64,000 nt of DNA, from the NCBI GenBank assembly GCA_963808625.1, contig CAWEHK010000049.1, positions 1-64,000 of the forward strand. Reading direction: 5' to 3'. The DNA is from an uncultured delta proteobacterium. Lineage in GTDB: Bacteria > Desulfobacterota > Syntrophobacteria > Syntrophobacterales > Syntrophobacteraceae. Both the position numbers and the translations under genes were made by a program. The stretch's first letter is position 1. The number at the start of each line of letters is the position of its first letter. The notes under the pieces were generated by a model, which saw only the letters and a program-made list of their open reading frames with translations, ran no database searches and was not told where the DNA came from. Shown one piece after another: positions 1 through 64,000 of the stretch.

Positions 1-29
1 TAAATATTGACATAAGCTCATGCAAGGGT

Positions 30-2739
30 CTACCAGGACTCGGAGAGCTTCTCGACGACATCCTTCCTTGCCAGGACCCGCGAGCAAAGCTCCCAGCGGT
101 TCTTGTCGGGGTCGATGGTCTCTTTGTAGCGGAGCTCGAATACGTCACGAGCCTTTTGCCGGAGATGGATGTATTCGTCCATCATGGCTTCGAGGCGCTC
201 AACGTTCTCGATCCAGTCATCTTCGATGGTGTCGGGGAGGCCGCCGAAGATGTCGAACTTGTCTTTCAACCTTCGCGAGAGGACCTGATAGATCTTCTCG
301 TCCTGGGTGTCGTGGTAAACGAGGTTGAGCATGTCCACGGTCGTCTCGCCTGGCCAAAGCGTTTGATCCGCCCGAGGCGCTGCTCAAGTCGGGAAGGATT
401 CCATGGCAGGTCCACGTTGATAAGCGTTCCCAGGGTTTGGAGGTTGAGACCCTCACAGGCGGCGTCCGTGGCGACCACAAGGCGAATGCTCCGGTTCTTG
501 ACCGCCTTCTTGATCTCTTCACGATCGACTGAAGCGAAGGCGTCGCCGCGGAAGATACCGCTCTTCCCCGCGCCGGCATAGACGCCTATGGGTTCACTCT
601 CCAGAGACCGAGCCAACTCCGAAGCGATCCAGAAGACGGTGTCGTAATACTGACTGAAGATGATGCATCCGTGCTCCAGCCAGGTCTTTCCCTCGGTCCG
701 ATGCGCAGTGAGGAAAGAGTTGACAGCCGCCAGCTTTGGATCCCGCGCCTCGGGGCGCGAAAGCTCTTCGATGATCGTGCGCAGATGACCCGCTTCGGTC
801 GGAGTCAGTGCGCTCAGGGGCTCAACGGGTAAACGTGTGTCGTCGTCATCTTCCAGCGTCTCGCCTCGCAGCATCTTCTCGGCGGTGGCTCTGCCCGAGG
901 CAAAACTTGAACAAATGCGTTGAAGCAGCATCGTCTTCATGAATCCTGCGGCCTTCGTGCGCTGCTGCAAAGCGGCGGTGAAGGCCTCGGCAGCCTTGTA
1001 AGCCAGATCGAAGGGGTGATTGGTGAGCAAACCCAAGCCCTCGAAACTCACGCCCGGATAGGCAACCGGTGGGCCTTTGGGGTTCGGGTGGATGTCCACT
1101 GCGACCCTCTCCAGCAGGCCGGCTTCTTCCAGGGTCTGGCGACGGCGGAGAATCGGTGTGGCGAACAAACGGATTGTGCTCCCGGTAGAATGCCGGCGCG
1201 AGCGTCTCCCCTACCGCTTGCTGCTCAAAGAAGCCAAGTGACCCAAAACCTCTGTCGGTGAAGAAGGCGTTGTCCGGAATGCCGAGCTGCAGGCGCAGAC
1301 TGGCGAAGTTGGGATCTTCTTCGCCCGGAGGGAGGGGATTGCGCAGCCACTCCCAGGCATCGCGTTCGTCGGCTGGGGTTTCATCGCCTTTGACGACCGG
1401 CAGCGCCTTCTGCCAGTCCACCCATTTGCTGAGCGTCTCCCGGCCAAGGACAAAGTCCCCGCCGGCGTTGAGAATCCGCATGAGGTCCCACAGCTCAGAA
1501 ACCTCGGTCTGAATGGGTGTGGCCGTGCCCAGCAGCAGATTTTTCGTGCGGGGGCCGATGTGCAGCATGAAGTCAAGCAGGTTATTGGGCTCGGCCTTCT
1601 TCCTGTCGCCAAGGCCGCCCCGGCGGCGGGCTTTATGAGCTTCATCGAGGACCACGGTGCCGAATTTCCGCTCCAGCAAGAAACGCTGCTCTTCTGAGTG
1701 ATGAAAGATCAGTCCTGTGGAGACAATGGCTATTCGGAAGGGGCAGCGCACGATGTCCTCCGGACCCCGCGTTTTGATGGTGTGGCCCTGGTGGTCCAGC
1801 CAGACCTTCTTGGTGGAGAGCCACACCGCGCTGGGGATGCCGAGTTTGTCCTTGAGCTCCACCTGCCACTGGAGCGTAAGGGTCGACGGACAGAGGATGA
1901 GGACCGGCCCATCATCGAGCAGCGCGGAGACCATGGCGCTCGCGGCAAGGGAGAGCGTTTTCCCGACGCCCACTTCATCAGCCAGCAAGCAGCCGGGCTT
2001 TGCCGTAAGTCTCACGGTGTTTGAGAAACATCGTGACAAAGGCCCGCTGCCACGGCTGGAGCTGCTCACCGCCCCGGTAGATGGGGCTTTCGACAAGCGC
2101 AGCAGCGGGGAGTTCCTCCGGTCTCAGGTCTCCGAAGTGGATCTCGACACGGTCGGCAACGCGCTTGATTTCGTCGACGATGGCGTCCGGGAGTGGGAAG
2201 GAGTCCTTCCAGAGCGCCTCGAACTCCTCCTCGACCCAATCCACGCCCTCTGGTGAAGGGTCTTCCCAGAGGATTTCGTAGTTCTGTGCGAAAGCACTCC
2301 TGGTCTCGTTGATGGAGCCGAGGAAGCAGGTCTTGGAGCCGTCCGCCAGTTCAATGACGCCCGCCTTGCCGTGGATGAAGACGCGGTCTTTGGGGACGAC
2401 ACGAATCTCGACCCGGCCGCTGGTCAGCAACTCATGGAGTTTGCGGTAACGGGCGCGGTGCAGCAGGGCTTCGACTTCAGCCGGGGCTTCATTCCAGCGC
2501 TCCTTCAAGGCCGTCTCGCGAACGTGCTTCGAGACGGCCACATCGGCGGCGTCGAGTTCACTGTTGCAGACGATGCGGACGTGAGGAATGTCGGCGATCT
2601 CTTCGCCCACCAGTTCGAAAATGGAGCTGCGAAAATAGCCGGCAATGCGCTTGTAGGACTTCGCACCCTTGAGCTTCGCCGCGAGGAAGGCGTGGTCCAG
2701 GCGTTGGCGTCGCGAGGAGAAGCGGTTGATGATGGTCAT
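30..2739 (-). CDS. PLD-nuclease / SNF2 helicase fusion of a restriction-like (Gao RL type) anti-phage system; split by frameshifts near 1980, 1180 and 335
   Basis: Consecutive ORFs 1978..2739, 846..2096, 266..1168 and 30..338 give a PLD-like HGK...GSIN motif, LLADEVGVGKT Walker A, LDEAH Walker B and TDAACEGLNLQ...PWNPSRLEQRLGRI helicase C motifs. Confidence 0.9.
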
Positions 2740-2805
2740 GTCGGGTTTGTCCGGTTTATGTCGGGTTGGAGAATAGGCTTCATGCCATGTCTGCCCTTGA
2801 CCTAA

Positions 2806-2874
2806 GGCATTTGGGTCATTCCTGAGGCAATTCCGTTCCCGTTGCGCTGGGGCATTTGGGTCATTCCTGAGGCA
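2806..2874. repeat. 24-bp direct repeat GGCATTTGGGTCATTCCTGAGGCA, two copies
   Basis: Identical copies at 2806-2829 and 2851-2874. Confidence 0.9.
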
Positions 2875-4306
2875 TTTTCAGCGCGATCACGTAATGCACC
2901 CCTCGGCCTTTCCCACGCCTCTCGAACAACTTCTCTTTGACCAACTGATCAAGATCCCGAGTCGCAGTCTGACGGCTGGCGCCCGTCAGCACCTGGTAAT
3001 CTGAGCTGGTGATGCGCCTGTTGTCTCTAACATAAACAATCCCTTGTTTTTGCCTCTCATTCAGCCCCAACTCATCCATAACCGCCTTCGTCAGCCAATC
3101 CCGCCGGAGTGTCTGCACGAACTGCCCGCCGTCCTGGCGGAACTCGGGCTCCGGAAGCCCCGCCTCGCGGCAGAGGGCGATCATATCGAGGATGCCGCTG
3201 CCGGCCTTCTCCACGTAACGGGCCAGGAACATGGGTTCGCAGATGAGCGGGTTGTGCGGAATCGAGGCGTGAGGCACACGCAATTGTTCAATGGTCAGCG
3301 GCGGCGGCAGTTCACCGGGATTCCAGACCTCCAGCCGATCCGCAAAAAGCATGACCTGTACGCTGGCGTTGCTGGTGTAGTCACGGTGCGCCACCGCATT
3401 GACTATCGCTTCCGCCACAGCCTCGCGAGGGAACTCATAGTCGACCGGCGCCTCCGGTCCCTGTGCACGGGTTCCGACGGCGCGGGTGACCTTGGACATC
3501 ACAAAATCCACGGCCTGATCCACCAGGTCGAAGACCGTCCCCTTGTACACCTGGTAGGAAGGGATCGGCTTGCGCACCTCAGTGCCGTGGAAGTGCAGGC
3601 ACTTGACTTCTGACGACAGCAAGAATCGCTGGGGATTACTGCCAAACAGCAGAACAGCGGCGTGTGTGGGGTGCCCGGTGTCGAGCAGGCCTAAATGGGT
3701 GAGTGCCTCTCTCGGCGGCGTATTTACCGCCAGCGCGAATTGCCGTTCCTGGCGTGCACGCCCCAGAAACCAGTGCACCTTGTCCTCCGAGATGTCGGCC
3801 AATGTTGCCTCGGGACAGGCGGAGGCGTCGAAAGGTTTGGTGCGGAGCACCCCTGTTCGTTCCAGGTGCTCGACCAGGCTGGCATAAAGGGCAGCGGTCA
3901 GTTCGGGGATACTGCCGAACCGGCGGCGGATGAGCTGGCTTCCCGCTTTGCGGATCAGCGCCTGCAGCTTGGGATGGCGGGCTTTGTCGTCGGCGCCTTT
4001 GATGAAAATCAGCCGGGTCTTGCCGCGGTTCGTCGCTCGGTTAAACTCCCGCTCCGTCGGGGAGACGCCTTCTGCGTCTTCAAAACCGTAGTCTTTGCCG
4101 AACAGGCCCACATAAACCGAGCAGCGATCCACCTCGTCAAGATAGACGTCGTCGGCTCGACGGTCGCTGGCGGGCAAATCCTCAAACAGGAATGCGGTAA
4201 AATAGCGGCGCAGGAGCGGGTCACCTTCGACGAAGGCCTTCACCGCCCGGCGCTCCGCTTCCAGTTCCTTCTGCACGCTGCTGACAAAAAGGGACGCAAT
4301 TGGCAT
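2861..4306 (-). CDS. DUF4062 + RecG-C-like ATP-binding (HATPase_c_4) + winged-HTH protein; true 3' end may extend to about 2736
   Basis: N-terminal LFVSSVQKEL...YVGLFGKDYG (DUF4062), EAIVNAVAHRDY...DRLEVWNPG...VEKAGSGI, and C-terminal SRQTATRDLDQLV HTH. Confidence 0.85.
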   Translation of the reverse strand: MPIASLFVSSVQKELEAERRAVKAFVEGDPLLRRYFTAFLFEDLPASDRRADDVYLDEVDRCSVYVGLFGKDYGFEDAEGVSPTEREFNRATNRGKTRLIFIKGADDKARHPKLQALIRKAGSQLIRRRFGSIPELTAALYASLVEHLERTGVLRTKPFDASACPEATLADISEDKVHWFLGRARQERQFALAVNTPPREALTHLGLLDTGHPTHAAVLLFGSNPQRFLLSSEVKCLHFHGTEVRKPIPSYQVYKGTVFDLVDQAVDFVMSKVTRAVGTRAQGPEAPVDYEFPREAVAEAIVNAVAHRDYTSNASVQVMLFADRLEVWNPGELPPPLTIEQLRVPHASIPHNPLICEPMFLARYVEKAGSGILDMIALCREAGLPEPEFRQDGGQFVQTLRRDWLTKAVMDELGLNERQKQGIVYVRDNRRITSSDYQVLTGASRQTATRDLDQLVKEKLFERRGKGRGVHYVIALKMPQE

Positions 4307-4323
4307 CGATTGATTCCTTGTTC

Positions 4324-7300
4324 TCAGCCCAGTCGCTGGTTCTTCACCAATTCGCGCAGAACCCGAGCGGCGCTTGCTTCCTCGGGGCGGATGGTTTCGA
4401 GCTTCTTCGCCAGGTAATCGGCCAGTTCCACGACGCGGTCACGCTGGGTCGTGTTGCCGTAATAGTCAGGTACGTTGAAGGTGAGGTGGGCGAGCACTTC
4501 AGTGCCATCCACATCTTTCACCAGTTCCATCAAGGCGTAAAGGACGGCGCGAAGCACCGACTGGTGCAGCTCGGAGCCCTCGGACATCTCCGTCCGTCCG
4601 AACTCGACCGCGCTCTTGAGCCGTGCGTGATTGGCCTTCTGGCTGCCCATGAGGGCGCGAAAATCGCGGACTTTGAAGGCCTTGGCGAAGTTCTGGTAGT
4701 TATCCAGCGTCTTGAAGCCCTTGGCTTCGAGGTCAAGGAGCTTGAGGTAGAACCGCTCCGCGCCGCTGAGCTCCTTCCAGTGCTTCTCGGGTATCCCTTG
4801 CGGGACGAGGCACTGGTTGGCGGTGTCCACGGCAAAGGCGATCAGCTCGTCCACAAAAGTGGTCTCGCCTTTGACGCGCGGGCGGATGGCCTCGGTGGTC
4901 ATGTCGCGGCCGTCAATGATGGCGTACCGGGTGAGCACGCGCAGCGCGGCGGCGTAGCCGGCCATCTGGAGGTCGGCGTCCTCGAAGACGTTTTCGTCGC
5001 GGTAAAGGCCCCGAGCTTCCTGGTTGAGCCCGGTGAGGGTGCGCACCTGTTCTTCCACTTCCTCCTGGATTTCCCACGCGAGGTCGTCGCGGGTGGTCTT
5101 GTGCGTACCCTGGCGCTTGCGGACAGACGAGAAGCACGGTGCCTTTCACATGGCTGCCCTTCGCGCAGGGCACTCTCTGTCTCGGTGGCCACATACCACG
5201 CTGCGGTGACCTGCAGGCCGGAGGCCCAGACGATGTTCGCCATGTCCGCCCAGATGCTCCCGGACTGGTGGGTAAACATGATGACCTGGATGCCGTTGTC
5301 CGGCATGCATCTCGGTCATCCGCTTGTAGGCCGCCACCATGCCCCGGCGGAAATCCTCGCCATCACCCTTGATGGCGAGCGAGCGGCGGCTGTCCCAGAC
5401 CCAGTCGGCGAACTCGGGCGGCGGGTTCTTGCGCAGCCAGGCGATGAAGAACTCGAGGATCTCTTCGTACTTTACCGCATCGCCGTAGGGCGGGTCGGTG
5501 ATGAAGATGTCAGTATCCTCAGTGATGGCGCTCGCGTCAGTATTGCTTACGATTGTGGTCTGCCAGCTTTCAGACGGAAATGTCTTGTATCGAGCCTTGC
5601 GATGCATTGAAAGACTATAGCGAGATGCTCGGCAGCCATAGTTAAAAGCGTGTTCAGAGCTTGGTTGTCGAAAACCTGCTTCACTCCACCGCTGCGGCCA
5701 TCGCCATCGCCGAGGCTCCAGCGAGTCAGCCTCGCGCTTGTAGTTCAACACCTGTGCCAACCCAAACTTCAATTGTGCATCGCTGAAGCGATTCACCAGC
5801 CCGCCACCAACAGTTGCCGCGGGTTGAACAGATGATGCCAGTACGTCCAACCGCGCGCTCGAATTGGTTCGTCGGTCTTGGCGCCCGGTTCGATCCGCAT
5901 ATCCGGGAATCCAGCCCTTTTCCTGCCAATCAGCCAGATGTCGGCGACGAACTCCTCGACCTTGCGTTCGCGATCAGGTCTTCGGTCGTGACAGCACGGA
6001 ACTCGTAATCGTCGCCTTTCCCTTCTGCTTTCGGCCGCATCCAATGGATGCAGTAGAGGCGCTCCTGGAAGATATCGTCAGGTCGGGGCTTGAAATCGTG
6101 CTTCTCCCACAGCCGAAGCGGTTGCCAGTTGTCCCGTCAGGTTTCGCGATAGTCCCCGCGCAGTGTTGAGATCTTAGTCCGGTAGTCTGTGCCATCCACG
6201 TGATGGATCAAGATATGGGTCTTGCCCTCGCCCATCGCGACCGAACGGTACCCCGCTTTGCGGCAAGCTTCATTCTCTTCGCAAACCCGGATGCGGATCT
6301 GCGATATCGTAACGCTTCGTCACTGGGTCTGGTATCAGCTCTACGATCACCCGATGTCCTTTGCTGATGAGCAAGGTCGGCAAAAGCGGCACCATCCAAC
6401 CCGTCTGCGGGCAGCGTGCTTCCACGCAGTAGAGAAAGACCTTGGCGCGCCAGCCATTGCCGTCGGTCTCGACGCCGAGCCTATCGATCTCGGCCTGCAC
6501 CTCTGCAACCAATTCCCGTTGCTGCTGTGCGAACTTCGTCGCGACTCTCCGGCGACCCACCAACTATGTGAAAGGCACCCCAGGTGAGCATGCAGGCCAC
6601 CGGGTTGAGGTCGGAGGCATAGACGTCGCAGCCGAGCCGTGGCGGCCTCGAACGGAATCTGACCGGAACCACAGAAGGTGTCGGCTACGCGCGGGCGATG
6701 GCCAAAGCGCATGATGCCGAGTTGCTCGACCAGCTCCGGGAATGAATGCGCGCACGTGCCGAGGTGAGCGTTGACGGCATCCCAGATATGGTCGTGGACA
6801 GTATCCATGACTTCCTCGGGCCGTTTGGCTTTTTCCACCCGCTCACGGTAGGACACCTTGGGCAGCATCTGTGCTTCCAAGCCGGCGGCGCTCCAGTTCG
6901 GAAAGATCCTCGCGCCAGGCGACTTTCACCTGCTGAATATTCGGGGTTCGACCAGTCGATCGGGTGCCGACTCGGCAGGAACCGATGCGGCGTACACGGT
7001 GAAGTAATCGGTGATGCGGGCGATACTGAGATCGTGGCAAGGATCTCCTTCGGCTTGCGGGCGGCGCGTCCAGCGGGCGACGAAAGACTCGTCGTCCATG
7101 GCCATGAGCTTCTCGAATATTTCGAGGTCGCGTGTTGAGGTCGTCTGTCGCGGGCAGCAGACAGCCCAGGATGCAGGCTTTGTTCAGGATGAGCGGCTTG
7201 CGGCCTTTCCAGTAGCTGCCCAATGCGGTGAGCGTCTTGCCCTGCACCGCCATCTGCTCCTTGTAAGCCTCGGCGGAAAGCTTCTGGACAGGCAGGAGTC

Positions 7301-7355
7301 GCTCGATGAAAGCGGGGGCATCCTTGAGAGAATATGGTGTAACCGATACAGTCAT
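4324..7355 (-). CDS. DUF1156 amino-methyltransferase of the restriction-like system; many frameshifts
   Basis: Fragments 6843..7355 (LPVQKLSAEAYKE...LTALGSYWKGRKPL), 6347..6880 (DTFCGSGQIPFEA SAM-binding motif), 5146..5850 (FITDPPYGD catalytic motif) and 4324..5058 (C-terminus). Confidence 0.88.
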
Positions 7356-7367
7356 GTCGCTTCCTGT

Positions 7368-8207
7368 GTAGGGGCGACCGGCCGGTCGCCCCTACGGATT
7401 GTGTCTGTTGGTTGCCTCTGCCGATAGTCTAATCGGGTCGTCTGCACCGATTGTGGTGAATTGTCATTCCCAGGGGTTGGTCTGATGGGTCGTCCCGGAC
7501 CTGGGATTCTCGGGATCGATGTCCCATTGCAGGGGGTTGTTCACGATGTATTCTCGTATACGATTCAAAGACACCTCATCGCGGATGATGTGTTCGTAGT
7601 AATTCCTTTGCCAGACAGGGACTCCAGGCATTCGTCGCAGTTCATTGATCCGTTTCGTAACAGCGGATTTGAAACCAGAAACAAACGAGGGCAACGAACG
7701 TCCGGCGGGGCTTGTAGGGGCGACCGGTCGGTCGCCCCTACCTTTTGCGAACACGTCCCTACCATTTGCGAAGGGTTGCCTGGCTGGTTGTGTTGGAGGG
7801 TCCGGTTTGTCACCCATAGCGTTTGCTAACGGGTGTTTGGTCGTAGGGGCGACCGGCTGGTCGCCCCTACAATCGACAATGTGAAGAATGCCGTGGATAT
7901 GATTCGGCATAACCACAAATACATCAAATTCCATGTTCTTCCGAATGTCCCCAGACTTTTTCCATTCATCCGCCACAATTTCACCGAACGCGTTCAATAC
8001 GACTCGATCTGTTGCCACCTCGCCAAACAGACATTCCCGCATGTGGGAAACCATCGTCACGAAATATGCTCCCTTCGATGAATAATCATATCCTTTCAAC
8101 CGTATGGACCGGCGATGATGTTTCTCCCTATCGAATCTCTCCACGATGTATCCTCCCACCATTTGCGAATGCATGTTTGGTAGGGGCGACCGGCCGGTCG
8201 CCCCTGC
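7368..8207. repeat. Four 28-bp GTAG-type REP palindromes GTAGGGGCGACCGG(C/T)(C/T)GGTCGCCCCT(A/G)C
   Basis: Copies at 7368-7395 (perfect palindrome), 7714-7741, 7843-7870 and 8180-8207; two flank the RAYT gene and two lie inside it. Confidence 0.95.
7464..8144 (-). mobile_element. REP-associated tyrosine transposase (RAYT/TnpA-REP, IS200-like HUH)
   Basis: HHRRSIRLKGYDYS..GAYFVT, VVMPNHIHGI (HUH) and WQRNYYEHIIRD...IREYIVNNP; probable GTG start at 8144 with GGAGGA at 8151-8156. Confidence 0.92.
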
Positions 8208-8248
8208 ATGCCAACCAACGTCTGGTCGTCCCCACCGTTAAATGGGCA

Positions 8249-8830
8249 TCATTGGTTCCCCCTGAAAAGCGATAGTTGGATGGGATTTGATTCAGGTTCC
8301 ACCGGTCGGGGGCGCTTCTTGCGAGTGGGTGTCTTTTCGCCGTCCGAGAGGGCATGAAACAGAGCACGGCGCCAGCCGCGCTGAGTGTCCTCGGGGAGCC
8401 CTGCCTCGGCCACGGTCATGGAGAAGAGCCACCAGCGCTCCTCGGGGCGAAGCGCGGCCCACTTGCTGCAGATGATGGGAAGTTGCTCGGCAGTGGCCGT
8501 CTCGGCGGCCCAGGCGAGGACGCAGAGTTCCTTGCCGAGGAGGCGGTCCACGAGGTTAACGCCGGTGTGCCAGCGGCCGGTGGGGATTTTGGCGGCCTTG
8601 AGCCGGCCGTTGAACTCGCGCCGGGCGATGTCGGCAATGCCTGACCAGATGGGGCGCAGCAGAATAACACGCTCCTCGTCTCGGGGGATGCCGCCTTCGA
8701 GCCCGCGATAGCCATAATCTTCGATGATGCGGACGGGTTCGCTCCTGGCCGCCGGAATCTCGACGCGGAAGACGTGCGCACCGAATGTCTCCGGTGCGCC
8801 GAAGTCCACGGTCTTGATGGTCTCGTTCAT
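8249..8830 (-). CDS. DUF3780 protein of the restriction-like system
   Basis: VDRLLGKELCVLAWA...WAALRPEERWWL...RGWRRAL motifs; start overlaps the DUF499 stop. Confidence 0.9.
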   Translation of the reverse strand: MNETIKTVDFGAPETFGAHVFRVEIPAARSEPVRIIEDYGYRGLEGGIPRDEERVILLRPIWSGIADIARREFNGRLKAAKIPTGRWHTGVNLVDRLLGKELCVLAWAAETATAEQLPIICSKWAALRPEERWWLFSMTVAEAGLPEDTQRGWRRALFHALSDGEKTPTRKKRPRPVEPESNPIQLSLFRGNQ

Positions 8831-11800
8831 TGCTCGACGTCTCCCTGTTGGAGCCCGATGCCGAGCTTCTCGGCAAAGTCCTTGAGGTCGTGGCCGGAGG
8901 CGAAGTGTGCTTTGCGGAAGGTCATGGTGACAGGAGTGTCGGGTTCGAACTTTTCCAGCACGGTTTTCAGGATAGCCTCGATGAAGGCAGCGTTCACCTG
9001 GATTTCGCCAACCATGACCTGCACCGCCTGCGTGCCCTGACCGACCGTGAGGGTGACGTTCTCGAAGGCTACGGATTTCTCGGCGGCCTGTTTGAGGCCC
9101 TCGAAGGTTTTAGGGCGGGAGTCGAGCTTGCGACCGATGCGCGAAACGAGGCGGCAGGGCTTTACGTCGTCAATCTGAACGCCTTTCTTTCCCCTCGCCG
9201 GAAAACGGAACTCCTCTTTCGCTTCGAGCCCGTCGGCTTCGGCGAAGACCCAGAGCAAGACATCGCCGTCGCCGATTTCGACAGGTTTGTCGTAGACTGT
9301 TCCTTCGCGGGGCTCACTGCCATCGAGAGTGTAGCGGATGCGAGCCTTTGGGCGCGACGAAAAGCTCGACCGTGCGGTTGCCGTCTTTTTCGGAGAGGTA
9401 ATTGCGCAGCGACGAGCTTGTTGGACCAGGTGACCGGGTCGCCAGTCTCGTACTGGCCGGAAGGATCCACGACGAGGAAGTTCACCCGGAGGGCTTTGGT
9501 GGTGAGTGACTGGTCCTTGAGCTGCGGGCTGGACTCGGTGACCGGGGCATCCTCGGCGTAGTGGATGCGCGGCGCGGGACCGGCATTCTGGGGGTTGATC
9601 CGCAGGCGGACCTTGCCTTCGTCGTCCGGTTCGGATTCGGTGATGACCTGGACGGAGGTGCTCTTTTTCTTCGGCTTCTTGGTGACGTAGCCATTGCCGA
9701 GATCTTCCCAGAGGCCGCGGTTGCAGGCGATGGACTTGAGGCTGTCGAGCCCCTTGGGAGGGAGCCAGGGCATGCCGGCCTGCTCCATGTAGCGGTCTGC
9801 GGCATCGGTCCAGCGGGCCTCGTCCTGGTTTTCGGGCCAGAGGAGGTCCTGAGCCTTATCGCGGATGGGGTCGAAATCCTTCTCGACATCGAGATAGAGC
9901 TTGAGCGGGTTCGACGTGAGCGTCTTCTCGATCTGCTCCTCGCCGTTGAAGGGCTTGGTGGCATCGCGGGTCATGTCGAGCGCTTTGGGCGCGAGCTGCG
10001 ACGGCCTGCCGGCGCGCTGGATGGGAAAGAGGACCTTATCGAACAGGCCAAGGATGGTGGCGTTGAAGTCTTGTTCGTAGGTTTGCTGCTTCTTTTCCAG
10101 GTCTTCACGCTGGGGGTGGCCTTTGGGGATTCGGCCATCGGCTTTCTGGGCCGCAAAGAGCTGGCGGGCGGCCTTCTCGACGCTACCCATGGCGGTCTTG
10201 TCGCCGGTGAGGACGCAAAGGTTGTTCTTCTGGCTGAGACCCTCGAAGAACTTCTGGACCTCCTCGGGCGGAATCTTCGAATCGGGGCTGACGATGAGCA
10301 GCACCCGGCCTTTGCGGACACGGTCGGCAACGTCTTCGAGCTTGGGCAGCGGGAGGACTTCCTCGTAGACGGTCTTGCGAGCAGGCTTGAACATGTCTCT
10401 CAGGCGATGGCGGATGAGATCATCCACCTGGTTTTCCGGTGCGTCATGGGCAAGGCTCTGGAGGAGTTTGGTGAGGTTCTCCTGCCGGTCGAAGTAGTAG
10501 CGGCCCTCCGGGGTGTGATGGAGATACCAGGCGGACTTTTCCAGCTCCTCGAAGGCGGCGAGAAATTCGGACGGCTCGCGCAGCGGCGAGATGAGGCACT
10601 CGACCATCTCCTCGCGGGTGAGGCCTTTTACCGCGTTGACGGCGGTGGAGAGGCTGGCGGTGAGCAGCAGCGCGCCCACCTGGGTGGCCGCTTCCTTGCC
10701 GGTGCTGCAGATCGATGATCTGGGCGTGCGCCGACTGGTTGCCGTCCCAGAGGTCCTTGGCGATCACATCGCGCATGCCGGAAATCTCGGTGAGCTTGTC
10801 GCGAACCTCGGGGATGGAGAGATCGAAGTGCTGCGGGCCGATGAGAAAGACGTCGTTGGCCTGGCGCTCCCAGACGGAGCGAAGGAGGCGCGAAACCAGC
10901 TCGATGAGGCCGCGCGTCTGCTTGAACTGCTCATTCTCCTTGAAGAGGGCGATGACATTCTTGAGGCGCGGATGGAACGGGTAGGTGGCGGCGATTTCGT
11001 CGGCGATGGCTTCGGCGCCGCGGTTGGCGACTTTGGACTTGCTGGCTTCTTCCAGCTTCTTGCCATAGGCGGCGGCGATGTCGGCAATCTCCGCTTGGTC
11101 GGGCATGGCTTCGAAGAGCCGCTTGCGGAGGATGTCATAAATTTCATTGGCGGCGAGGTCGACGGGGGTGATGTTGCGCTCCTGCCGGCCGAGTTCCTGA
11201 CGGGCGTCTTGGAGGGCGCGATTGATGAGCCTGATGCCGGTGTCGTAGGTGGCCGCGAGGTCGGAGACCACGACGCAGACGTTGGTCTTCTTGCCGGCCG
11301 CGGTGAGGAGGTTGGCGAACGCGCGCGTGGCGATATCGGCGACGGTCCCGTTGCCGACCTTCTGGGTATCGAGGTAGTGAAAATAAGGCGGCATTTCATC
11401 GAGCAGGATGAGGATGGGCTCGTCACCTTCGAAGAGCTTCAGCCAGTCCTTCTCCTCGGGCGCTTTGGGACCGGCCGTCCAGAGCGCCTTGAACTGGTCG
11501 CCCTTGCCGAGTTGGTTGGCGATTTCGCCCCAGAAGAAGTGGTCGGGATTATTGCGGCCATTGAAGGCGGCGATGTTGGCGACGGCGAACGAATCGGCGT
11601 GGCGGATTCCGCCGCAGTAGTGCTTGCGAAGTTCGGGATGCCTGGCGAGAAGGCCGAAGCCGACGAGCAAGTGGGTCTTGCCGCCGCCCATCGCCTGCTT
11701 CAGGTGGAAGACGGCCTGGGTGGAAGCGCCGGCGAGCCGGGCGATGCCTTCGCTGATGAGGTCTTGCATGCCCTGGGTGATGTGGGTCTTCTTGAAGAAG

Positions 11801-11914
11801 GCCGTACCGTCGCCTTCGTCGTTGATCAGTTCATCGAGTTGCTCGATCTGATCGCTGAGTTTGATGGAGAGCGCGTTGGGCTGGAGTATCGCAGGCGTCG
11901 CGGACGGTCTTCAT
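8827..11914 (-). CDS. DUF499 AAA+ ATPase of the restriction-like system; frameshifts near 11890, 10700 and 9400
   Basis: LKQAMGGGKTH Walker A, ILLDEMPPY Walker B, YPFHP and FKQTRGLI; fragments 10444..11769, 9162..10679 and 8827..9258; reconstructed start MKTVRDAC at 11914 with upstream GAGGA. Confidence 0.9.
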
Positions 11915-12284
11915 GAATCATTTCCTCGTGCAGCTCGGGTTATCCACTACAGCAATTCTGCAAGTTGATTGTGGCGAAACGATTTGAAGGCCATGCGATG
12001 ACTCCCCGGAAGCACTGCTCATTACCGCTGCGTTCTGCCATGGCCAAGCTTCAGTCATGGCAGTGTAGCACGAATTGCTTGTTGCAGCATAACAGCAAAC
12101 CTTCTCAGAGGAATCCCGCCGTTGCCGTCCGTTTGCTCAGGAACTTTACAACCCAGGACGCCCGCTGAAATCCTGCCTCTTTCCTCTGCCTCTGAGGCAA
12201 TGGCAGAGCTGCAGTGAAATGATTATCGTTTGGTATGGGTCGGTTCGACCCGATTTTCACCGAACACGAAAGGTGGTGTTTAAC

Positions 12285-12587
12285 ATGGAAGAAAGCAAAC
12301 TTCACCGCACGGACTACCGGACACTCATAGATCTTGCGCGATCCCGGAACATCAATTGTGTGGAAGCCCGTGGGTTGGATACGCGTAGAGGGATTCGCTT
12401 TCGGCAGAGCACGTCCGAGTGGATTGCCGTGGATGCCGACCTGCCTGTCGAGGAGAAGATCAGAACGTTGGGCTTTCTCTTGGAGAATGAGCCCGTAGAA
12501 ATGGCAGAGAAAGCCGGAATAACGAGCGACTTTTCCGGGGCCGGCTCGATGATACCCGTGCTCACCCTGTGCTGCCCGTCACACTGA
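12285..12587 (+). CDS. Small hypothetical protein ending in CCPSH
   Basis: ORF 12219..12587 with a plausible start at MEESKLH (AAGGTGG upstream); no family recognised. Confidence 0.5.
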   Translation: MEESKLHRTDYRTLIDLARSRNINCVEARGLDTRRGIRFRQSTSEWIAVDADLPVEEKIRTLGFLLENEPVEMAEKAGITSDFSGAGSMIPVLTLCCPSH

Positions 12588-12704
12588 TCGATGAGCTGCT
12601 GCCGGGCCCTTGAGTATGTTGCGATGAATCACCACGGGTGCTCATAAAAGCTAAATGATTACCTTCAGTTAAAGGAATGTAGTTGGGAAACGGAGGTGAT
12701 TGGC

Positions 12705-13019
12705 ATGAATGCCTGCGAAATTCCGACGCCGGAGATGTTTTCAAGAGCGATACACCTCCGCACGAACGGAAGTGAGCTCACCTTTGAGGATGCCAGAAAA
12801 GTTGCCTACGAGCGTGCCAGAACCTATGGCAGTGAGCCGATGCTGCTGAGCTGGTTTGAACGAAAGAGTGGGTCCTATTTTCCAAGTGTTGCTGAGTGCT
12901 GCCAGAGAGGCCAACCGACCTGGGTCAGTTACGCCCGGTCGCGAGGCGGGGACCTGACCATAGACATCAATGATGAAGATTACATCTTTATCTTCAGAGG
13001 TCAGCAAGGTTTAAGCTGA
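12705..13019 (+). CDS. AF1514-like (DUF5619) small protein
   Basis: EPMLLSWFER...ECC...PTWVSYARSRGGDLTIDINDEDYIFIF pattern; GGAGG upstream. Confidence 0.7.
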   Translation: MNACEIPTPEMFSRAIHLRTNGSELTFEDARKVAYERARTYGSEPMLLSWFERKSGSYFPSVAECCQRGQPTWVSYARSRGGDLTIDINDEDYIFIFRGQQGLS

Positions 13020-13969
13020 AGACGTTGCGGCCACATGGGGTCGTTAGCCATATCCCGTGTGGCCATTCTATTCTCTATGAGCAGTTTGCTGTTTGTGCAC
13101 GTCTTCAAACCAAAGTGCTGGGCTATTGATCGCCAGCGATGGTCGACTTTGTCACCGCTGAAAATGGTGGATTTTGAGGCAACGCCTAGCACCTAAAAGC
13201 CAGTGGATACGGGGTGAATCCTCCGCCCAGACAAGGGGATGCGGTCTGGTTTGCGATAACCATGAGGCCAAAGAGAAATTCCTGCTTTGACGAAGGAGTA
13301 AGGCACAATAGCCCATAACGGTTTCCTTGAGCCGAAAGGAAGAGGACTTGGCTGACAGTTTTGATTTGGACTTCAATTGATAATACTGTTGAAAGTTGTA
13401 GCGGGTCTGTAGTGAGGGGGCGTCTGCTCTGCGCTTCCCCCACGCGCTCAGGCATGCATTTTCTCTGCAATCTCTTCTTATTCTTCCCGGTTCCGCGTGT
13501 TGGAAACTGTCTCCCAGAAACTTCTTGTCAAATAACTCAGCATAATATATTGAAAAAACGAAGCGATGTGGAACGAAGCACAGGAGCAGAGGCAAGTCGT
13601 CCGATGACGAGGATACCAAACATACCCCCATGCTCTGGGGTTATCCAGAAACGGCAAACTTTCTCGTTAGGGTGCGATACAATGTCGTATCGTTGGGTTT
13701 GCTCAGCTGCCGACCTGGAGCACCCGGCATGTTCCTGCCAGTTCCTACGCAGGAGTACTACCGACGTGCTGATGAGGGGTGCTAAGCCCTGCGTACAAAG
13801 TACCGAATCGGGTTTAAATGTTGACAGGAGGATCCCTCCGGAAATCCTCCCCGATTAAGGGCCAGGGACGGGGTGATAGCCTGAAAGTAATTTAATGCCC
13901 GTAAGCGTCCTCAGGCGAGTGCGGATCTACCTGGATTAACCAGCGGTACTGGCGATACCGGAACAAGTC

Positions 13970-14330
13970 AGCGCGCCGATGCCGCCCCTGATTAAGAAGC
14001 TTAATGCAACGCTTCGGGGTTGAGCTGACTACTAACGCCGCGTGGTGGCCTCGGAAGCTTTAGGTCGTATTGACGCCTATGTCTTTGAGCAACTCTGGCG
14101 TACGATACACCGACGGCACTCTACGAAATCCGCTAAATGACTGACTGAGCAATACTGGTCGGCTGCTGGAAAGAATGTATTTGCCGTCATATCCAAGACC
14201 GCTAAGACTGGCAGGAAAGTCTGCCAGATCCTGCGAGTGAGCGCCAGGGGATCCGGTGGTATGTGAATATCAAAGCTGGCGCTAGCTAGTCCTTATCTCC
14301 TCGATCACGCCGACTACTTCTGTCATCGCC
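13970..14330 (+). pseudogene. Group II intron maturase (domain X) remnant
   Basis: Hand translation LIKKLNATLRG*ADY*RRVVASEALGRIDAYVFEQLWRTIHRRHSTKSAK*LTEQYW; in-frame stops sit at normally conserved W/Y positions. Confidence 0.85.
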
Positions 14331-14472
14331 GGGACAAGCAGAATAGTAACCTGCTGATGGCCATGTCGGCTCGGGAATTCCTGGCTATGGCTTCGTTTTA
14401 TGAGGCAACTCAGCTGCCCCACAAGGGGTGCCTTTTGAGATGATCGAGGCTTGTGACGAGAAACTGTCACGT

Positions 14473-14625
14473 GGGGCGTCTAAATTGGCTCTGGAAACTT
14501 TCCCAGTTTTTGGACCCCCAAATTTCCGGCTTAGTAACCCGCCACATCTTCGCTCAGGAGGATTTCTCGGGGGCCAAAAGCCGGGCAACGAAATTGGGGT
14601 GATTTTGGCCCTTTTTAGACGCCCT
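14473..14625. mobile_element. 153-bp MITE inserted in intron domain V
   Basis: Terminal inverted repeats GGGGCGTCTAAA / TTTAGACGCCCT; 11-bp target duplication AACTGTCACGT at 14462-14472 and 14626-14636. Confidence 0.92.
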
Positions 14626-14720
14626 AACTGTCACGTATCGTTCCGAGGGGGAAAGGGACTGTGAGACACCCTGACCTACCCGATACCTATAAGGAACTAT
14701 CGGTAAGTAAGGAGGGAAAT

Positions 14721-16229
14721 ATGATTCATGGTGGGGTGGGATACATTAGAAATGGGAAGCTTTTTGTTCCGCACGAACTCCTCAAGCCTTTGTCGATTTT
14801 TCACCAGACGAGTTTATTTGGGATTTACTATCCATCGAAATATGAGTCTTGTTCTATGCGCCACTGTTTCGTTTTTAGTCCAATACCACATCGTCAATGG
14901 CCAAGCATTGGCAGGTATGTCATTAGATTACAACACAAACGACACGCTATAAATGCAATTACTAATTTATTATCCGAGTTAAACATTTCAATATTATTTT
15001 CAGACGCTGTTAGATCGGGATACAGATTCGACACGTGGAATCTAACTGTTTCTTTTGAGGACATAGCTGAAGCTGACAAACTGTATTACGAAACTAATGA
15101 ATCAATATATAAAGAAGCATATGAAAAGATAAAAACAACAAAGTGTATTATCGAAGACCAATGCCATGAGGTTCTTTTTAGAGATGAGAAAGACATTCAA
15201 CTCAAGGACTCAGTTATAGATATTCCTCATACGGCACTACCCTATTTTCATCAAGAATCCTTATTGCGAGCTAGCGACAGTAACAAAGACGCATGGATTT
15301 ATAGGCCATTCTCTGTCGAATATGATCAAAATGCTAATGCGCTATACTCAGATGACGAAATAATACATTCTATAACTGAGCATATATCTACATCGGCCCA
15401 TTGTGTGACAGAAAGTGTAATATTTATAAGCACAGATATAAGAGATGTAACTATACGAACCGCATTATTATCGACAAACTATCTAAGCCATCTTATTGAA
15501 GCAAATTATACTTATGAGCGAAGAGGTATGCCTCACACAAGCAGAGGGATATTGGCGCACGTATTAAGTCAGCTTCCAGAATATTTTATTCTTTGGAAAA
15601 TGACAAATCGGACAAGAACGAGTTCTGTTCACATGGAGCGGGGATCGACGTCATTCATAATTGAGGACGCAAGACCAGATTCAACTAATGTCCTTCAATT
15701 AGCGCAGGAGAGGTTCAACAAGATTAAAGATTCATCAATGCCATCAGGAATGGAACATCTTCGCATTGTAAGTGTGAATGTAAGGCCATTGTCCATAGCC
15801 CGAATGGTATCTCAACTTGAAACTAACAAACTAAGCCACGGCTACGACGTATTTATTAGCTACAGCAGTGCTGATATGCATCTTGCAGAAAAATTGCAGA
15901 ATGCACTTAAGGATGAAGGCCTCTCATGCTTTATGGCTGGCAAGGAACTCAAAGCTGGCGATGTATTTTCCGAAAAAATAAGAAGAGCACTTCTTGAATC
16001 TAGGGAGATATGTATATTATTTACTCCTAATTCAAAAAACAGCGAATGGGTAATGACTGAGTGGGGCGCTGCTTGGGCACTTGACAAGGTAATAATTCCA
16101 ATACTCTATAGAACAAGCCCAAGTGACCTTCCAGAAAGGCTTAGGTCTCTGCAGAGTATAGACTTTCATCAGTTGAAAGACTATGTTTTTGAAGCGGTCA
16201 GTCGACAAGAAGAACAAAGTCAGAGTTAA
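14721..16229 (+). CDS. TIR-domain protein with a long N-terminal region (putative tandem ACT-like domains); AT-rich
   Basis: AGGAGG RBS before ATG 14721; C-terminal YDVFISYSSAD...FTPNSKNSEWVMTEWGAA...IIPIL TIR_2 motifs. Confidence 0.88.
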   Translation: MIHGGVGYIRNGKLFVPHELLKPLSIFHQTSLFGIYYPSKYESCSMRHCFVFSPIPHRQWPSIGRYVIRLQHKRHAINAITNLLSELNISILFSDAVRSGYRFDTWNLTVSFEDIAEADKLYYETNESIYKEAYEKIKTTKCIIEDQCHEVLFRDEKDIQLKDSVIDIPHTALPYFHQESLLRASDSNKDAWIYRPFSVEYDQNANALYSDDEIIHSITEHISTSAHCVTESVIFISTDIRDVTIRTALLSTNYLSHLIEANYTYERRGMPHTSRGILAHVLSQLPEYFILWKMTNRTRTSSVHMERGSTSFIIEDARPDSTNVLQLAQERFNKIKDSSMPSGMEHLRIVSVNVRPLSIARMVSQLETNKLSHGYDVFISYSSADMHLAEKLQNALKDEGLSCFMAGKELKAGDVFSEKIRRALLESREICILFTPNSKNSEWVMTEWGAAWALDKVIIPILYRTSPSDLPERLRSLQSIDFHQLKDYVFEAVSRQEEQSQS

Positions 16230-16575
16230 CCACCGGCATGGCCGGTGTCTTGCCTGGGCCTATAATGGAGTTGGTAGCAGCATCCGTCCAGAGGGATACT
16301 GGGCTTTGTCCAAAAATTTGACCATCTTGCGACCAATATTACCTACTTCCTCCGCTTTTGTTCCATGGTAACCCGCCCCCCTTAGAATCGGTTACTCTGT
16401 CTTTTCCTGATCTTGAGCGCTTTCTTACTCTTGCCTCACCCAAGTCCTCGGTACGCACGCCGTAACCGCAAGCCGAAAAGCTGTGACCTTTGAAATCTTT
16501 CTTCTGACTACTGTCCTTCTCGAACACAGGTGCATTACTCGGTTGCTACAGACTGAACGCCGATGATCAACGGTG

Positions 16576-16902
16576 TCAGTCCTCCACCGGCACCTTGAGA
16601 AAGAGCAGGGGGGCGTGCTGTTGGGCGCCGTAGACGTCGGAGTCGCCAGAGCGACCCGAAACCAGCGGGCGCACCATGGTGCATTTCACGGCACAGGCCG
16701 GGTCGAAGTAGACCACTTTCAGAATCTTCTCGACGTCTACGCCGTAGAGTTCCGCAAAGAGCTCTCGGGTGAAGAAATTGATCTCCTTCAGAAAGAGATA
16801 ATGCTTTTCCTCCTTGAACATGATATCGAGCGTCAGTTCATAGGGACCGGCATTTTTGCTGCGGATCACGGCGGCGACGTCAGTAAGGGGTGCTTCTTTC
16901 AC
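16576..16902 (-). CDS. DUF4387 family protein
   Basis: VIRSKNAGPYELTLDIMF...DSDVYGAQQHAPL. Confidence 0.88.
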   Translation of the reverse strand: MKEAPLTDVAAVIRSKNAGPYELTLDIMFKEEKHYLFLKEINFFTRELFAELYGVDVEKILKVVYFDPACAVKCTMVRPLVSGRSGDSDVYGAQQHAPLLFLKVPVED

Positions 16903-18259
16903 GGGCCAACCTCACATATTTCGATGGGAAAAAGCTCAACGGGATCGTCTACCTGCATCAGGTGGTAGATGTTGAATTCAAACACATCGCCGCACGGGAT
17001 ATCGGAGGGACTGTAAAGCAGGGCGAGATTGCCGGCGGTGGATATGCGTCCGGGATATCCGTAGTGGAGCAGCGTGCTCCGGACATAGGAACAGACCGCA
17101 TTGGCCTGTTCCTGGTCCCTGGCGATCACTTCGATGACCAGGCCGAGCTCATGCGCCAGGCGGTTCTTTTCCGGTTCCATCTTCCCCATGACCCCGTCTT
17201 TTCCGTAGACATGGAAGAGCAGGGTGCCGGTAAACCCGAGGGCTTCCCTCACCTGATCTTTGACCTGTTCCAGCACGGCGTCAATTTGACCGAATGAGGA
17301 TCGGGTCCCTGATACCGGCTATGGAGATGGTCCGGAAGCCCCCGTGCCTTACCCCCTCGAGCTTGATGGTGTAGGGATCGGCAGGAATGAAGCGGGTCCC
17401 GGAAACGCGGGTGCGTCCGTCATCAGTGCCTCGAAACGGGTCTCGGTCAGATCGAGAGTGCCGCCGGGGCCGGGCAGGAGGTAGGGATCGCTTTTTTCGT
17501 AAAGGGTGTGAGCGGCCGTTGAAGTCGGCGTGAATTGCCGCTCCTCATTGAGCGATTCCAGTTCGAAGTGATCCTTGATAGAGCGTGCCCATGACGCAGT
17601 CGCGGCCGCTTCCGGGAGTCGCCGCAATCGCTGCGCATTCGAGAATCTTGCCCAGGTGATAGGCAAGCCCCGGATCGAAGCCTTGCCTGATCGCCGGCGC
17701 CGCAAAGGGCACCGGGTCATAGCAGCGGCCGCAGAGGACAATCTGCAGGCCCGCCTCCAGGGCTTTGAAGACGGGCTCGGCGCCCATCTGGGCGACAATG
17801 CGCACACTGTTCTCAACATCCTCGGCAGTAATCTCGGGCGCGGGATGGAGCGGGCTCACCCGCCCCTGTTCCAGGGCCCGCAAGACTTCTGCCTTGGCGA
17901 CATCGGCATAGATGACGGCCATCCTGAAGCGGTAGCCCTTGTTCCCGCGCGATCTCCCGGATGATGGCTTCGGTCCAGGCCACATGTTCCCTGGCGCCGC
18001 ATCCGCCCGCCGTGCCGATGATACACGGGATGGACAATTCCAGAGCGGCTCCAAGCATCAGCTCCAGATCCCGTTTCACCGCCGAGCGGCTGGTGAAGGA
18101 CTTGCCCGCGCCAAGGTAATAGGGCCCCGGGTCGGTGCTGCCCGCATCAACGGCAATGAGGTCGGGGCGTTTCTCGATTCCCCGAGCGAAAGAGCGTTCC
18201 GGGAACCCGTACCCAAGAATCGCGGTAGGCGAAAGGACTTTGAAGGAATCATTTTTCAT
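16899..18259 (-). CDS. Acyclic terpene utilization AtuA-family protein; frameshifted
   Basis: SPTAILGYGF, DAGSTDPGPYYLG, GKILECAA, AAHTLYEKSDP and GRISTAGNLA motifs across four ORF pieces. Confidence 0.85.
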
Positions 18260-18281
18260 GGCATTAACCTAGATGGAAACA

Positions 18282-18356
18282 GGAGCAGAAATCAGGAGTC
18301 AGCAGAATTCAGGAGACAGAAGACAGAAGCCAGAGATGAAGCCAGAAATCAGGAAG
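18282..18356. repeat. Degenerate purine-rich heptamer-like tandem tract (e.g. CAGAAGA/CAGAAGC)
   Basis: Visible imperfect tandem units upstream of the AtuA gene. Confidence 0.5.
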
Positions 18357-18409
18357 TTCGAGTCGAGCCGATTGTTTTCTCTGAGCTCAGCAGACAGAAT
18401 AGAAGATGA

Positions 18410-19320
18410 TTACTTCGTGTGATTTCGTTCTCCTTCGTGTGACTTCGTGGATGAAAGAAGAGAGGAATCACGAGCTCCCCACTCCTTCAAGCGTGAAATG
18501 GCATCCATTCCTTCCGCTGCGCCCACCGGCAGAGCCACATGGGGTCCCGGCGGGATCATGGTGTCGCGAGGGTTGATTCTTATGAGGACCCCGCTCGTCG
18601 GTTTGCGACCTGTTCGGATTTCCAGCGGACCGTCGCCACTGCTGTTCCCGCCCCCATCTCCACGATGCCAGCCGCATCCCCTTATCGGCAATGGGCTCTC
18701 AGCCACTGCGCCAGCCGCTCGCCCTGCTCCTGGCTCCGGCGCCGTTCCAGGACCAGTCGCCGAACATCAGAATATTGGGCCGCGCCATCTCACCACACCT
18801 GATGCAGCGCGGCAGAGGTTCCCGGGCTTCGAAGACCTCTTCGTCGACCGTAACCTGCGATGTCGCGCGCATCCCAGATGTCGTGGCCGCACGGACCGAG
18901 GCACTGTAAATAGTGGATGGAGCCGTGGCATTCCTCGATCCGGTCCTCGTCATAACCGGCCTTCTGAAAGTGTCCATCGACATTGGAGGTGAAGACGAAA
19001 TAGCCGCCCGGCTTTTCGTCTCGCAATTTCGAGCAACTGCCGAAAACCTCGGTGAGGGATCGTCTTCCGGTAGAGATTGAGCCGGTGTCCATAGAAGGCC
19101 CAGGCCAGCTGCGGGTTGCTGAAAAACCATTCCGGGTTGGCCATTTCGACAAATGATTTACCCAGCCTGGCGATGGGCGGATAGGCTTTCCAGAAGCCCT
19201 CTTTGCCGCGAAAATCCGGCAACCCGGAATCCACACCGATCCCCGCGCCAGCCGTGATAAGCACCGCATCGGCGTCGTCGAGCTCCCTGGCTGCCTGTTT
19301 TACGTGTCGTCGAACACCAT
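18410..19320 (-). CDS. SIR2/CobB-family NAD-dependent protein deacylase; frameshifted
   Basis: ITAGAGIGVDSGLPDFRG, FTSNVDGHFQKAG, ECHGSIHYLQC, PRCIRCGEMARPNILMFGD and LIRINPRD. Confidence 0.88.
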
Positions 19321-19433
19321 AGTAACCTCTCCCCGACCATTCCTCCAATCTGACCCCAATGGCTCGCTGCATTGACAAAGGCACCGGGCGGGTTGGAAAA
19401 CCCGCCCTCCTTTTACAGTGAATCGGAACACAC

Positions 19434-19516
19434 CACTCATTACTCATTACTCATCACTCAGCACCCAGCACTCTAGCACTCAGCACTCAGCACTCAGCAC
19501 TCAGCACTCAGCACTA
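19434..19516. repeat. Heptamer tandem repeat (CACTCAG / TACTCAT), about 11-12 units
   Basis: Directly visible downstream of the FAH gene. Confidence 0.9.
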
Positions 19517-19533
19517 CTTCATCAACCACCGGA

Positions 19534-20320
19534 TTAGTCAACGTCCCGATGTCGCTCCACCTCGATTTCAACGGTATCACCGGACTTGAGAAAAACCGGC
19601 GGCTGGCGCACAAAGCCTACCCCACTCGGCGTTCCCGTGAGAATAACGGTCCCGGGAAGGAGTGTGGTTCCTTCCGAGAGGAACGCAATGAGTTCCGCCA
19701 CGGAAAAGATCATGTCGGAGGTATTGCTGTCCTGCATCACCTCATTGTTCAGGATACACCGGAGCCGCAGGTTCTGTGGATCCGGTATTTCGTCGGCGGT
19801 CACCAACTCGGGTCCCAGCGGACAGAAGGTGTCGAAGCTCTTGCCGCGAATCCACTGGGAGGCGCCGGCATGTTGCTGCCACCATCTGGCTGAAACGTCG
19901 TTGCCGGCCGTGTATCCGAGGACATAATCCAGCGCCTTGGCTGCAGGGACGTTCCTGGCGGGCTTCCCGATGACCGCCACCAGTTCAGCCTCATAATCGA
20001 CCTGGGCCGGATTCGGTACACACCCGGGGCAGGATGATGGGATCATCCGGATGAGCCACTGCTGCGGGATTCTTCATAAAGAGCACGGGATATTCAGGAA
20101 TCTTTATTCCCGTTTCAGCAGCGTGCTGCCGGTAATTGAGCCCAATGCAGAGAATGGCCACCGGGTCCAGGGGGGCCAGAAGCTTTTCACGGGAACCGTG
20201 ATTCCCGCATTCCTGAAAGCCATGAAACAAATGCCCATGGAGAAGAACGGCCTGACCATCCCGGAAGTCACGCCCGTAGCACTCTTTCCCGTTTTCATCC
20301 AGGAACCGAACGATGCGCAT
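19534..20320 (-). CDS. Fumarylacetoacetate hydrolase family protein; frameshifted
   Basis: [43 protein letters not shown] and TGTPSGVG. Confidence 0.92.
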
Positions 20321-20385
20321 TGCTAAGCCCCTCTTTTCTGATCATTAGCCTCAATCAACCACCCCCGGCGCAAGTAAACCCTTCC

Positions 20386-21045
20386 TTATGCAACGGGGGC
20401 AATGATCGAGTAAAAAACAGCCAAGAAATGAAGACCACTTCCCGCCAGCACAAATCCATGCCAGATGGCATGGTGGTAGGGCAACCGATGCCAAAGATAA
20501 AACCCGATGCCCGCCGTATAAGTAACTCCTCCCGCGACCAGCAACGCCAGCCCGGCAGGAGGGACTGAGGCACTCAATGGTTTGATTGCCACCACTGCCG
20601 CCCAACCCATTACCACGTAAAGAACCACTCGCAAAAAACTGAATCTCCGCAACAAAGAGAACTGCAGGGCAATGCCAAGGATGGCGAGTCCCCAAATCAA
20701 GCCGAAAAGAGACCAGCCCCAGCGACCACGCAGGTTCACCAGCGTGAAAGGCGTATAGCTGCCGGCGATGAGCAGAAAAATGGCGGAGTGGTCAAAGACT
20801 TGCAGTACACTCTTGGCACGAGGGTGCTGAATAGTGTGGTAGAGAGTGGATGCAGCATAAAGGAAGATGAGGGAAGCCCCGTAAATGCTGCAACTCACGA
20901 TGTGGCGAGCGGTACCGGACGCACTTACATGGGCAATCAGCACTGCCATTGCCACAATCGCCAGAATCATCCCCACGCCGTGGATGACGCTATGGGCTAT
21001 TTCTTCTCTGATCCCGTACCTGGGGGGATTCGAACTGCCACTCAT
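20386..21045 (-). CDS. Hemolysin III / PAQR family membrane protein
   Basis: EEIAHSVIHG, ASTLYH, DHSAIFLLIAGSYTP and HAIWHGFVLAGSGLHF. Confidence 0.93.
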   Translation of the reverse strand: MSGSSNPPRYGIREEIAHSVIHGVGMILAIVAMAVLIAHVSASGTARHIVSCSIYGASLIFLYAASTLYHTIQHPRAKSVLQVFDHSAIFLLIAGSYTPFTLVNLRGRWGWSLFGLIWGLAILGIALQFSLLRRFSFLRVVLYVVMGWAAVVAIKPLSASVPPAGLALLVAGGVTYTAGIGFYLWHRLPYHHAIWHGFVLAGSGLHFLAVFYSIIAPVA

Positions 21046-21116
21046 TCTTCAAATTCCATCTCGGTGCTCTTGGGGACCCACTTGATGGCCAGGGAGGCAG
21101 CGCCATTTTCTGTTTG

Positions 21117-21146
21117 TTGACGCTGCCATCGCCGCACTATTATAAT
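21117..21146 (+). promoter_or_regulatory. Sigma70-like promoter for the AmrB-AmrA gene
   Basis: TTGACG-N18-TATAAT, 50 bp upstream of ATG 21196. Confidence 0.6.
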
Positions 21147-21195
21147 CCTCTGATTTCGATGACATCAATTTTAAACCTTTCACCGCGAGAATCTT

Positions 21196-22733
21196 ATGGA
21201 TAGACCACAAGGTTATCGAAAGCGCTTGGTTGCAGCACTACTGCCCATGCTGGTCTTGATTCTCTGCCAGGGCACGGGGATCCGGAGCAGTGTTGCAAAG
21301 GATGAGAAGTCCCTGCCGCCGGAGAAGATTCGCGAATCGGTTCTGGCCGGGACGTGGTATCCGGCGTCACCGGAAGAACTGCGCCAAATGATCGAGGGTT
21401 TTCTCAGCCGCGTTCCAGCCAACGGACATTCCCGGCCAATTGACCGCTCTCATCTCACCCCATGCCGGATACGTCTACTCCGGCCAGGTGGCCGCTCATG
21501 CTTACAAGCTCCTCGAAAAGCAGAAATTCTCGACCGTTATCGTGCTTGCTCCCAGCCATCAGGCGCGTTTTACGGGAGTCTCCGTATACGATCGGGGAGG
21601 CTTTCGCACACCTCTGGGAGTCGTACCCCTTGATCAAGACCTGATCTCAGCCCTGGAAAAGCGGGACAAGCGCATCCGTTTCATTCCCGAGGCCCATGCT
21701 AAAGAACATGCGCTGGAGATCCAACTGCCTTTTCTCCAGGTGGTGATGCCGGGCTTCAAGCTCGTACCCCTGGTGATGGGAGAACAGGATCTTGAAACCT
21801 GCCGATGGCTCGCCGAAGCCATTGCCGATTGCATCAAGGACAAACCTGTTCTCCTCGTGGCCAGTTCGGACCTTTCTCACTTCCATTCATCCGATGAAGC
21901 CAAACGCCTGGATCAGGTGGTGCTGGATCGGGTGGCGGCATTTGATCCGGAAGGTCTCCTGCGGAGCCTTGAAAGCGGCAAATGTGAAGCCTGCGGCGGC
22001 GGCCCGATGGTAGCGACCATGCTGGCGGCGCGACGTTTGGGAGCAACCAAGAGCCGGGTCCTCAATTCCGCCAATTCCGGCGATGTCACCGGGGATCGCA
22101 GCCGTGTGGTCGGCTATATGGCAGCGGCGCTGTGGGCCGAACCGGGCGGCGGCAGTGAACGGAAATCCGAAGACGCCGAAGGTGGGGGTGGATCTTGGCC
22201 TCAGTGCCGATGAGAAAGCCCTGTTGCATCGAATTGCCAGGGAAAGCATCGAAGCCAAGCTGCTGGCCAAAAAAGCCCCAAGCCTCGATCAATCTGCCCT
22301 GCCGGCCTCAAAGAAAACCGAGGCGCCTTCGTGACGCTGAACAAGGCATGACCAACTCCGAGGCTGCATCGGCCGTCTCGCCGCCGACCGCCCACTGGGA
22401 GAGGTGGTAGCGGAAATGGCCTCGGCCGCAGCGTTTCAAGACCCTCGTTTCAGTCCCCTGAGCGCCGACGAACTGAAGGACCTGGAAATCGAGATCTCGG
22501 TGCTCACTCCCTTCAAGAGAATCACCAATATTGACGAGATCCAGGTGGGAAAACATGGGATTTTGATGAGAAATGGCAGCTCCTCCGGCCTGCTTCTCCC
22601 CCAGGTCGCCACCGATTATGGCTGGGATCGCACCACCTTTCTGGAACATACCTGCCAGAAGGCCGGGCTTCCCAAGGATGCCTGGAAGGACAAAAACACC
22701 GAAATCTATATCTTTTCTGCGGATGTTTTCTAA
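21196..22733 (+). CDS. amrB: AmmeMemoRadiSam system protein B (Memo) - protein A (AMMECR1) fusion with N-terminal hydrophobic leader; frameshifted
   Basis: AGTWYP, PHAGYVYSG, EHALEIQLPFL, SSDLSHF, EACG and VVGY (Memo), then GAFVTL..LRGCIG, AAFQDPRF and LLLPQV (AMMECR1) with no intervening start. Confidence 0.85.
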
Positions 22734-22741
22734 TTTAGTTA

Positions 22742-22894
22742 GTATCTATCCGGAAACCCACTGCTCGAATTAGACGAGCGTGGGGCGGACTTTATGTCCG
22801 CCCTCAATTGGCAATGATTTCGGCACACTTCGGGAGGGGATAAACCCCTCCCCTACAATCCAAATTCAGATATCCGGAATTTCCGGATGGAAAC
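22742..22894. mobile_element. TIR-bounded miniature element carrying a GTAG-type REP doublet (copy 1)
   Basis: Ends GTATCTATCCGGAAA / TTTCCGGATGGAAAC; internal GTGGGGCGGACTTTATGTCCGCCC and GGGAGGGGATAAACCCCTCCCCTAC. Confidence 0.75.
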
Positions 22895-22940
22895 TGGTTA
22901 GAAGAGTGGGAAAACAACGCGATGAGCGACACGAATATGA

Positions 22941-25900
22941 ATGAAGAAAACTTGCACCCTTTCCGATGAAAACCCGGGAGAGCGGATCACTTCACTGACG
23001 GCCCAAATTGTTTCCGAATTCGAGGTGGCGATGGGTAGTTCCAGCCGGGTAAAGGAGCTCTGCACCGAGCTCTCGAAGTTCTTGGAAACGGCGCCGGTTT
23101 TTCCCGATCGTCCGCAATTGGAGCGCCTGGTTTCCGTGGTTGGCAAGCGGACGGGAGCCATGGTCGAACCGCTCTTCGATCTGCTCGTCCAGCTCTCCTG
23201 GAGAATCGACGATCCCTGGGTTGTGCTGGAAGGCATGCTGAACGTCCGCGACCATGCTCTGATGCGCAGAACTCTGGAAGAAATTCTCAAGCTAACGGAA
23301 GCCGGAAAGCTCCTGGTGGATCTTGAAGTTCTCCAAATCTTCGCCGAAAACGTCGAGAAAGAGGGGAACCCCATCAGGGAAGCGGAGCATCTGAAGATTC
23401 TGGCCAGGATCATCCACCTGGCCGCCTTGCCGCTGCCGGACTTGCAGCAAGACCCGATTGCCTGGCTCTACCTGTCGTCATCTCAGCTCCAACTGCGCCA
23501 GCTCGCCGCGCGCCTCCTCGATGCCGAAGCCAAGCCGGTGGCGGCGGACCTCGCCCAGACCATTCTTGGCGAAGACGCTGTCCAGGTCCTGGCCCCCTAC
23601 CTTGCGTTTACGCGGGCAACTCACCTGGATCTGCTCTACCTCATTCCCATTCCCGGCCAGCCGCCACCCTGCCTCAGCGGCGTGAGGGAAGCGGAAAAGC
23701 TTTGCGGCAGCCAACTGCTTCGGGAGGTGATCGCGGCGCTCGGCTGGGGGCGTTTCAATTTCGGCCTGGATGCCGGCAAAGGCGTCAATATCAGTATCGG
23801 AGGCTCGTTTCCCCTGGTCGTCTCCCCGGTCGAAACAACCCTTTTCGATGGCCTCGAAGAAGCTCGCCGTACCGGCGAGCACTTCCTGTTCACCGCCCAT
23901 GGAGGACTCCCTGTCGAGACCCGGAAGACTTCCGGCGAGGACGACGTGGTCTCCCGTTTCCGCTCCTACAATGTCACCCATTCGGAAGTACTCACGGAAA
24001 TTCTGGACGTAGCCCCGCTGACCCGGGAAAAAGTCGAGCGGATTCTGGAAAAGATGGACCGGATTACCAGTGATTTTAAGGCGCTCTTTTCTTCGTATGC
24101 CGAAGAGTGCGCCATTCTACCGGAGCTGTACCGGAACCTTCGGGAGCGGATTGTGCACGAGCTGGATCAGGAGACTTCCGAACTGCAACTCTCCGCCGAA
24201 CTGACGCGGCTGGTGCAAATGTTCGAGGACCCGGCATCCCTTGGCTCCGTGCGAACCCTGCATGGCCTCAAGCGCTACCTGCACCAGCGCGGTCTGCGCC
24301 TGGGTTTCCGCCTGGTGGAATCGGGAGGGGCCACCAACCGCACCGTAACCCTTGTGGTGGCATCGTCCCGGCGGATTACTCATGTCACCCGCGACTTCCA
24401 ATATGTGAATTTCGGCTCGGAACGAAACATCACGACGATGACCGAAATACCCTATCCGGTGAAGGTCGTGGTCGATGGTCTCAGTCGCCAGATCCTTCAC
24501 GGCCAGCAGCGTCTTCCCGGAATCCGGGTTTTTTGCTACGGCAACGAGGTCCACTATTACCTCACCTTTCTCAATCATCCGGCGTTTTTGCGCATCGACT
24601 TCTCGCCCCCGCTGCGGGGCGGCATGATCGACCTGGAATACTACGGCGTCAGCAAGAATGAGCTCGAGATGCACCCGAATATTGCGCTGGATGCGATCCA
24701 GCAGTTTTTCCGACCAGCTCGAGTTTGACGTCCGGGTAGAAAACACGCGCGTTCATGCCCGTTACGACAAGGAGCGGGCCTTGAGTTTGGGGGACATCTG
24801 CGAAAAGGCGGAAGCCCTTTTTCGCCTGGCGCCCTATCTCATGGAAATCGACTGGGTCATCGGGTCACTGGACCTCTCAGAGGACGCCAAGAAGGCCGCC
24901 GCAGAGGCGTGGGCCTGGTTCTTCGCCCACTGGGGGGTGCTGCCCATCGACCAGATGCTGACCCAAAATCGGCTGGGCATTTTGCTCGGGATTGAGTCCA
25001 GCGCACTACTGGGGAACGGGAGATTATATGGTCAGGGGGCTCCCCTACCGTGATCGCTTCACGAGAATTCCCCCGGCGGGCCTGTTCCCCGCGCTCCGCT
25101 CGGTCCTGCACGAACTGGGGCAGGAAGTCGACCCGCTTTTTGAAGAAGGCGGCGGCCACGAATGGGGACAAATCTACCTCGAAAACATGGTGCTGCTCCC
25201 CCTGCGCAAAGCGGTGATGCGCGGAGAAATCATCGAAACGGCGAAAGGATACGAAAAAAGTCCGCGAGGAGCTATTTGCGCGAAAACATGAAACGGAGTT
25301 CTTTGCGGAAATTCTGACGGCTGAAGACGAAACCTCCTGGGTATCGCCTCCTCTCGCGGCGATCATGGCGACGCTCGAGGGCGACCACCCGATCCCGCTG
25401 GGGGTGCGCCTCTCCTCTTTCGTGCTGGCTCATCTGGTTGCGCCTTTGGAGCGGACGCTGCGCTTCCAGACCAGCGGCAGTCTCAACGGCTACGAGGTGC
25501 AGCGGGCCGCCATGGCGCTTTGCGGCAAGGAACTCGGCCTGTATGTGTTCCGGGACGGGGCCGGCATCATCCGGTTGGCCATGTTTTCTCACGGGGAATC
25601 CCTCTATCTCGGCGCGCCAGCATCCCGCTTCCCGCTGGCAGTCCAACGGCAGCATCGATCCCGCGGAATTCGCGGAACTGCTCTGGCTGAACAATTATCT
25701 CACGGCGGGCATGGAATCGGTGAAAACGGACGTCTGCGTGGGCGCCGAAGACGTTCTCTCGTGCTTCCAAAGAATCAACCCCCAGCAGCGGCCCCGTCCC
25801 ATTCCGGGGGACAATGTCATCGAGGGGCTCAAAGCCTCTCCCGGCCGCGCCGTGGCGAAGGTGCTGTTCGGCACGCGGGGCCGCCAGCCCGAGGACTTCC

Positions 25901-28128
25901 ATGACACCATCCTGGTGGCGCCGGCAATCACCCCGGAGGACAACAGCTTTCTCTACCATTCAGCGGGGGTGGTCTCGATCGGCGGCGGGATTCTCAGCCA
26001 CGCCGGCTTGATCGCGGTGCAGTTCCACAAACCCGCGCTCATTATCTCCGGGCGCTGGCAGGAGTCGGCGGTGGGTCCCCCCTTTCTTCTCTACAGCACC
26101 ATCGAATACCAGGAAGAAGAAAAGGCAATCAATGACTACCAGATTACCATCCGGCGCGACGTCCATAAGAAGGAGCGGCGGCTGCAGGAGGGCGACCTGG
26201 TGGTGCTCGATGCCGACGATGGGACCCTGCGGGTCCTCGGTCAGGACCGCGAAGTCTTGAGCCTGCATGAGAGCATTCGTCACTTCGGAGAGACGGGCCA
26301 GCGCCTGGCGCGGGCCACCGAGGAGAAGGAGATCCTGGTTCTCCGGGGCCGCCGACTGCGGGCGCGTCACCAGATCGAAAAGCATCTGACGCAGTTGAAA
26401 GATCTTCTCCTGGCCCATCATGTGGTCCAGGAACTGTTTGTGGGGAAAGATCTTGCCGGCGACAGCGGGGCCCAAAGCGAGAAGGGCCGGTTCCTCTCCC
26501 TGCTGCTGGCCAATCGCCGGGTCGGGGCTCCCTGCCGCGAATTCATTTTCGAAATTTCCCGAAACCTTCAGCACCGCTATGCCGACCGTTCGGCAGAGGG
26601 CAGACAGCGGCTCCCTCTTTCCGACAATCCTTATGAGATTCTCTCTTTGCGTTTGCAGGTGCTGCGCCTCCGCCGCGCCCTTCAGGACACCTCCACGTCC
26701 CTGCAGTCCTGCAACTTCGAGCCGGTCTTCTGTGACACCTCGGTGGCTTCGGAAATAAGCGAGCTGGCTCGCCGCCGACTGCAACATTTGCACGACACGC
26801 TGGTGAAAAACGTCAGCGAAACGGTTTCCTCCGGGAAGACGGATTTCCGCCTGCGCCATCTGGTCCGCCAGATTCAGCGCCTGGATACCGTGCTCGAGAC
26901 GCCGCCGGAGCTTCGAAAATCAGTCGATGAGATCAGGAACACCATCGTCCAGAATGATCGGCAGGCACGCCGGAGCCTTCAGGATCGCCGGGTCCTCGGA
27001 CCTGCCGACGGAGGCTTCGAGATCTACACGGCGATTGGCTGGAAAGCCGCAAACCTGGCCGAGATCGAACGGCTGGGCGGGCGCCGGCTGGTCCCGCCGT
27101 GGTTTGCGGTAACGAACCAGGTGTTCCAGGAAGTCTTGAGCGCACCGCTGGATAAGAGCCTCAGCAGTGCCGAAGGGTTTCCCCCGAGTATCGCTACCGT
27201 GAATGATGCGGTTGACGCAATCCTTGCCCGCGAGGACTGGAACAATCTGCAAAAATCCCGGCAGATCCGACAACTTTGGGGAAAAATCACGATTCCTCAG
27301 GCCATTGCCGACGAGGTTGCCGCGGCCTATGAGCAACTTTCCAAAGACATACCCGAAGGATCGACGCCCGATGGGAAAGATGCGGAACCTTTCGTCGCCA
27401 TTCGCTCCTCCGGTCGGGAAGAAGATACGGAGAATTTCACCCGTGCGGGAGAATTCGAGTCCTTTCTTTACATTCGCGGCCGCGAGCAACTGCTGGAATA
27501 TTTGAAGCGTGCCTGGAGCGGCCTGTGGACGGAACGGGCGATCCACAATCGCGGTGTCCTGGGGACCCAGTTGGAGAAGGTGGTGGGCGGCATCATCATT
27601 CAGCGCAATGCCTGGTCGCGTGTTTCCGGCGTGCTCCAGACCGTGAACATCGCCGAAGACAAGCTGCGGGAAATGGTCATCAATGTCGGCCTTGGCCTGG
27701 GTGAAGGCATCGTCTCCGGGACGGTGGCCGCCGATCAGATCGTCGTTGCCAAGACCGACAACCTGCAAACCGCTCCCCTTCGGTTTCGCTACATCACGGC
27801 CGACAAGCGCGAACAGGTGGTGTTCAATGCGCGCGCCGGCTATGGCGTGATCCGCTCACAGACGCTTTACCACCAGCGGCTTCGCCCCGCGATCGAATAC
27901 GTCGAACTGGCCGAGCTGGTGGCCATTGCCGATCGGCTCGAAGCGGCTTACGGGCATCCCCTCGATATCGAGTTCGGCATCGAAGGCGCCAAGCTCTGGA
28001 TCCTCCAGGCCCGGCCGGTTGGCACCTTCCCGGCGCTGCTGCGGGAAACCGTGCAGCTCTATCCGTTTTCGGGAAGGCAATTATTGAGATGTCTTTCAAT
28101 CCGGAGGAGCCGGCGGGATTGCTTTTGA
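22941..28128 (+). CDS. Very large PEP-utilising phosphotransferase-like protein: unknown N-terminus, swivelling His domain, C-terminal PPDK_N ATP-grasp; frameshifts near 24710, 25000, 25270 and 25610
   Basis: GGGILSHAGLIA phospho-His motif; IGWKAANL, VPPWFAVT, AIRSSGREED...AGEFES, GLGEGIVSG and DIEFGI...WILQARP; upstream ORF pieces abut each other without RBS. Confidence 0.78.
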
Positions 28129-28158
28129 CATGCTTTGAACCTGTTGCTACGATAGCTT

Positions 28159-28301
28159 GTTTCCATCCGGAAACCCACCTGTTGCGTAGGGGCGGGCTTT
28201 ACGCCCGCCCGAAATGGACAATAAATCCAGCACATTTCGGGAGGGGATAAACCCCTACCCCTACAGTCCGAACTCAAACATGTGCAGTTTCCGGACGAAC
28301 A
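28159..28301. mobile_element. TIR-bounded miniature element carrying a REP doublet (copy 2)
   Basis: Ends GTTTCCATCCGGAAAC / GTTTCCGGACGAAC; internal GTAGGGGCGGGCTTTACGCCCGCCC and GGGAGGGGATAAACCCCTACCCCTAC. Confidence 0.75.
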
Positions 28302-28322
28302 ATGGCTACAAGAGGTGAAAGA

Positions 28323-28606
28323 ATGCAATTGGTCGGCATAAGGGAATTGAAGAATAGACTCACCCACTACCTCGAAATTGCCAAGAGTGGTGACAAAGAT
28401 AGTTGTAACGGACCGAGGGGTACCTGTGGCAATCCTGCACAATCTGGATCAAGTCGAGGAGGAGATGACACTGGAAGAAAGGTTGGTTTCCTTTCAAAAC
28501 AGGGCTTTGTGACGTTGCCAAGGAAGCGACTGGGTTTCCGTCGCTTACCGGGGTCAAGATCAAAGGCGAATCCTTGTCCGAAACGGTGATCAAGGAACGT
28601 AGATGA
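28323..28606 (+). CDS. Phd/YefM-family antitoxin, frameshifted; toxin absent
   Basis: MQLVGIRELKNRLTHYL...IVVTDRGVPVAIL...SLSETVIKERR reconstructed across frames. Confidence 0.75.
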
Positions 28607-28625
28607 TTTATTAGGAGATAATTTC

Positions 28626-30887
28626 ATGATTCGAGCTAAGGACGCGCTCCGATACCACGAAGGCGATCGCCCCGGAAAAATCGAACTGAGGGCCACCAAA
28701 CCGTGCCTGACTCCACTGGAAATGCGCCTTGCCTACCTGCCGGGCGCGTTGTTCGCTTCGGCAGCGATCGTCGAGGACCCCTCCAAGATCTTCCGCTACA
28801 CCTCCCGCGCAAACCTTGTGGGAGTCATCACCAACGGCACGGCGGTGCCCGATCTGGGCAATGTCGGCCCGGAGGCGGCAAAACCGATCCAGGAGGGCAT
28901 GGTCGTCCTGTTCAAGCGGCTGGCGGATATCGATGTTTTTGACCTCGAGTTGAACACCACCGACCCCGAGCGCTTCATCGAGACGGTGCTCACCCTCGAG
29001 CCCACCTTCGGGGGCATCAACCTCAAGGACATTCACTTTCCCGAAGGTCTCTACATCTATGACCGGCTCAACGAGGCCATGAACATTCCCGTATTCCACC
29101 AGAACCTCTACAGCTCTGCCGTGGTCGCGGCGGCGGCCCTGATCAATGCCCTGGACCTGGTGGACAAGAACATCGAGGAAGCCCGCGTCGTCATCTGCGG
29201 CATCGGCAACATGGGGACCGGCTGCGCCCGGCTTCTTCTGCAGCTGGGGGTGCAGCCGGAAAATCTCCTCTGCTACGATTTCAACGGCCTCGTGCATCCG
29301 GACCGCAAGGATTTGCTCGAGTACCAGCGGGTTTTTGCCCGGAATCATCCGGCGCGGACCCTGGCGGAAGGCATGCGGGGCGCCGATATCTTCCTCGGAG
29401 CCTCGGCCGGTGGGGTGGTCACCCAGGAAATGGTGCGCGCCATGAACCCCTACCCGATTGTTTTTGCGCTCGCCATTCCCGAACCCGAAATCAGCTATGA
29501 AGCCGCGCGCGCCAGTCGCCGCGACGTCATTGTGGCAACCGGCCTGGGCCAATATCCCAACGCGATCCTCGATACATTGAGCTTCCCCTATATTTTCCGG
29601 GGCGCTCTGGACGTCCAGGCGACCCAGATCACGGAAGGGATGCTCATCGCGGCGGCGCGCGCCCTGGCGGAACTGGCGCGCGAAGAGATTGTCGAAGAGG
29701 TCGAGCGGGCCTACGGTTATGAGCACTTTACCTTCGGCCCCGAATACCTCCTGCCCAAGCCCATCGATCCGCGCATCCTGCTGCGCGAGTCGGCCGCCGT
29801 GGCGCAGCAGGCCATCGACGAAGGGGTGGCGCGCATTTCCATGGAAACCGAGCCCTATCAGGAGAGCCTGATCGTGCGCCTGGGGACCGAACGGGAGACC
29901 CTGCGCGGACTGGTCATGAAGGCTCGCCAGAAGAACCTCAAGGTCGTTTTCTCCAGCGGGTCCAGCGAGCAGATTGTGCGAGCCTGCTCCATTCTCATCA
30001 ACGAGGGCATCGCCAGCCCGATCCTGCTTGGGGGTGAAGAAGAAATCAGGGAGCTCATCGACCGGCTTGATCTCGATCTTGGTGGGGTGCAGATCATCGA
30101 CCCGGTCCGCAGTCCGCTCTTTGAGACGTATGTCGAGGAATACTACCGGATGCGCCGCCGCCGGGGGGTGATCCTGGATGAGGCCAGAGAGCGCATGCGG
30201 CAGCGGGACTACTTTGCCTCCCTCATGCTCCACATGGGGGCGGCGGACATGATGATCGGCGGGGTTTCCATCCACTATGCGGATTCCCTCCGGACGATCA
30301 TGGAAGTCATCGGGCCGGCCCCGGGAGTGCGCAAAGTTTCGAGCCATCACATGGTGCTGCTGCACAAGAACGTCTATTTTCTGGCTGATTGCGGCGTGAA
30401 TATCGATCCGGATGCCGAAGACTTGGCGGAAACCGCGCTGCTTGCCGCCAATCGGGCGCGTTCTCTGGGCATTGAACCGCGCGTGGCGATGCTCTCCTTT
30501 TCAAGCTTCGGCAGCGTCGATCATCCCTTTACGAGAAAGGTGCGCCGCGCCACCGAAATTGCCAAGGAACTGGCGCCCGACCTGGCCATCGACGGTGAAA
30601 TCCAATTGAACACGGCCTTGAATGGAATTCGCCGGCAACGGTATTTTCCCTTTTCAGAACTGAAAAATGATGCCAACGTCCTCATTTTTCCGGACCTTCA
30701 GTCGGGCAACATCGCCCTCGATCTCCTGCAATGCATGGTGGAAGAAGCGGTTTTGATCGGCCCTCTGCTGACGGGCACACGCTTACCCGTCCATCCTCGC
30801 CCATACGGCTTTTCCGTGGAAGAGGTGGTGAACCTGACCACCCTCGGCGTCGTTGAGGCCTCCACCGCAACCAGCCGCATTTATTGA
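28626..30887 (+). CDS. maeB: MaeB-like malic enzyme / phosphotransacetylase-domain fusion with degenerate active site
   Basis: 753 aa, colinear with MaeB ([49 protein letters not shown] domain), but catalytic motifs are altered. Confidence 0.9.
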
Positions 30888-30954
30888 TCTGGGATGAGGA
30901 TTTTGGGTTTGAGCTGGGAAATAGTGGCCAGCTCACTGGCGGAAATCATCCGTT

Positions 30955-31060
30955 GGTGGGCACGGAAAGGCTGTGCCCACCCTACAGTGTTCCCGGGTTC
31001 CGTAGGGTGGGCAGGTTTTTTTGCCCACCGGAAACATGCACGAACTTATGCCCGTGCGTA
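30955..31060. repeat. REP-like module GTGGGCAC..GTGCCCACCCTAC / GTAGGGTGGGCA..TGCCCACC
   Basis: Near-identical second copy at about 42866-42971. Confidence 0.85.
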
Positions 31061-31186
31061 ACAGTGGTCAGGGGTCATAGATGAGCTCACTGAGAGGGAA
31101 AGCCGGCGCGGCTTTCCCTCTCACCCTCCGAAAGGTCCGTTTCAAGCCGCCTCAGAGACAGACAATCGGTTCTGCAGCGCTAATGC

Positions 31187-31474
31187 TCACGCCACCATTT
31201 CCCAGTTGCTTTCGAACGTGTTGTCATGCAGCGTGTAGGCATATCCAAACATTTTGCCGATTCCCGGCAGTACCCCCTCGTTGACCTGCCAGTAAAGGAG
31301 ATAGACCGCAGGGAGCAAACGAGGTTCACCGGTCTCGGGGTCCTCGGGATAATTTTGCCAGACCTCCCGCTTTTCCATAACTCGCCAGAGCGTGCCATGC
31401 TTCTTGCTCCGAACGATTTGTCCCACCCTGGGAAGATTCTTTTCTTTCAGGATTTGGTCGTGTGTTTCAATCAT
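31187..31474 (-). CDS. Hypothetical protein (95 aa)
   Basis: Open frame MIETHDQILKEKNLPRVGQ... with AGGAG upstream. Confidence 0.6.
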   Translation of the reverse strand: MIETHDQILKEKNLPRVGQIVRSKKHGTLWRVMEKREVWQNYPEDPETGEPRLLPAVYLLYWQVNEGVLPGIGKMFGYAYTLHDNTFESNWEMVA

Positions 31475-32020
31475 CGCCCATTCCTCCTTTCGAAGTAGAC
31501 CCGAAGCTATCGGGTAACCTATCCAGTTTGGTTGCCTGCCGACAGCCCAATCTGCCACCCACACTTCTATTCGCCAGGACAGAGGAAGGATTGCGGATGC
31601 CTTCGCGACTTTCCCTGCCTGTCACTGGATGCAGGGTCCACTGCTCTGAGCCGGCATCTCACAGGAGAAATGAGCATGATCTTGTCGATTTCGGAAGGGA
31701 CTATGTCGCATGCACCTTGATGGGTAATTCTGCTTGACTGGTATAATTCCACGAGCGCCATCGGTTGAAGTTATCAGCACCGTCTCGGCATCTCGAATCA
31801 AGTGATCATGGACATGCATGATGTTTGGCCCCGCTGGAATTTGATCGTTTCCACTATTTATTATAATCATCAGGCTAGCATTTCTCATCAAGAAAATGCT
31901 GACCTGACCACGTTAACCAAGATATTGTTCAAAGCCTTTTCATTGTTGATAAAAAGGTCCCTGTCGGCTATGCTGCAATAGGATTGCATTATGGTCGAGA
32001 CAGATCTGTGAGGCGGCTTT

Positions 32021-32412
32021 ATGTATGTCTCGCGAACCCTTGAAACCTTCCTTGGCACCGCCACGAACCAATTTCCCGTGCTCCTGGTCACGGGAGCACG
32101 GCAGGTGGGAAAAACAACGCTCCTGTTGTATCTCAGTCGAGATAAAAGAGCCTATGTCAGCCTCGATGATCCACTGGTCCTGAGTCTTGCCAGGGAAGAT
32201 CCGCCGCTTTTCCTCCAAAGATTTCCACCGCCCGTGCTCATCGATGAAATCCAGTACGCTCCGCAGCTTTTGCCCTAAATCAAAATGGCAGAGGACAGAA
32301 ACCGGGCGCCGGGTCTTTACTGGCTCACCGGCCCGGGCGGAGTGATCTGCCTGGCCGAGCAGTCTCTGTCCCTCACACCGTCGGCCCGGTCCATACCAGT
32401 GGCCGCACTTTA
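32021..32412 (+). pseudogene. AAA_14/DUF4143 ATPase remnant with a nonsense codon and a large internal deletion
   Basis: VTGARQVGKTTLL and IDEIQYAP; TAA at 32276; frame resumes IKM...YWLTG then jumps to a C-terminal-like GGVICL...IPVAAL stop. Confidence 0.75.
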
Positions 32413-33889
32413 AGGAAGCCTTTTCCTGCCAATCCCACATCTCGAAACACGGTCAGCTTCGATTCTCGTTAATCCTGCAGGCCAGGACCCCTTTGTTGAA
32501 ATGCTTAAGTCCCATAGGTTGGCATAGGATTCGTTGAGGATTTCGATCGGGTGAAACACCTTGTAAGGGAGCAGCTGGTGGAACTGGAGCCGGCAGCTCA
32601 GGCAGTCGCTGAGAAGCCGCTCCGGGATCAATCGCCCGGATCTTCTCCATCAGGCGGCTTCCCATCTCGACGGAAACCTCGTGAAAATCACGCTTGAAAC
32701 CCATGATTCCGGAAATGCCGCAGCAGTAGAAAGCGCCTTCGATTCTTTCCATGGAGATTCCCGGCACCAGGCTGAGCAGATCTGCGTAAGGCTCGCCGAT
32801 CATTTGCTCCCTCAGGTGACAGGGGGGATAGTAGGCCATGCGCGCCGGTACCGGTCCAAAGCTGGTGTCGAGGTTGCCGGCGCGATGGAGGTCGCGCAAA
32901 TACTCGCCCAGGTCATACGTGCGGCTCGAGATTTTGATCCTTTTCAAGGCGCTCATGGGCGAAAAATAGCCTTCATCTTTGTAGAGCGCTTCCAAGATGG
33001 GATTGCCGGGGGGACGTGCCCCAAGGCGCCGGTCAGCTAAGGCTCTCTCCTTGCCCGCCGCACCTTCTCCGGACTCCTGCGGCTTCCCGGTGTTCCGCCG
33101 CATAACGGGCGCCTTCGCTCAGCACGTTTTTCAGCATATACCCGCAGGTGGGGCAGGAGCACACAATGTCGTAGCCTGCCTCGACAGCTTCGCCGAGCCG
33201 TTCCAGATTGAACGCGGCAAACTCGAAAGTGAGCGGTAGATCTCCCTCCAGCAGACTCGGCATGCCACAGCATTGCTGTTCCGGGAAGTAGACCTCGATC
33301 CCGTTGCGCTGAAGAACCTCGACCGCGGCCTTGGGCACCTCGGGAAAGAGGAACTGTCCCGTGCAGCCGGCAAAGAAGGCAACCTTTCTTCCTTTGCGTT
33401 TCCCGCGGGATATGGAGCCCTCGCCGTTTCGCCCAGGTGGGGAAGTTTTCTTTCGGAAAGACCGGGACTTTTCTTTCTTCATGAATCCCCGCCAGCTTTT
33501 TCAGGAGAGCCGCCGGTGCGTCCGCTTTGAAAAAGCGTGTTGGTCAGTCGGGGATAAGCGCCACACAGCCTCGCTACGCGCTCGACATCTTCCAGGAGCC
33601 GGATGGTTGGTTTCAGCCCGTCCCTGCCGACAAAGGCATGTTTCGCCCGCATGATATCCGAGCGAATGTTGTGACACGGACATAAGGCGCAGTAATTGCA
33701 CAAGTCCACCAGGTTTCTCAGGTCCTCGGGAGTGATCGGCTCGTTCTTTTCTTTTTCCTTATCGTAGAGGCGGTAGAGCTCAGGGAATACCAGGCAGGGT
33801 GTGTCCTCCATGAGGAATCTGCAGATGTCACAATCCGCACAGGCTTCGATGACGGCCCGCGCCATTTTTTCAGGGTTATTCTCTAGCAT
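32410..33889 (-). CDS. GlpC/HdrD-like Fe-S oxidoreductase (4Fe-4S dicluster + CCG domains); frameshifted
   Basis: CADCDIC, CNYCALCPC, VAFFAGC, QCCGMP, SCPTC, YYPPCH, CCGISG and DCLSCRLQ. Confidence 0.85.
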
Positions 33890-33956
33890 GTCAGGTCTCC
33901 AACTCGAGAGAAGCGCTTTCCGGTGAGGTTTGCTGCCGAACTGTGCTCCTCAATAA

Positions 33957-34036
33957 GAGACTGTCCAAAAACAGCTTGCACTCATTTCAGCCCTTCTTCG
34001 TGGTAAAAGAAGGCCTTTCATTTTTTGGCCACCCCC
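33957..34036. mobile_element. Internally deleted copy of the 138-bp MITE
   Basis: Same ends as 39454-39591 (GAGACTGTCCAAAAA... / TTTTTGGCCACCCCC) but lacks the central CACGAAG hairpin. Confidence 0.8.
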
Positions 34037-34088
34037 TGAGCCGCCGCGATGCTCATATCTACAGTTTCGGCCAGAAGCCCACCACTAC

Positions 34089-34260
34089 TTAATCCAGATG
34101 CGACTTCAACCCGAGATTCTTCTGTTGTTCCAGGCGCTCGAGGAATTCTTTGAGCAGACGAAATGCTGCCCTTTCATTGCCGTCCATAACACTCATTTCT
34201 ATCTGCACAAGCTCTTCCTCACCTTGTGAGTAACGCAACGGCAGTTTGATCAAGGTCCAT
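34089..34260 (-). CDS. Small hypothetical protein in the ars cluster; probable frameshift
   Basis: EEELVQIEMSVMDGNERAAFRLLKEFLERLEQ helical frame; ATG at 34260 is in a neighbouring frame. Confidence 0.4.
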
Positions 34261-34364
34261 GCTGTCGGGCAGGTTTTCCAGCCTGCGATGCCGAACCCGC
34301 CAAAAGGCAGGCTGCAAAGCCTGCCCCACAACTTAAGGCGCTCCGCAGAAACCTCGTTGTAGTA

Positions 34365-35075
34365 TTAAAACGCCTCGATGAACGGACGCAGGATGAAGTA
34401 GATGCCGAGGAGCGCAATGCCCACGCCGGCGCATCGTCGAAACCAAAGCCCTCCTTCATGGAAAGAGCTGCTCTCCAGCAACCGTCTTACCGTTGCGGTC
34501 GAACTTCCCGCCACGGCAATGGGGACACAGTGTCCGATGCCAAAAAGGGTGATGAAGAGCAGGCCGGTTGCGATCTTCTGCTGAATGGTGATGATCGCGA
34601 GAATGGGCGCAATAAAGCCGAAGGTGCAGGAACCGGAAAGAACGCCGTAGGCCAAACCCAGAAAGAAGGCACCCGACAGCCCCTTGAGCTTGATGCGGCC
34701 GAGCATGCTGCCGGACATCGAACAGTTCGACACGCCGAGCATGTCGAGGGCCACCCAGATCAGGATAGCGCCGACCAGGATGGTCCAATAGGGTCCCACC
34801 TCGCCGAGCATGCGGCCGAGCAGCGAGCAGATGATCCCGACCAGGGCGATGGTGATGAAGAGGCCCACCGTGAAGGCAAAGGCATAGTGTACGGCATGGT
34901 TCGCTTTGAGGGCTTTTTCCTGCCCCGCCACGTAGCTCACGATCAGGGGAATGGAGGCCAGATGGCAGGGGCTGAACACGACACTGATCATCCCCCAGAG
35001 AAAGCAGCCCAGCGCGGCAAGGGCTGTCCCCGCCAACATCCACGAGTTGACCGTCAAGAACAGCTGATCAAACAT
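34365..35075 (-). CDS. ccdA: Cytochrome c biogenesis CcdA / DsbD transmembrane protein
   Basis: SPCHLASIPL and GSCTFGFIAP motifs; hydrophobic. Confidence 0.88.
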   Translation of the reverse strand: MFDQLFLTVNSWMLAGTALAALGCFLWGMISVVFSPCHLASIPLIVSYVAGQEKALKANHAVHYAFAFTVGLFITIALVGIICSLLGRMLGEVGPYWTILVGAILIWVALDMLGVSNCSMSGSMLGRIKLKGLSGAFFLGLAYGVLSGSCTFGFIAPILAIITIQQKIATGLLFITLFGIGHCVPIAVAGSSTATVRRLLESSSFHEGGLWFRRCAGVGIALLGIYFILRPFIEAF

Positions 35076-35090
35076 TCTTCCGGCCCCCGA

Positions 35091-35487
35091 TCACTGCTTT
35101 TCCACACCCAGTTGCTCCAGCTTGGCCACGATACTGCCTTTGTCGAAGAAGCCCTCATGCCGGTAAACTTCCTTCCCTTCCCGGTCGTAGAAAATCTGCG
35201 TCGGGATCGAGCGAATGCGGTATTTTTTCCCTTCCTCCGGATTCTGCCAGACATCGATGAACACAATAGCAGCTTTGCCGTTGTACTCTTTTTCAAGCTC
35301 CTCCATGATTGGAGCCATCAGCTTGCAGGGGATGCACTTGCGAGCCCCGATGTCGATCATGGTCACCATGCCTTTCACCGGCAATTCTGAAGGGACAGCA
35401 GCCGTTTCTCCCGCGAAGGACAGGGGCAATTCCAAGAAATCCAAACGACAATCCAAGTACAACCGCCAAAACCACGAATCGCTTCAC
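35091..35487 (-). CDS. Exported thioredoxin-family protein; frameshift in the leader
   Basis: Signal-like MKRFVVLAVV; CIPC motif; IPTQIFYD..GKEVYRHEGF. Confidence 0.88.
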
Positions 35488-35684
35488 TTAACAAACCTCC
35501 TTAAAGTTTCAAGATTGCCCGAGCACCACAAGCATCACCACAAACCACGCCAACGGAAAATTCCAAAGTGCCTTCTTCAAACATTTTCTCCGCTTGAGGA
35601 GCCATCCCCTGGTTATGCCCATTCGTTCAGACTCCGTTCTCTGCTTCGGACTGCGTTCACCGCTGTTCGATCTCTCGTTACACA

Positions 35685-36793
35685 TCAGCCAACGGATGAA
35701 CTTCGGCTAAGGCTCCAAGAACGTGACAGATGCCTGTCGGGGTTTCGACGGAAGGGGAAATACTTGCTCTTGAACCAGAGCGCCACGTTGACCAGACTGA
35801 TCAATACCGGAACTTCCACCAGGGGGCCGATGACGGCGGCAAAGGCCTCCCCCGAGTTGATGCCGAAGACGGCCACCGCGACTGCGATAGCCAGTTCGAA
35901 ATTATTGGACGCGGCCGTGAAGCTCAGAGTGGTTGATTGCTCGTAGGTTGCTCCTACTTTCATGGAGAGACGAAAGAAACGAAAAACATGATCACGAAAT
36001 AGATGCACAGCGGTATGGCCACTCGCAGAACATCCCCTGGCAGTTGCACGATGTATTCACCTTTGAGTGAGAACATCACCAGAATGGTAAAGAGCAAGGC
36101 AATCAGGGTGATGGGGCTAATTTTGGGAATGAATTTTTGTTCGTACCATTGCTTGCCTTTGGTCTTGAGGCCGATGAATCGGGAGAGCATGCCTGCAATA
36201 AAGGGAATACCGAGATAGATGAACACGCTCTCGGCAATCTGGCGCATGGAAATGTCGACCAGAACCCCGGTCATGCCGAACCAGCGCGGGAGCATGGTGA
36301 TGAAAATGTAGGCATAGAGGGAGAAGAAAAGTACCTGGAAGATCGAGTTGAAAGCCACCAGGCCGGCGCAGTATTCCGTATCGCCGTCCGCCAGATCATT
36401 CCAGACGATGACCATGGCGATGCATCGGGCGAGTCCGATCAGGATCAGCCCTACCATGTATTCATGGTAGCCGGAGAGGAAAGTGATGGCCAAGACGAAC
36501 ATAAGGATCGGGCCGATCACCCAGTTTTGGATAAGGGAGAGAGCCAGGACCTTGACATTTCGAAACACCTCTCCCAGTTGCTCGTACTTTACCTTGGCGA
36601 GGGGCGGGTACATCATGAGGATGAGGCCGATGGCGATAGGGATATTGGTGGTGTCTACCTGAAAGGTGTTGATCAGGTCGCGGATGCCGGGATACAGGTA
36701 TCCTCCCCCTACACCAACAGCCATGGCCAGGAAAATCCACAGGGTCAAAAAGCGGTCAAGAAAAGAGAGTTTCTTGGTAACTGAAGCTTCCAT
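35685..36793 (-). CDS. acr3: ACR3-family arsenite efflux transporter; frameshift near 35970
   Basis: [39 protein letters not shown] and GPLVEVP. Confidence 0.95.
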
Positions 36794-36820
36794 GAGCCTT
36801 CTCCTCATCTCTATTCAGTT

Positions 36821-37265
36821 TTATTCATCCAGAATTTCCGGAAGTTTTTCCACGAACTCCTTGATTTCATCGCGAACACGCCGGTAGTGAACCATCGCTT
36901 CCTCTTCCGTCTGCGCACCGGCAGCGAGACGGGGAGGATCATCAAAGCCCACATGCAGCACCCTGGTTTTGGCGGGAAAGAAAGGACATCCCTGATGGGC
37001 CTGATCGCAGAGCGTGATTACATACTCGAATTCTATGTGTTCGAGAGTATCAACATCCTTCGAGGCTTGACCTGAAATATCGATGCCGACCTCAGCCATG
37101 GCTTGCACCGCCTTGGGGTCAACACCATGGGGAGCGACGCCGGCAGAATAGGCCTCAATCTCGGTCGCCCTTTAAGACGCGAGTCCAGGCTTCGGCCATC
37201 TGGCTCCGGCAGGAATTGCCCGTGCATAAAAAAAGGACCTTCAATTTCTCTGCTTTTGCAGCCAT
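36821..37265 (-). CDS. arsC: Thioredoxin-dependent arsenate reductase (LMW-PTP type); frameshifted
   Basis: [20 protein letters not shown]...CPFFP and FDDP...RRVRDEI. Confidence 0.93.
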
Positions 37266-37299
37266 CGTCTCCTGCCTCCTCGCATCATAAGAGTTAAAG

Positions 37300-37824
37300 T
37301 TACCAGTCGAGTTGAAACTGCCCGAGATAGCTTGCAAGCTTCCGTTTGTTGTCTTCACTCAGAGGGGGACAATCGTCCGGTCCTTTGCCTCCCTCTGCCA
37401 CTTGGGCGGCAAAAACCATACAGGTTGGTTGACCACATTCGCGGCAGTTTGTTTTCGGCAAAAGCCTGAGGATCTCAATCACCCGGGGTTTGGGAGCGCC
37501 TTCAAAACGCGGTTCGATTTCTTCTCGCTTTTCCCAGGTTTCGTTGATCTCCCCCTTGAGCCATTCCAGGATCTTGTCCACTTCGGTTTCATCCTTCAGA
37601 GCATTGACGGCAATAAGACGAGGATGCACCGTGATGAGCTTGCCGTGGGTCTTGAAAGTGACCGAAGGCGGCTCCCTGGTATACTGGTATCCTCCCAGCA
37701 CCGCATTGAGATAGGGCAGGACTTCGGTGATGTCCTCATCCAGATGGGCAATGCAGTGCAAGGACTGAAAGCTCGGGTTGCACTCCGGCCGAAAGATTTC
37801 TTTCCGATAACTTTTCAGTAACAT
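37300..37824 (-). CDS. Putative Fe-S cluster protein (C-terminal 4Fe-4S FeS domain)
   Basis: [18 protein letters not shown]...CPPL. Confidence 0.85.
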
Positions 37825-37853
37825 GTGACACCTCCCCCCTGGCAACAAGCAGG

Positions 37854-38084
37854 CTATTTGAGCCAGCGCAGGACTTCTCCCTTCGAGGGGACCTTCCCAG
37901 TAGTCTTAACAGTGCCATCAATCACCACTGCCGGTGTGGAGAAAATGCCGTGCCTGGCAATCTCCGCCAGATCACTGACGTACTCAACCTCGGCGGCTAT
38001 TCCAGCTTCAGCAACTGCCTCTTTCACCACCTTCTCCGTTTCGTGACACTTCCTGCAACCTGGTCCCAAGACTTTGATTTTCAT
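37854..38084 (-). CDS. Small redox-active disulfide protein (thioredoxin_3)
   Basis: MKIKVLGPGCRKC...STPAVVIDG...GKVP. Confidence 0.9.
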   Translation of the reverse strand: MKIKVLGPGCRKCHETEKVVKEAVAEAGIAAEVEYVSDLAEIARHGIFSTPAVVIDGTVKTTGKVPSKGEVLRWLK

Positions 38085-38143
38085 TTGTTTCTCCTTGTGT
38101 AACCATATGCTGGTAATCGATCCAAACACTTGATTCCTGGATC

Positions 38144-38273
38144 GTTTCCATCCGGAAACACGTTTGACTGTAGGGGAGGGGTTTATCCCCTCCCGAAAAT
38201 CCACAGCTTTTCGCCAACTTGCGGGCGGGAATAAATCCCGCCCCTACGAATTATGGGGTTCCCGGATAGACAG
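38144..38273. mobile_element. TIR-bounded miniature element carrying a REP doublet (copy 3)
   Basis: Ends GTTTCCATCCGGAAAC / GTTCCCGGATAGAC; internal GTAGGGGAGGGGTTTATCCCCTCCC and GGGCGGGAATAAATCCCGCCCCTAC. Confidence 0.75.
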
Positions 38274-39406
38274 CTAGATCAGCATGTTGAACAAATAGCC
38301 GACAATGATGATGCCCACCGCGACGACAGCCGTGAAAACCATGATCAGTCTCGGCTTGAGGACCTTGCGCAAAATCACCGTCTCCGGAAACGAGATGGCG
38401 ACCACGGACATCATGAAGGCGAGCACGGTTCCCATTGCCGCGCCTTTCTCGATGAGGGCCGATACCACGGGGATGATCCCGGCCGCATTGGAGTATATGG
38501 GGATGCCGATGAGCACCGCGGCCGGAACCGACCACCAGGCCCCCTTGCCCATGATCGAGGCGAGGTAACCCTCCGGCACGTAACCATGAATGCCCGCTCC
38601 AACGGCAATGCCCACGATGACGTAGATCCACACCTTGCCGACAATATCGCGCACGGCTTCAAGGCCAAAATTGATGCGATCGGCGAGGCTTTTTCGCTCC
38701 TCGTCGTAGACGCCGCTCTCCCCACCTGGATTTGATAAACCCAATCCTCGAGGTGATGTTCCATCTTCAAACGGCCAATCGTCCAGCCGGCAAGCATGGC
38801 AATGATCAAGCCCGTGCTCATATAAATCGCGGCGATTTCCCAGCCGAAAAGTCCGTAGAGCAGCACCAGTGCGATCTCGTTGACCATCGGCGCGGAAATG
38901 AGAAAGGAAAAGGTCACCCCGAGCGGTACGGAAGCGCTGAGAAAACCGATAAAAAGGGGCACCGCCGAGCAGGAGCAAAAGGGGGTCACAATGCCGAGCA
39001 GCGCGGCCAGTACATTGCCAACCGATTCACGCTTGCCGGCAAGGATCCTGCGGGTGCGCTCCGGGGTAAAGTAGGAGCGGATGAGGCCCACGCCAAAGAC
39101 CACCAGGACCAGGAGCATGAGGACTTTCGGGGTGTCGTAGAGGAAGAATTCCACCGCGCTGGTAAGATGCTGTGTATTTCCCAGCCACGCAATGTGAGTG
39201 GCCAGCAGTTCCACCAAATGGCGAGCCAACCAGCCGGCAACCGGCGCCAGACTCTTGTAGACAACCCACCAGGCCACCAGCAAGGGGACCCCGATCAAGA
39301 GATAAATGAGCGTCGATTTTTGGGTGTCTCCCGAGGAGGAGTCAGCGCTGGCATTCAATTCCTCACCGGGCAGACAAATGCAGCTTTCAGCCTTGTCCGT
39401 TCTCAT
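38274..39406 (-). CDS. arsP: ArsP-family (DUF318) permease; frameshift near 38710
   Basis: TPFCSCSAVPLF, SAPMVNE, GIPIYSNAAG and LAFMMSVVAISFPE. Confidence 0.9.
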
Positions 39407-39453
39407 TCCTTGTCTCCATTTCTGAAAAACCTATCGCACCGTTTGGCGCTTAA

Positions 39454-39591
39454 GAGACTGTCCAAAAACAACTTGCACTCATTTCAGCCCTTTTTCGAAC
39501 CACGAAGAACACGAAGAGCACGAAGAAATCACTTCGTGTCCTTTTCGTGTTTTTCGTGGTAAGAGAAGGCCTCTTATTTTTGGACGCCCCC
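39454..39591. mobile_element. 138-bp MITE with a central CACGAAG(AA) hairpin
   Basis: Imperfect TIR GAGACTGTCCAAAAA / TTTTTGGACGCCCCC, flanked by TAA on both sides; related copies at 33957, 42733 and 49159. Confidence 0.85.
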
Positions 39592-39594
39592 TAA

Positions 39595-39739
39595 GTACAG
39601 CACCACACAAATGAGTGTCCAGTTTCCACACGTCATGCCCGCGAAGGCGGGCATCCAAGCTTTGTCTCTGGATTCCCGCCAGAAGCATGCGGGAATTGAC
39701 GCCCGGTGATAATGGTCACTTAATTCTGTGGAGCTGTAC
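39595..39739. mobile_element. Miniature element carrying the GTCATGCCCGCGAAGGCGGGCATCCA / TGGATTCCCGC..GCGGGAATGAC palindrome pair
   Basis: Ends GTACAGCACCAC / GTGGAGCTGTAC; related palindrome pairs near 44610-44672, 46002-46067 and 52305-52390. Confidence 0.7.
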
Positions 39740-39770
39740 CAAGATCTTGGAAGCTCGTAAAAGTTCAAGC

Positions 39771-40286
39771 CTACTCCTTTCGGGCAAGTGATCGATGCGC
39801 CTCAATGAGCCAGGCCTTGATCTGCTTCCGGGGAGGCACTCTGCCTACCATTGCGATCCTGCCGTTGATTACCAGGGCGGGGGTCCCCATCACACCATAG
39901 CGGGCAATCTCCTTGATATCGGTGACGTGGTCCAGGTTTGCGGGAAAATCCAGTTCCGTCAGCAGTTCCATGACCGTCTGGGTGAGATCATGGCACTGCA
40001 CGCAGCCCATGCCCAAGACTTTGATCTCCAGTCCCCGGGGTGATTCGTCCTCACAGGCTTGTCCCATGAATTTGCGGAACTCCCGGACAAAGGCCTGCGC
40101 ATACTCATCTCGGGCAACACTTGGGATGTAGTTGTCGCGGCCGAGACGCTCCAGCATCGCGGCGGCGATTTCGTCATCGCTTGTTTCGCCATGAGTCCGG
40201 GCCAGTTCCCCCATGACCTGCCGGATGCCAATGATGCTGATGTCAAACCCCCCAATCCTGATTTTGGTGATATCCTTCTCGGTCAT
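39771..40286 (-). CDS. Thioredoxin_3-domain protein with N-terminal extension
   Basis: IKVLGMGCVQC...GVMGTPALVING...GRVP. Confidence 0.85.
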   Translation of the reverse strand: MTEKDITKIRIGGFDISIIGIRQVMGELARTHGETSDDEIAAAMLERLGRDNYIPSVARDEYAQAFVREFRKFMGQACEDESPRGLEIKVLGMGCVQCHDLTQTVMELLTELDFPANLDHVTDIKEIARYGVMGTPALVINGRIAMVGRVPPRKQIKAWLIEAHRSLARKE

Positions 40287-40323
40287 GGTTGCCTTCTCAC
40301 TTTGACTTGACGATGGGAAAACG

Positions 40324-40668
40324 TCATTTCTTGCAGATCTCTTCCCGGCGAATGGAAGGAAGGCGCTCGGCAATGCGCACGACCTCGGGATCATCCTGCA
40401 GCCAATGCCGCAAGTTCCCCAGGAGAGCAGCCGCATAGGGGCTGCTGTTCCCATTCGCCAGTTGATAATTGACCCAGAGCCCGCTTTTTCGGCAGTCGAC
40501 CAGGCCGGCGTCCTCGAGAATTTTCAGATGTTTTGATACGGTTGGCTGGGCAAGCTGCAGGGTGGCCTGGATCTCACAGACACACAGTGATTTATGCTGA
40601 AGCATTTTAAGAATCTTGACCCGGTTGGGATCAGACAGTGCTTTCATGACTCTTATAAATTGTTTCAT
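40324..40668 (-). CDS. arsR: ArsR/SmtB transcriptional repressor
   Basis: KALSDPNRVKIL, LCVCEI and QPTVSKHLKIL; GGAGG RBS. Confidence 0.95.
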   Translation of the reverse strand: MKQFIRVMKALSDPNRVKILKMLQHKSLCVCEIQATLQLAQPTVSKHLKILEDAGLVDCRKSGLWVNYQLANGNSSPYAAALLGNLRHWLQDDPEVVRIAERLPSIRREEICKK

Positions 40669-40681
40669 AGTACCTCCCCAG

Positions 40682-40728
40682 TATATTGCTGGCTTGGAAT
40701 ATATCGAATGATCTGCCCGGAATGTCAA
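40682..40728 (-). promoter_or_regulatory. ars promoter with candidate ArsR operator
   Basis: TTGACA on the minus strand at 40723-40728; inverted repeat TATATT-N10-AATATA at 40682-40703. Confidence 0.55.
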
Positions 40729-40931
40729 GGGCCTCGATCTGCAAAAAGAATCATGGACATGGGCAGGCATGCTGAAGAGGCCCGGTGCCGTCACGATTAC
40801 ATTCCTTGGAATGAATATGAAGCACCGCCTGCCGGAATTTTGGGTTGCTTCGCATAGGAATGTCCATTAAGGTTGGTGAGGTCCTGTTGGGTGAGCTTTC
40901 ATCAGGGAATCGCAGCGAAGGAGGGGAACTG

Positions 40932-41915
40932 GTGTCGGAGAGCGAACTTTATGATCTCATCATTGTGGGTGGAGGCCCGGGGGGCCTTACCGCCGGCATG
41001 TATGCCATGAGGGCCGCGCTCAAAACGGTACTCATCGAGAAGGGAGTGCCGGGGGGGCAGGTAGCCATCACCAAAGCGGTGGAAAACTACCCCGGATTCA
41101 TCGAAATCGGCGGCTTTGAGTTGTGCGACAAATTTTTGCAGCACGCCAAATGGTATGGTCTGGAGATGATTCAGCAAGAGGTTGTCGCGGTGGATCCGGG
41201 GCTCGAGTTCCATTCCGTCCGCCTCGCCAATGGCGCCGTGGTGAACGCCCACGCCGTGATTCTGGCGCCCGGCGGCAGTGCTCGCAGGCTCAACGTGCCG
41301 GGGGAGAACGAAAACTTCGGCAAAGGTGTCTCCTACTGTGCCACCTGTGACGGCTTTTTCTTCCGGGACAAGACGGTGGTGGTTGTTGGTGGTGGCGATA
41401 CCGCCCTCGAGGATGCGCTCTACCTCTCTAAAATCACCAAACGGGTCTACCTCGCCCATCGCCGGGATGCGTTTCGGGGCAGCAGAATCCTGCAGCAGCG
41501 GGTGCTGGCTGAATGCGGAATCGAAGTGCTCTGGAATACGGTGGTTACGGAAATAAAGTCCAACGAGCAGGGGGTTTGCGAAGTTTCCCTCAAGGATACG
41601 AAAACCGGTGAGCCAAGGGCACTGGCAACGGACGGTGTCTTCATCTTCGTTGGTTTTGCTCCCAACAACCAGTTGGTGCCCGCCGGCATCAGAGCGAATG
41701 CGAACGGTTATGTCGTCACCGACGAGAAGTGCGAGACGAGCATTCCGGGCATCTTTGCCATCGGCGATCTCCGGCAGAAGTATGCCAATCAGATTGTCAT
41801 CGCCGCGGCCGACGGCTGCATCGCCGCTCTGGCTGCCGCGCATTACGTGGAAATGAAAAAGGCGAGCGCCGTCTGTTCGATGCCTCCCAGCTCCCTGGCT
41901 GCGGGCTCACAGTAG
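40932..41915 (+). CDS. trxB: Thioredoxin-disulfide reductase
   Basis: GGGPGGLTAG, GVSYCATCDG, GGGDTA, HRRD and FAIGD. Confidence 0.96.
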   Translation: MSESELYDLIIVGGGPGGLTAGMYAMRAALKTVLIEKGVPGGQVAITKAVENYPGFIEIGGFELCDKFLQHAKWYGLEMIQQEVVAVDPGLEFHSVRLANGAVVNAHAVILAPGGSARRLNVPGENENFGKGVSYCATCDGFFFRDKTVVVVGGGDTALEDALYLSKITKRVYLAHRRDAFRGSRILQQRVLAECGIEVLWNTVVTEIKSNEQGVCEVSLKDTKTGEPRALATDGVFIFVGFAPNNQLVPAGIRANANGYVVTDEKCETSIPGIFAIGDLRQKYANQIVIAAADGCIAALAAAHYVEMKKASAVCSMPPSSLAAGSQ

Positions 41916-42045
41916 GGCTGGAAGAGGGTTGCGGTTGCTGTACTACTGGGTACACATCAAACTGCCCTCTTTTTTGCAGGAAAAGAGATTTGTTTGGGAA
42001 TTCTTGGATAAGGCACGAGCGTTGGGTGGCTTGAAGGACGTAAAG

Positions 42046-42733
42046 GTGAGTCACAAACGAGCGGTGATTAAAGCGATCCTCTTGCTCGTCTTCGATCATC
42101 GCGGCCGTGGCCGTGGCCCGGTATGCTCCCGTGAAAGGACTGTTGACTGCGGACAAACTTGGGGCATTGCTCGAGCACAGTGGATTTTGGGGACCATTGC
42201 TGTTCATCGGCGTCTACATGGCGGGGGTGTGTCTGTTCATTCCGGGGACGCTTCTGACGACCCTGGGCGCCGCCATCTTCGGCCCCTACTTCGGATTCCT
42301 GTATGTCTGGGTGGGCGCGATGCTTGGCGCCAGCCTGGCGTTCTTCATCGGACGCTACCTCGGTCGCGATTTCGCGGCTTCGCTCATTGGCGATAAATTG
42401 AAAAAGTACGATGATGCCATTGCGCGCAAAGGCTTTGCCACGGTCCTCTACCTCCGCCTCGTCTACTTTCCCTTCACCCCGATGAATTTCGGTATGGGAC
42501 TGACCAAAGTACAGTTTTGGGACTACTTTTTCGGGACGGCCCTGGGCATCATTGCGGGCACCTTCGTCTTTACCTTTTTCGTGGGCACGCTGAAAGAGGC
42601 CTGGGTGAGCGGCCAGTGGGCCGGGCTGGTGAACTGGAAGACCTTGCTGGCGCTTGTCCTGTTTGTCTTCTCGTTCTGCATCCCGAGGATCATCGAGAGG
42701 CTGAAAGAAGCGATGCGGCTAAAAGTTGCTTAG
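42046..42733 (+). CDS. TVP38/TMEM64 (DedA-like) membrane protein; frameshift near the start
   Basis: PGTLLTTLGAAIFG, FFIGRYLGR and LRLVYFPFTPMNFGMGLT. Confidence 0.88.
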
Positions 42734-42992
42734 GGAGCGTCCAGAAACAAATGGCCTTCTTTTGCCACGAAGAACACGAAGGATACGAAGTGATTTCTTC
42801 GTGTTCTTCGTGTGTAGAAAAGAGGCTGAAACAGTACCCGTGGGCCGAAATAAGTAGCCAGTTCCGGTGGGCACGGTGGAGCTGTGCCCACCCTACAGTG
42901 TTCCCGGATCCGTAGGGTGGGCAGGTTTTTTTGCCCACCGCAAACATGCACGAACTTATGCCCATGTGTACTAGGTGTTTTTGGACAGTTTC
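42733..42992. mobile_element. Inverted copy of the 138-bp MITE with a second REP-carrying element nested inside (about 42834-42971)
   Basis: Outer ends GGGAGCGTCCAGAAA / TTTTTGGACAGTTTC; inner ends GTACCCGTGGGC / GCCCATGTGTAC. Confidence 0.8.
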
Positions 42993-43029
42993 CCAGCTAC
43001 GCCGGGGTTATTAAGGCAGGCAAGCTGGT

Positions 43030-43192
43030 TATACTCGTTAGGGATGAAAAGGTTCTCTTTATTACCGCGGAGAACGCAGCGTGCGCAGAGAGAGTTTGCT
43101 ATGAAATCATTAGGTTTCTCTGCGATCTCAGCGTGCTCTGCGGTGAATTCATAAGTCTGCCAAAACGAAGGTCCTCAGCCTAGACGAGTATA
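43030..43192. mobile_element. MITE-like element with a CGCAGAG / CTCTGCG internal hairpin
   Basis: Ends TATACTCGTTAGG / CCTAGACGAGTATA. Confidence 0.65.
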
Positions 43193-43237
43193 TTTTCGAT
43201 GCAATAATTTCGAGTCAATAGCGGCGGTGGAGCAGCG

Positions 43238-44054
43238 ATGGAGCATGAAACGACGATACGCCTGGGTCTTTTTCCTGGGCATTTTCGGCATGGTAGCCCT
43301 TGGGGAAATCCTGGCCCCACGGCGGGCCCTCACCACCTCCAAAGCCGGTCGATGGTTCGCTAACCTGGCGATAATTGCTCTCAATCCGGTTTCGGTGCGC
43401 CTCGTCTTTCCCGTTTTGCCCGTGGGGGTGGCCCTCATGGCCCAGGAAAACCACTGGGGATTGCTCAACCACGTTGTTTTTCCGTACTGGCTTTCGGTAG
43501 CGATCGGCGTGATTGCTTTGGATTTTACCATCTACCTGCAGCACGTCGGCTTTCATGCCCTCCCGCTGCTCTGGCGGTTGCACATGGTGCACCACGCGGA
43601 CCTGGATTTTGACGTCACCACGGGACTCCGCTTCCATCCCCTCGAGATTGTGCTGTCCATGGGGATCAAAATCATGGCGGTCGTGCTGCTCGGAGCGCCC
43701 GTGCTGGCGGTGCTCGTTTTTGAGGTCGCGCTCAACGCCACGGCCATGTTCAGCCACAGCAACATGCGTCTTCCCGTGCGCTTTGATCGCGTGCTGCGGT
43801 GGTTCGTCGTGACCCCCGAAATGCACCGGGTGCATCATTCGGTGGTGATCCGTGAAACGAACAGCAACTATGGCTTCAACCTGCCCTGGTGGGACCGTCT
43901 GTTCGGCACCTATAAAGACCAGCCGGTGCAAGGGCATGCCGGGATGACCATCGGCCTCGCGCAATTCCGCGACCCCCGATTGCTGACTCTTCCCCGACTC
44001 CTGGTGCTGCCCTTTATCGGAGATATCGGGAAAGTGCCAATCAACCGTCATTAA
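43238..44054 (+). CDS. Sterol desaturase / fatty acid hydroxylase family protein; probable frameshift near the start
   Basis: YLQH..FH, WRLHMVHH, RFHPLE, FSHSN, PEMHRVHH and SNYG..WWDRLFGT histidine boxes. Confidence 0.92.
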
Positions 44055-44115
44055 TGGGAAACGAAGAGCCCATTTCGTATTTTTTCGAGGCCAGGCCCTC
44101 GAGGGAGCTCAGATC

Positions 44116-44520
44116 ATGGCATCAACGTACTCGAATCCAGGAAAACTCGCGATCAAGTCCAAGGTTTGGATTGAAGATCAAAATGGTAAGGTCGTATTTG
44201 GGTCAGGTCGCTTGCGCATTTTGGAGTTGGTGGACCGATACGGTTCCATCCATGCTGCATCCAAAGAGTTGAAGATGAGCTACCGGGCCGTGTGGGGTAA
44301 AATCAAGGCCACTGAAGATCGTCTGGGGCAGACTCTCGTGAGGAGGAAGCCGGATGGCGCCAGGCGGGGGGGATCGGAATTAACCCCTTTTGCAACAACC
44401 ATTATGGAGGGTTTTCGTCACCTTCAGAGTCTGGTCGAAAAAGAAGCGGATCATGTTTTTCAGGATTCCTTCTCGAGTGGCCTGGGCATGGAGATAAACC
44501 CACACACCGGCACAAAATGA
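44116..44520 (+). CDS. modE: ModE-family winged-helix regulator (DNA-binding domain only)
   Basis: VFGSGRLRILE...GSIHAASKELKMSYRAVW...GGSELT. Confidence 0.88.
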   Translation: MASTYSNPGKLAIKSKVWIEDQNGKVVFGSGRLRILELVDRYGSIHAASKELKMSYRAVWGKIKATEDRLGQTLVRRKPDGARRGGSELTPFATTIMEGFRHLQSLVEKEADHVFQDSFSSGLGMEINPHTGTK

Positions 44521-44571
44521 CTGCTTCCCAGGGGGGAATGCCCAGGACAGCTCCGCTTAAAGGAATGGCTG

Positions 44572-44712
44572 GTTCCACTGCGGCTTAAATGAGTGTCCCA
44601 GTTCCGTTCGTCATACCGGCGCAAGCCGGTATCCAGGTATTTTTTCTGGATTCCGGTTTTCACCGGAATGACGCATCAGGATTCCGGTCACTTTATGGTG
44701 CGGAGGTTCACT
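44572..44712. repeat. Miniature element related to 39595-39739
   Basis: AAATGAGTGTCC..GTCATACCGGCGCAAGCCGGTATCCA..TGGATTCCGG..CCGGAATGAC..GGTCACTTTA. Confidence 0.65.
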
Positions 44713-44714
44713 TA

Positions 44715-44970
44715 GAGGCTGTCTGAAAATTCCCTCTAAAGCTGGTTCCCAGGCTCTGGCTTGGGAACCCACCTCCTTGGAAGCTCCAGCTTCGTCGGAC
44801 TTGTGGATACCATCTGATACTCAAGACGCACGGGAAGCTGGAGCTTCCGTGCCTGCGTTCCCAAGCTGGAGCTTGGGAACGAGCGAACGAGCTCCCCCCT
44901 TTTTTAAAGGTGGGTCGGAGGGATTCTTCCTTCGAGTTTTGTGCAAAATTTGAATTTTCTGACAGCCTTC
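44715..44970. mobile_element. IS5/IS1182-like MITE carrying GTTCCCAAGCTGGAGCTTGGGAAC palindromes
   Basis: TIR GAGGCTGTCTGAAAAT / ATTTTCTGACAGCCTTC, with TTA on both flanks. Confidence 0.78.
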
Positions 44971-45104
44971 TTAGAGATTCCAGGAGACAAGCCTGAAGCG
45001 GGCTGGGCGGGCTTCAGGCCCGCCCTTCAGACTTTGTTGTCGCTTCAGAGGTGACCAACCAGGTGGCGTCGGTTCAATTCTTACGACCGGCTCGAAGTCC
45101 TTCC

Positions 45105-45956
45105 CTACATTTGTTTGCCGGCATCTGGGAAAAAGAGCGGCTGACCGAATTTGTCCTTGCCGAACTCACCGATGAGCTTCTGGGTTTCCGGCGCGATCAT
45201 AAACTCGACAAAGGCTTTGCCGCCCTTGCCGTTGACCTTGGTGAACTTCTCGGGATTGACCTGCATGACGTGGTAAACGTTGAGCAGTGACTTATCGCCC
45301 TCGGAGAGGATTTCCAGTTTGATGTTCGGTTTCTGCGCCAGGTAGGTCCCGCGGTCGGTGAGGGTATAGGCCTGCTTCTCGGAAGCCATCAACAAGGTTG
45401 CGCCCATGCCCTGGCCGGATTCCTGATACCATTTTGTCCCCGCCGGGCTGATTTCGGCTTTCTTCCAGATGGAGAGCTCTTTCTTGTGCGTACCGGAGTC
45501 GTCGCCGCGCGACACGAAGGTCGCTTCTTTCTGAACGATGGCCTTGAAGGCGTCAACGCTGGACTTCCCCTTGATTCCCGCAGGGTCAGCGGCGGGACCG
45601 ACGATCACGAAGTCATTGTGCATGACGAGCTGGTAGTTGCTTGCCAGGCCGCTATCAACCAGCTTCTTTTCAGCCTCCGGAGCATGCACCAGCAAAACAT
45701 CAGCCTCCCCCTTTTCGCCCATGGCCAGGGCCTGCCCGGTACCGGCGGAAATGGTCTTCACCCGATAGCCGGTTTGTTTCTCGAAGATCGGGATCAGGAC
45801 ATCGAGGAGTCCGGTATCCACGGTCGAGGTGGTCGTCGCCAGGATCAGGTCTTTGACTTCCGGTGGTGTGACACCGGCGCCCTGGGCCCCAGCCTCGGCG
45901 CTGGCGAGAAAAAGCGTCATTACCATCATCAAAAAGATCAACAAGCGTTTTGGCAT
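45105..45956 (-). CDS. tupA: Tungstate ABC transporter substrate-binding protein
   Basis: Signal peptide; LATTTSTVDTGLL, GTGQAL, LLVHAP, SRGDDSGTH and YTLTDRGTY. Confidence 0.93.
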   Translation of the reverse strand: MPKRLLIFLMMVMTLFLASAEAGAQGAGVTPPEVKDLILATTTSTVDTGLLDVLIPIFEKQTGYRVKTISAGTGQALAMGEKGEADVLLVHAPEAEKKLVDSGLASNYQLVMHNDFVIVGPAADPAGIKGKSSVDAFKAIVQKEATFVSRGDDSGTHKKELSIWKKAEISPAGTKWYQESGQGMGATLLMASEKQAYTLTDRGTYLAQKPNIKLEILSEGDKSLLNVYHVMQVNPEKFTKVNGKGGKAFVEFMIAPETQKLIGEFGKDKFGQPLFFPDAGKQM

Positions 45957-46104
45957 GGCATTCTCCTTTGATCATTATCCTTTGATCATTATCCGCGGGT
46001 GTCGTTCCCGCATGCTTTTGGCGGGAATCCAGGAAAAAGCCTGGACACCCGCCTTCGCGGGCATGACGCGTGGAGACCGGACACCCGCATAGGTGGCGCT
46101 GCAC

Positions 46105-47565
46105 TCAGTGAATCGCAAGCAAGGTAAGGATTTCATTGGTCGCCCAGTATACCTGATTTTGAACGTTGCAGTCGGTGATCCAGTCGTTCGCGTCAGGTTT
46201 TCCTTTTTGCTTGCAGCCGTCTGCCCTCGGCAAAACGTCTCGAGTGAGGATCTTGACGGCATATTGTTCCTGACTGGAGGTAAAAAACCATTTGGCGTTT
46301 CGGACGTTCAGGCGGAGCTGATCCTTCAGGAATTGATCCTTGAAAACTGCGGCATCAAGCGATTGGATCGCCGCAAGCAGTTCGTTGAATTTCACCTTTG
46401 TGGTCGCGGTGGGATCAATGGCGCCATAAAAGATAATCTTAGCCTCATCGACATAATTCCACCCGGCCTCAAGGGTGTCGATATCCGTGGTGCCCGCCGG
46501 CAGGGGCTCAACCTTGATGATCGTGGCGGACCGGGTTGAGAAACCGGCATTATGGTCCCCATTGCCATTATAGGGCCAGATCACATCCTGATTGGCTGCG
46601 GTGGAACGCTGATCGGGAGGCCCCGGCTTCTTCTGCGGTGGGACAACCCGGAAGGGACCTTCGCCATCAAGCTTGTTATCAGGAGTCAAAACGCCGGTGG
46701 TGAGGTATTCCCCATCCCTCTTGTAAGCCAAAAGCATTCGAAGAGGCTTTCCGTTTACGATGACATCACCATCGAACCTGCCCGCACACGAGGGTGCACT
46801 GTAGTCCGCCCAGCCCTCAGGGTTCTTGGCAATGTCAGCGACCTGATCGTAATAGTAGCTGGCCTTGGGGTAGATCCCGTAGACCTGATAGAGAGACGGA
46901 TTGGGGTCGGGATTAAGCGGGTGAAACTGCGAAAACCCGTCAGGTGCAGAGACTTTGATGTTGGTCGCCGAAGGCAGGACGCGGACCGTTTTCTTGAGCA
47001 GGTATTCCATGCTGGCGCCGGTGTATTCAGCATAAGTATCCGTGGATTTGCTCGCATTCATCAGCATAAACTGGTTCCATGCCGGGAGTTTCTCAAGATC
47101 GGCGCGACTGAAGATGCGATAGGGAGCGGTCACCTTCGAGGGATCGTCCTTCGGGTCACCGGGATATCTCACGGCAGCGATCTCCACCTTGTTGGGATAG
47201 GTGTCACCGTCCGAATCAAGGCTTTCGATGGCCTTGAGGGCATCGGCGTTTCGGCCATGGGCAAGATAATCGGTACCGTAGGAATTAAGGGTCTCGAGAA
47301 TGTTTCCGTGAGGTTCATCATAGCCATACTTGTAGTGGCACCATTGGCAGCTACCCAGGCTGACGGGCTTCCCCTTGGGATCCGTATATTGGCCGCCGGT
47401 GTGGCAGAGGTTGCAGCTGTCCAGCTTGGTGCCGGCCTTGTCGGGATAAACCGCAAGAAAGACCCCGGCATCCTGCTCACCCTGGTGATGATAGGCTGCC
47501 AGGCATACCCCGGAAAGAAGTCCCAAAGTCAAGACAATAACGATCCCTCTGTTTCCGTAACGCAT
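46105..47565 (-). CDS. GEGP-motif diheme cytochrome c protein, exported
   Basis: Signal peptide, CNLCH and CQWCH heme sites, LLAYKRDG...LDGEGPFRVVPPQ. Confidence 0.82.
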   Translation of the reverse strand: MRYGNRGIVIVLTLGLLSGVCLAAYHHQGEQDAGVFLAVYPDKAGTKLDSCNLCHTGGQYTDPKGKPVSLGSCQWCHYKYGYDEPHGNILETLNSYGTDYLAHGRNADALKAIESLDSDGDTYPNKVEIAAVRYPGDPKDDPSKVTAPYRIFSRADLEKLPAWNQFMLMNASKSTDTYAEYTGASMEYLLKKTVRVLPSATNIKVSAPDGFSQFHPLNPDPNPSLYQVYGIYPKASYYYDQVADIAKNPEGWADYSAPSCAGRFDGDVIVNGKPLRMLLAYKRDGEYLTTGVLTPDNKLDGEGPFRVVPPQKKPGPPDQRSTAANQDVIWPYNGNGDHNAGFSTRSATIIKVEPLPAGTTDIDTLEAGWNYVDEAKIIFYGAIDPTATTKVKFNELLAAIQSLDAAVFKDQFLKDQLRLNVRNAKWFFTSSQEQYAVKILTRDVLPRADGCKQKGKPDANDWITDCNVQNQVYWATNEILTLLAIH

Positions 47566-47696
47566 GTTACCCTCCTTTCGTTGATTACGACCCTGATGCT
47601 TTTGTCACCTGACAACATGGCCTTCAAAGAACCCTGTGATCAATTGTTGCGATTCAACCTCCAGGCAGGCGGCTCACGGTAGCAGAGGAATATAAC

Positions 47697-47714
47697 TATG
47701 TCAACATTGACATA
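47697..47714. promoter_or_regulatory. Palindrome TATGTCAA-CA-TTGACATA, candidate ModE-type operator
   Basis: Perfect 8-bp arms about 130 bp upstream of the diheme-tupA unit; TAT(A/G)T-spacer symmetry resembles ModE boxes. Confidence 0.55.
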
Positions 47715-47766
47715 TGCCAAAAATGAAATAAATGCTACGCCGGGTAGGTCCAGGTCCCAGGAACAG

Positions 47767-47791
47767 AAAAAGCCCAGCTTGCCGCTGGGCT
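47767..47791 (-). terminator. Rho-independent terminator after the tRNA pair
   Basis: AGCCCAGC-N5-GCTGGGCT hairpin followed by a T run on the minus strand. Confidence 0.8.
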
Positions 47792-47803
47792 GAAGTTCTT
47801 TTA

Positions 47804-47897
47804 TGGCGGAGAGAGAGGGATTCGAACCCTCGGTAGAGCTTTACACCCTACACTCGCTTAGCAGGCGAGCGCCTTCAGCCAACTCGGCCATCTCTCC
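47804..47897 (-). tRNA. tRNA-Ser(GCT)
   Basis: GGAGAGATGGCCGAG...CTCGC-CTGCTAA-GCGAG, long variable arm, GGTTCGAATCC, ends CGCCA. Confidence 0.97.
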
Positions 47898-47915
47898 GTA
47901 TTGATCTTATCGTAA

Positions 47916-48008
47916 TGGCGGAGGGAGTAGGATTCGAACCCACGGTCCCGCTGCTAACGGAACTACGGTTTTCAAGACCGCCGCCTTAAGCCACTCGGCC
48001 ATCCCTCC
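47916..48008 (-). tRNA. tRNA-Ser(TGA)
   Basis: GGAGGGATGGCCGAGTGG...GCGGT-CTTGAAA-ACCGT, long variable arm, GGTTCGAATCC, ends CGCCA. Confidence 0.97.
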
Positions 48009-48042
48009 CGATTTCCTTATGCTATCCATCTAATTCGATTAG

Positions 48043-48071
48043 CAATTAGCATTGAGTGGTGAATGTGTCAA
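48043..48071 (-). promoter_or_regulatory. Candidate sigma70 promoter of the tRNA pair
   Basis: TTGACA-N17-TAATTG with TG extension on the minus strand. Confidence 0.45.
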
Positions 48072-48559
48072 GAGCTTCAAAACGAAAATTGGAGATCGGA
48101 AGGCGGAAAACAGAGAGGGACGTGATTTCCGACTCCTGATTTCAGGCTTCTGCGTTTGGTCATAACTGACAACATTTGTCCAAGTAGTGACAAATGTCGT
48201 CTTTCCAGGTTGAGCCATGCGTTGCACGCATGAATGGCAACGTGTCGCACTCCTTGCATCCCCGAACCCCGTCCTCACAATCCGGCGGGTCCCAGGTCAG
48301 ACATGCTGTCCGCAACGGTTGCCCGAAGTAGGGACCCAAACCCTGTTCGCAGGCTCTGAAGGCTTATGGTCTGCCTCTTCTGCAGCATTTGCCATGGCCG
48401 GAACCATCAGGAAGAAGCGCGCACAAAATTTGCTTCTGTATCTATCCGGCCTGTAGCGCACCAGCCGTGCCGAGTAGATCCATTCGCTTGTGAGAGCGCA
48501 CTTGTTTCCCGTCGGGAACGGCGGGAGGAAGCCCATGCAAAAGAGGTAGCAACGAGGTT

Positions 48560-49069
48560 ATGGTTGACTCCGGGTCAGCGCATACGTCCAGGAAAACGCT
48601 TTCATGCCGGGCGGCGGCCGGCTTCACGCTCGTGGAGTTGATGGTCATCGTCGCCATCTGCGCCATCCTGGCGTCGGTGGCCGTCCCCGCCTATGTGAAC
48701 TACACCAACAGAGCAAAGCAGACAGAGGCGATCGACGCGCTCATGCAGGCGAAGTTCGACCAGGAAGTCTACTGGGCAGCAAACCAATTCTATTCCATTT
48801 GGATATGCTCTCTTGAGTCATTTCCAGTATTTCCGCAATGCAGCCCCTCGAAGCAGACAAACTGCTGTATCGGTGTGAGTATATGGGTGACAACCAATTC
48901 TTATCGTGTCTGGGTGATAAATGCTGACAATGAACACTTTCAGATCAAGGCAAAAAAGACCATACTGGGTGGAGATGATAATCTCACAGTGAGTGATATG
49001 CTTGAGAGGCCCATGGTGGAGACGCCCGACGCCCTCAAGTGGTCACTCTTCAAGTGGATATTCGGATAG
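48560..49069 (+). CDS. pilE: Type IV minor pilin, PilE-like
   Basis: G/FTLVELMVIVAI...VAVPAY..Y..RAK..EA prepilin motif. Confidence 0.82.
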   Translation: MVDSGSAHTSRKTLSCRAAAGFTLVELMVIVAICAILASVAVPAYVNYTNRAKQTEAIDALMQAKFDQEVYWAANQFYSIWICSLESFPVFPQCSPSKQTNCCIGVSIWVTTNSYRVWVINADNEHFQIKAKKTILGGDDNLTVSDMLERPMVETPDALKWSLFKWIFG

Positions 49070-49158
49070 CATAACGTTTGCGTGCTTGATGACCCGGAAG
49101 ACGGGTTTTCCGGAAGGAAACGAGCCGGTCCGATCGAAGACGAGGCCTGCTGACTTTA

Positions 49159-49268
49159 GGGGGCGTCCAAGAATAGGGGCCCTCTTTTACCACGAAGAAC
49201 ATGAAGGACACGAAGTGATTTCTTCGTGCATTTCGTGTCCTTCGTGGTTCGAAAAAGGGTTGCAATGA
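49159..49268. mobile_element. Truncated inverted copy of the 138-bp MITE
   Basis: TTA then GGGGGCGTCCAAGAA...CACGAAG hairpin...GAAAAAGGGTTGCAATGA; second TIR missing. Confidence 0.8.
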
Positions 49269-50116
49269 TTGGTCCCCACGGGAACCGGAGGATGGGAAGG
49301 CGACTCAGAAGTGGACTCAGGCTGGGAAGCATGCTCTCCGGGGTGCTGCTCCTGTGCCTGGTGTTGACCGGGTGCTCCCAGCAACCGTCTGCCCCGTCCG
49401 CGCTCCCGAGGCAAACTTCTGAAAAGGCCGTGGTTGCGGACCGGACGAACGTGCCGACCGAGCAGGCAGAAGGCGCTTCAGCGGGTCCCGAGTCGCCCTC
49501 CTCCGCCACGGGCAGCGGCGATAATCTTCCGGTAATCGAGAAAGTGTCGCTGGAACCTGGGTCGCCGGTTACCGGAGACCATCTGCAGGCAAATGTGCAG
49601 ACCCGCGGTCCCGCCGGTGATCAGGCAAAGATCCTTTACCGGTGGAAGCTTGACGGCCGCCTGGTCCAGGAATCGGAAGACAGGGTTTTGCAGAGTCCCC
49701 TGCATCGCGGTGAGTTCGTGGAACTGGAGGTGGTCGCCGGCAACGGCGCTTCCCGCGGTAATCCGGTCACTATTTCGACCTTTGTAGGCAATGCCGCACC
49801 CACAGTCCGGTTTTCCGGCCAGAGTCTGGGCAGCGACGGCATCTATCAGGCGAACGTCGAGGCGGTGGACCCGGAAGGGGGGCCAATAAGGTTCCTGCTT
49901 AAGAGCGGTCCTCCCGGGATGACCATTGATGCCTCCACGGGTGCTGTGAGATGGCCGGTCAGAGCGGATCACACTGGAGAAAGCTTTGGCGTCCTGGTAG
50001 CCGCCCAGGACAGCGAGGGAGCGGAAACGCAGCTCAGCTATCAAATCAAAACGCGCCTGGAAGCAGGTCAGGGGACTGGCAACAATGCAAACGATGCGGC
50101 TCCTTCAAAGCAGTAG
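49265..50116 (+). CDS. Putative lipoprotein with Ig/cadherin-like domains
   Basis: LVLTGC lipobox; N.AP...AVDPEG....GPPGMTIDASTG Ig-type repeat. Confidence 0.75.
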   Translation: MIGPHGNRRMGRRLRSGLRLGSMLSGVLLLCLVLTGCSQQPSAPSALPRQTSEKAVVADRTNVPTEQAEGASAGPESPSSATGSGDNLPVIEKVSLEPGSPVTGDHLQANVQTRGPAGDQAKILYRWKLDGRLVQESEDRVLQSPLHRGEFVELEVVAGNGASRGNPVTISTFVGNAAPTVRFSGQSLGSDGIYQANVEAVDPEGGPIRFLLKSGPPGMTIDASTGAVRWPVRADHTGESFGVLVAAQDSEGAETQLSYQIKTRLEAGQGTGNNANDAAPSKQ

Positions 50117-50591
50117 AGGATTCACGCTGGTCGAGGCCATGGTCGTGGTCGGTATTGTCGGAATTCTGGCCTGCGTCAGCTATTCTGGCTTTTCAAGCCA
50201 GCTCCAGCGGGAAAAGGCAACGGCGGCGGCAAACCAGTTAATGGGCCACCTCAAAGAAGCGAAAATGCTCGCCATGGAGAAGCATGAGAGTCATACCGTC
50301 GATGCCAACGAAACGATGTACATTGTCTACCGGGACGCGAGCAATCTCTACACACTCGATGATAGTGAATCGATCATCCACAAGGTAGATCTCGCCAAGG
50401 ATTTTCTTGGCGTCAAGCTAAGCGTAAGCGTAATCCCGTTTCGTTTTGACACCAAAGGAATGCCGAAAAAGCCTAGTCCTGGGGCGTTTTTGGGGACGAC
50501 TTTCACCCTGACTATGGCCGGAAAGCGTCAGTGCACTTTGACCATAGCAAATTCGGGCAGGATCGATGTCACTTCATGCTCCGACCTTTAG
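50085..50591 (+). CDS. fimT: FimT/FimU (GspH-like) minor pilin
   Basis: RG/FTLVEAMVVVGIVGIL; FRFDTKG and C-terminal SGRI. Confidence 0.8.
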   Translation: MQTMRLLQSSRGFTLVEAMVVVGIVGILACVSYSGFSSQLQREKATAAANQLMGHLKEAKMLAMEKHESHTVDANETMYIVYRDASNLYTLDDSESIIHKVDLAKDFLGVKLSVSVIPFRFDTKGMPKKPSPGAFLGTTFTLTMAGKRQCTLTIANSGRIDVTSCSDL

Positions 50592-50997
50592 CCGTGCAGG
50601 CTTTACCCTTATCGAGGTGATGGTTGCGCTGGCCTTCATGGCCATTGCTTTCGTTGCGGTTTGGGGCGTTCATTATTCCTCTCTCAAGGCGGATATCAGG
50701 ACGGACCTTGAAACCGGAGCCGTGGCCGCAGCATACAGTCAACTCGATTTCTTGCGAATTTTTCCCTTTACCGATGCCCTGTTGTCTGACGGCAACCATT
50801 CATCTAATGCGGCAGATCCTCCCCTGCCGGCAGCGTTCACCCGATCCTACTCGGTTGTGACCGACCCCAGTCTCCCCTGGAAAAAAACGGTCACCGTCGT
50901 CGTAAGGTGGACGGAAAGGACCGGCGGGTTTGGTGCGAGCAAGGTGTCGGTGCCGAAAAGTGTGCAGATGTCCTCGATGCTTGTGGACCTCAATTAA
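50566..50997 (+). CDS. pilV: PilV-like minor pilin
   Basis: AG/FTLIEVMVAL; KTVTVVVRW. Confidence 0.8.
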   Translation: MSLHAPTFSRAGFTLIEVMVALAFMAIAFVAVWGVHYSSLKADIRTDLETGAVAAAYSQLDFLRIFPFTDALLSDGNHSSNAADPPLPAAFTRSYSVVTDPSLPWKKTVTVVVRWTERTGGFGASKVSVPKSVQMSSMLVDLN

Positions 50998-51022
50998 GCT
51001 ACTGGCAACCGTGGTGCAAGTC

Positions 51023-51982
51023 ATGACGCAGAAACAGGGATCAAAGGGAATGACTCTCGTTGAACTGATGGTGGCGATAGCGGTCACTGCCGTCGTCATG
51101 ACCCTGAGTCTGTCGATTTTTTATGGCCAATTCAGAAGCTACAAGAGTGGCCAGGAGACCAAGGAAATCCAGGAAACCAGCAACGGGACCCTGGATTTCG
51201 TAAAGAGAGAACTGGCCCAGGCGGGTTGGTCGGTCAGGCCGGAGATGTCTTTTTTCATTCAAGATGGTGGAAGCGCTGGCACGGACCAGATTTACATCAA
51301 TGACACAAGCCTCGTCGATCTGAACTCCTCGTTTGGCCGTTCCCTAATGACTCAAGCCAATGGCTGCGGCGGTTGTGCGGAGATTGCCGGGGGGAGTGGC
51401 ACGGCAACCGTTACGGTTTCTTCACTTTACATCGACAATGATACAATTACAGATTTCAAAGCCAACGCTACCCATTATGTCATAAGCGACCAGACAGGGG
51501 CGGGCAACAGGATTGCCAAGATCCAGACCATTACGGGGAATCAGCTTAATCTGGATCGAACCACTGCCGGCAGATTCCTTGCGCCAGCGGTTTTCTACTA
51601 TGTCGAGACCGGCCAGATTCTCAGACGAAGTGACCGATCTTCAAGCGGCGCCCAGCCTTTTGCGGAAAATGTTGCCGATTTGCAGGTGGCTTATCGGGAC
51701 AGAAGCGGCAACTGGTATGGGGTGAGCGGTTGCGCTGGCGCGGGGGTGGGTGCGGGATTTTGCAGCATGAGTCCCTTTAATCCTGCCATGATCGGTTTGG
51801 TCCGGGTCACTCTCACCAGTCGGAGCACCAATCCCATCGGCATTATGAATAATTTGAAGTATTGCCGACCGGCGGTCGAAAACAGAGCGGCCGCCGCCCT
51901 TGGTTCTACCGAATGCGGGTATGTCTATCGAACCTACAGCGTCAGCATCCAGCCCAGGAATACCAGCAACGAATTCCAATGA
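51023..51982 (+). CDS. pilW: PilW-like minor pilin
   Basis: KG/MTLVELMVAI; RELAQAG; FAENVADLQVAY; VRVTL; IQPRN. Confidence 0.85.
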   Translation: MTQKQGSKGMTLVELMVAIAVTAVVMTLSLSIFYGQFRSYKSGQETKEIQETSNGTLDFVKRELAQAGWSVRPEMSFFIQDGGSAGTDQIYINDTSLVDLNSSFGRSLMTQANGCGGCAEIAGGSGTATVTVSSLYIDNDTITDFKANATHYVISDQTGAGNRIAKIQTITGNQLNLDRTTAGRFLAPAVFYYVETGQILRRSDRSSSGAQPFAENVADLQVAYRDRSGNWYGVSGCAGAGVGAGFCSMSPFNPAMIGLVRVTLTSRSTNPIGIMNNLKYCRPAVENRAAAALGSTECGYVYRTYSVSIQPRNTSNEFQ

Positions 51983-52456
51983 CGTGCAGCGGTAAGAGCG
52001 TGAATCAAAAGAGCCTGCCCCCGCCGCCCTCCGTATGCTCCCCTGCCTAAAGCGTGTGGGGACAAGCCTTGGCGAGGATATGTAGGAACAGGAGGTGGCG
52101 GGATTTCCGCTCGAAGCCTGTGGGAATGACGGTTCTCGGACGTCACGGTGATCAGCGAGGGCATGATGGTTGCATAAAATATTTCCACCGGCGCCTTGCT
52201 TTTTGTACCAAGAAAGATGGGTTTCCAGGGATTTCGGGACGTTGTCTTAAGCGAACGCACTTTCTCAATAAGTGTGGGTGGTCGAGCGTTTTTGTAACCT
52301 CTGAATTCCCGCCAGAACCATGCGGGAATGACGGATCCCTTAACAGGTGCGCTATCGTCGTGCTCGCATCGCTTTTGGCGGGCATCCAGAGAGACGGAAG
52401 ATTTGAGTCTCAATCCTTAACGGATATACAGCGAACCAGCAGCGAGGGGATGACAC

Positions 52457-52963
52457 ATGCCGCCGCGACTATTGCTCAGGGATGAGAAGGGCGTTGCCAT
52501 GGTGCTCGCCGTGTCGATGATCGGATTGTTGGCCTTGTTCGGGGTCTGGATGCTGGTTGAGGGCCAGACTGCATTTCGCGTCACGGCGTCAATGGAAAGG
52601 AGGGAATCGGCGTTCAATCTCGCCGAGGCGGCGCTCCGATTAGATTTTCGATGTCTTCTCGAGAACGCTCCTTCCCCATCCTATGCACTGTTGGCCAGCA
52701 CCAATCCCCTCGATGTAACCCCTACCGGTATATCCTATATGGCGTCGGCACAGTGTCTCGGAAAAGGGACGATCACCCCAACGATTAAATATCTGGCTTA
52801 CAACACCGCACCGCCTCCGGGATGGATGTTGAACTGGCAGGGTTCTTCATCCTTCTACAGTCTTTACTACAGGTCGACGGGAGAAGGGAGAATTCCCCTC
52901 CCCTCCGGTAAAGGTGATGCCAGGACCGTGGTCTCCGCTTTGACCTCAAGACTCACACGATAA
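52457..52963 (+). CDS. pilX: PilX-like minor pilin
   Basis: EKG/VAMVLAV (no Glu5); AFNLAEA. Confidence 0.8.
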   Translation: MPPRLLLRDEKGVAMVLAVSMIGLLALFGVWMLVEGQTAFRVTASMERRESAFNLAEAALRLDFRCLLENAPSPSYALLASTNPLDVTPTGISYMASAQCLGKGTITPTIKYLAYNTAPPPGWMLNWQGSSSFYSLYYRSTGEGRIPLPSGKGDARTVVSALTSRLTR

Positions 52964-52997
52964 CTCCGAAGCGAGAGCCTGGTGAGGAGGAAACTAA

Positions 52998-53031
52998 ATC
53001 CGACATCCCAAATCCGACATCCGACATCCGA
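52998..53031. repeat. Heptamer tandem repeat ATCCGAC
   Basis: About 5 imperfect units between pilX and pilY1. Confidence 0.75.
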
Positions 53032-53055
53032 TAAATTCGGAAGGAGAGCCTGGTG

Positions 53056-56000
53056 ATGGGTAAGACACTGGTCGTTCTTGGTCTGCCGATTTTGCTCTTG
53101 TTGAGTGGGGCAACCGGCTTGTTTGCGTATGATGAGTGCGTGGCGCCGCCCTTTATTGCCGCCGATGCGCCACCGCTGGTCATGATGGTTCTGGAACGAG
53201 ACCACAAGCTCTACTATGAAGCCTACAACGATGCCACGGACCTGGATGAAGACGGCAAACTGGATATCGGATACAAGGACAGCATCAATTACTTCGGCTA
53301 TTTCGATTCCGACAAGTGCTATACGTATGACAACACCGGCCAGGCCAAATTTGTTCCGAGCCGCTTTGCGCCAAACGCCTACGGCGCTTCTCCCGACCAT
53401 TACTGTGGCGGGGCCAATGAGTGGAGCGGCAATTTCCTCAACTGGCTTTCCATGGCCCGCATCGATGTGATCAAGAGAACGCTTTATGGCGGACATCGAA
53501 GCACGGACTCGGCCTCGGAAACGGTGCTGGAAGGGGCCTACATACCCCAGGACGCCCACAGCTGGGGCAAGGAATATGCCGGCTCCGACACCCGCCAGCT
53601 CACCCCCTTCGACCCCCCGACCTCACCCACCTTGAGGCACCTCTTTTGTGTAACGAGTGATAGTGCCGGTGATGCCCACAAAATCAAGGTGGCGCTCAAC
53701 GAAACGTATCGCAAATGGGATTGGGCTTCCTGTGAGAACCCCGTTTGAATGGGGCCCGGCTATAGCGGCAAGGCTGTCGCTTCACGGAACGATATCAGTA
53801 CTTATTACGTTAAGAGTTAAGGCCTGCGCACGCTCTCCGGAGCTGGATACGACCTTCTGCAAACTCTACCCCGGCGGCGGCACAACCTACAAGCCCATCG
53901 GCCTTCTCCAGAAATATGCTGAAGGAAGCGGCTCCAAAGATTTGCTCGAAAAGCTGGTCCACCTGCAACACGGACTCCGACTGCGCGGACGGGCCAGGGT
54001 CTTTGCGTCGAGAACTCCGGCATGTATCTGGGGCTGCTGACGGGCTCATACACCAATAATACCAAGGGGGGAGTGCTTCGCAAGAACATCTGGTCCATTC
54101 TTGATGAAGTCAATTATTCATCGGGTTCATTTCAGAGTTCGGAAAATGTTAAGGGAAACATCATTCTCTCCATGGATCGGATGAAGACCATCGGTTTCAG
54201 ATATTCAGATCACAGCTACCAGGATTCCGTCGGAGGCACCTGCGGCTGGATTACCAGCCATGCGTCTGAACAATGGCGAGTGCCGGATGTGGGGCAATCC
54301 AATCGGGGAGATGATGTATGAGGCGCTGAGGTATCTTGCGGGAAAAGCTTCGCCGACCAGCACCTTCACTTACGCGGATATCAGCAGACTCGACGGTGAA
54401 CCTTACGAAACCCGCATGGGGAATCAACAAGGGCAGCAGCACTTATCAACCTTATGACATCTTCCCCTCGTGCGCCCGGCCCTTCCTGCTCGTGATCAGT
54501 GACGTCAAGGTCAACTATGATTCGGATCAGCTCCCCGGCAGCTCGTTTGCCACTTTCACGGGCGATCTGCCAAACCTCAATGTCACCACCCTGGCAAATA
54601 CCATTGGGACCGAAGAAGCCGTCGCAGGGTATAAGTTCATCGGGCAGAACGGCACAACCTATGATTTTACGTGTACCGCGAAAGAACATTGCCAATCTCG
54701 GTAACATCAGGGGATTATGCCCGGAAGAACCGACCAAGCAGGGAAGCTTCTATTCGGCTGCGGTGGCTTATTATGGCAAGACCATGTTTAAGGACAACAC
54801 CGGCAAGCCGGACGTGACGACCATGGCTGTCGCCCTTGCCTCTCCCGTTCCCGATATCAACATAAAAGTGGGGAGCAGCAATGTGCGGATTGTTCCCGTG
54901 GGAAAGTCTGTCAGCGGCTGCTATAGTGTTGAATCCAACTGCTTCGATCAGTGCTCCGGCTCATATCGCGATCTCAGCGGACTTCATTTGGTCAATTGCA
55001 CTTCGAGCGCCTACTGTCCGTCCAATCAAATCGTTGATTTCTATGCGGAAGATGTCCAATATGATGATGCAAATAATCTCGTTTATGCCCGCTTTCGGAT
55101 CAACTTCGAGGACGTGGAACAGGGTGCGGACCATGACATGGATTCCATCGTCCAGTACACCATTGTGCCGAGCGGCACCGATCAGGTAACGGTGAGCATC
55201 GATGCTTCCGTCTATGGCGTAGGATGCATCGATCAGGTATTGGGTCTTGTCATCTCGGGGACCACTGAGGATGGAGCCTATTTTGTCGTGAAAGACAAGG
55301 ATGTGACTGGTCCTGATTCGGACACCCCAGCGGCCGTTGCGGGCCTCCCGTTTTCATGGAACAAGACCTTCACGGTCACTGGAAGCACTGCCGGAGTGCT
55401 TCCAGATCCTCTCTGGTATGCGGCCAAGTGGGGTGGATTTACCGACACGGACGGCAGCGGGAAGCCGGATCGCCCCAGAAAGTGGGACCGGGACAATAAC
55501 GGCGTACCCGATAACTACTTCTACGTGGCCAATCCCCTGCAGTTGTATGCCCAAATGGAGCAGGCTTTCGTTGCCATTCTCAGCCGGGGAGGGAGCGCGG
55601 GCGCGGTGGCCACGGTCACCCAGCAGGTGCAGGGTCAGGACATGCTGGTGAGGGGCGCCTTCACGTCTTATGAAGATGATCCTCAGACCTTTGTGTGGAA
55701 GGGACACCTGGAAACCTACTGGCCGTATGAAGGGTGTGTCGACTTCAGGACTGAGGCTGATTGTAAGAAATACGTCGGTTGCACATGGCAGGATTCCACC
55801 TGTTCGGGGTTGATCTATGCTTTCCAAAGGCCGGAGCACCTCGATAAATTCTGTTACCAGCATCACGATCACTGCTGGGAAGCGGAAGAACACCTGCCCG
55901 ATCCGGCCAGCCGCAACATTTTTACCTGGCATCAATGGTCAGAAAGACAACATTTAACGCCACCAACCTATGTGCAACCGATCTGCTCGCTTTGGATGGC

Positions 56001-58218
56001 GATGCGCTTTACGACAACACGAGGGACAACAACTGTACTGCCATGGTTGACTGGATTCGCGGCCAGGATGGTTGGCTCAAGGCGCGGGACCGCGATGGGT
56101 GGACCCTCGGCGATATCGTCTACTCCACGCCGGTCGTGATCGAACAACCGTCGCTGGCGGCTGTGCCGGTCGGGGCAGCGGTTCGTGTGGCACTTCCTGT
56201 ACTGCTGGCTGCGACTGTAGTGACTCGAACAATTACCTGCCGTAAGCAATGCTTTCTCTGTTACCGCGAATGTCAGAAGACCCGCAAGAAGGTGATCGCG
56301 GTGGGCGGTAACGACGGGATGGTGCATGCCTTTGTTTCGAGCAAGTGGGACAATGTCAACCAAATCTGGCTCACTCACTCTTCCGATCAGAATGATAGCC
56401 TCTCCGATCCCGACATCGGGAAGGAACTCTGGGCGTTCGTGCCCAGCAACATTTTGACAAAACTCAAGGAATTGGCCCGTCCCAGCTACGGTACGGAAGG
56501 AGGCTGTGTGCATCGGTTCACCGTCGACCTCTCGCCGCAGGCCTGGGAGGTTTATCATTGACCCGGACGGCGCCGGCAGTGAACCCAGACAGTGGCGCAC
56601 GGTCCTGATTGGCGGTGAGCGGGGGGGAGGGGATACCTTCTTTGCTCTCGATGTGACGGACGTGGACAATCCGACAAGTCCTCTGGGAATTTCCCGCTTT
56701 CAGGAACATGGTCCAGGTGGCGGGCAGACTCATCCCCGTACACGGTGGAAACCCCTTACCGGGAGAAGACCGTCTATGATAAAGTCAAAGCCCTGCCGGC
56801 TTCCTGGGCCGTTCCTTATGTCGGGAAACTCAAGCTGCCGACGGGAGTCTCCTTCCTTGCGGCTCCGCCGGTTTCGCCCCTGGCTGCCGGAAACCCGACG
56901 CTTTCTCCGAGTGCTCTTGACAGTCCGGCCTCAGCGGTTGGGTAATGCCGTCATACCCTACACGCTACCCGTGGCCATCATTCCCACAGCCCCCAGGATT
57001 TGTTACGCTGACTTGCCGTCGACGTTGACGAACGCCCAGAAGCTTGCCACCCTCCAGCCAAACCTGCTGATGATTGATGTCGAGAAGGGAATCAATATCT
57101 TCCAGTATCTCTGGCCGCTGGTTCTTGCGACTCAGGCAACAACTCAGTGGCCGGATAAAATGAACAGCACCAAGCACATCCCCTATGCTCCAGGCAGCGC
57201 CGTCGTTTTGGACCTCTGGAAGGCCAATGGCAAAGTCGGCATGGATGGCTATCTGGACCATATTTACTTTGGTGATCTCAACGGCAAATTCTATGGGCTC
57301 AAATTCAACATGGAGGATATCAACAAAGGAATGGAGATTGATTTCTGGCAGACAAAGAGCATCCCTTCAGATGATCTTTCGACCGACATTTTGCGATCCG
57401 ACCATGAACCCATCTCCATTGTGCCTGCCGCCGCCCTTGACCGGGACAATCGCCTGCACCTCTATTTCGGCACCGGAAAGTACGATACGATTAAAGGTGC
57501 CAACAACGACAAGACGGAAACCTCCACCATGTCTCTTTATATGGTGGAGGATGAACAGCACGAGGCCGACGATCGATGCCACGGCGACGGTCTCGGGGAC
57601 AGGCCCAATCAGCGTCTCCAGTGCCGCCGCTGGATTCACATGGAACGGTTTTGGCGTGGATGTCAACACCTCCCAATGCAGCTACGTTGCGGGCTTCAAC
57701 TCAACCTGCACCTGGGTCAAAACGGATGGCACCGAGGATTGCTGCGAAAGCTCAAACCCCTCCTGTACGACTCCCTGCTGGGACTGCATCTACAGCCTCA
57801 ATGCCGATGGCGAGCGGGTTGTTGACTCTGCCCTCGTTGCCGGCGGACTGGTCTTTTTCACCACCTTTGTGCCAAGCAACGATCCCTGCACGGCAGGGGG
57901 ATACGCATACCTTTATGTGCTTGAATATCTCTGCCGGGATCTTGGCAACAAGGATCCCCTTGCGCAATCGGGATTCAGCAAGCAGACAAGTTTCGACTTT
58001 CAGACCCTCAGTGCCAAAGCAATATGGGATGGTGCAGAGCGGCACCAAGAACCGTCGGTGTGGTTGCAAAGCTTGGCGTGGGTATGCCGAGCCGGCCCGT
58101 ATTGGATTCTTCAAGCCTCTATATATTTGTGCAGACAAGTGTCGCAGAGATTCACAGGATCAAGGTCGATCTGCTTGAGAAACCTGTTTACATGATGGGA
58201 TGGAAAGAAGACGAGTAA
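53056..58218 (+). CDS. pilY1: PilY1/PilC type IV pilus tip adhesin; several frameshifts
   Basis: DHKLYYEAYND, WSGNFLNW, WGNPIGEMMYE, QGADHDMD, PLWYAAKWGGF, LGDIVYSTP, GGNDGMVHAF, GKELWAFVP, YFGDLNG, YFGTG and C-terminal WKE. Confidence 0.92.
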
Positions 58219-58271
58219 ACCAGGCAAAAGCCCCGCCGCACTGATTTTGGGTGATCTCTTTCCGAACCCCA

Positions 58272-58607
58272 TCAAAGGGCCGTGAGAGATTCTTCCAGGG
58301 TGGCGTGGATGGGAAAGAACGAGACGAAACCGGAAAGTTCAAAGATCTCCCTGATGTAGTCCTTGAGGGAACAGAAAGACAGACGACCATTGATCCGCTT
58401 CAGTTCCTTTGCGGCTTTTAAAAGGACGCGGAGGCCGGCGCTCGAGATATAATCGAGTTCCTTGAAATCGAGCACCAGTCGGGTTTCCCCTGTCTGGATC
58501 AGGCCCAGCAGCTTCTTTTCGAAATCATCCGAGGTATTGGAATCCAGGCGGCCTTTGAGGCCGAGAATGATAATGCCATCCTGTTGGGTTTGTGTGACCT
58601 CCATCAA
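58272..58607 (-). CDS. STAS-domain anti-sigma factor antagonist
   Basis: GRLDS, LDYISSAGLRVLL and IFELSGF. Confidence 0.93.
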   Translation of the reverse strand: MMEVTQTQQDGIIILGLKGRLDSNTSDDFEKKLLGLIQTGETRLVLDFKELDYISSAGLRVLLKAAKELKRINGRLSFCSLKDYIREIFELSGFVSFFPIHATLEESLTAL

Positions 58608-58818
58608 CTTCTTCTCCTCCAGCCAAATGCCCTAAACCTTTAGATCATAAAGGTCTTCACTCAGACGAGCAGCAAGCCCGACACAGCATATAAAAAGCTT
58701 GTTCATTCGTCAATAAACATATAAAAAAGTACGAAAAAGTTCACAGCGACCCGCAGGTTATGGAAGGCGGCAAAGGATCGCTGGTCCCAGGCAGGCCCCT
58801 TCGCAACGTGGAATCAGA

Positions 58819-61341
58819 GTGAGGTTTCAGATGATAACCAAACGTCCCCTTATCTACTGGGTTAAGGCCAGCAGTATCAAATTGCAGGTGCTCCTCCTCG
58901 TCGTGATTGCCGTGAATATTGCCGCAAGAGTATTTCCCCTGCAGATGCAAAGAAAAATTGTCAACGAAGCCATCGGTCTCAAGAAACTCAACCTGTTGTT
59001 TCTATATTGCGGCCTCTATCTCGCAGCGGTGCTTCTCGCCAGCGCCCTCAAGTTTGTCATCAATGCGATCCAGACTTATCTCGGGCAAGAGACTCTTGCG
59101 CGATTACGAAAAGAGCTTTACGCTCATATCCTCACCCTGCCCCTGAGCTTCTTTCGCAAAGCCTCTTCGGGCATGGTCGTTTCGTCTCTGGTCACCGAGG
59201 TCGTCTCTGCGGGCGAACTGGTGGGGCAGGCAATTGCCGTGCCGGTCAACAACATCCTGACGCTGCTCGCTTTTGCCGGGTACATGTTCTATTTGAACCC
59301 CCTCCTGGCGGCCATTAGCCTCGGGATCTATCCCATCGTCATCATGGTGGTGCCAAGGCTTCAAAAGCGCTCCAATCGCGCCAACAAGATGCGCGTGGAT
59401 GTGACGCGCGACCTGAGCAGCAAGATCAGCGAGACCATTTCAGGCATCCATGAGGTGCAGGGAAATGCCAGTTACCGCATCGAAAACCGAAAATACGGGG
59501 GGTTTGTCGACCGCCTGTTCGAGATCCGCATGGTCTGGAACCTCTACAAGCAAGGGATCAAGGTGGTGAATAACCTCTTTCAAAATCTTGGCCCCTTCAT
59601 CCTCTTCATTGTCGGCGGTTATCTTGCCATCAACGGCCGTTTCGATCTGGGGGCTCTGGTTGCGTTCCTTTCCGCCTATGAGAAGCTTTACGATCCTTGG
59701 AAAGAGTTGATGGACTTTTATCAGGTCTATCAGGATGCCACGACGGGATACGGGCGGCTCATGGAGTACTTCGATGTCGAACCCGAGCATGCCATCGAGC
59801 CGCCGCCGGATCGCGAACCTTATCAATTTCAAGGGCGGATCCACGCCCAGGACCTCTCGTTCAGCGTCGCCGGCGGGATTCAGTTGCTCAAACAGGTCAA
59901 CCTCGACTTGAAACCCGGAGAGCAACTGGCGTTGGTGGGGTTTTCCGGAAGTGGCAAGAGCACCCTTGCCCAATGCATCTCCCAACTTTACAGCTACACC
60001 GGCGGCAGTGTGCTGATCGATGGGATGGAGGTAGCGGAGCTGACAAAAAGGGACCTGGCCGAGAACATGGGGATCGTGGCCCAGTCTCCCTATATTTTTG
60101 ATGGCACCATCAAGGAAAACCTCTGCTATTCCTGTGAGGCCCTGCTGGAGGGTGAGGAGGCCGAGAAGAAGCATAGACTGCCCACGCTCGATGAGATGAT
60201 CGAGGCGATCCAGCAGGTGGGACTTTTTGTTGACGTCCTGCGGTTCGGGCTGAACACGGTGCTGGCGGTAAACCAGGAAGATGAACTGGTGACGAAAATC
60301 ATCCGCGTCCGGGAAAACTTTCAGACTCACTTCGGGGAGGAACTTGCCGACTATGTCGAATTTTTCGACGAACAGCGCTATCTGGAGTTTTCCACGGTGG
60401 CCGCAAACCTTACTTTCGGCAATCCAAATCATGAGGAATTCACCCAGGAACGACTCGCTGAGAGTCCGTATTTCCTGCAGTTTCTGGATGAGGCGCAGCT
60501 CAGAAGGCCCCTGATCAATCTGGGCCGCGAGTTAGCCGGCCAGTTCCTGGACATTCTGGGAGACCTGCCGCCGGATGAGGTCTTCTTCAAGGAAAGCCCC
60601 TTCTCTCCCCATGAACTCGATGACTACAAAGCGCTCATCCGTCGGATCGAGCACTCGCGGCTTCACGAACTGGCTCTTGAAGACGAGCGCCTGTTGCTTC
60701 GCCTGGCGCTCCGGTTCGTTCCGGGAACTCACAAAATGGCCACCCTCTCGGGGGACCTGCGCCAGCTGGTCCTCGAAGGTCGCTTCCTTTTTATGGAAAA
60801 AATCCAGCAGGACCACCCCGGCGCCTTAAGCTCTTACCGCATGCCGGAATACATTCACTCTCAGACCATCCTGGACAACATTCTTTTCGGGAAGTCCACC
60901 AGCGACCATCCCAACGCCCAGGAACGCATCAGCCAGAGCATCATCCATCTCCTCATCGAAGAAGACCTGCTGGAGCGGATTGTCGAAATCGGCATGGACT
61001 TCCGGGTCGGGACGAAAGGCGACCGGCTCTCGGGCGGGCAGCGCCAGAAGCTTGCCATTGCGCGGGTCTTTCTCAAGAACCCGCCTATTCTGATCATGGA
61101 TGAAGCCACCTCCGCCCTGGATAATGCCTCCCAGAAGCGCATCCAGACGTTGCTCGAAACCAAATGGAAAGGCCGGAGCACACTCATTTCGGTGGTGCAC
61201 CGTCTCGATACCATCAAGGGCTATGATAAGGTCGCCGTGATGAAAGCCGGCAAAATTCTGGAAATGGGCTCTTACCAGGAACTATTAGCTGAGAAGGGGG
61301 TGCTCTATGAACTTGTCCATGGGGCCAAAGCAGCCGCTTAG
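58819..61341 (+). CDS. ABC exporter-type transporter (TMD + NBD) with a large insertion inside the NBD
   Basis: N-terminal TM helices; GFSGSGKST; LSGGQRQKLAIAR, ILIMDEATSALD and VVHRL. Confidence 0.92.
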   Translation: MRFQMITKRPLIYWVKASSIKLQVLLLVVIAVNIAARVFPLQMQRKIVNEAIGLKKLNLLFLYCGLYLAAVLLASALKFVINAIQTYLGQETLARLRKELYAHILTLPLSFFRKASSGMVVSSLVTEVVSAGELVGQAIAVPVNNILTLLAFAGYMFYLNPLLAAISLGIYPIVIMVVPRLQKRSNRANKMRVDVTRDLSSKISETISGIHEVQGNASYRIENRKYGGFVDRLFEIRMVWNLYKQGIKVVNNLFQNLGPFILFIVGGYLAINGRFDLGALVAFLSAYEKLYDPWKELMDFYQVYQDATTGYGRLMEYFDVEPEHAIEPPPDREPYQFQGRIHAQDLSFSVAGGIQLLKQVNLDLKPGEQLALVGFSGSGKSTLAQCISQLYSYTGGSVLIDGMEVAELTKRDLAENMGIVAQSPYIFDGTIKENLCYSCEALLEGEEAEKKHRLPTLDEMIEAIQQVGLFVDVLRFGLNTVLAVNQEDELVTKIIRVRENFQTHFGEELADYVEFFDEQRYLEFSTVAANLTFGNPNHEEFTQERLAESPYFLQFLDEAQLRRPLINLGRELAGQFLDILGDLPPDEVFFKESPFSPHELDDYKALIRRIEHSRLHELALEDERLLLRLALRFVPGTHKMATLSGDLRQLVLEGRFLFMEKIQQDHPGALSSYRMPEYIHSQTILDNILFGKSTSDHPNAQERISQSIIHLLIEEDLLERIVEIGMDFRVGTKGDRLSGGQRQKLAIARVFLKNPPILIMDEATSALDNASQKRIQTLLETKWKGRSTLISVVHRLDTIKGYDKVAVMKAGKILEMGSYQELLAEKGVLYELVHGAKAAA

Positions 61342-61825
61342 TGAATACCGGGCCAACCTCGAGACCCTGATGCAACTCCCGCTGTTCGCGGGACTCCCGC
61401 TCGAACCGCTGAAGGTCCTTGCCTACCTGTGCCGGCGGGAGACCTTCAAGCCAGGCGAGATCCTGTTCCATGAACACGAAGTAGACGCCAATGCTTACTA
61501 CATTCTCGAAGGGACCGCCGGGTTGCTCTCGGAAAGAAATGGGGGATCGGAATACACCGAATTTGGAGAGCGTGAATTCATTGGCGGCATGTCACTCTTT
61601 TGCGACATCAAACGTTTGTTTACCCTCAGGGCGAAGACCCGGGTGGTTTGCCTGACCCTGTCGCGGGACAAGTTTCAAAAGATCGTGGAGCGTTTCCCGG
61701 AGATCACCGACAAAATGGTGAAAGCGATTATACTGGGCGTACATGCATGGGAAGAGAGGTTCCTGAGGGAGCATGCGCGGGCTTGTGACGGCTGCCGTAA
61801 GTGGGTCGGCGTCAGCCTGGTCTGA
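61307..61825 (+). CDS. Stand-alone cyclic-nucleotide-binding domain protein
   Basis: LPLFAGL, FKPGEILFHE, AYYILEG and FIGGMSLF...R. Confidence 0.82.
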   Translation: MNLSMGPKQPLSEYRANLETLMQLPLFAGLPLEPLKVLAYLCRRETFKPGEILFHEHEVDANAYYILEGTAGLLSERNGGSEYTEFGEREFIGGMSLFCDIKRLFTLRAKTRVVCLTLSRDKFQKIVERFPEITDKMVKAIILGVHAWEERFLREHARACDGCRKWVGVSLV

Positions 61826-61847
61826 AACTCCTCATGGTTGAGAGAAA

Positions 61848-62327
61848 ATGAAAGGGTTGCAGCTTTTGATGGAAACCTTGCGCTTGCCTGCCAGGATGGA
61901 ATCGCTGGAAATTTTTCGCCTGTTTGTGCTCGGGAAGCTGCGGCAGTTCAACCTGTCCCAGGAACTGGTGTTCAAGGTCGAACTGGTCCTGGAGGAGGTG
62001 CTGACGAACGTCATCCATTATGCTTATCCGGAAGAGGCAGGAGAGGTGGAAGTGGGATGCGCCATAGAAGGTCATGACAAATTTTGCTTCTGCGTGACCG
62101 ATTGGGGCATTCCCTTTAACCCCCTTGAACGCCCGGACCCCGAACTTTGTGAGGATCTCACGGAGCGCCACGTGGGAGGCCTGGGCATCTACCTGGTCCG
62201 CCATCTCGCCGACCAACTCCGCTATCGCCGGCAGGAGGGTGGAAACCTGCTGACGTTCTGCTTCGATCTTCAGCCTATTTCGCCCCAAGGGCCTTGGAAA
62301 CCAACTCGGCAATATCACGAGAAGTGA
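61848..62327 (+). CDS. RsbW/SpoIIAB-like anti-sigma serine kinase (HATPase_c_2)
   Basis: LEEVLTNVIHYAY, DWGIPFNP and GGLGIYLV. Confidence 0.9.
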   Translation: MKGLQLLMETLRLPARMESLEIFRLFVLGKLRQFNLSQELVFKVELVLEEVLTNVIHYAYPEEAGEVEVGCAIEGHDKFCFCVTDWGIPFNPLERPDPELCEDLTERHVGGLGIYLVRHLADQLRYRRQEGGNLLTFCFDLQPISPQGPWKPTRQYHEK

Positions 62328-64000
62328 AGGGCTTCATCACAAAGGCGCTCACTCCAAGCTCCCTGGCCTTCTCCTCGTTGATCGTTTCGCTGTAGCCGGA
62401 GCAGAGCACCACGGGAATGTCCGGTCGCATGCTCATGATTTTGCGGGCAAGTTCGGCACCGGTCATCGACGGCATCGTGTAGTCCGTAAACACCAGGTCA
62501 AACCAATCAGGCTGTGCGCGGAACACCGCCAGTGCTTCGCGTCCGCTGGTCATGGAAATTACCTCATATCCAAGGTGACTCAGCATTTGTTTCCCCAAAT
62601 CCGCCAGCGTCTCCTCGTCATCGACAAACAGGATACGCCCTGAGCCTCGTGGCATTGCCTCGAGCACCTCTTCCCTGTCCTGAACGTTCACTGCGTGCCT
62701 GGGAAGGTAAACCGTGAACGTACTCCCCACCCCCGGCTTACTGCTGACGTTGATGACGCCGCCATGGCTCTTCACGATGCCGTGCACCACGGCGAGTCCC
62801 ATTCCCGTACCCCGTCCCTGGCCTTTAGTTGTAAAAAAGGGATCAAAAATCCGTTCCATGATGGCAGGCTGAATCCCCCCCCCCGTATCGCTGACGGTCA
62901 GTTGTATGCAGGGGGTGTCACTTAGCTTATCGTAGATGCTCAGTGCTTCTATCTCGGGATCTATGTCGGTCAGGCTTACCTCCATCACGCCACCCTTACC
63001 CTGCATCGCATAAGCGGCATTGGCGCACAGGTTCATCAGCACCTGGTGAATTTGGGTCGGGTCCGCGAGGACTAAACCATCCGATGCCAGCCGGACATGC
63101 TGACGAATCTCAATCGTTTTGGGGATAGACGCCCGGAGGAGTTTCAACGCCTCTTTTACGACCGGAGCGATTCGCACCGGCCGATGCTCTTTTTCTCTTT
63201 CATGAGTAAAGATCAGGATTTGTTTGATCAATTCCTTTGCCCGATGCGCCGCTTTGAGAATCCGTACAAGGTTCCGCTCCGTCGTGCTTCCGTGGGCCAC
63301 CTTCGTCAGGGTCATCTCGGCATACCCAATGATTGCTGCCAGAATATTGTTGAAGTCATGAGCGATACCGCCGGCCAGAGTGCCAATCGCCTCCATCTTC
63401 TGGGTCTGCCGCAGGTGGGCCTCGAGATTGTGGTGGTCGGTCATGTCCTGATAGGTGAGCAGATGTTTGCCGTCATCCATGACTACGGACCGAATATGGA
63501 TGATTTTTGACTTGCCGTCCTTGCAGCAGACCGTGACCGTTCGATCTTTTACCGTCCCCGGCGCGGAGCTCTCAAGGATTTCCTTCTCCCAGAAGGAGAT
63601 AACTTCGGCTCGGTAGGCGGGATCGGGGTAGGCTTTCCCAAACCACTGCCGTTGCCCCGGGAAATCATCCATTGTATAGCCCAGGATCTCGGTGAAAGCC
63701 GGGTTGAGGTATTCGAAGCTCAGGTCGCTGTTCATCAGTGAAATCCCGATGGGGGCCTTTTCAGCAAGCATCCGGAAGCGCTTTTCACTCTCACGAAGAG
63801 CTTCCTGGGCCAACCTTCGCTCGGTGACATCGCTTAGGGTCCCGATCACCCCGGTTACCTTTCCCGACTCGTCACGGCAGCGAAAAGAATGGTCCCGGAG
63901 CCACCTCGATTCTCCGGACCGCGTACTAATCAGGAAGTCTGCCTGGTGTCGCCCGGTTTTCCCCGCAACCCGATCCTGCATCAGGACTTCCACGGAGACG
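62275..64000 (-). CDS. PAS-domain hybrid histidine kinase / receiver; 5' end outside the window
   Basis: PAS/PAC, GGIAHDFNNIL, QVLMNL, DTGGG, PFFTTK..GTGMGL, ILFVDDE, TDYTMP and KP. Confidence 0.95.
   Translation of the reverse strand, partial: VSVEVLMQDRVAGKTGRHQADFLISTRSGESRWLRDHSFRCRDESGKVTGVIGTLSDVTERRLAQEALRESEKRFRMLAEKAPIGISLMNSDLSFEYLNPAFTEILGYTMDDFPGQRQWFGKAYPDPAYRAEVISFWEKEILESSAPGTVKDRTVTVCCKDGKSKIIHIRSVVMDDGKHLLTYQDMTDHHNLEAHLRQTQKMEAIGTLAGGIAHDFNNILAAIIGYAEMTLTKVAHGSTTERNLVRILKAAHRAKELIKQILIFTHEREKEHRPVRIAPVVKEALKLLRASIPKTIEIRQHVRLASDGLVLADPTQIHQVLMNLCANAAYAMQGKGGVMEVSLTDIDPEIEALSIYDKLSDTPCIQLTVSDTGGGIQPAIMERIFDPFFTTKGQGRGTGMGLAVVHGIVKSHGGVINVSSKPGVGSTFTVYLPRHAVNVQDREEVLEAMPRGSGRILFVDDEETLADLGKQMLSHLGYEVISMTSGREALAVFRAQPDWFDLVFTDYTMPSMTGAELARKIMSMRPDIPVVLCSGYSETINEEKARELGVSAFVMKPFTSRDIAELVSKALGAK

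Follow-up and report, generated by a model that had tools for sequence, protein, structure and literature searches.

The window analysed here is a stretch of 64,000 nucleotides from an uncultured delta proteobacterium of the Syntrophobacteraceae (assembly GCA_963808625.1, contig CAWEHK010000049.1, positions 1 to 64,000). It contains, on the forward strand, a gene for a 502-residue protein in which a predicted N-terminal module of AbrB-like and ACT-type units precedes a C-terminal TIR domain. The gene and the features upstream of it are as follows.

269-11916, minus strand: operon of DUF499, DUF3780, DUF1156 methyltransferase and PLD-helicase genes (profile matches)
12219-13019, plus strand: two small ORFs between the operon and the intron, one of 122 aa, unassigned, and one of 107 aa (DUF5619)
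13615-13671, plus strand: degenerate attC-like site recognised by eye, its core GTTAGG just before the intron
13672-14684, plus strand: decayed group II intron (Rfam and copies in the genome), separated from the start codon by 36 nt
14473-14625, no strand assigned: small inverted-repeat element in the 3' part of the intron (repeats)
14710-14715, plus strand: AGGAGG, resembling a ribosome-binding site (sequence)
14721-16229, plus strand: gene for the 502-aa protein, predicted order AbrB-ACT-(AbrB-like)-ACT-TIR (ORF, homologue alignment and model with mean pLDDT 85.7)
14721-14894, plus strand: AbrB/MazE-like unit 1, aa 1-58 (profile-profile comparison with hhalign)
14898-15236, plus strand: ACT domain 1 with an insert, aa 60-172, motifs H-x-P-G, S/N-I and R-S-G-H-R-Y (fold match)
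15303-15476, plus strand: probable second AbrB-like unit, aa 195-252 (read from the topology of the model)
15486-15794, plus strand: ACT-like domain 2, aa 256-358, motifs S-R-G-L and N-I-W (fold and motif)
15843-16211, plus strand: TIR domain, aa 375-497, with the E447 codon at 16059-16061 (Pfam, fold and alignment)

The reading frame is unbroken over all 502 codons, with no internal stop, and its start Met at 14721 is the same Met at which homologues begin. A GTG at 14661 was rejected as the start because it lies inside the end of the intron and homologues start at 14721. The GC content of the gene is 0.387 as compared with 0.557 for the genome, and only three of 3157 genome segments of the same size have a value of 0.395 or less; this AT-rich composition marks the gene as foreign-looking and bears out the first-pass annotation, which had called it a strongly AT-rich 502-aa ORF. 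Scanning for promoters and terminators near the gene gave results at chance level (five promoter-like sequences found versus 4.3 expected). Positions 16216-16253, which comprise the last codons and a hairpin after them, match a 38-nt stretch on contig C44 at 89% identity, and the 3' end of the gene may owe its present form to a repeat.

The gene stands alone, and the genes downstream of it are convergent and metabolic-looking. Approximately 3 kb upstream, on the opposite strand, lies the DUF499-DUF3780-DUF1156-PLD/helicase operon, a restriction-like system that we take to be Gao RL and of which our gene is not a part. The earlier description of the gene as near a defence operon holds only loosely: the strands differ, and two small ORFs and the intron relic stand between. 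Genes of the DUF499 operon were not found among the neighbours at homologue loci. Within the operon, the long genes are each split into several frames, and a Y1 transposase-like ORF (7464-8174) and a 481-aa ORF (2861-4306) are inserted; these many frameshifts may be assembly errors.

The intron is recognised by the Rfam model group-II-D1D4-7 at 13723-13862 (46.7 bits versus 34) and is 77-83% identical to stretches on contigs C24, C36, C41, C44 and C53. Its maturase frame is interrupted by stops, and the small element within it has 20-nt inverted arms and is flanked by an 11-nt direct repeat (14462-14472 and 14626-14636), with related pieces on contigs C30 and C50. No intron-less allele was found in the contigs of three runs, which gave scattered pieces only. 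With the intron set aside, the GTTAGG core would lie 36 nt upstream of the ATG, which resembles the start of a cassette (the integron core site is GTTRRRY). The five intron copies elsewhere in the genome start with TTGCG directly after attC-like cores and in cassette orientation; two of these five attC sites passed the strict script, and the rest were recognised by eye. The intron UHB.I2 is described as targeting attC sites, a description that the five copies match (PMC7923331, in the part of the text available). Integron integrases scoring over the cut-off are encoded on contigs C51 and C15. The attC scripts did not call the site upstream of our gene, nor did they find any attC after the gene within the window. 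We consider the odds about even that the gene is a relic integron cassette.

Domains of the 502-residue protein

Pfam TIR_2 (PF13676) matches residues 377-487 (E 6.6e-25, 88.4 bits against a cut-off of 28), and the model of this region matches the TIR structures 5uzb (Z 15.6, rmsd 2.9, 129 residues aligned), 6wt7 (Z 14.5), 7qqk (Z 12.5) and 9mud (Z 11.6). The residue at the catalytic position, E447 in W443-x3-E447, lines up with the second of the two Glu residues in the Roq1 sequence WCLEE and with the corresponding Glu of RPV1 and TIR-STING. It is conserved in all 95 members of an alignment of full-length proteins without long inserts, chosen from 159 sequences, and across three divergent TIR clades. 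As judged from these comparisons, the C-terminal domain belongs to the TIR superfamily and carries the helix C Glu of enzymatic TIRs with predicted NAD+ glycohydrolase activity.

Residues 1-60 have no direct Pfam match. In a profile-profile comparison, the first unit aligned with a profile of 30 PF04014 hits over 24 columns (hhalign E 1.2e-5, probability 81%), with a score of 26.1 versus a maximum of 10.1 over 25 column shuffles, and four other segments of the protein were negative in the same comparison. By this measure, residues 1-58 are a homologue of AbrB/MazE. AbrB and MraZ bind DNA. Across the 95 aligned family members, position 19 is Asp in 50, and the AbrB hairpin and helix have no conserved basic residue.

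Residues 60-172 adopt, in the model, the beta-alpha-beta-beta-alpha-beta fold that defines ACT domains (PF01842), and on fold they can be identified as such: the closest structures are the AHAS regulatory subunit 6wo1_B (Z 10.6, rmsd 2.0, 80 residues aligned) and NikR 3qsi_C (Z 10.2). The Pfam ACT match to our protein is weak (E 0.034, 14.4 bits against a cut-off of 27), and six of 58 homologues pass that cut-off. The second unit, residues 256-358, has its elements in the same order, with generic ferredoxin-like domains as its best matches (Z 8-10). Its glycine loop (G276 in 94 of the 95 aligned members) and its N-I-W motif (W292 in 89) resemble the H-x-P-G and S/N-I motifs of the first ACT domain, and in one family member (P0111) ACT-type profiles match the second unit. 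Tandem-ACT proteins (2nyi, GcvR 1u8s and SerB2 3p96) span both units over 167 residues at an rmsd of 5-8.

Between the two ACT units, a feature that had been overlooked on first reading, along with the attC and intron context, is a probable second AbrB-like unit. In the AlphaFold2 models (pLDDT 85.7 for the full length and 74.8 for the N-terminal part), a strand-strand-helix-strand-strand unit followed by an ACT-type unit occurs twice, and residues 195-252 have the same order of elements as unit 1. The model range 1-251 matches MraZ 1n0e over 112 residues (Z 8.0, rmsd 3.4), a Z level that the tool rates as common. No sequence signal was found for this second AbrB-like unit, including by hhalign against the PF04014 hits, and in an hhalign comparison of unit 1 with unit 2 as an internal duplication the scores stayed inside the shuffled range. 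We infer that the N-terminal module is a doubled AbrB-ACT unit, its descent being unproven. Searching solved structures with the N-terminal profile gave no match at E 10, and Foldseek of the N-terminal model against the PDB and viral libraries gave weak or partial matches only. In the ESM Atlas, archaeal ACT proteins of 300 aa at 0.76-0.77 for residues 1-365 provide a lead.

H-x-P-G and other glycine-type loops of ACT domains bind ligand. Such motifs are retained in both ACT units across the family and partly lost in our protein, which departs from the family consensus in having C49 for D and I290 for N and in missing the Pro-Gly at 74-75. It retains E447, W60, R98, R246 and G276, and its closest relatives (50-63% identity) depart from the consensus at 74-75 largely as it does. 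A small molecule is the likely ligand of the module; given that our protein is without the Pro-Gly of the first ACT domain, D49 and N290, its own ligand may differ. The AbrB-like start and the two ACT-like units, the first by fold and the second by fold and motif, had been proposed from the letters of the sequence, as had a C-terminal TIR retaining its Glu. All three stood up, and every sequence motif quoted at the time is present in the protein.

Family composition and genomic settings

The gene had also been called an orphan, a label it does not keep. A word search returned 25 matches among 7999 candidates, namely the window's own protein, 13 matches covering 72-99% of the length and 11 limited to the TIR. 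With clustering at 50% identity, a profile built from the N-terminal 365 residues of four sequences detected 322 clusters (E no higher than 0.001), of which 121 stand at 1e-30. The analysis covered the best 150 of the 322 clusters; proteins with other effectors, or ancestors without a TIR, may be present among the 172 weaker ones. Carriers include Bacteroidota, Planctomycetota, Verrucomicrobiota, Gemmatimonadota, Rhodothermota, Acidobacteriota and Alphaproteobacteria, with further names from Chloroflexi and Pseudanabaena. The family is rare and very patchy, spread over at least nine bacterial phyla: neither 40 relatives nor 400 genomes of the window's phylum yielded the gene, and among the relatives of two other carriers it occurs in one of 40 and none of 40, respectively. 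Scanning with a DNA pattern compatible with 63 of 159 family proteins gave 15 stretches in the genome collection, of which 13 are real and two (L092 and L096) were dropped as chance matches, and one in the viral collection. Plasmid and phage collections gave no matches by single-sequence tblastn.

We examined 163 sequences. Both ACT units are present, together with a tail of at least 100 aa, in 136 of them. The tails comprise 93 canonical TIRs, 35 of clade II, seven of clade III and one other, such that a TIR-fold domain is present in 135 of the 136; the exception, P0160, has an unassigned helical C-terminal domain instead. Eight further members stop short, two of them within a cut TIR and six after the second ACT unit (one of which has a 512-aa cluster mate), and the remaining 19 lack one ACT unit and are for the most part fragments. 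Pfam misses most of clades II and III. Their tails match the clade I TIR with probabilities of 95.7% and 98.0%, respectively, in comparisons of profiles built from the same set, and for the clade II tail the ESM Atlas gives TIR/NDT-like clusters as a lead, at 0.88-0.92. Because 135 of 136 members carry the TIR fold, the sensor module stays with TIR and is not shuffled among other effectors, which answers in the negative a question raised by the first-pass annotation. The AbrB-ACT module is thus obligatorily paired with the TIR fold.

In the 95-member alignment W60, R246 and E447 are invariant, and the conserved basic residues are R65, R98, R102, R246 and R267. The first AbrB-ACT stretch is conserved at least as much as the TIR domain (mean identity within clade I, 0.37 versus 0.325). 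Clades II and III are largely coherent on the N-terminal tree (four changes), a pattern equally compatible with in-place divergence and with replacement of the TIR. When set against 75 non-family TIRs picked by the motif of our protein, as a check for swapping with unrelated proteins, the clade I TIRs of the family interleave with them (11 changes, one of them forced by the starred branches). TIR domains 46-56% identical to that of our protein sit behind other N-termini (P0016, P0018 and P0019; precomputed PF06283 and PF08282), and none of 86 proteins with a similar TIR behind other N-termini carries the AbrB-ACT module. Longer fusions (764-2180 aa) were not seen among the 7999 candidates, which is weak evidence.

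The genomic settings were compared at 13 homologue loci with at least 6 kb of sequence, L005 and L087 being counted once, L086 and L088 being kin, and five shorter loci being excluded. The gene has a lower GC content than its locus in 17 of 18 homologue loci, with a gap of at least 0.05 in 10. By raw count, defence-type neighbours occur in four of the 13 loci. L085 (202-11357) is a defence island with genes for a nuclease, a TIR protein, GNAT, ThsB, SLOG-TIR, Nmad2, MazG_C, UDG and a serine recombinase alongside the family gene, which there belongs to clade II; L097, a viral contig, has NACHT and Mrr neighbours; L093 has PIN_8; and L082 has another TIR gene. Mobility signs are present in six (L083, L085, L090, L093, L095 and L097). 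Placement of homologues in defence islands, a check raised in the first-pass annotation, is thus only partial, and six of the 13 loci (L005/L087, L035, L086, L088, L091 and L094) show neither defence nor mobility signs. In L086 and L088 the family gene occupies the same site between OPT transporter genes, and in L088 a glutamine synthetase gene is next to it.

Sites resembling attC lie beside the family gene in L095 and L093, as judged by hits with at least 18 pairs that touch the gene end, the loose script having given many weak false hits. L093, from Bacteroidota, has over 2999-9256 an integron-like array consisting of a broken divergent tyrosine recombinase below the integron-integrase cut-off, the family gene, an attC-like site, a 392-aa gene, PIN_8, a 247-aa gene and a second attC-like site. 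No partner gene is common to unrelated homologue loci, and no cyclase was found among the neighbours in the window or the 154 neighbour ORFs scanned.

Comparison with known systems

The first-pass annotation did not recognise the architecture from any named system, and we agree. Pfam, PADLOC, NCBIfam and PHROGs gave TIR-only or weak ACT matches and none for the architecture, and a search of full texts, mainly of open-access papers, found no description of it; large supplementary tables of TIR proteins could still include members without their domains being named. The sensor-TIR family is conserved and real, and apparently undescribed. A recent systematic survey of TIR proteins set standalone ones aside, at least in the part of the text available, and this family therefore appears to fall in the gap (10.64898/2025.12.03.692087).

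The nearest comparisons are with TIR proteins that have a ligand-binding-type domain. TIR-STING (Cap12), TIR-SAVED, Cat1 and PycTIR likewise combine a TIR fold and a Glu at the catalytic position with such a domain, whereas the predicted sensor of our protein is of AbrB-ACT type and N-terminal, with no STING, SAVED, CARF or cNMP match, and no cyclase or CRISPR partner adjoins the gene. What marks a CBASS or Pycsar effector is a sensor domain (STING, SAVED or cNMP) together with a cyclase gene nearby; here, their profiles match the TIR part only. Swarozyc has the one-gene design predicted for our family and is likewise spread by transfer, with a TIR-like NADase (DUF4062) joined to a sensing domain, in its case portal-binding; as far as its available text describes, that sensor is instead a C-terminal HTH/winged domain, and DUF4062 has no match in our protein or 58 homologues (10.64898/2026.05.01.722283). 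Thoeris ThsB and ThcB4 share with our protein a TIR with a conserved Glu, and their profiles match its TIR domain with scores far below the cut-off, but Thoeris is an operon with a signal-sensing effector, and our gene, like the family gene in 12 of 13 loci, is without a ThsA-type neighbour.

The NCBIfam profile NF006352 (PRK08577), of 136 aa, has the same two-domain AbrB-ACT unit as our module: positions 5-48 of the profile pair with a MazE/AbrB protein, and positions 40-129 with ACT domains. The unit is single in NF006352, whereas in our family it appears doubled and is fused to TIR. NF006352 does not match our protein and weakly matches 19 of 95 family members on either ACT unit, mostly through its ACT half (best E 4e-8; all below 35 bits, with a maximum of 34, against a cut-off of 140). 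Since it also has matches in 12 of 14 control genomes, descent from NF006352 cannot be claimed. TRADD-N, which occurs in bacterial conflict proteins, is described as structurally related to ACT; it differs in being an adaptor, and the main text of that report does not mention AbrB or MraZ (PMC8195603). TRADD-N had no Pfam match in our protein or 58 homologues and was absent among the best 50 fold matches listed.

SARM1 offers a works-like analogy, since in it a metabolite-binding regulatory domain restrains a TIR NADase. It is eukaryotic and has ARM and SAM domains, and TIR alone is common to it and our protein.

Proposed function and alternatives

Known triggers of bacterial TIR enzymes are cyclic nucleotides, phage proteins and nucleic acids. 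We favor, with a probability of about 55%, the reading that the family is a self-contained, one-gene sensor-TIR NADase of anti-phage, or more broadly anti-mobile-element, defence. In this model, the two AbrB-like halves would probably close into one MraZ-like barrel serving as a scaffold, with the two ACT units as the sensing surface, and the resting N-terminal module would hold the TIR domains apart or blocked. Binding of a trigger to the ACT pair, or its loss from the pair, would change the assembly, presumably as an oligomer switch, such that the TIR domains align, E447 cleaves NAD+ and the infected cell stalls. TIR activation is reported to need oligomerisation, with accessory domains often sensing the trigger (10.64898/2026.05.01.722283, in the part available), and integron cassettes are reported, in the available part of another study, to hold defence genes (10.64898/2026.03.17.712381).

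Counting in favor of the one-gene defence reading are the TIR fold and the conservation of E447, the obligate TIR pairing, the conservation of the module, the glycine-loop motifs retained in both ACT units, the patchy spread, the foreign GC content, the defence neighbours and the attC sites. Counting against it are the six plain loci among 13, the shared site of L086 and L088, the lack of any swap to a non-TIR effector other than in P0160, the lack of plasmid or phage matches, the residue losses in our protein, a second AbrB unit without sequence support and the lack of an intact attC after the gene. If the one-gene model is right, we would give the trigger about an even chance of being a small host metabolite (an amino acid or a phosphorylated compound), somewhat less than a one-in-three chance of being a phage protein and a one-in-five chance of being a nucleic acid or something else.

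An improbable alternative is a metabolite-gated brake on NAD+ with no role against phage, in which the ACT pair would read an amino acid or another nutrient signal and the TIR domain would lower NAD+ to slow growth under stress. The nearest folds of the first ACT domain, which are ACTs that serve feedback regulation in AHAS, PGDH, aspartate kinase and RelA, would suit such a brake, as would the alignment of tandem-ACT proteins over both ACT units and the six of 13 loci among ordinary genes, including the one adjoining glutamine synthetase. Extreme patchiness and foreign GC content, however, suit conflict genes better than metabolic regulators, and no metabolic neighbour is common to unrelated loci. 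We find it more doubtful still that the protein is a ThsB-like generator, which on sensing infection would produce a messenger derived from ADP-ribose and so act through an effector encoded by another gene. In L085 the family gene does come after genes for ThsB and SLOG-TIR and shares their strand, and ThsB profiles match the TIR part, but those matches are TIR-only (35.6 bits against an NCBIfam cut-off of 220). Moreover, neither the window nor 12 of the 13 loci have a Thoeris-type effector gene beside the family gene, L085 being the one locus with such a gene nearby. A sensor of nucleic acid or a DNA-bound regulator, whose AbrB/MraZ barrel would bind DNA or RNA and cluster the TIR domains, has slimmer prospects again: the homology of unit 1 to AbrB/MazE and the conserved R65, R98, R102, R246 and R267, which suit an anionic ligand, speak for it, while the frequent Asp at position 19, the hairpin and helix without a conserved basic residue and the divergence of the second AbrB-like unit past recognition speak against it. 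Least probable is a functional family of which the copy in the window is a stranded cassette in decay, its sensor impaired. The lost family residues, the decayed intron and attC-like site upstream without an attC downstream and the lack of any promoter-like excess speak for this reading; a 502-codon frame that is intact despite the many frameshifts in the assembly, the retention of E447, W60, R98, R246 and G276 and the sharing of much of the 74-75 deviation with the closest relatives speak against it.

Returning to the one-gene defence reading, a narrower and tentative version, which we regard as unlikely as it stands, is that a doubled housekeeping-type AbrB-ACT unit guards metabolism: a primary metabolite shifted by infection, for example an amino acid, would be read by the ACT pair and turn on the TIR NADase. 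With an AbrB-scaffolded ACT pair as the sole input module, the family would allow a direct test of whether primary metabolite levels can trigger bacterial immunity. The candidate system comprises one gene, with E447 as a ready catalytic control and few invariant residues in the sensor. If true, the family would represent a bacterial immune receptor triggered through ACT domains by a central metabolite, that is, SARM1-like logic in a prokaryote.
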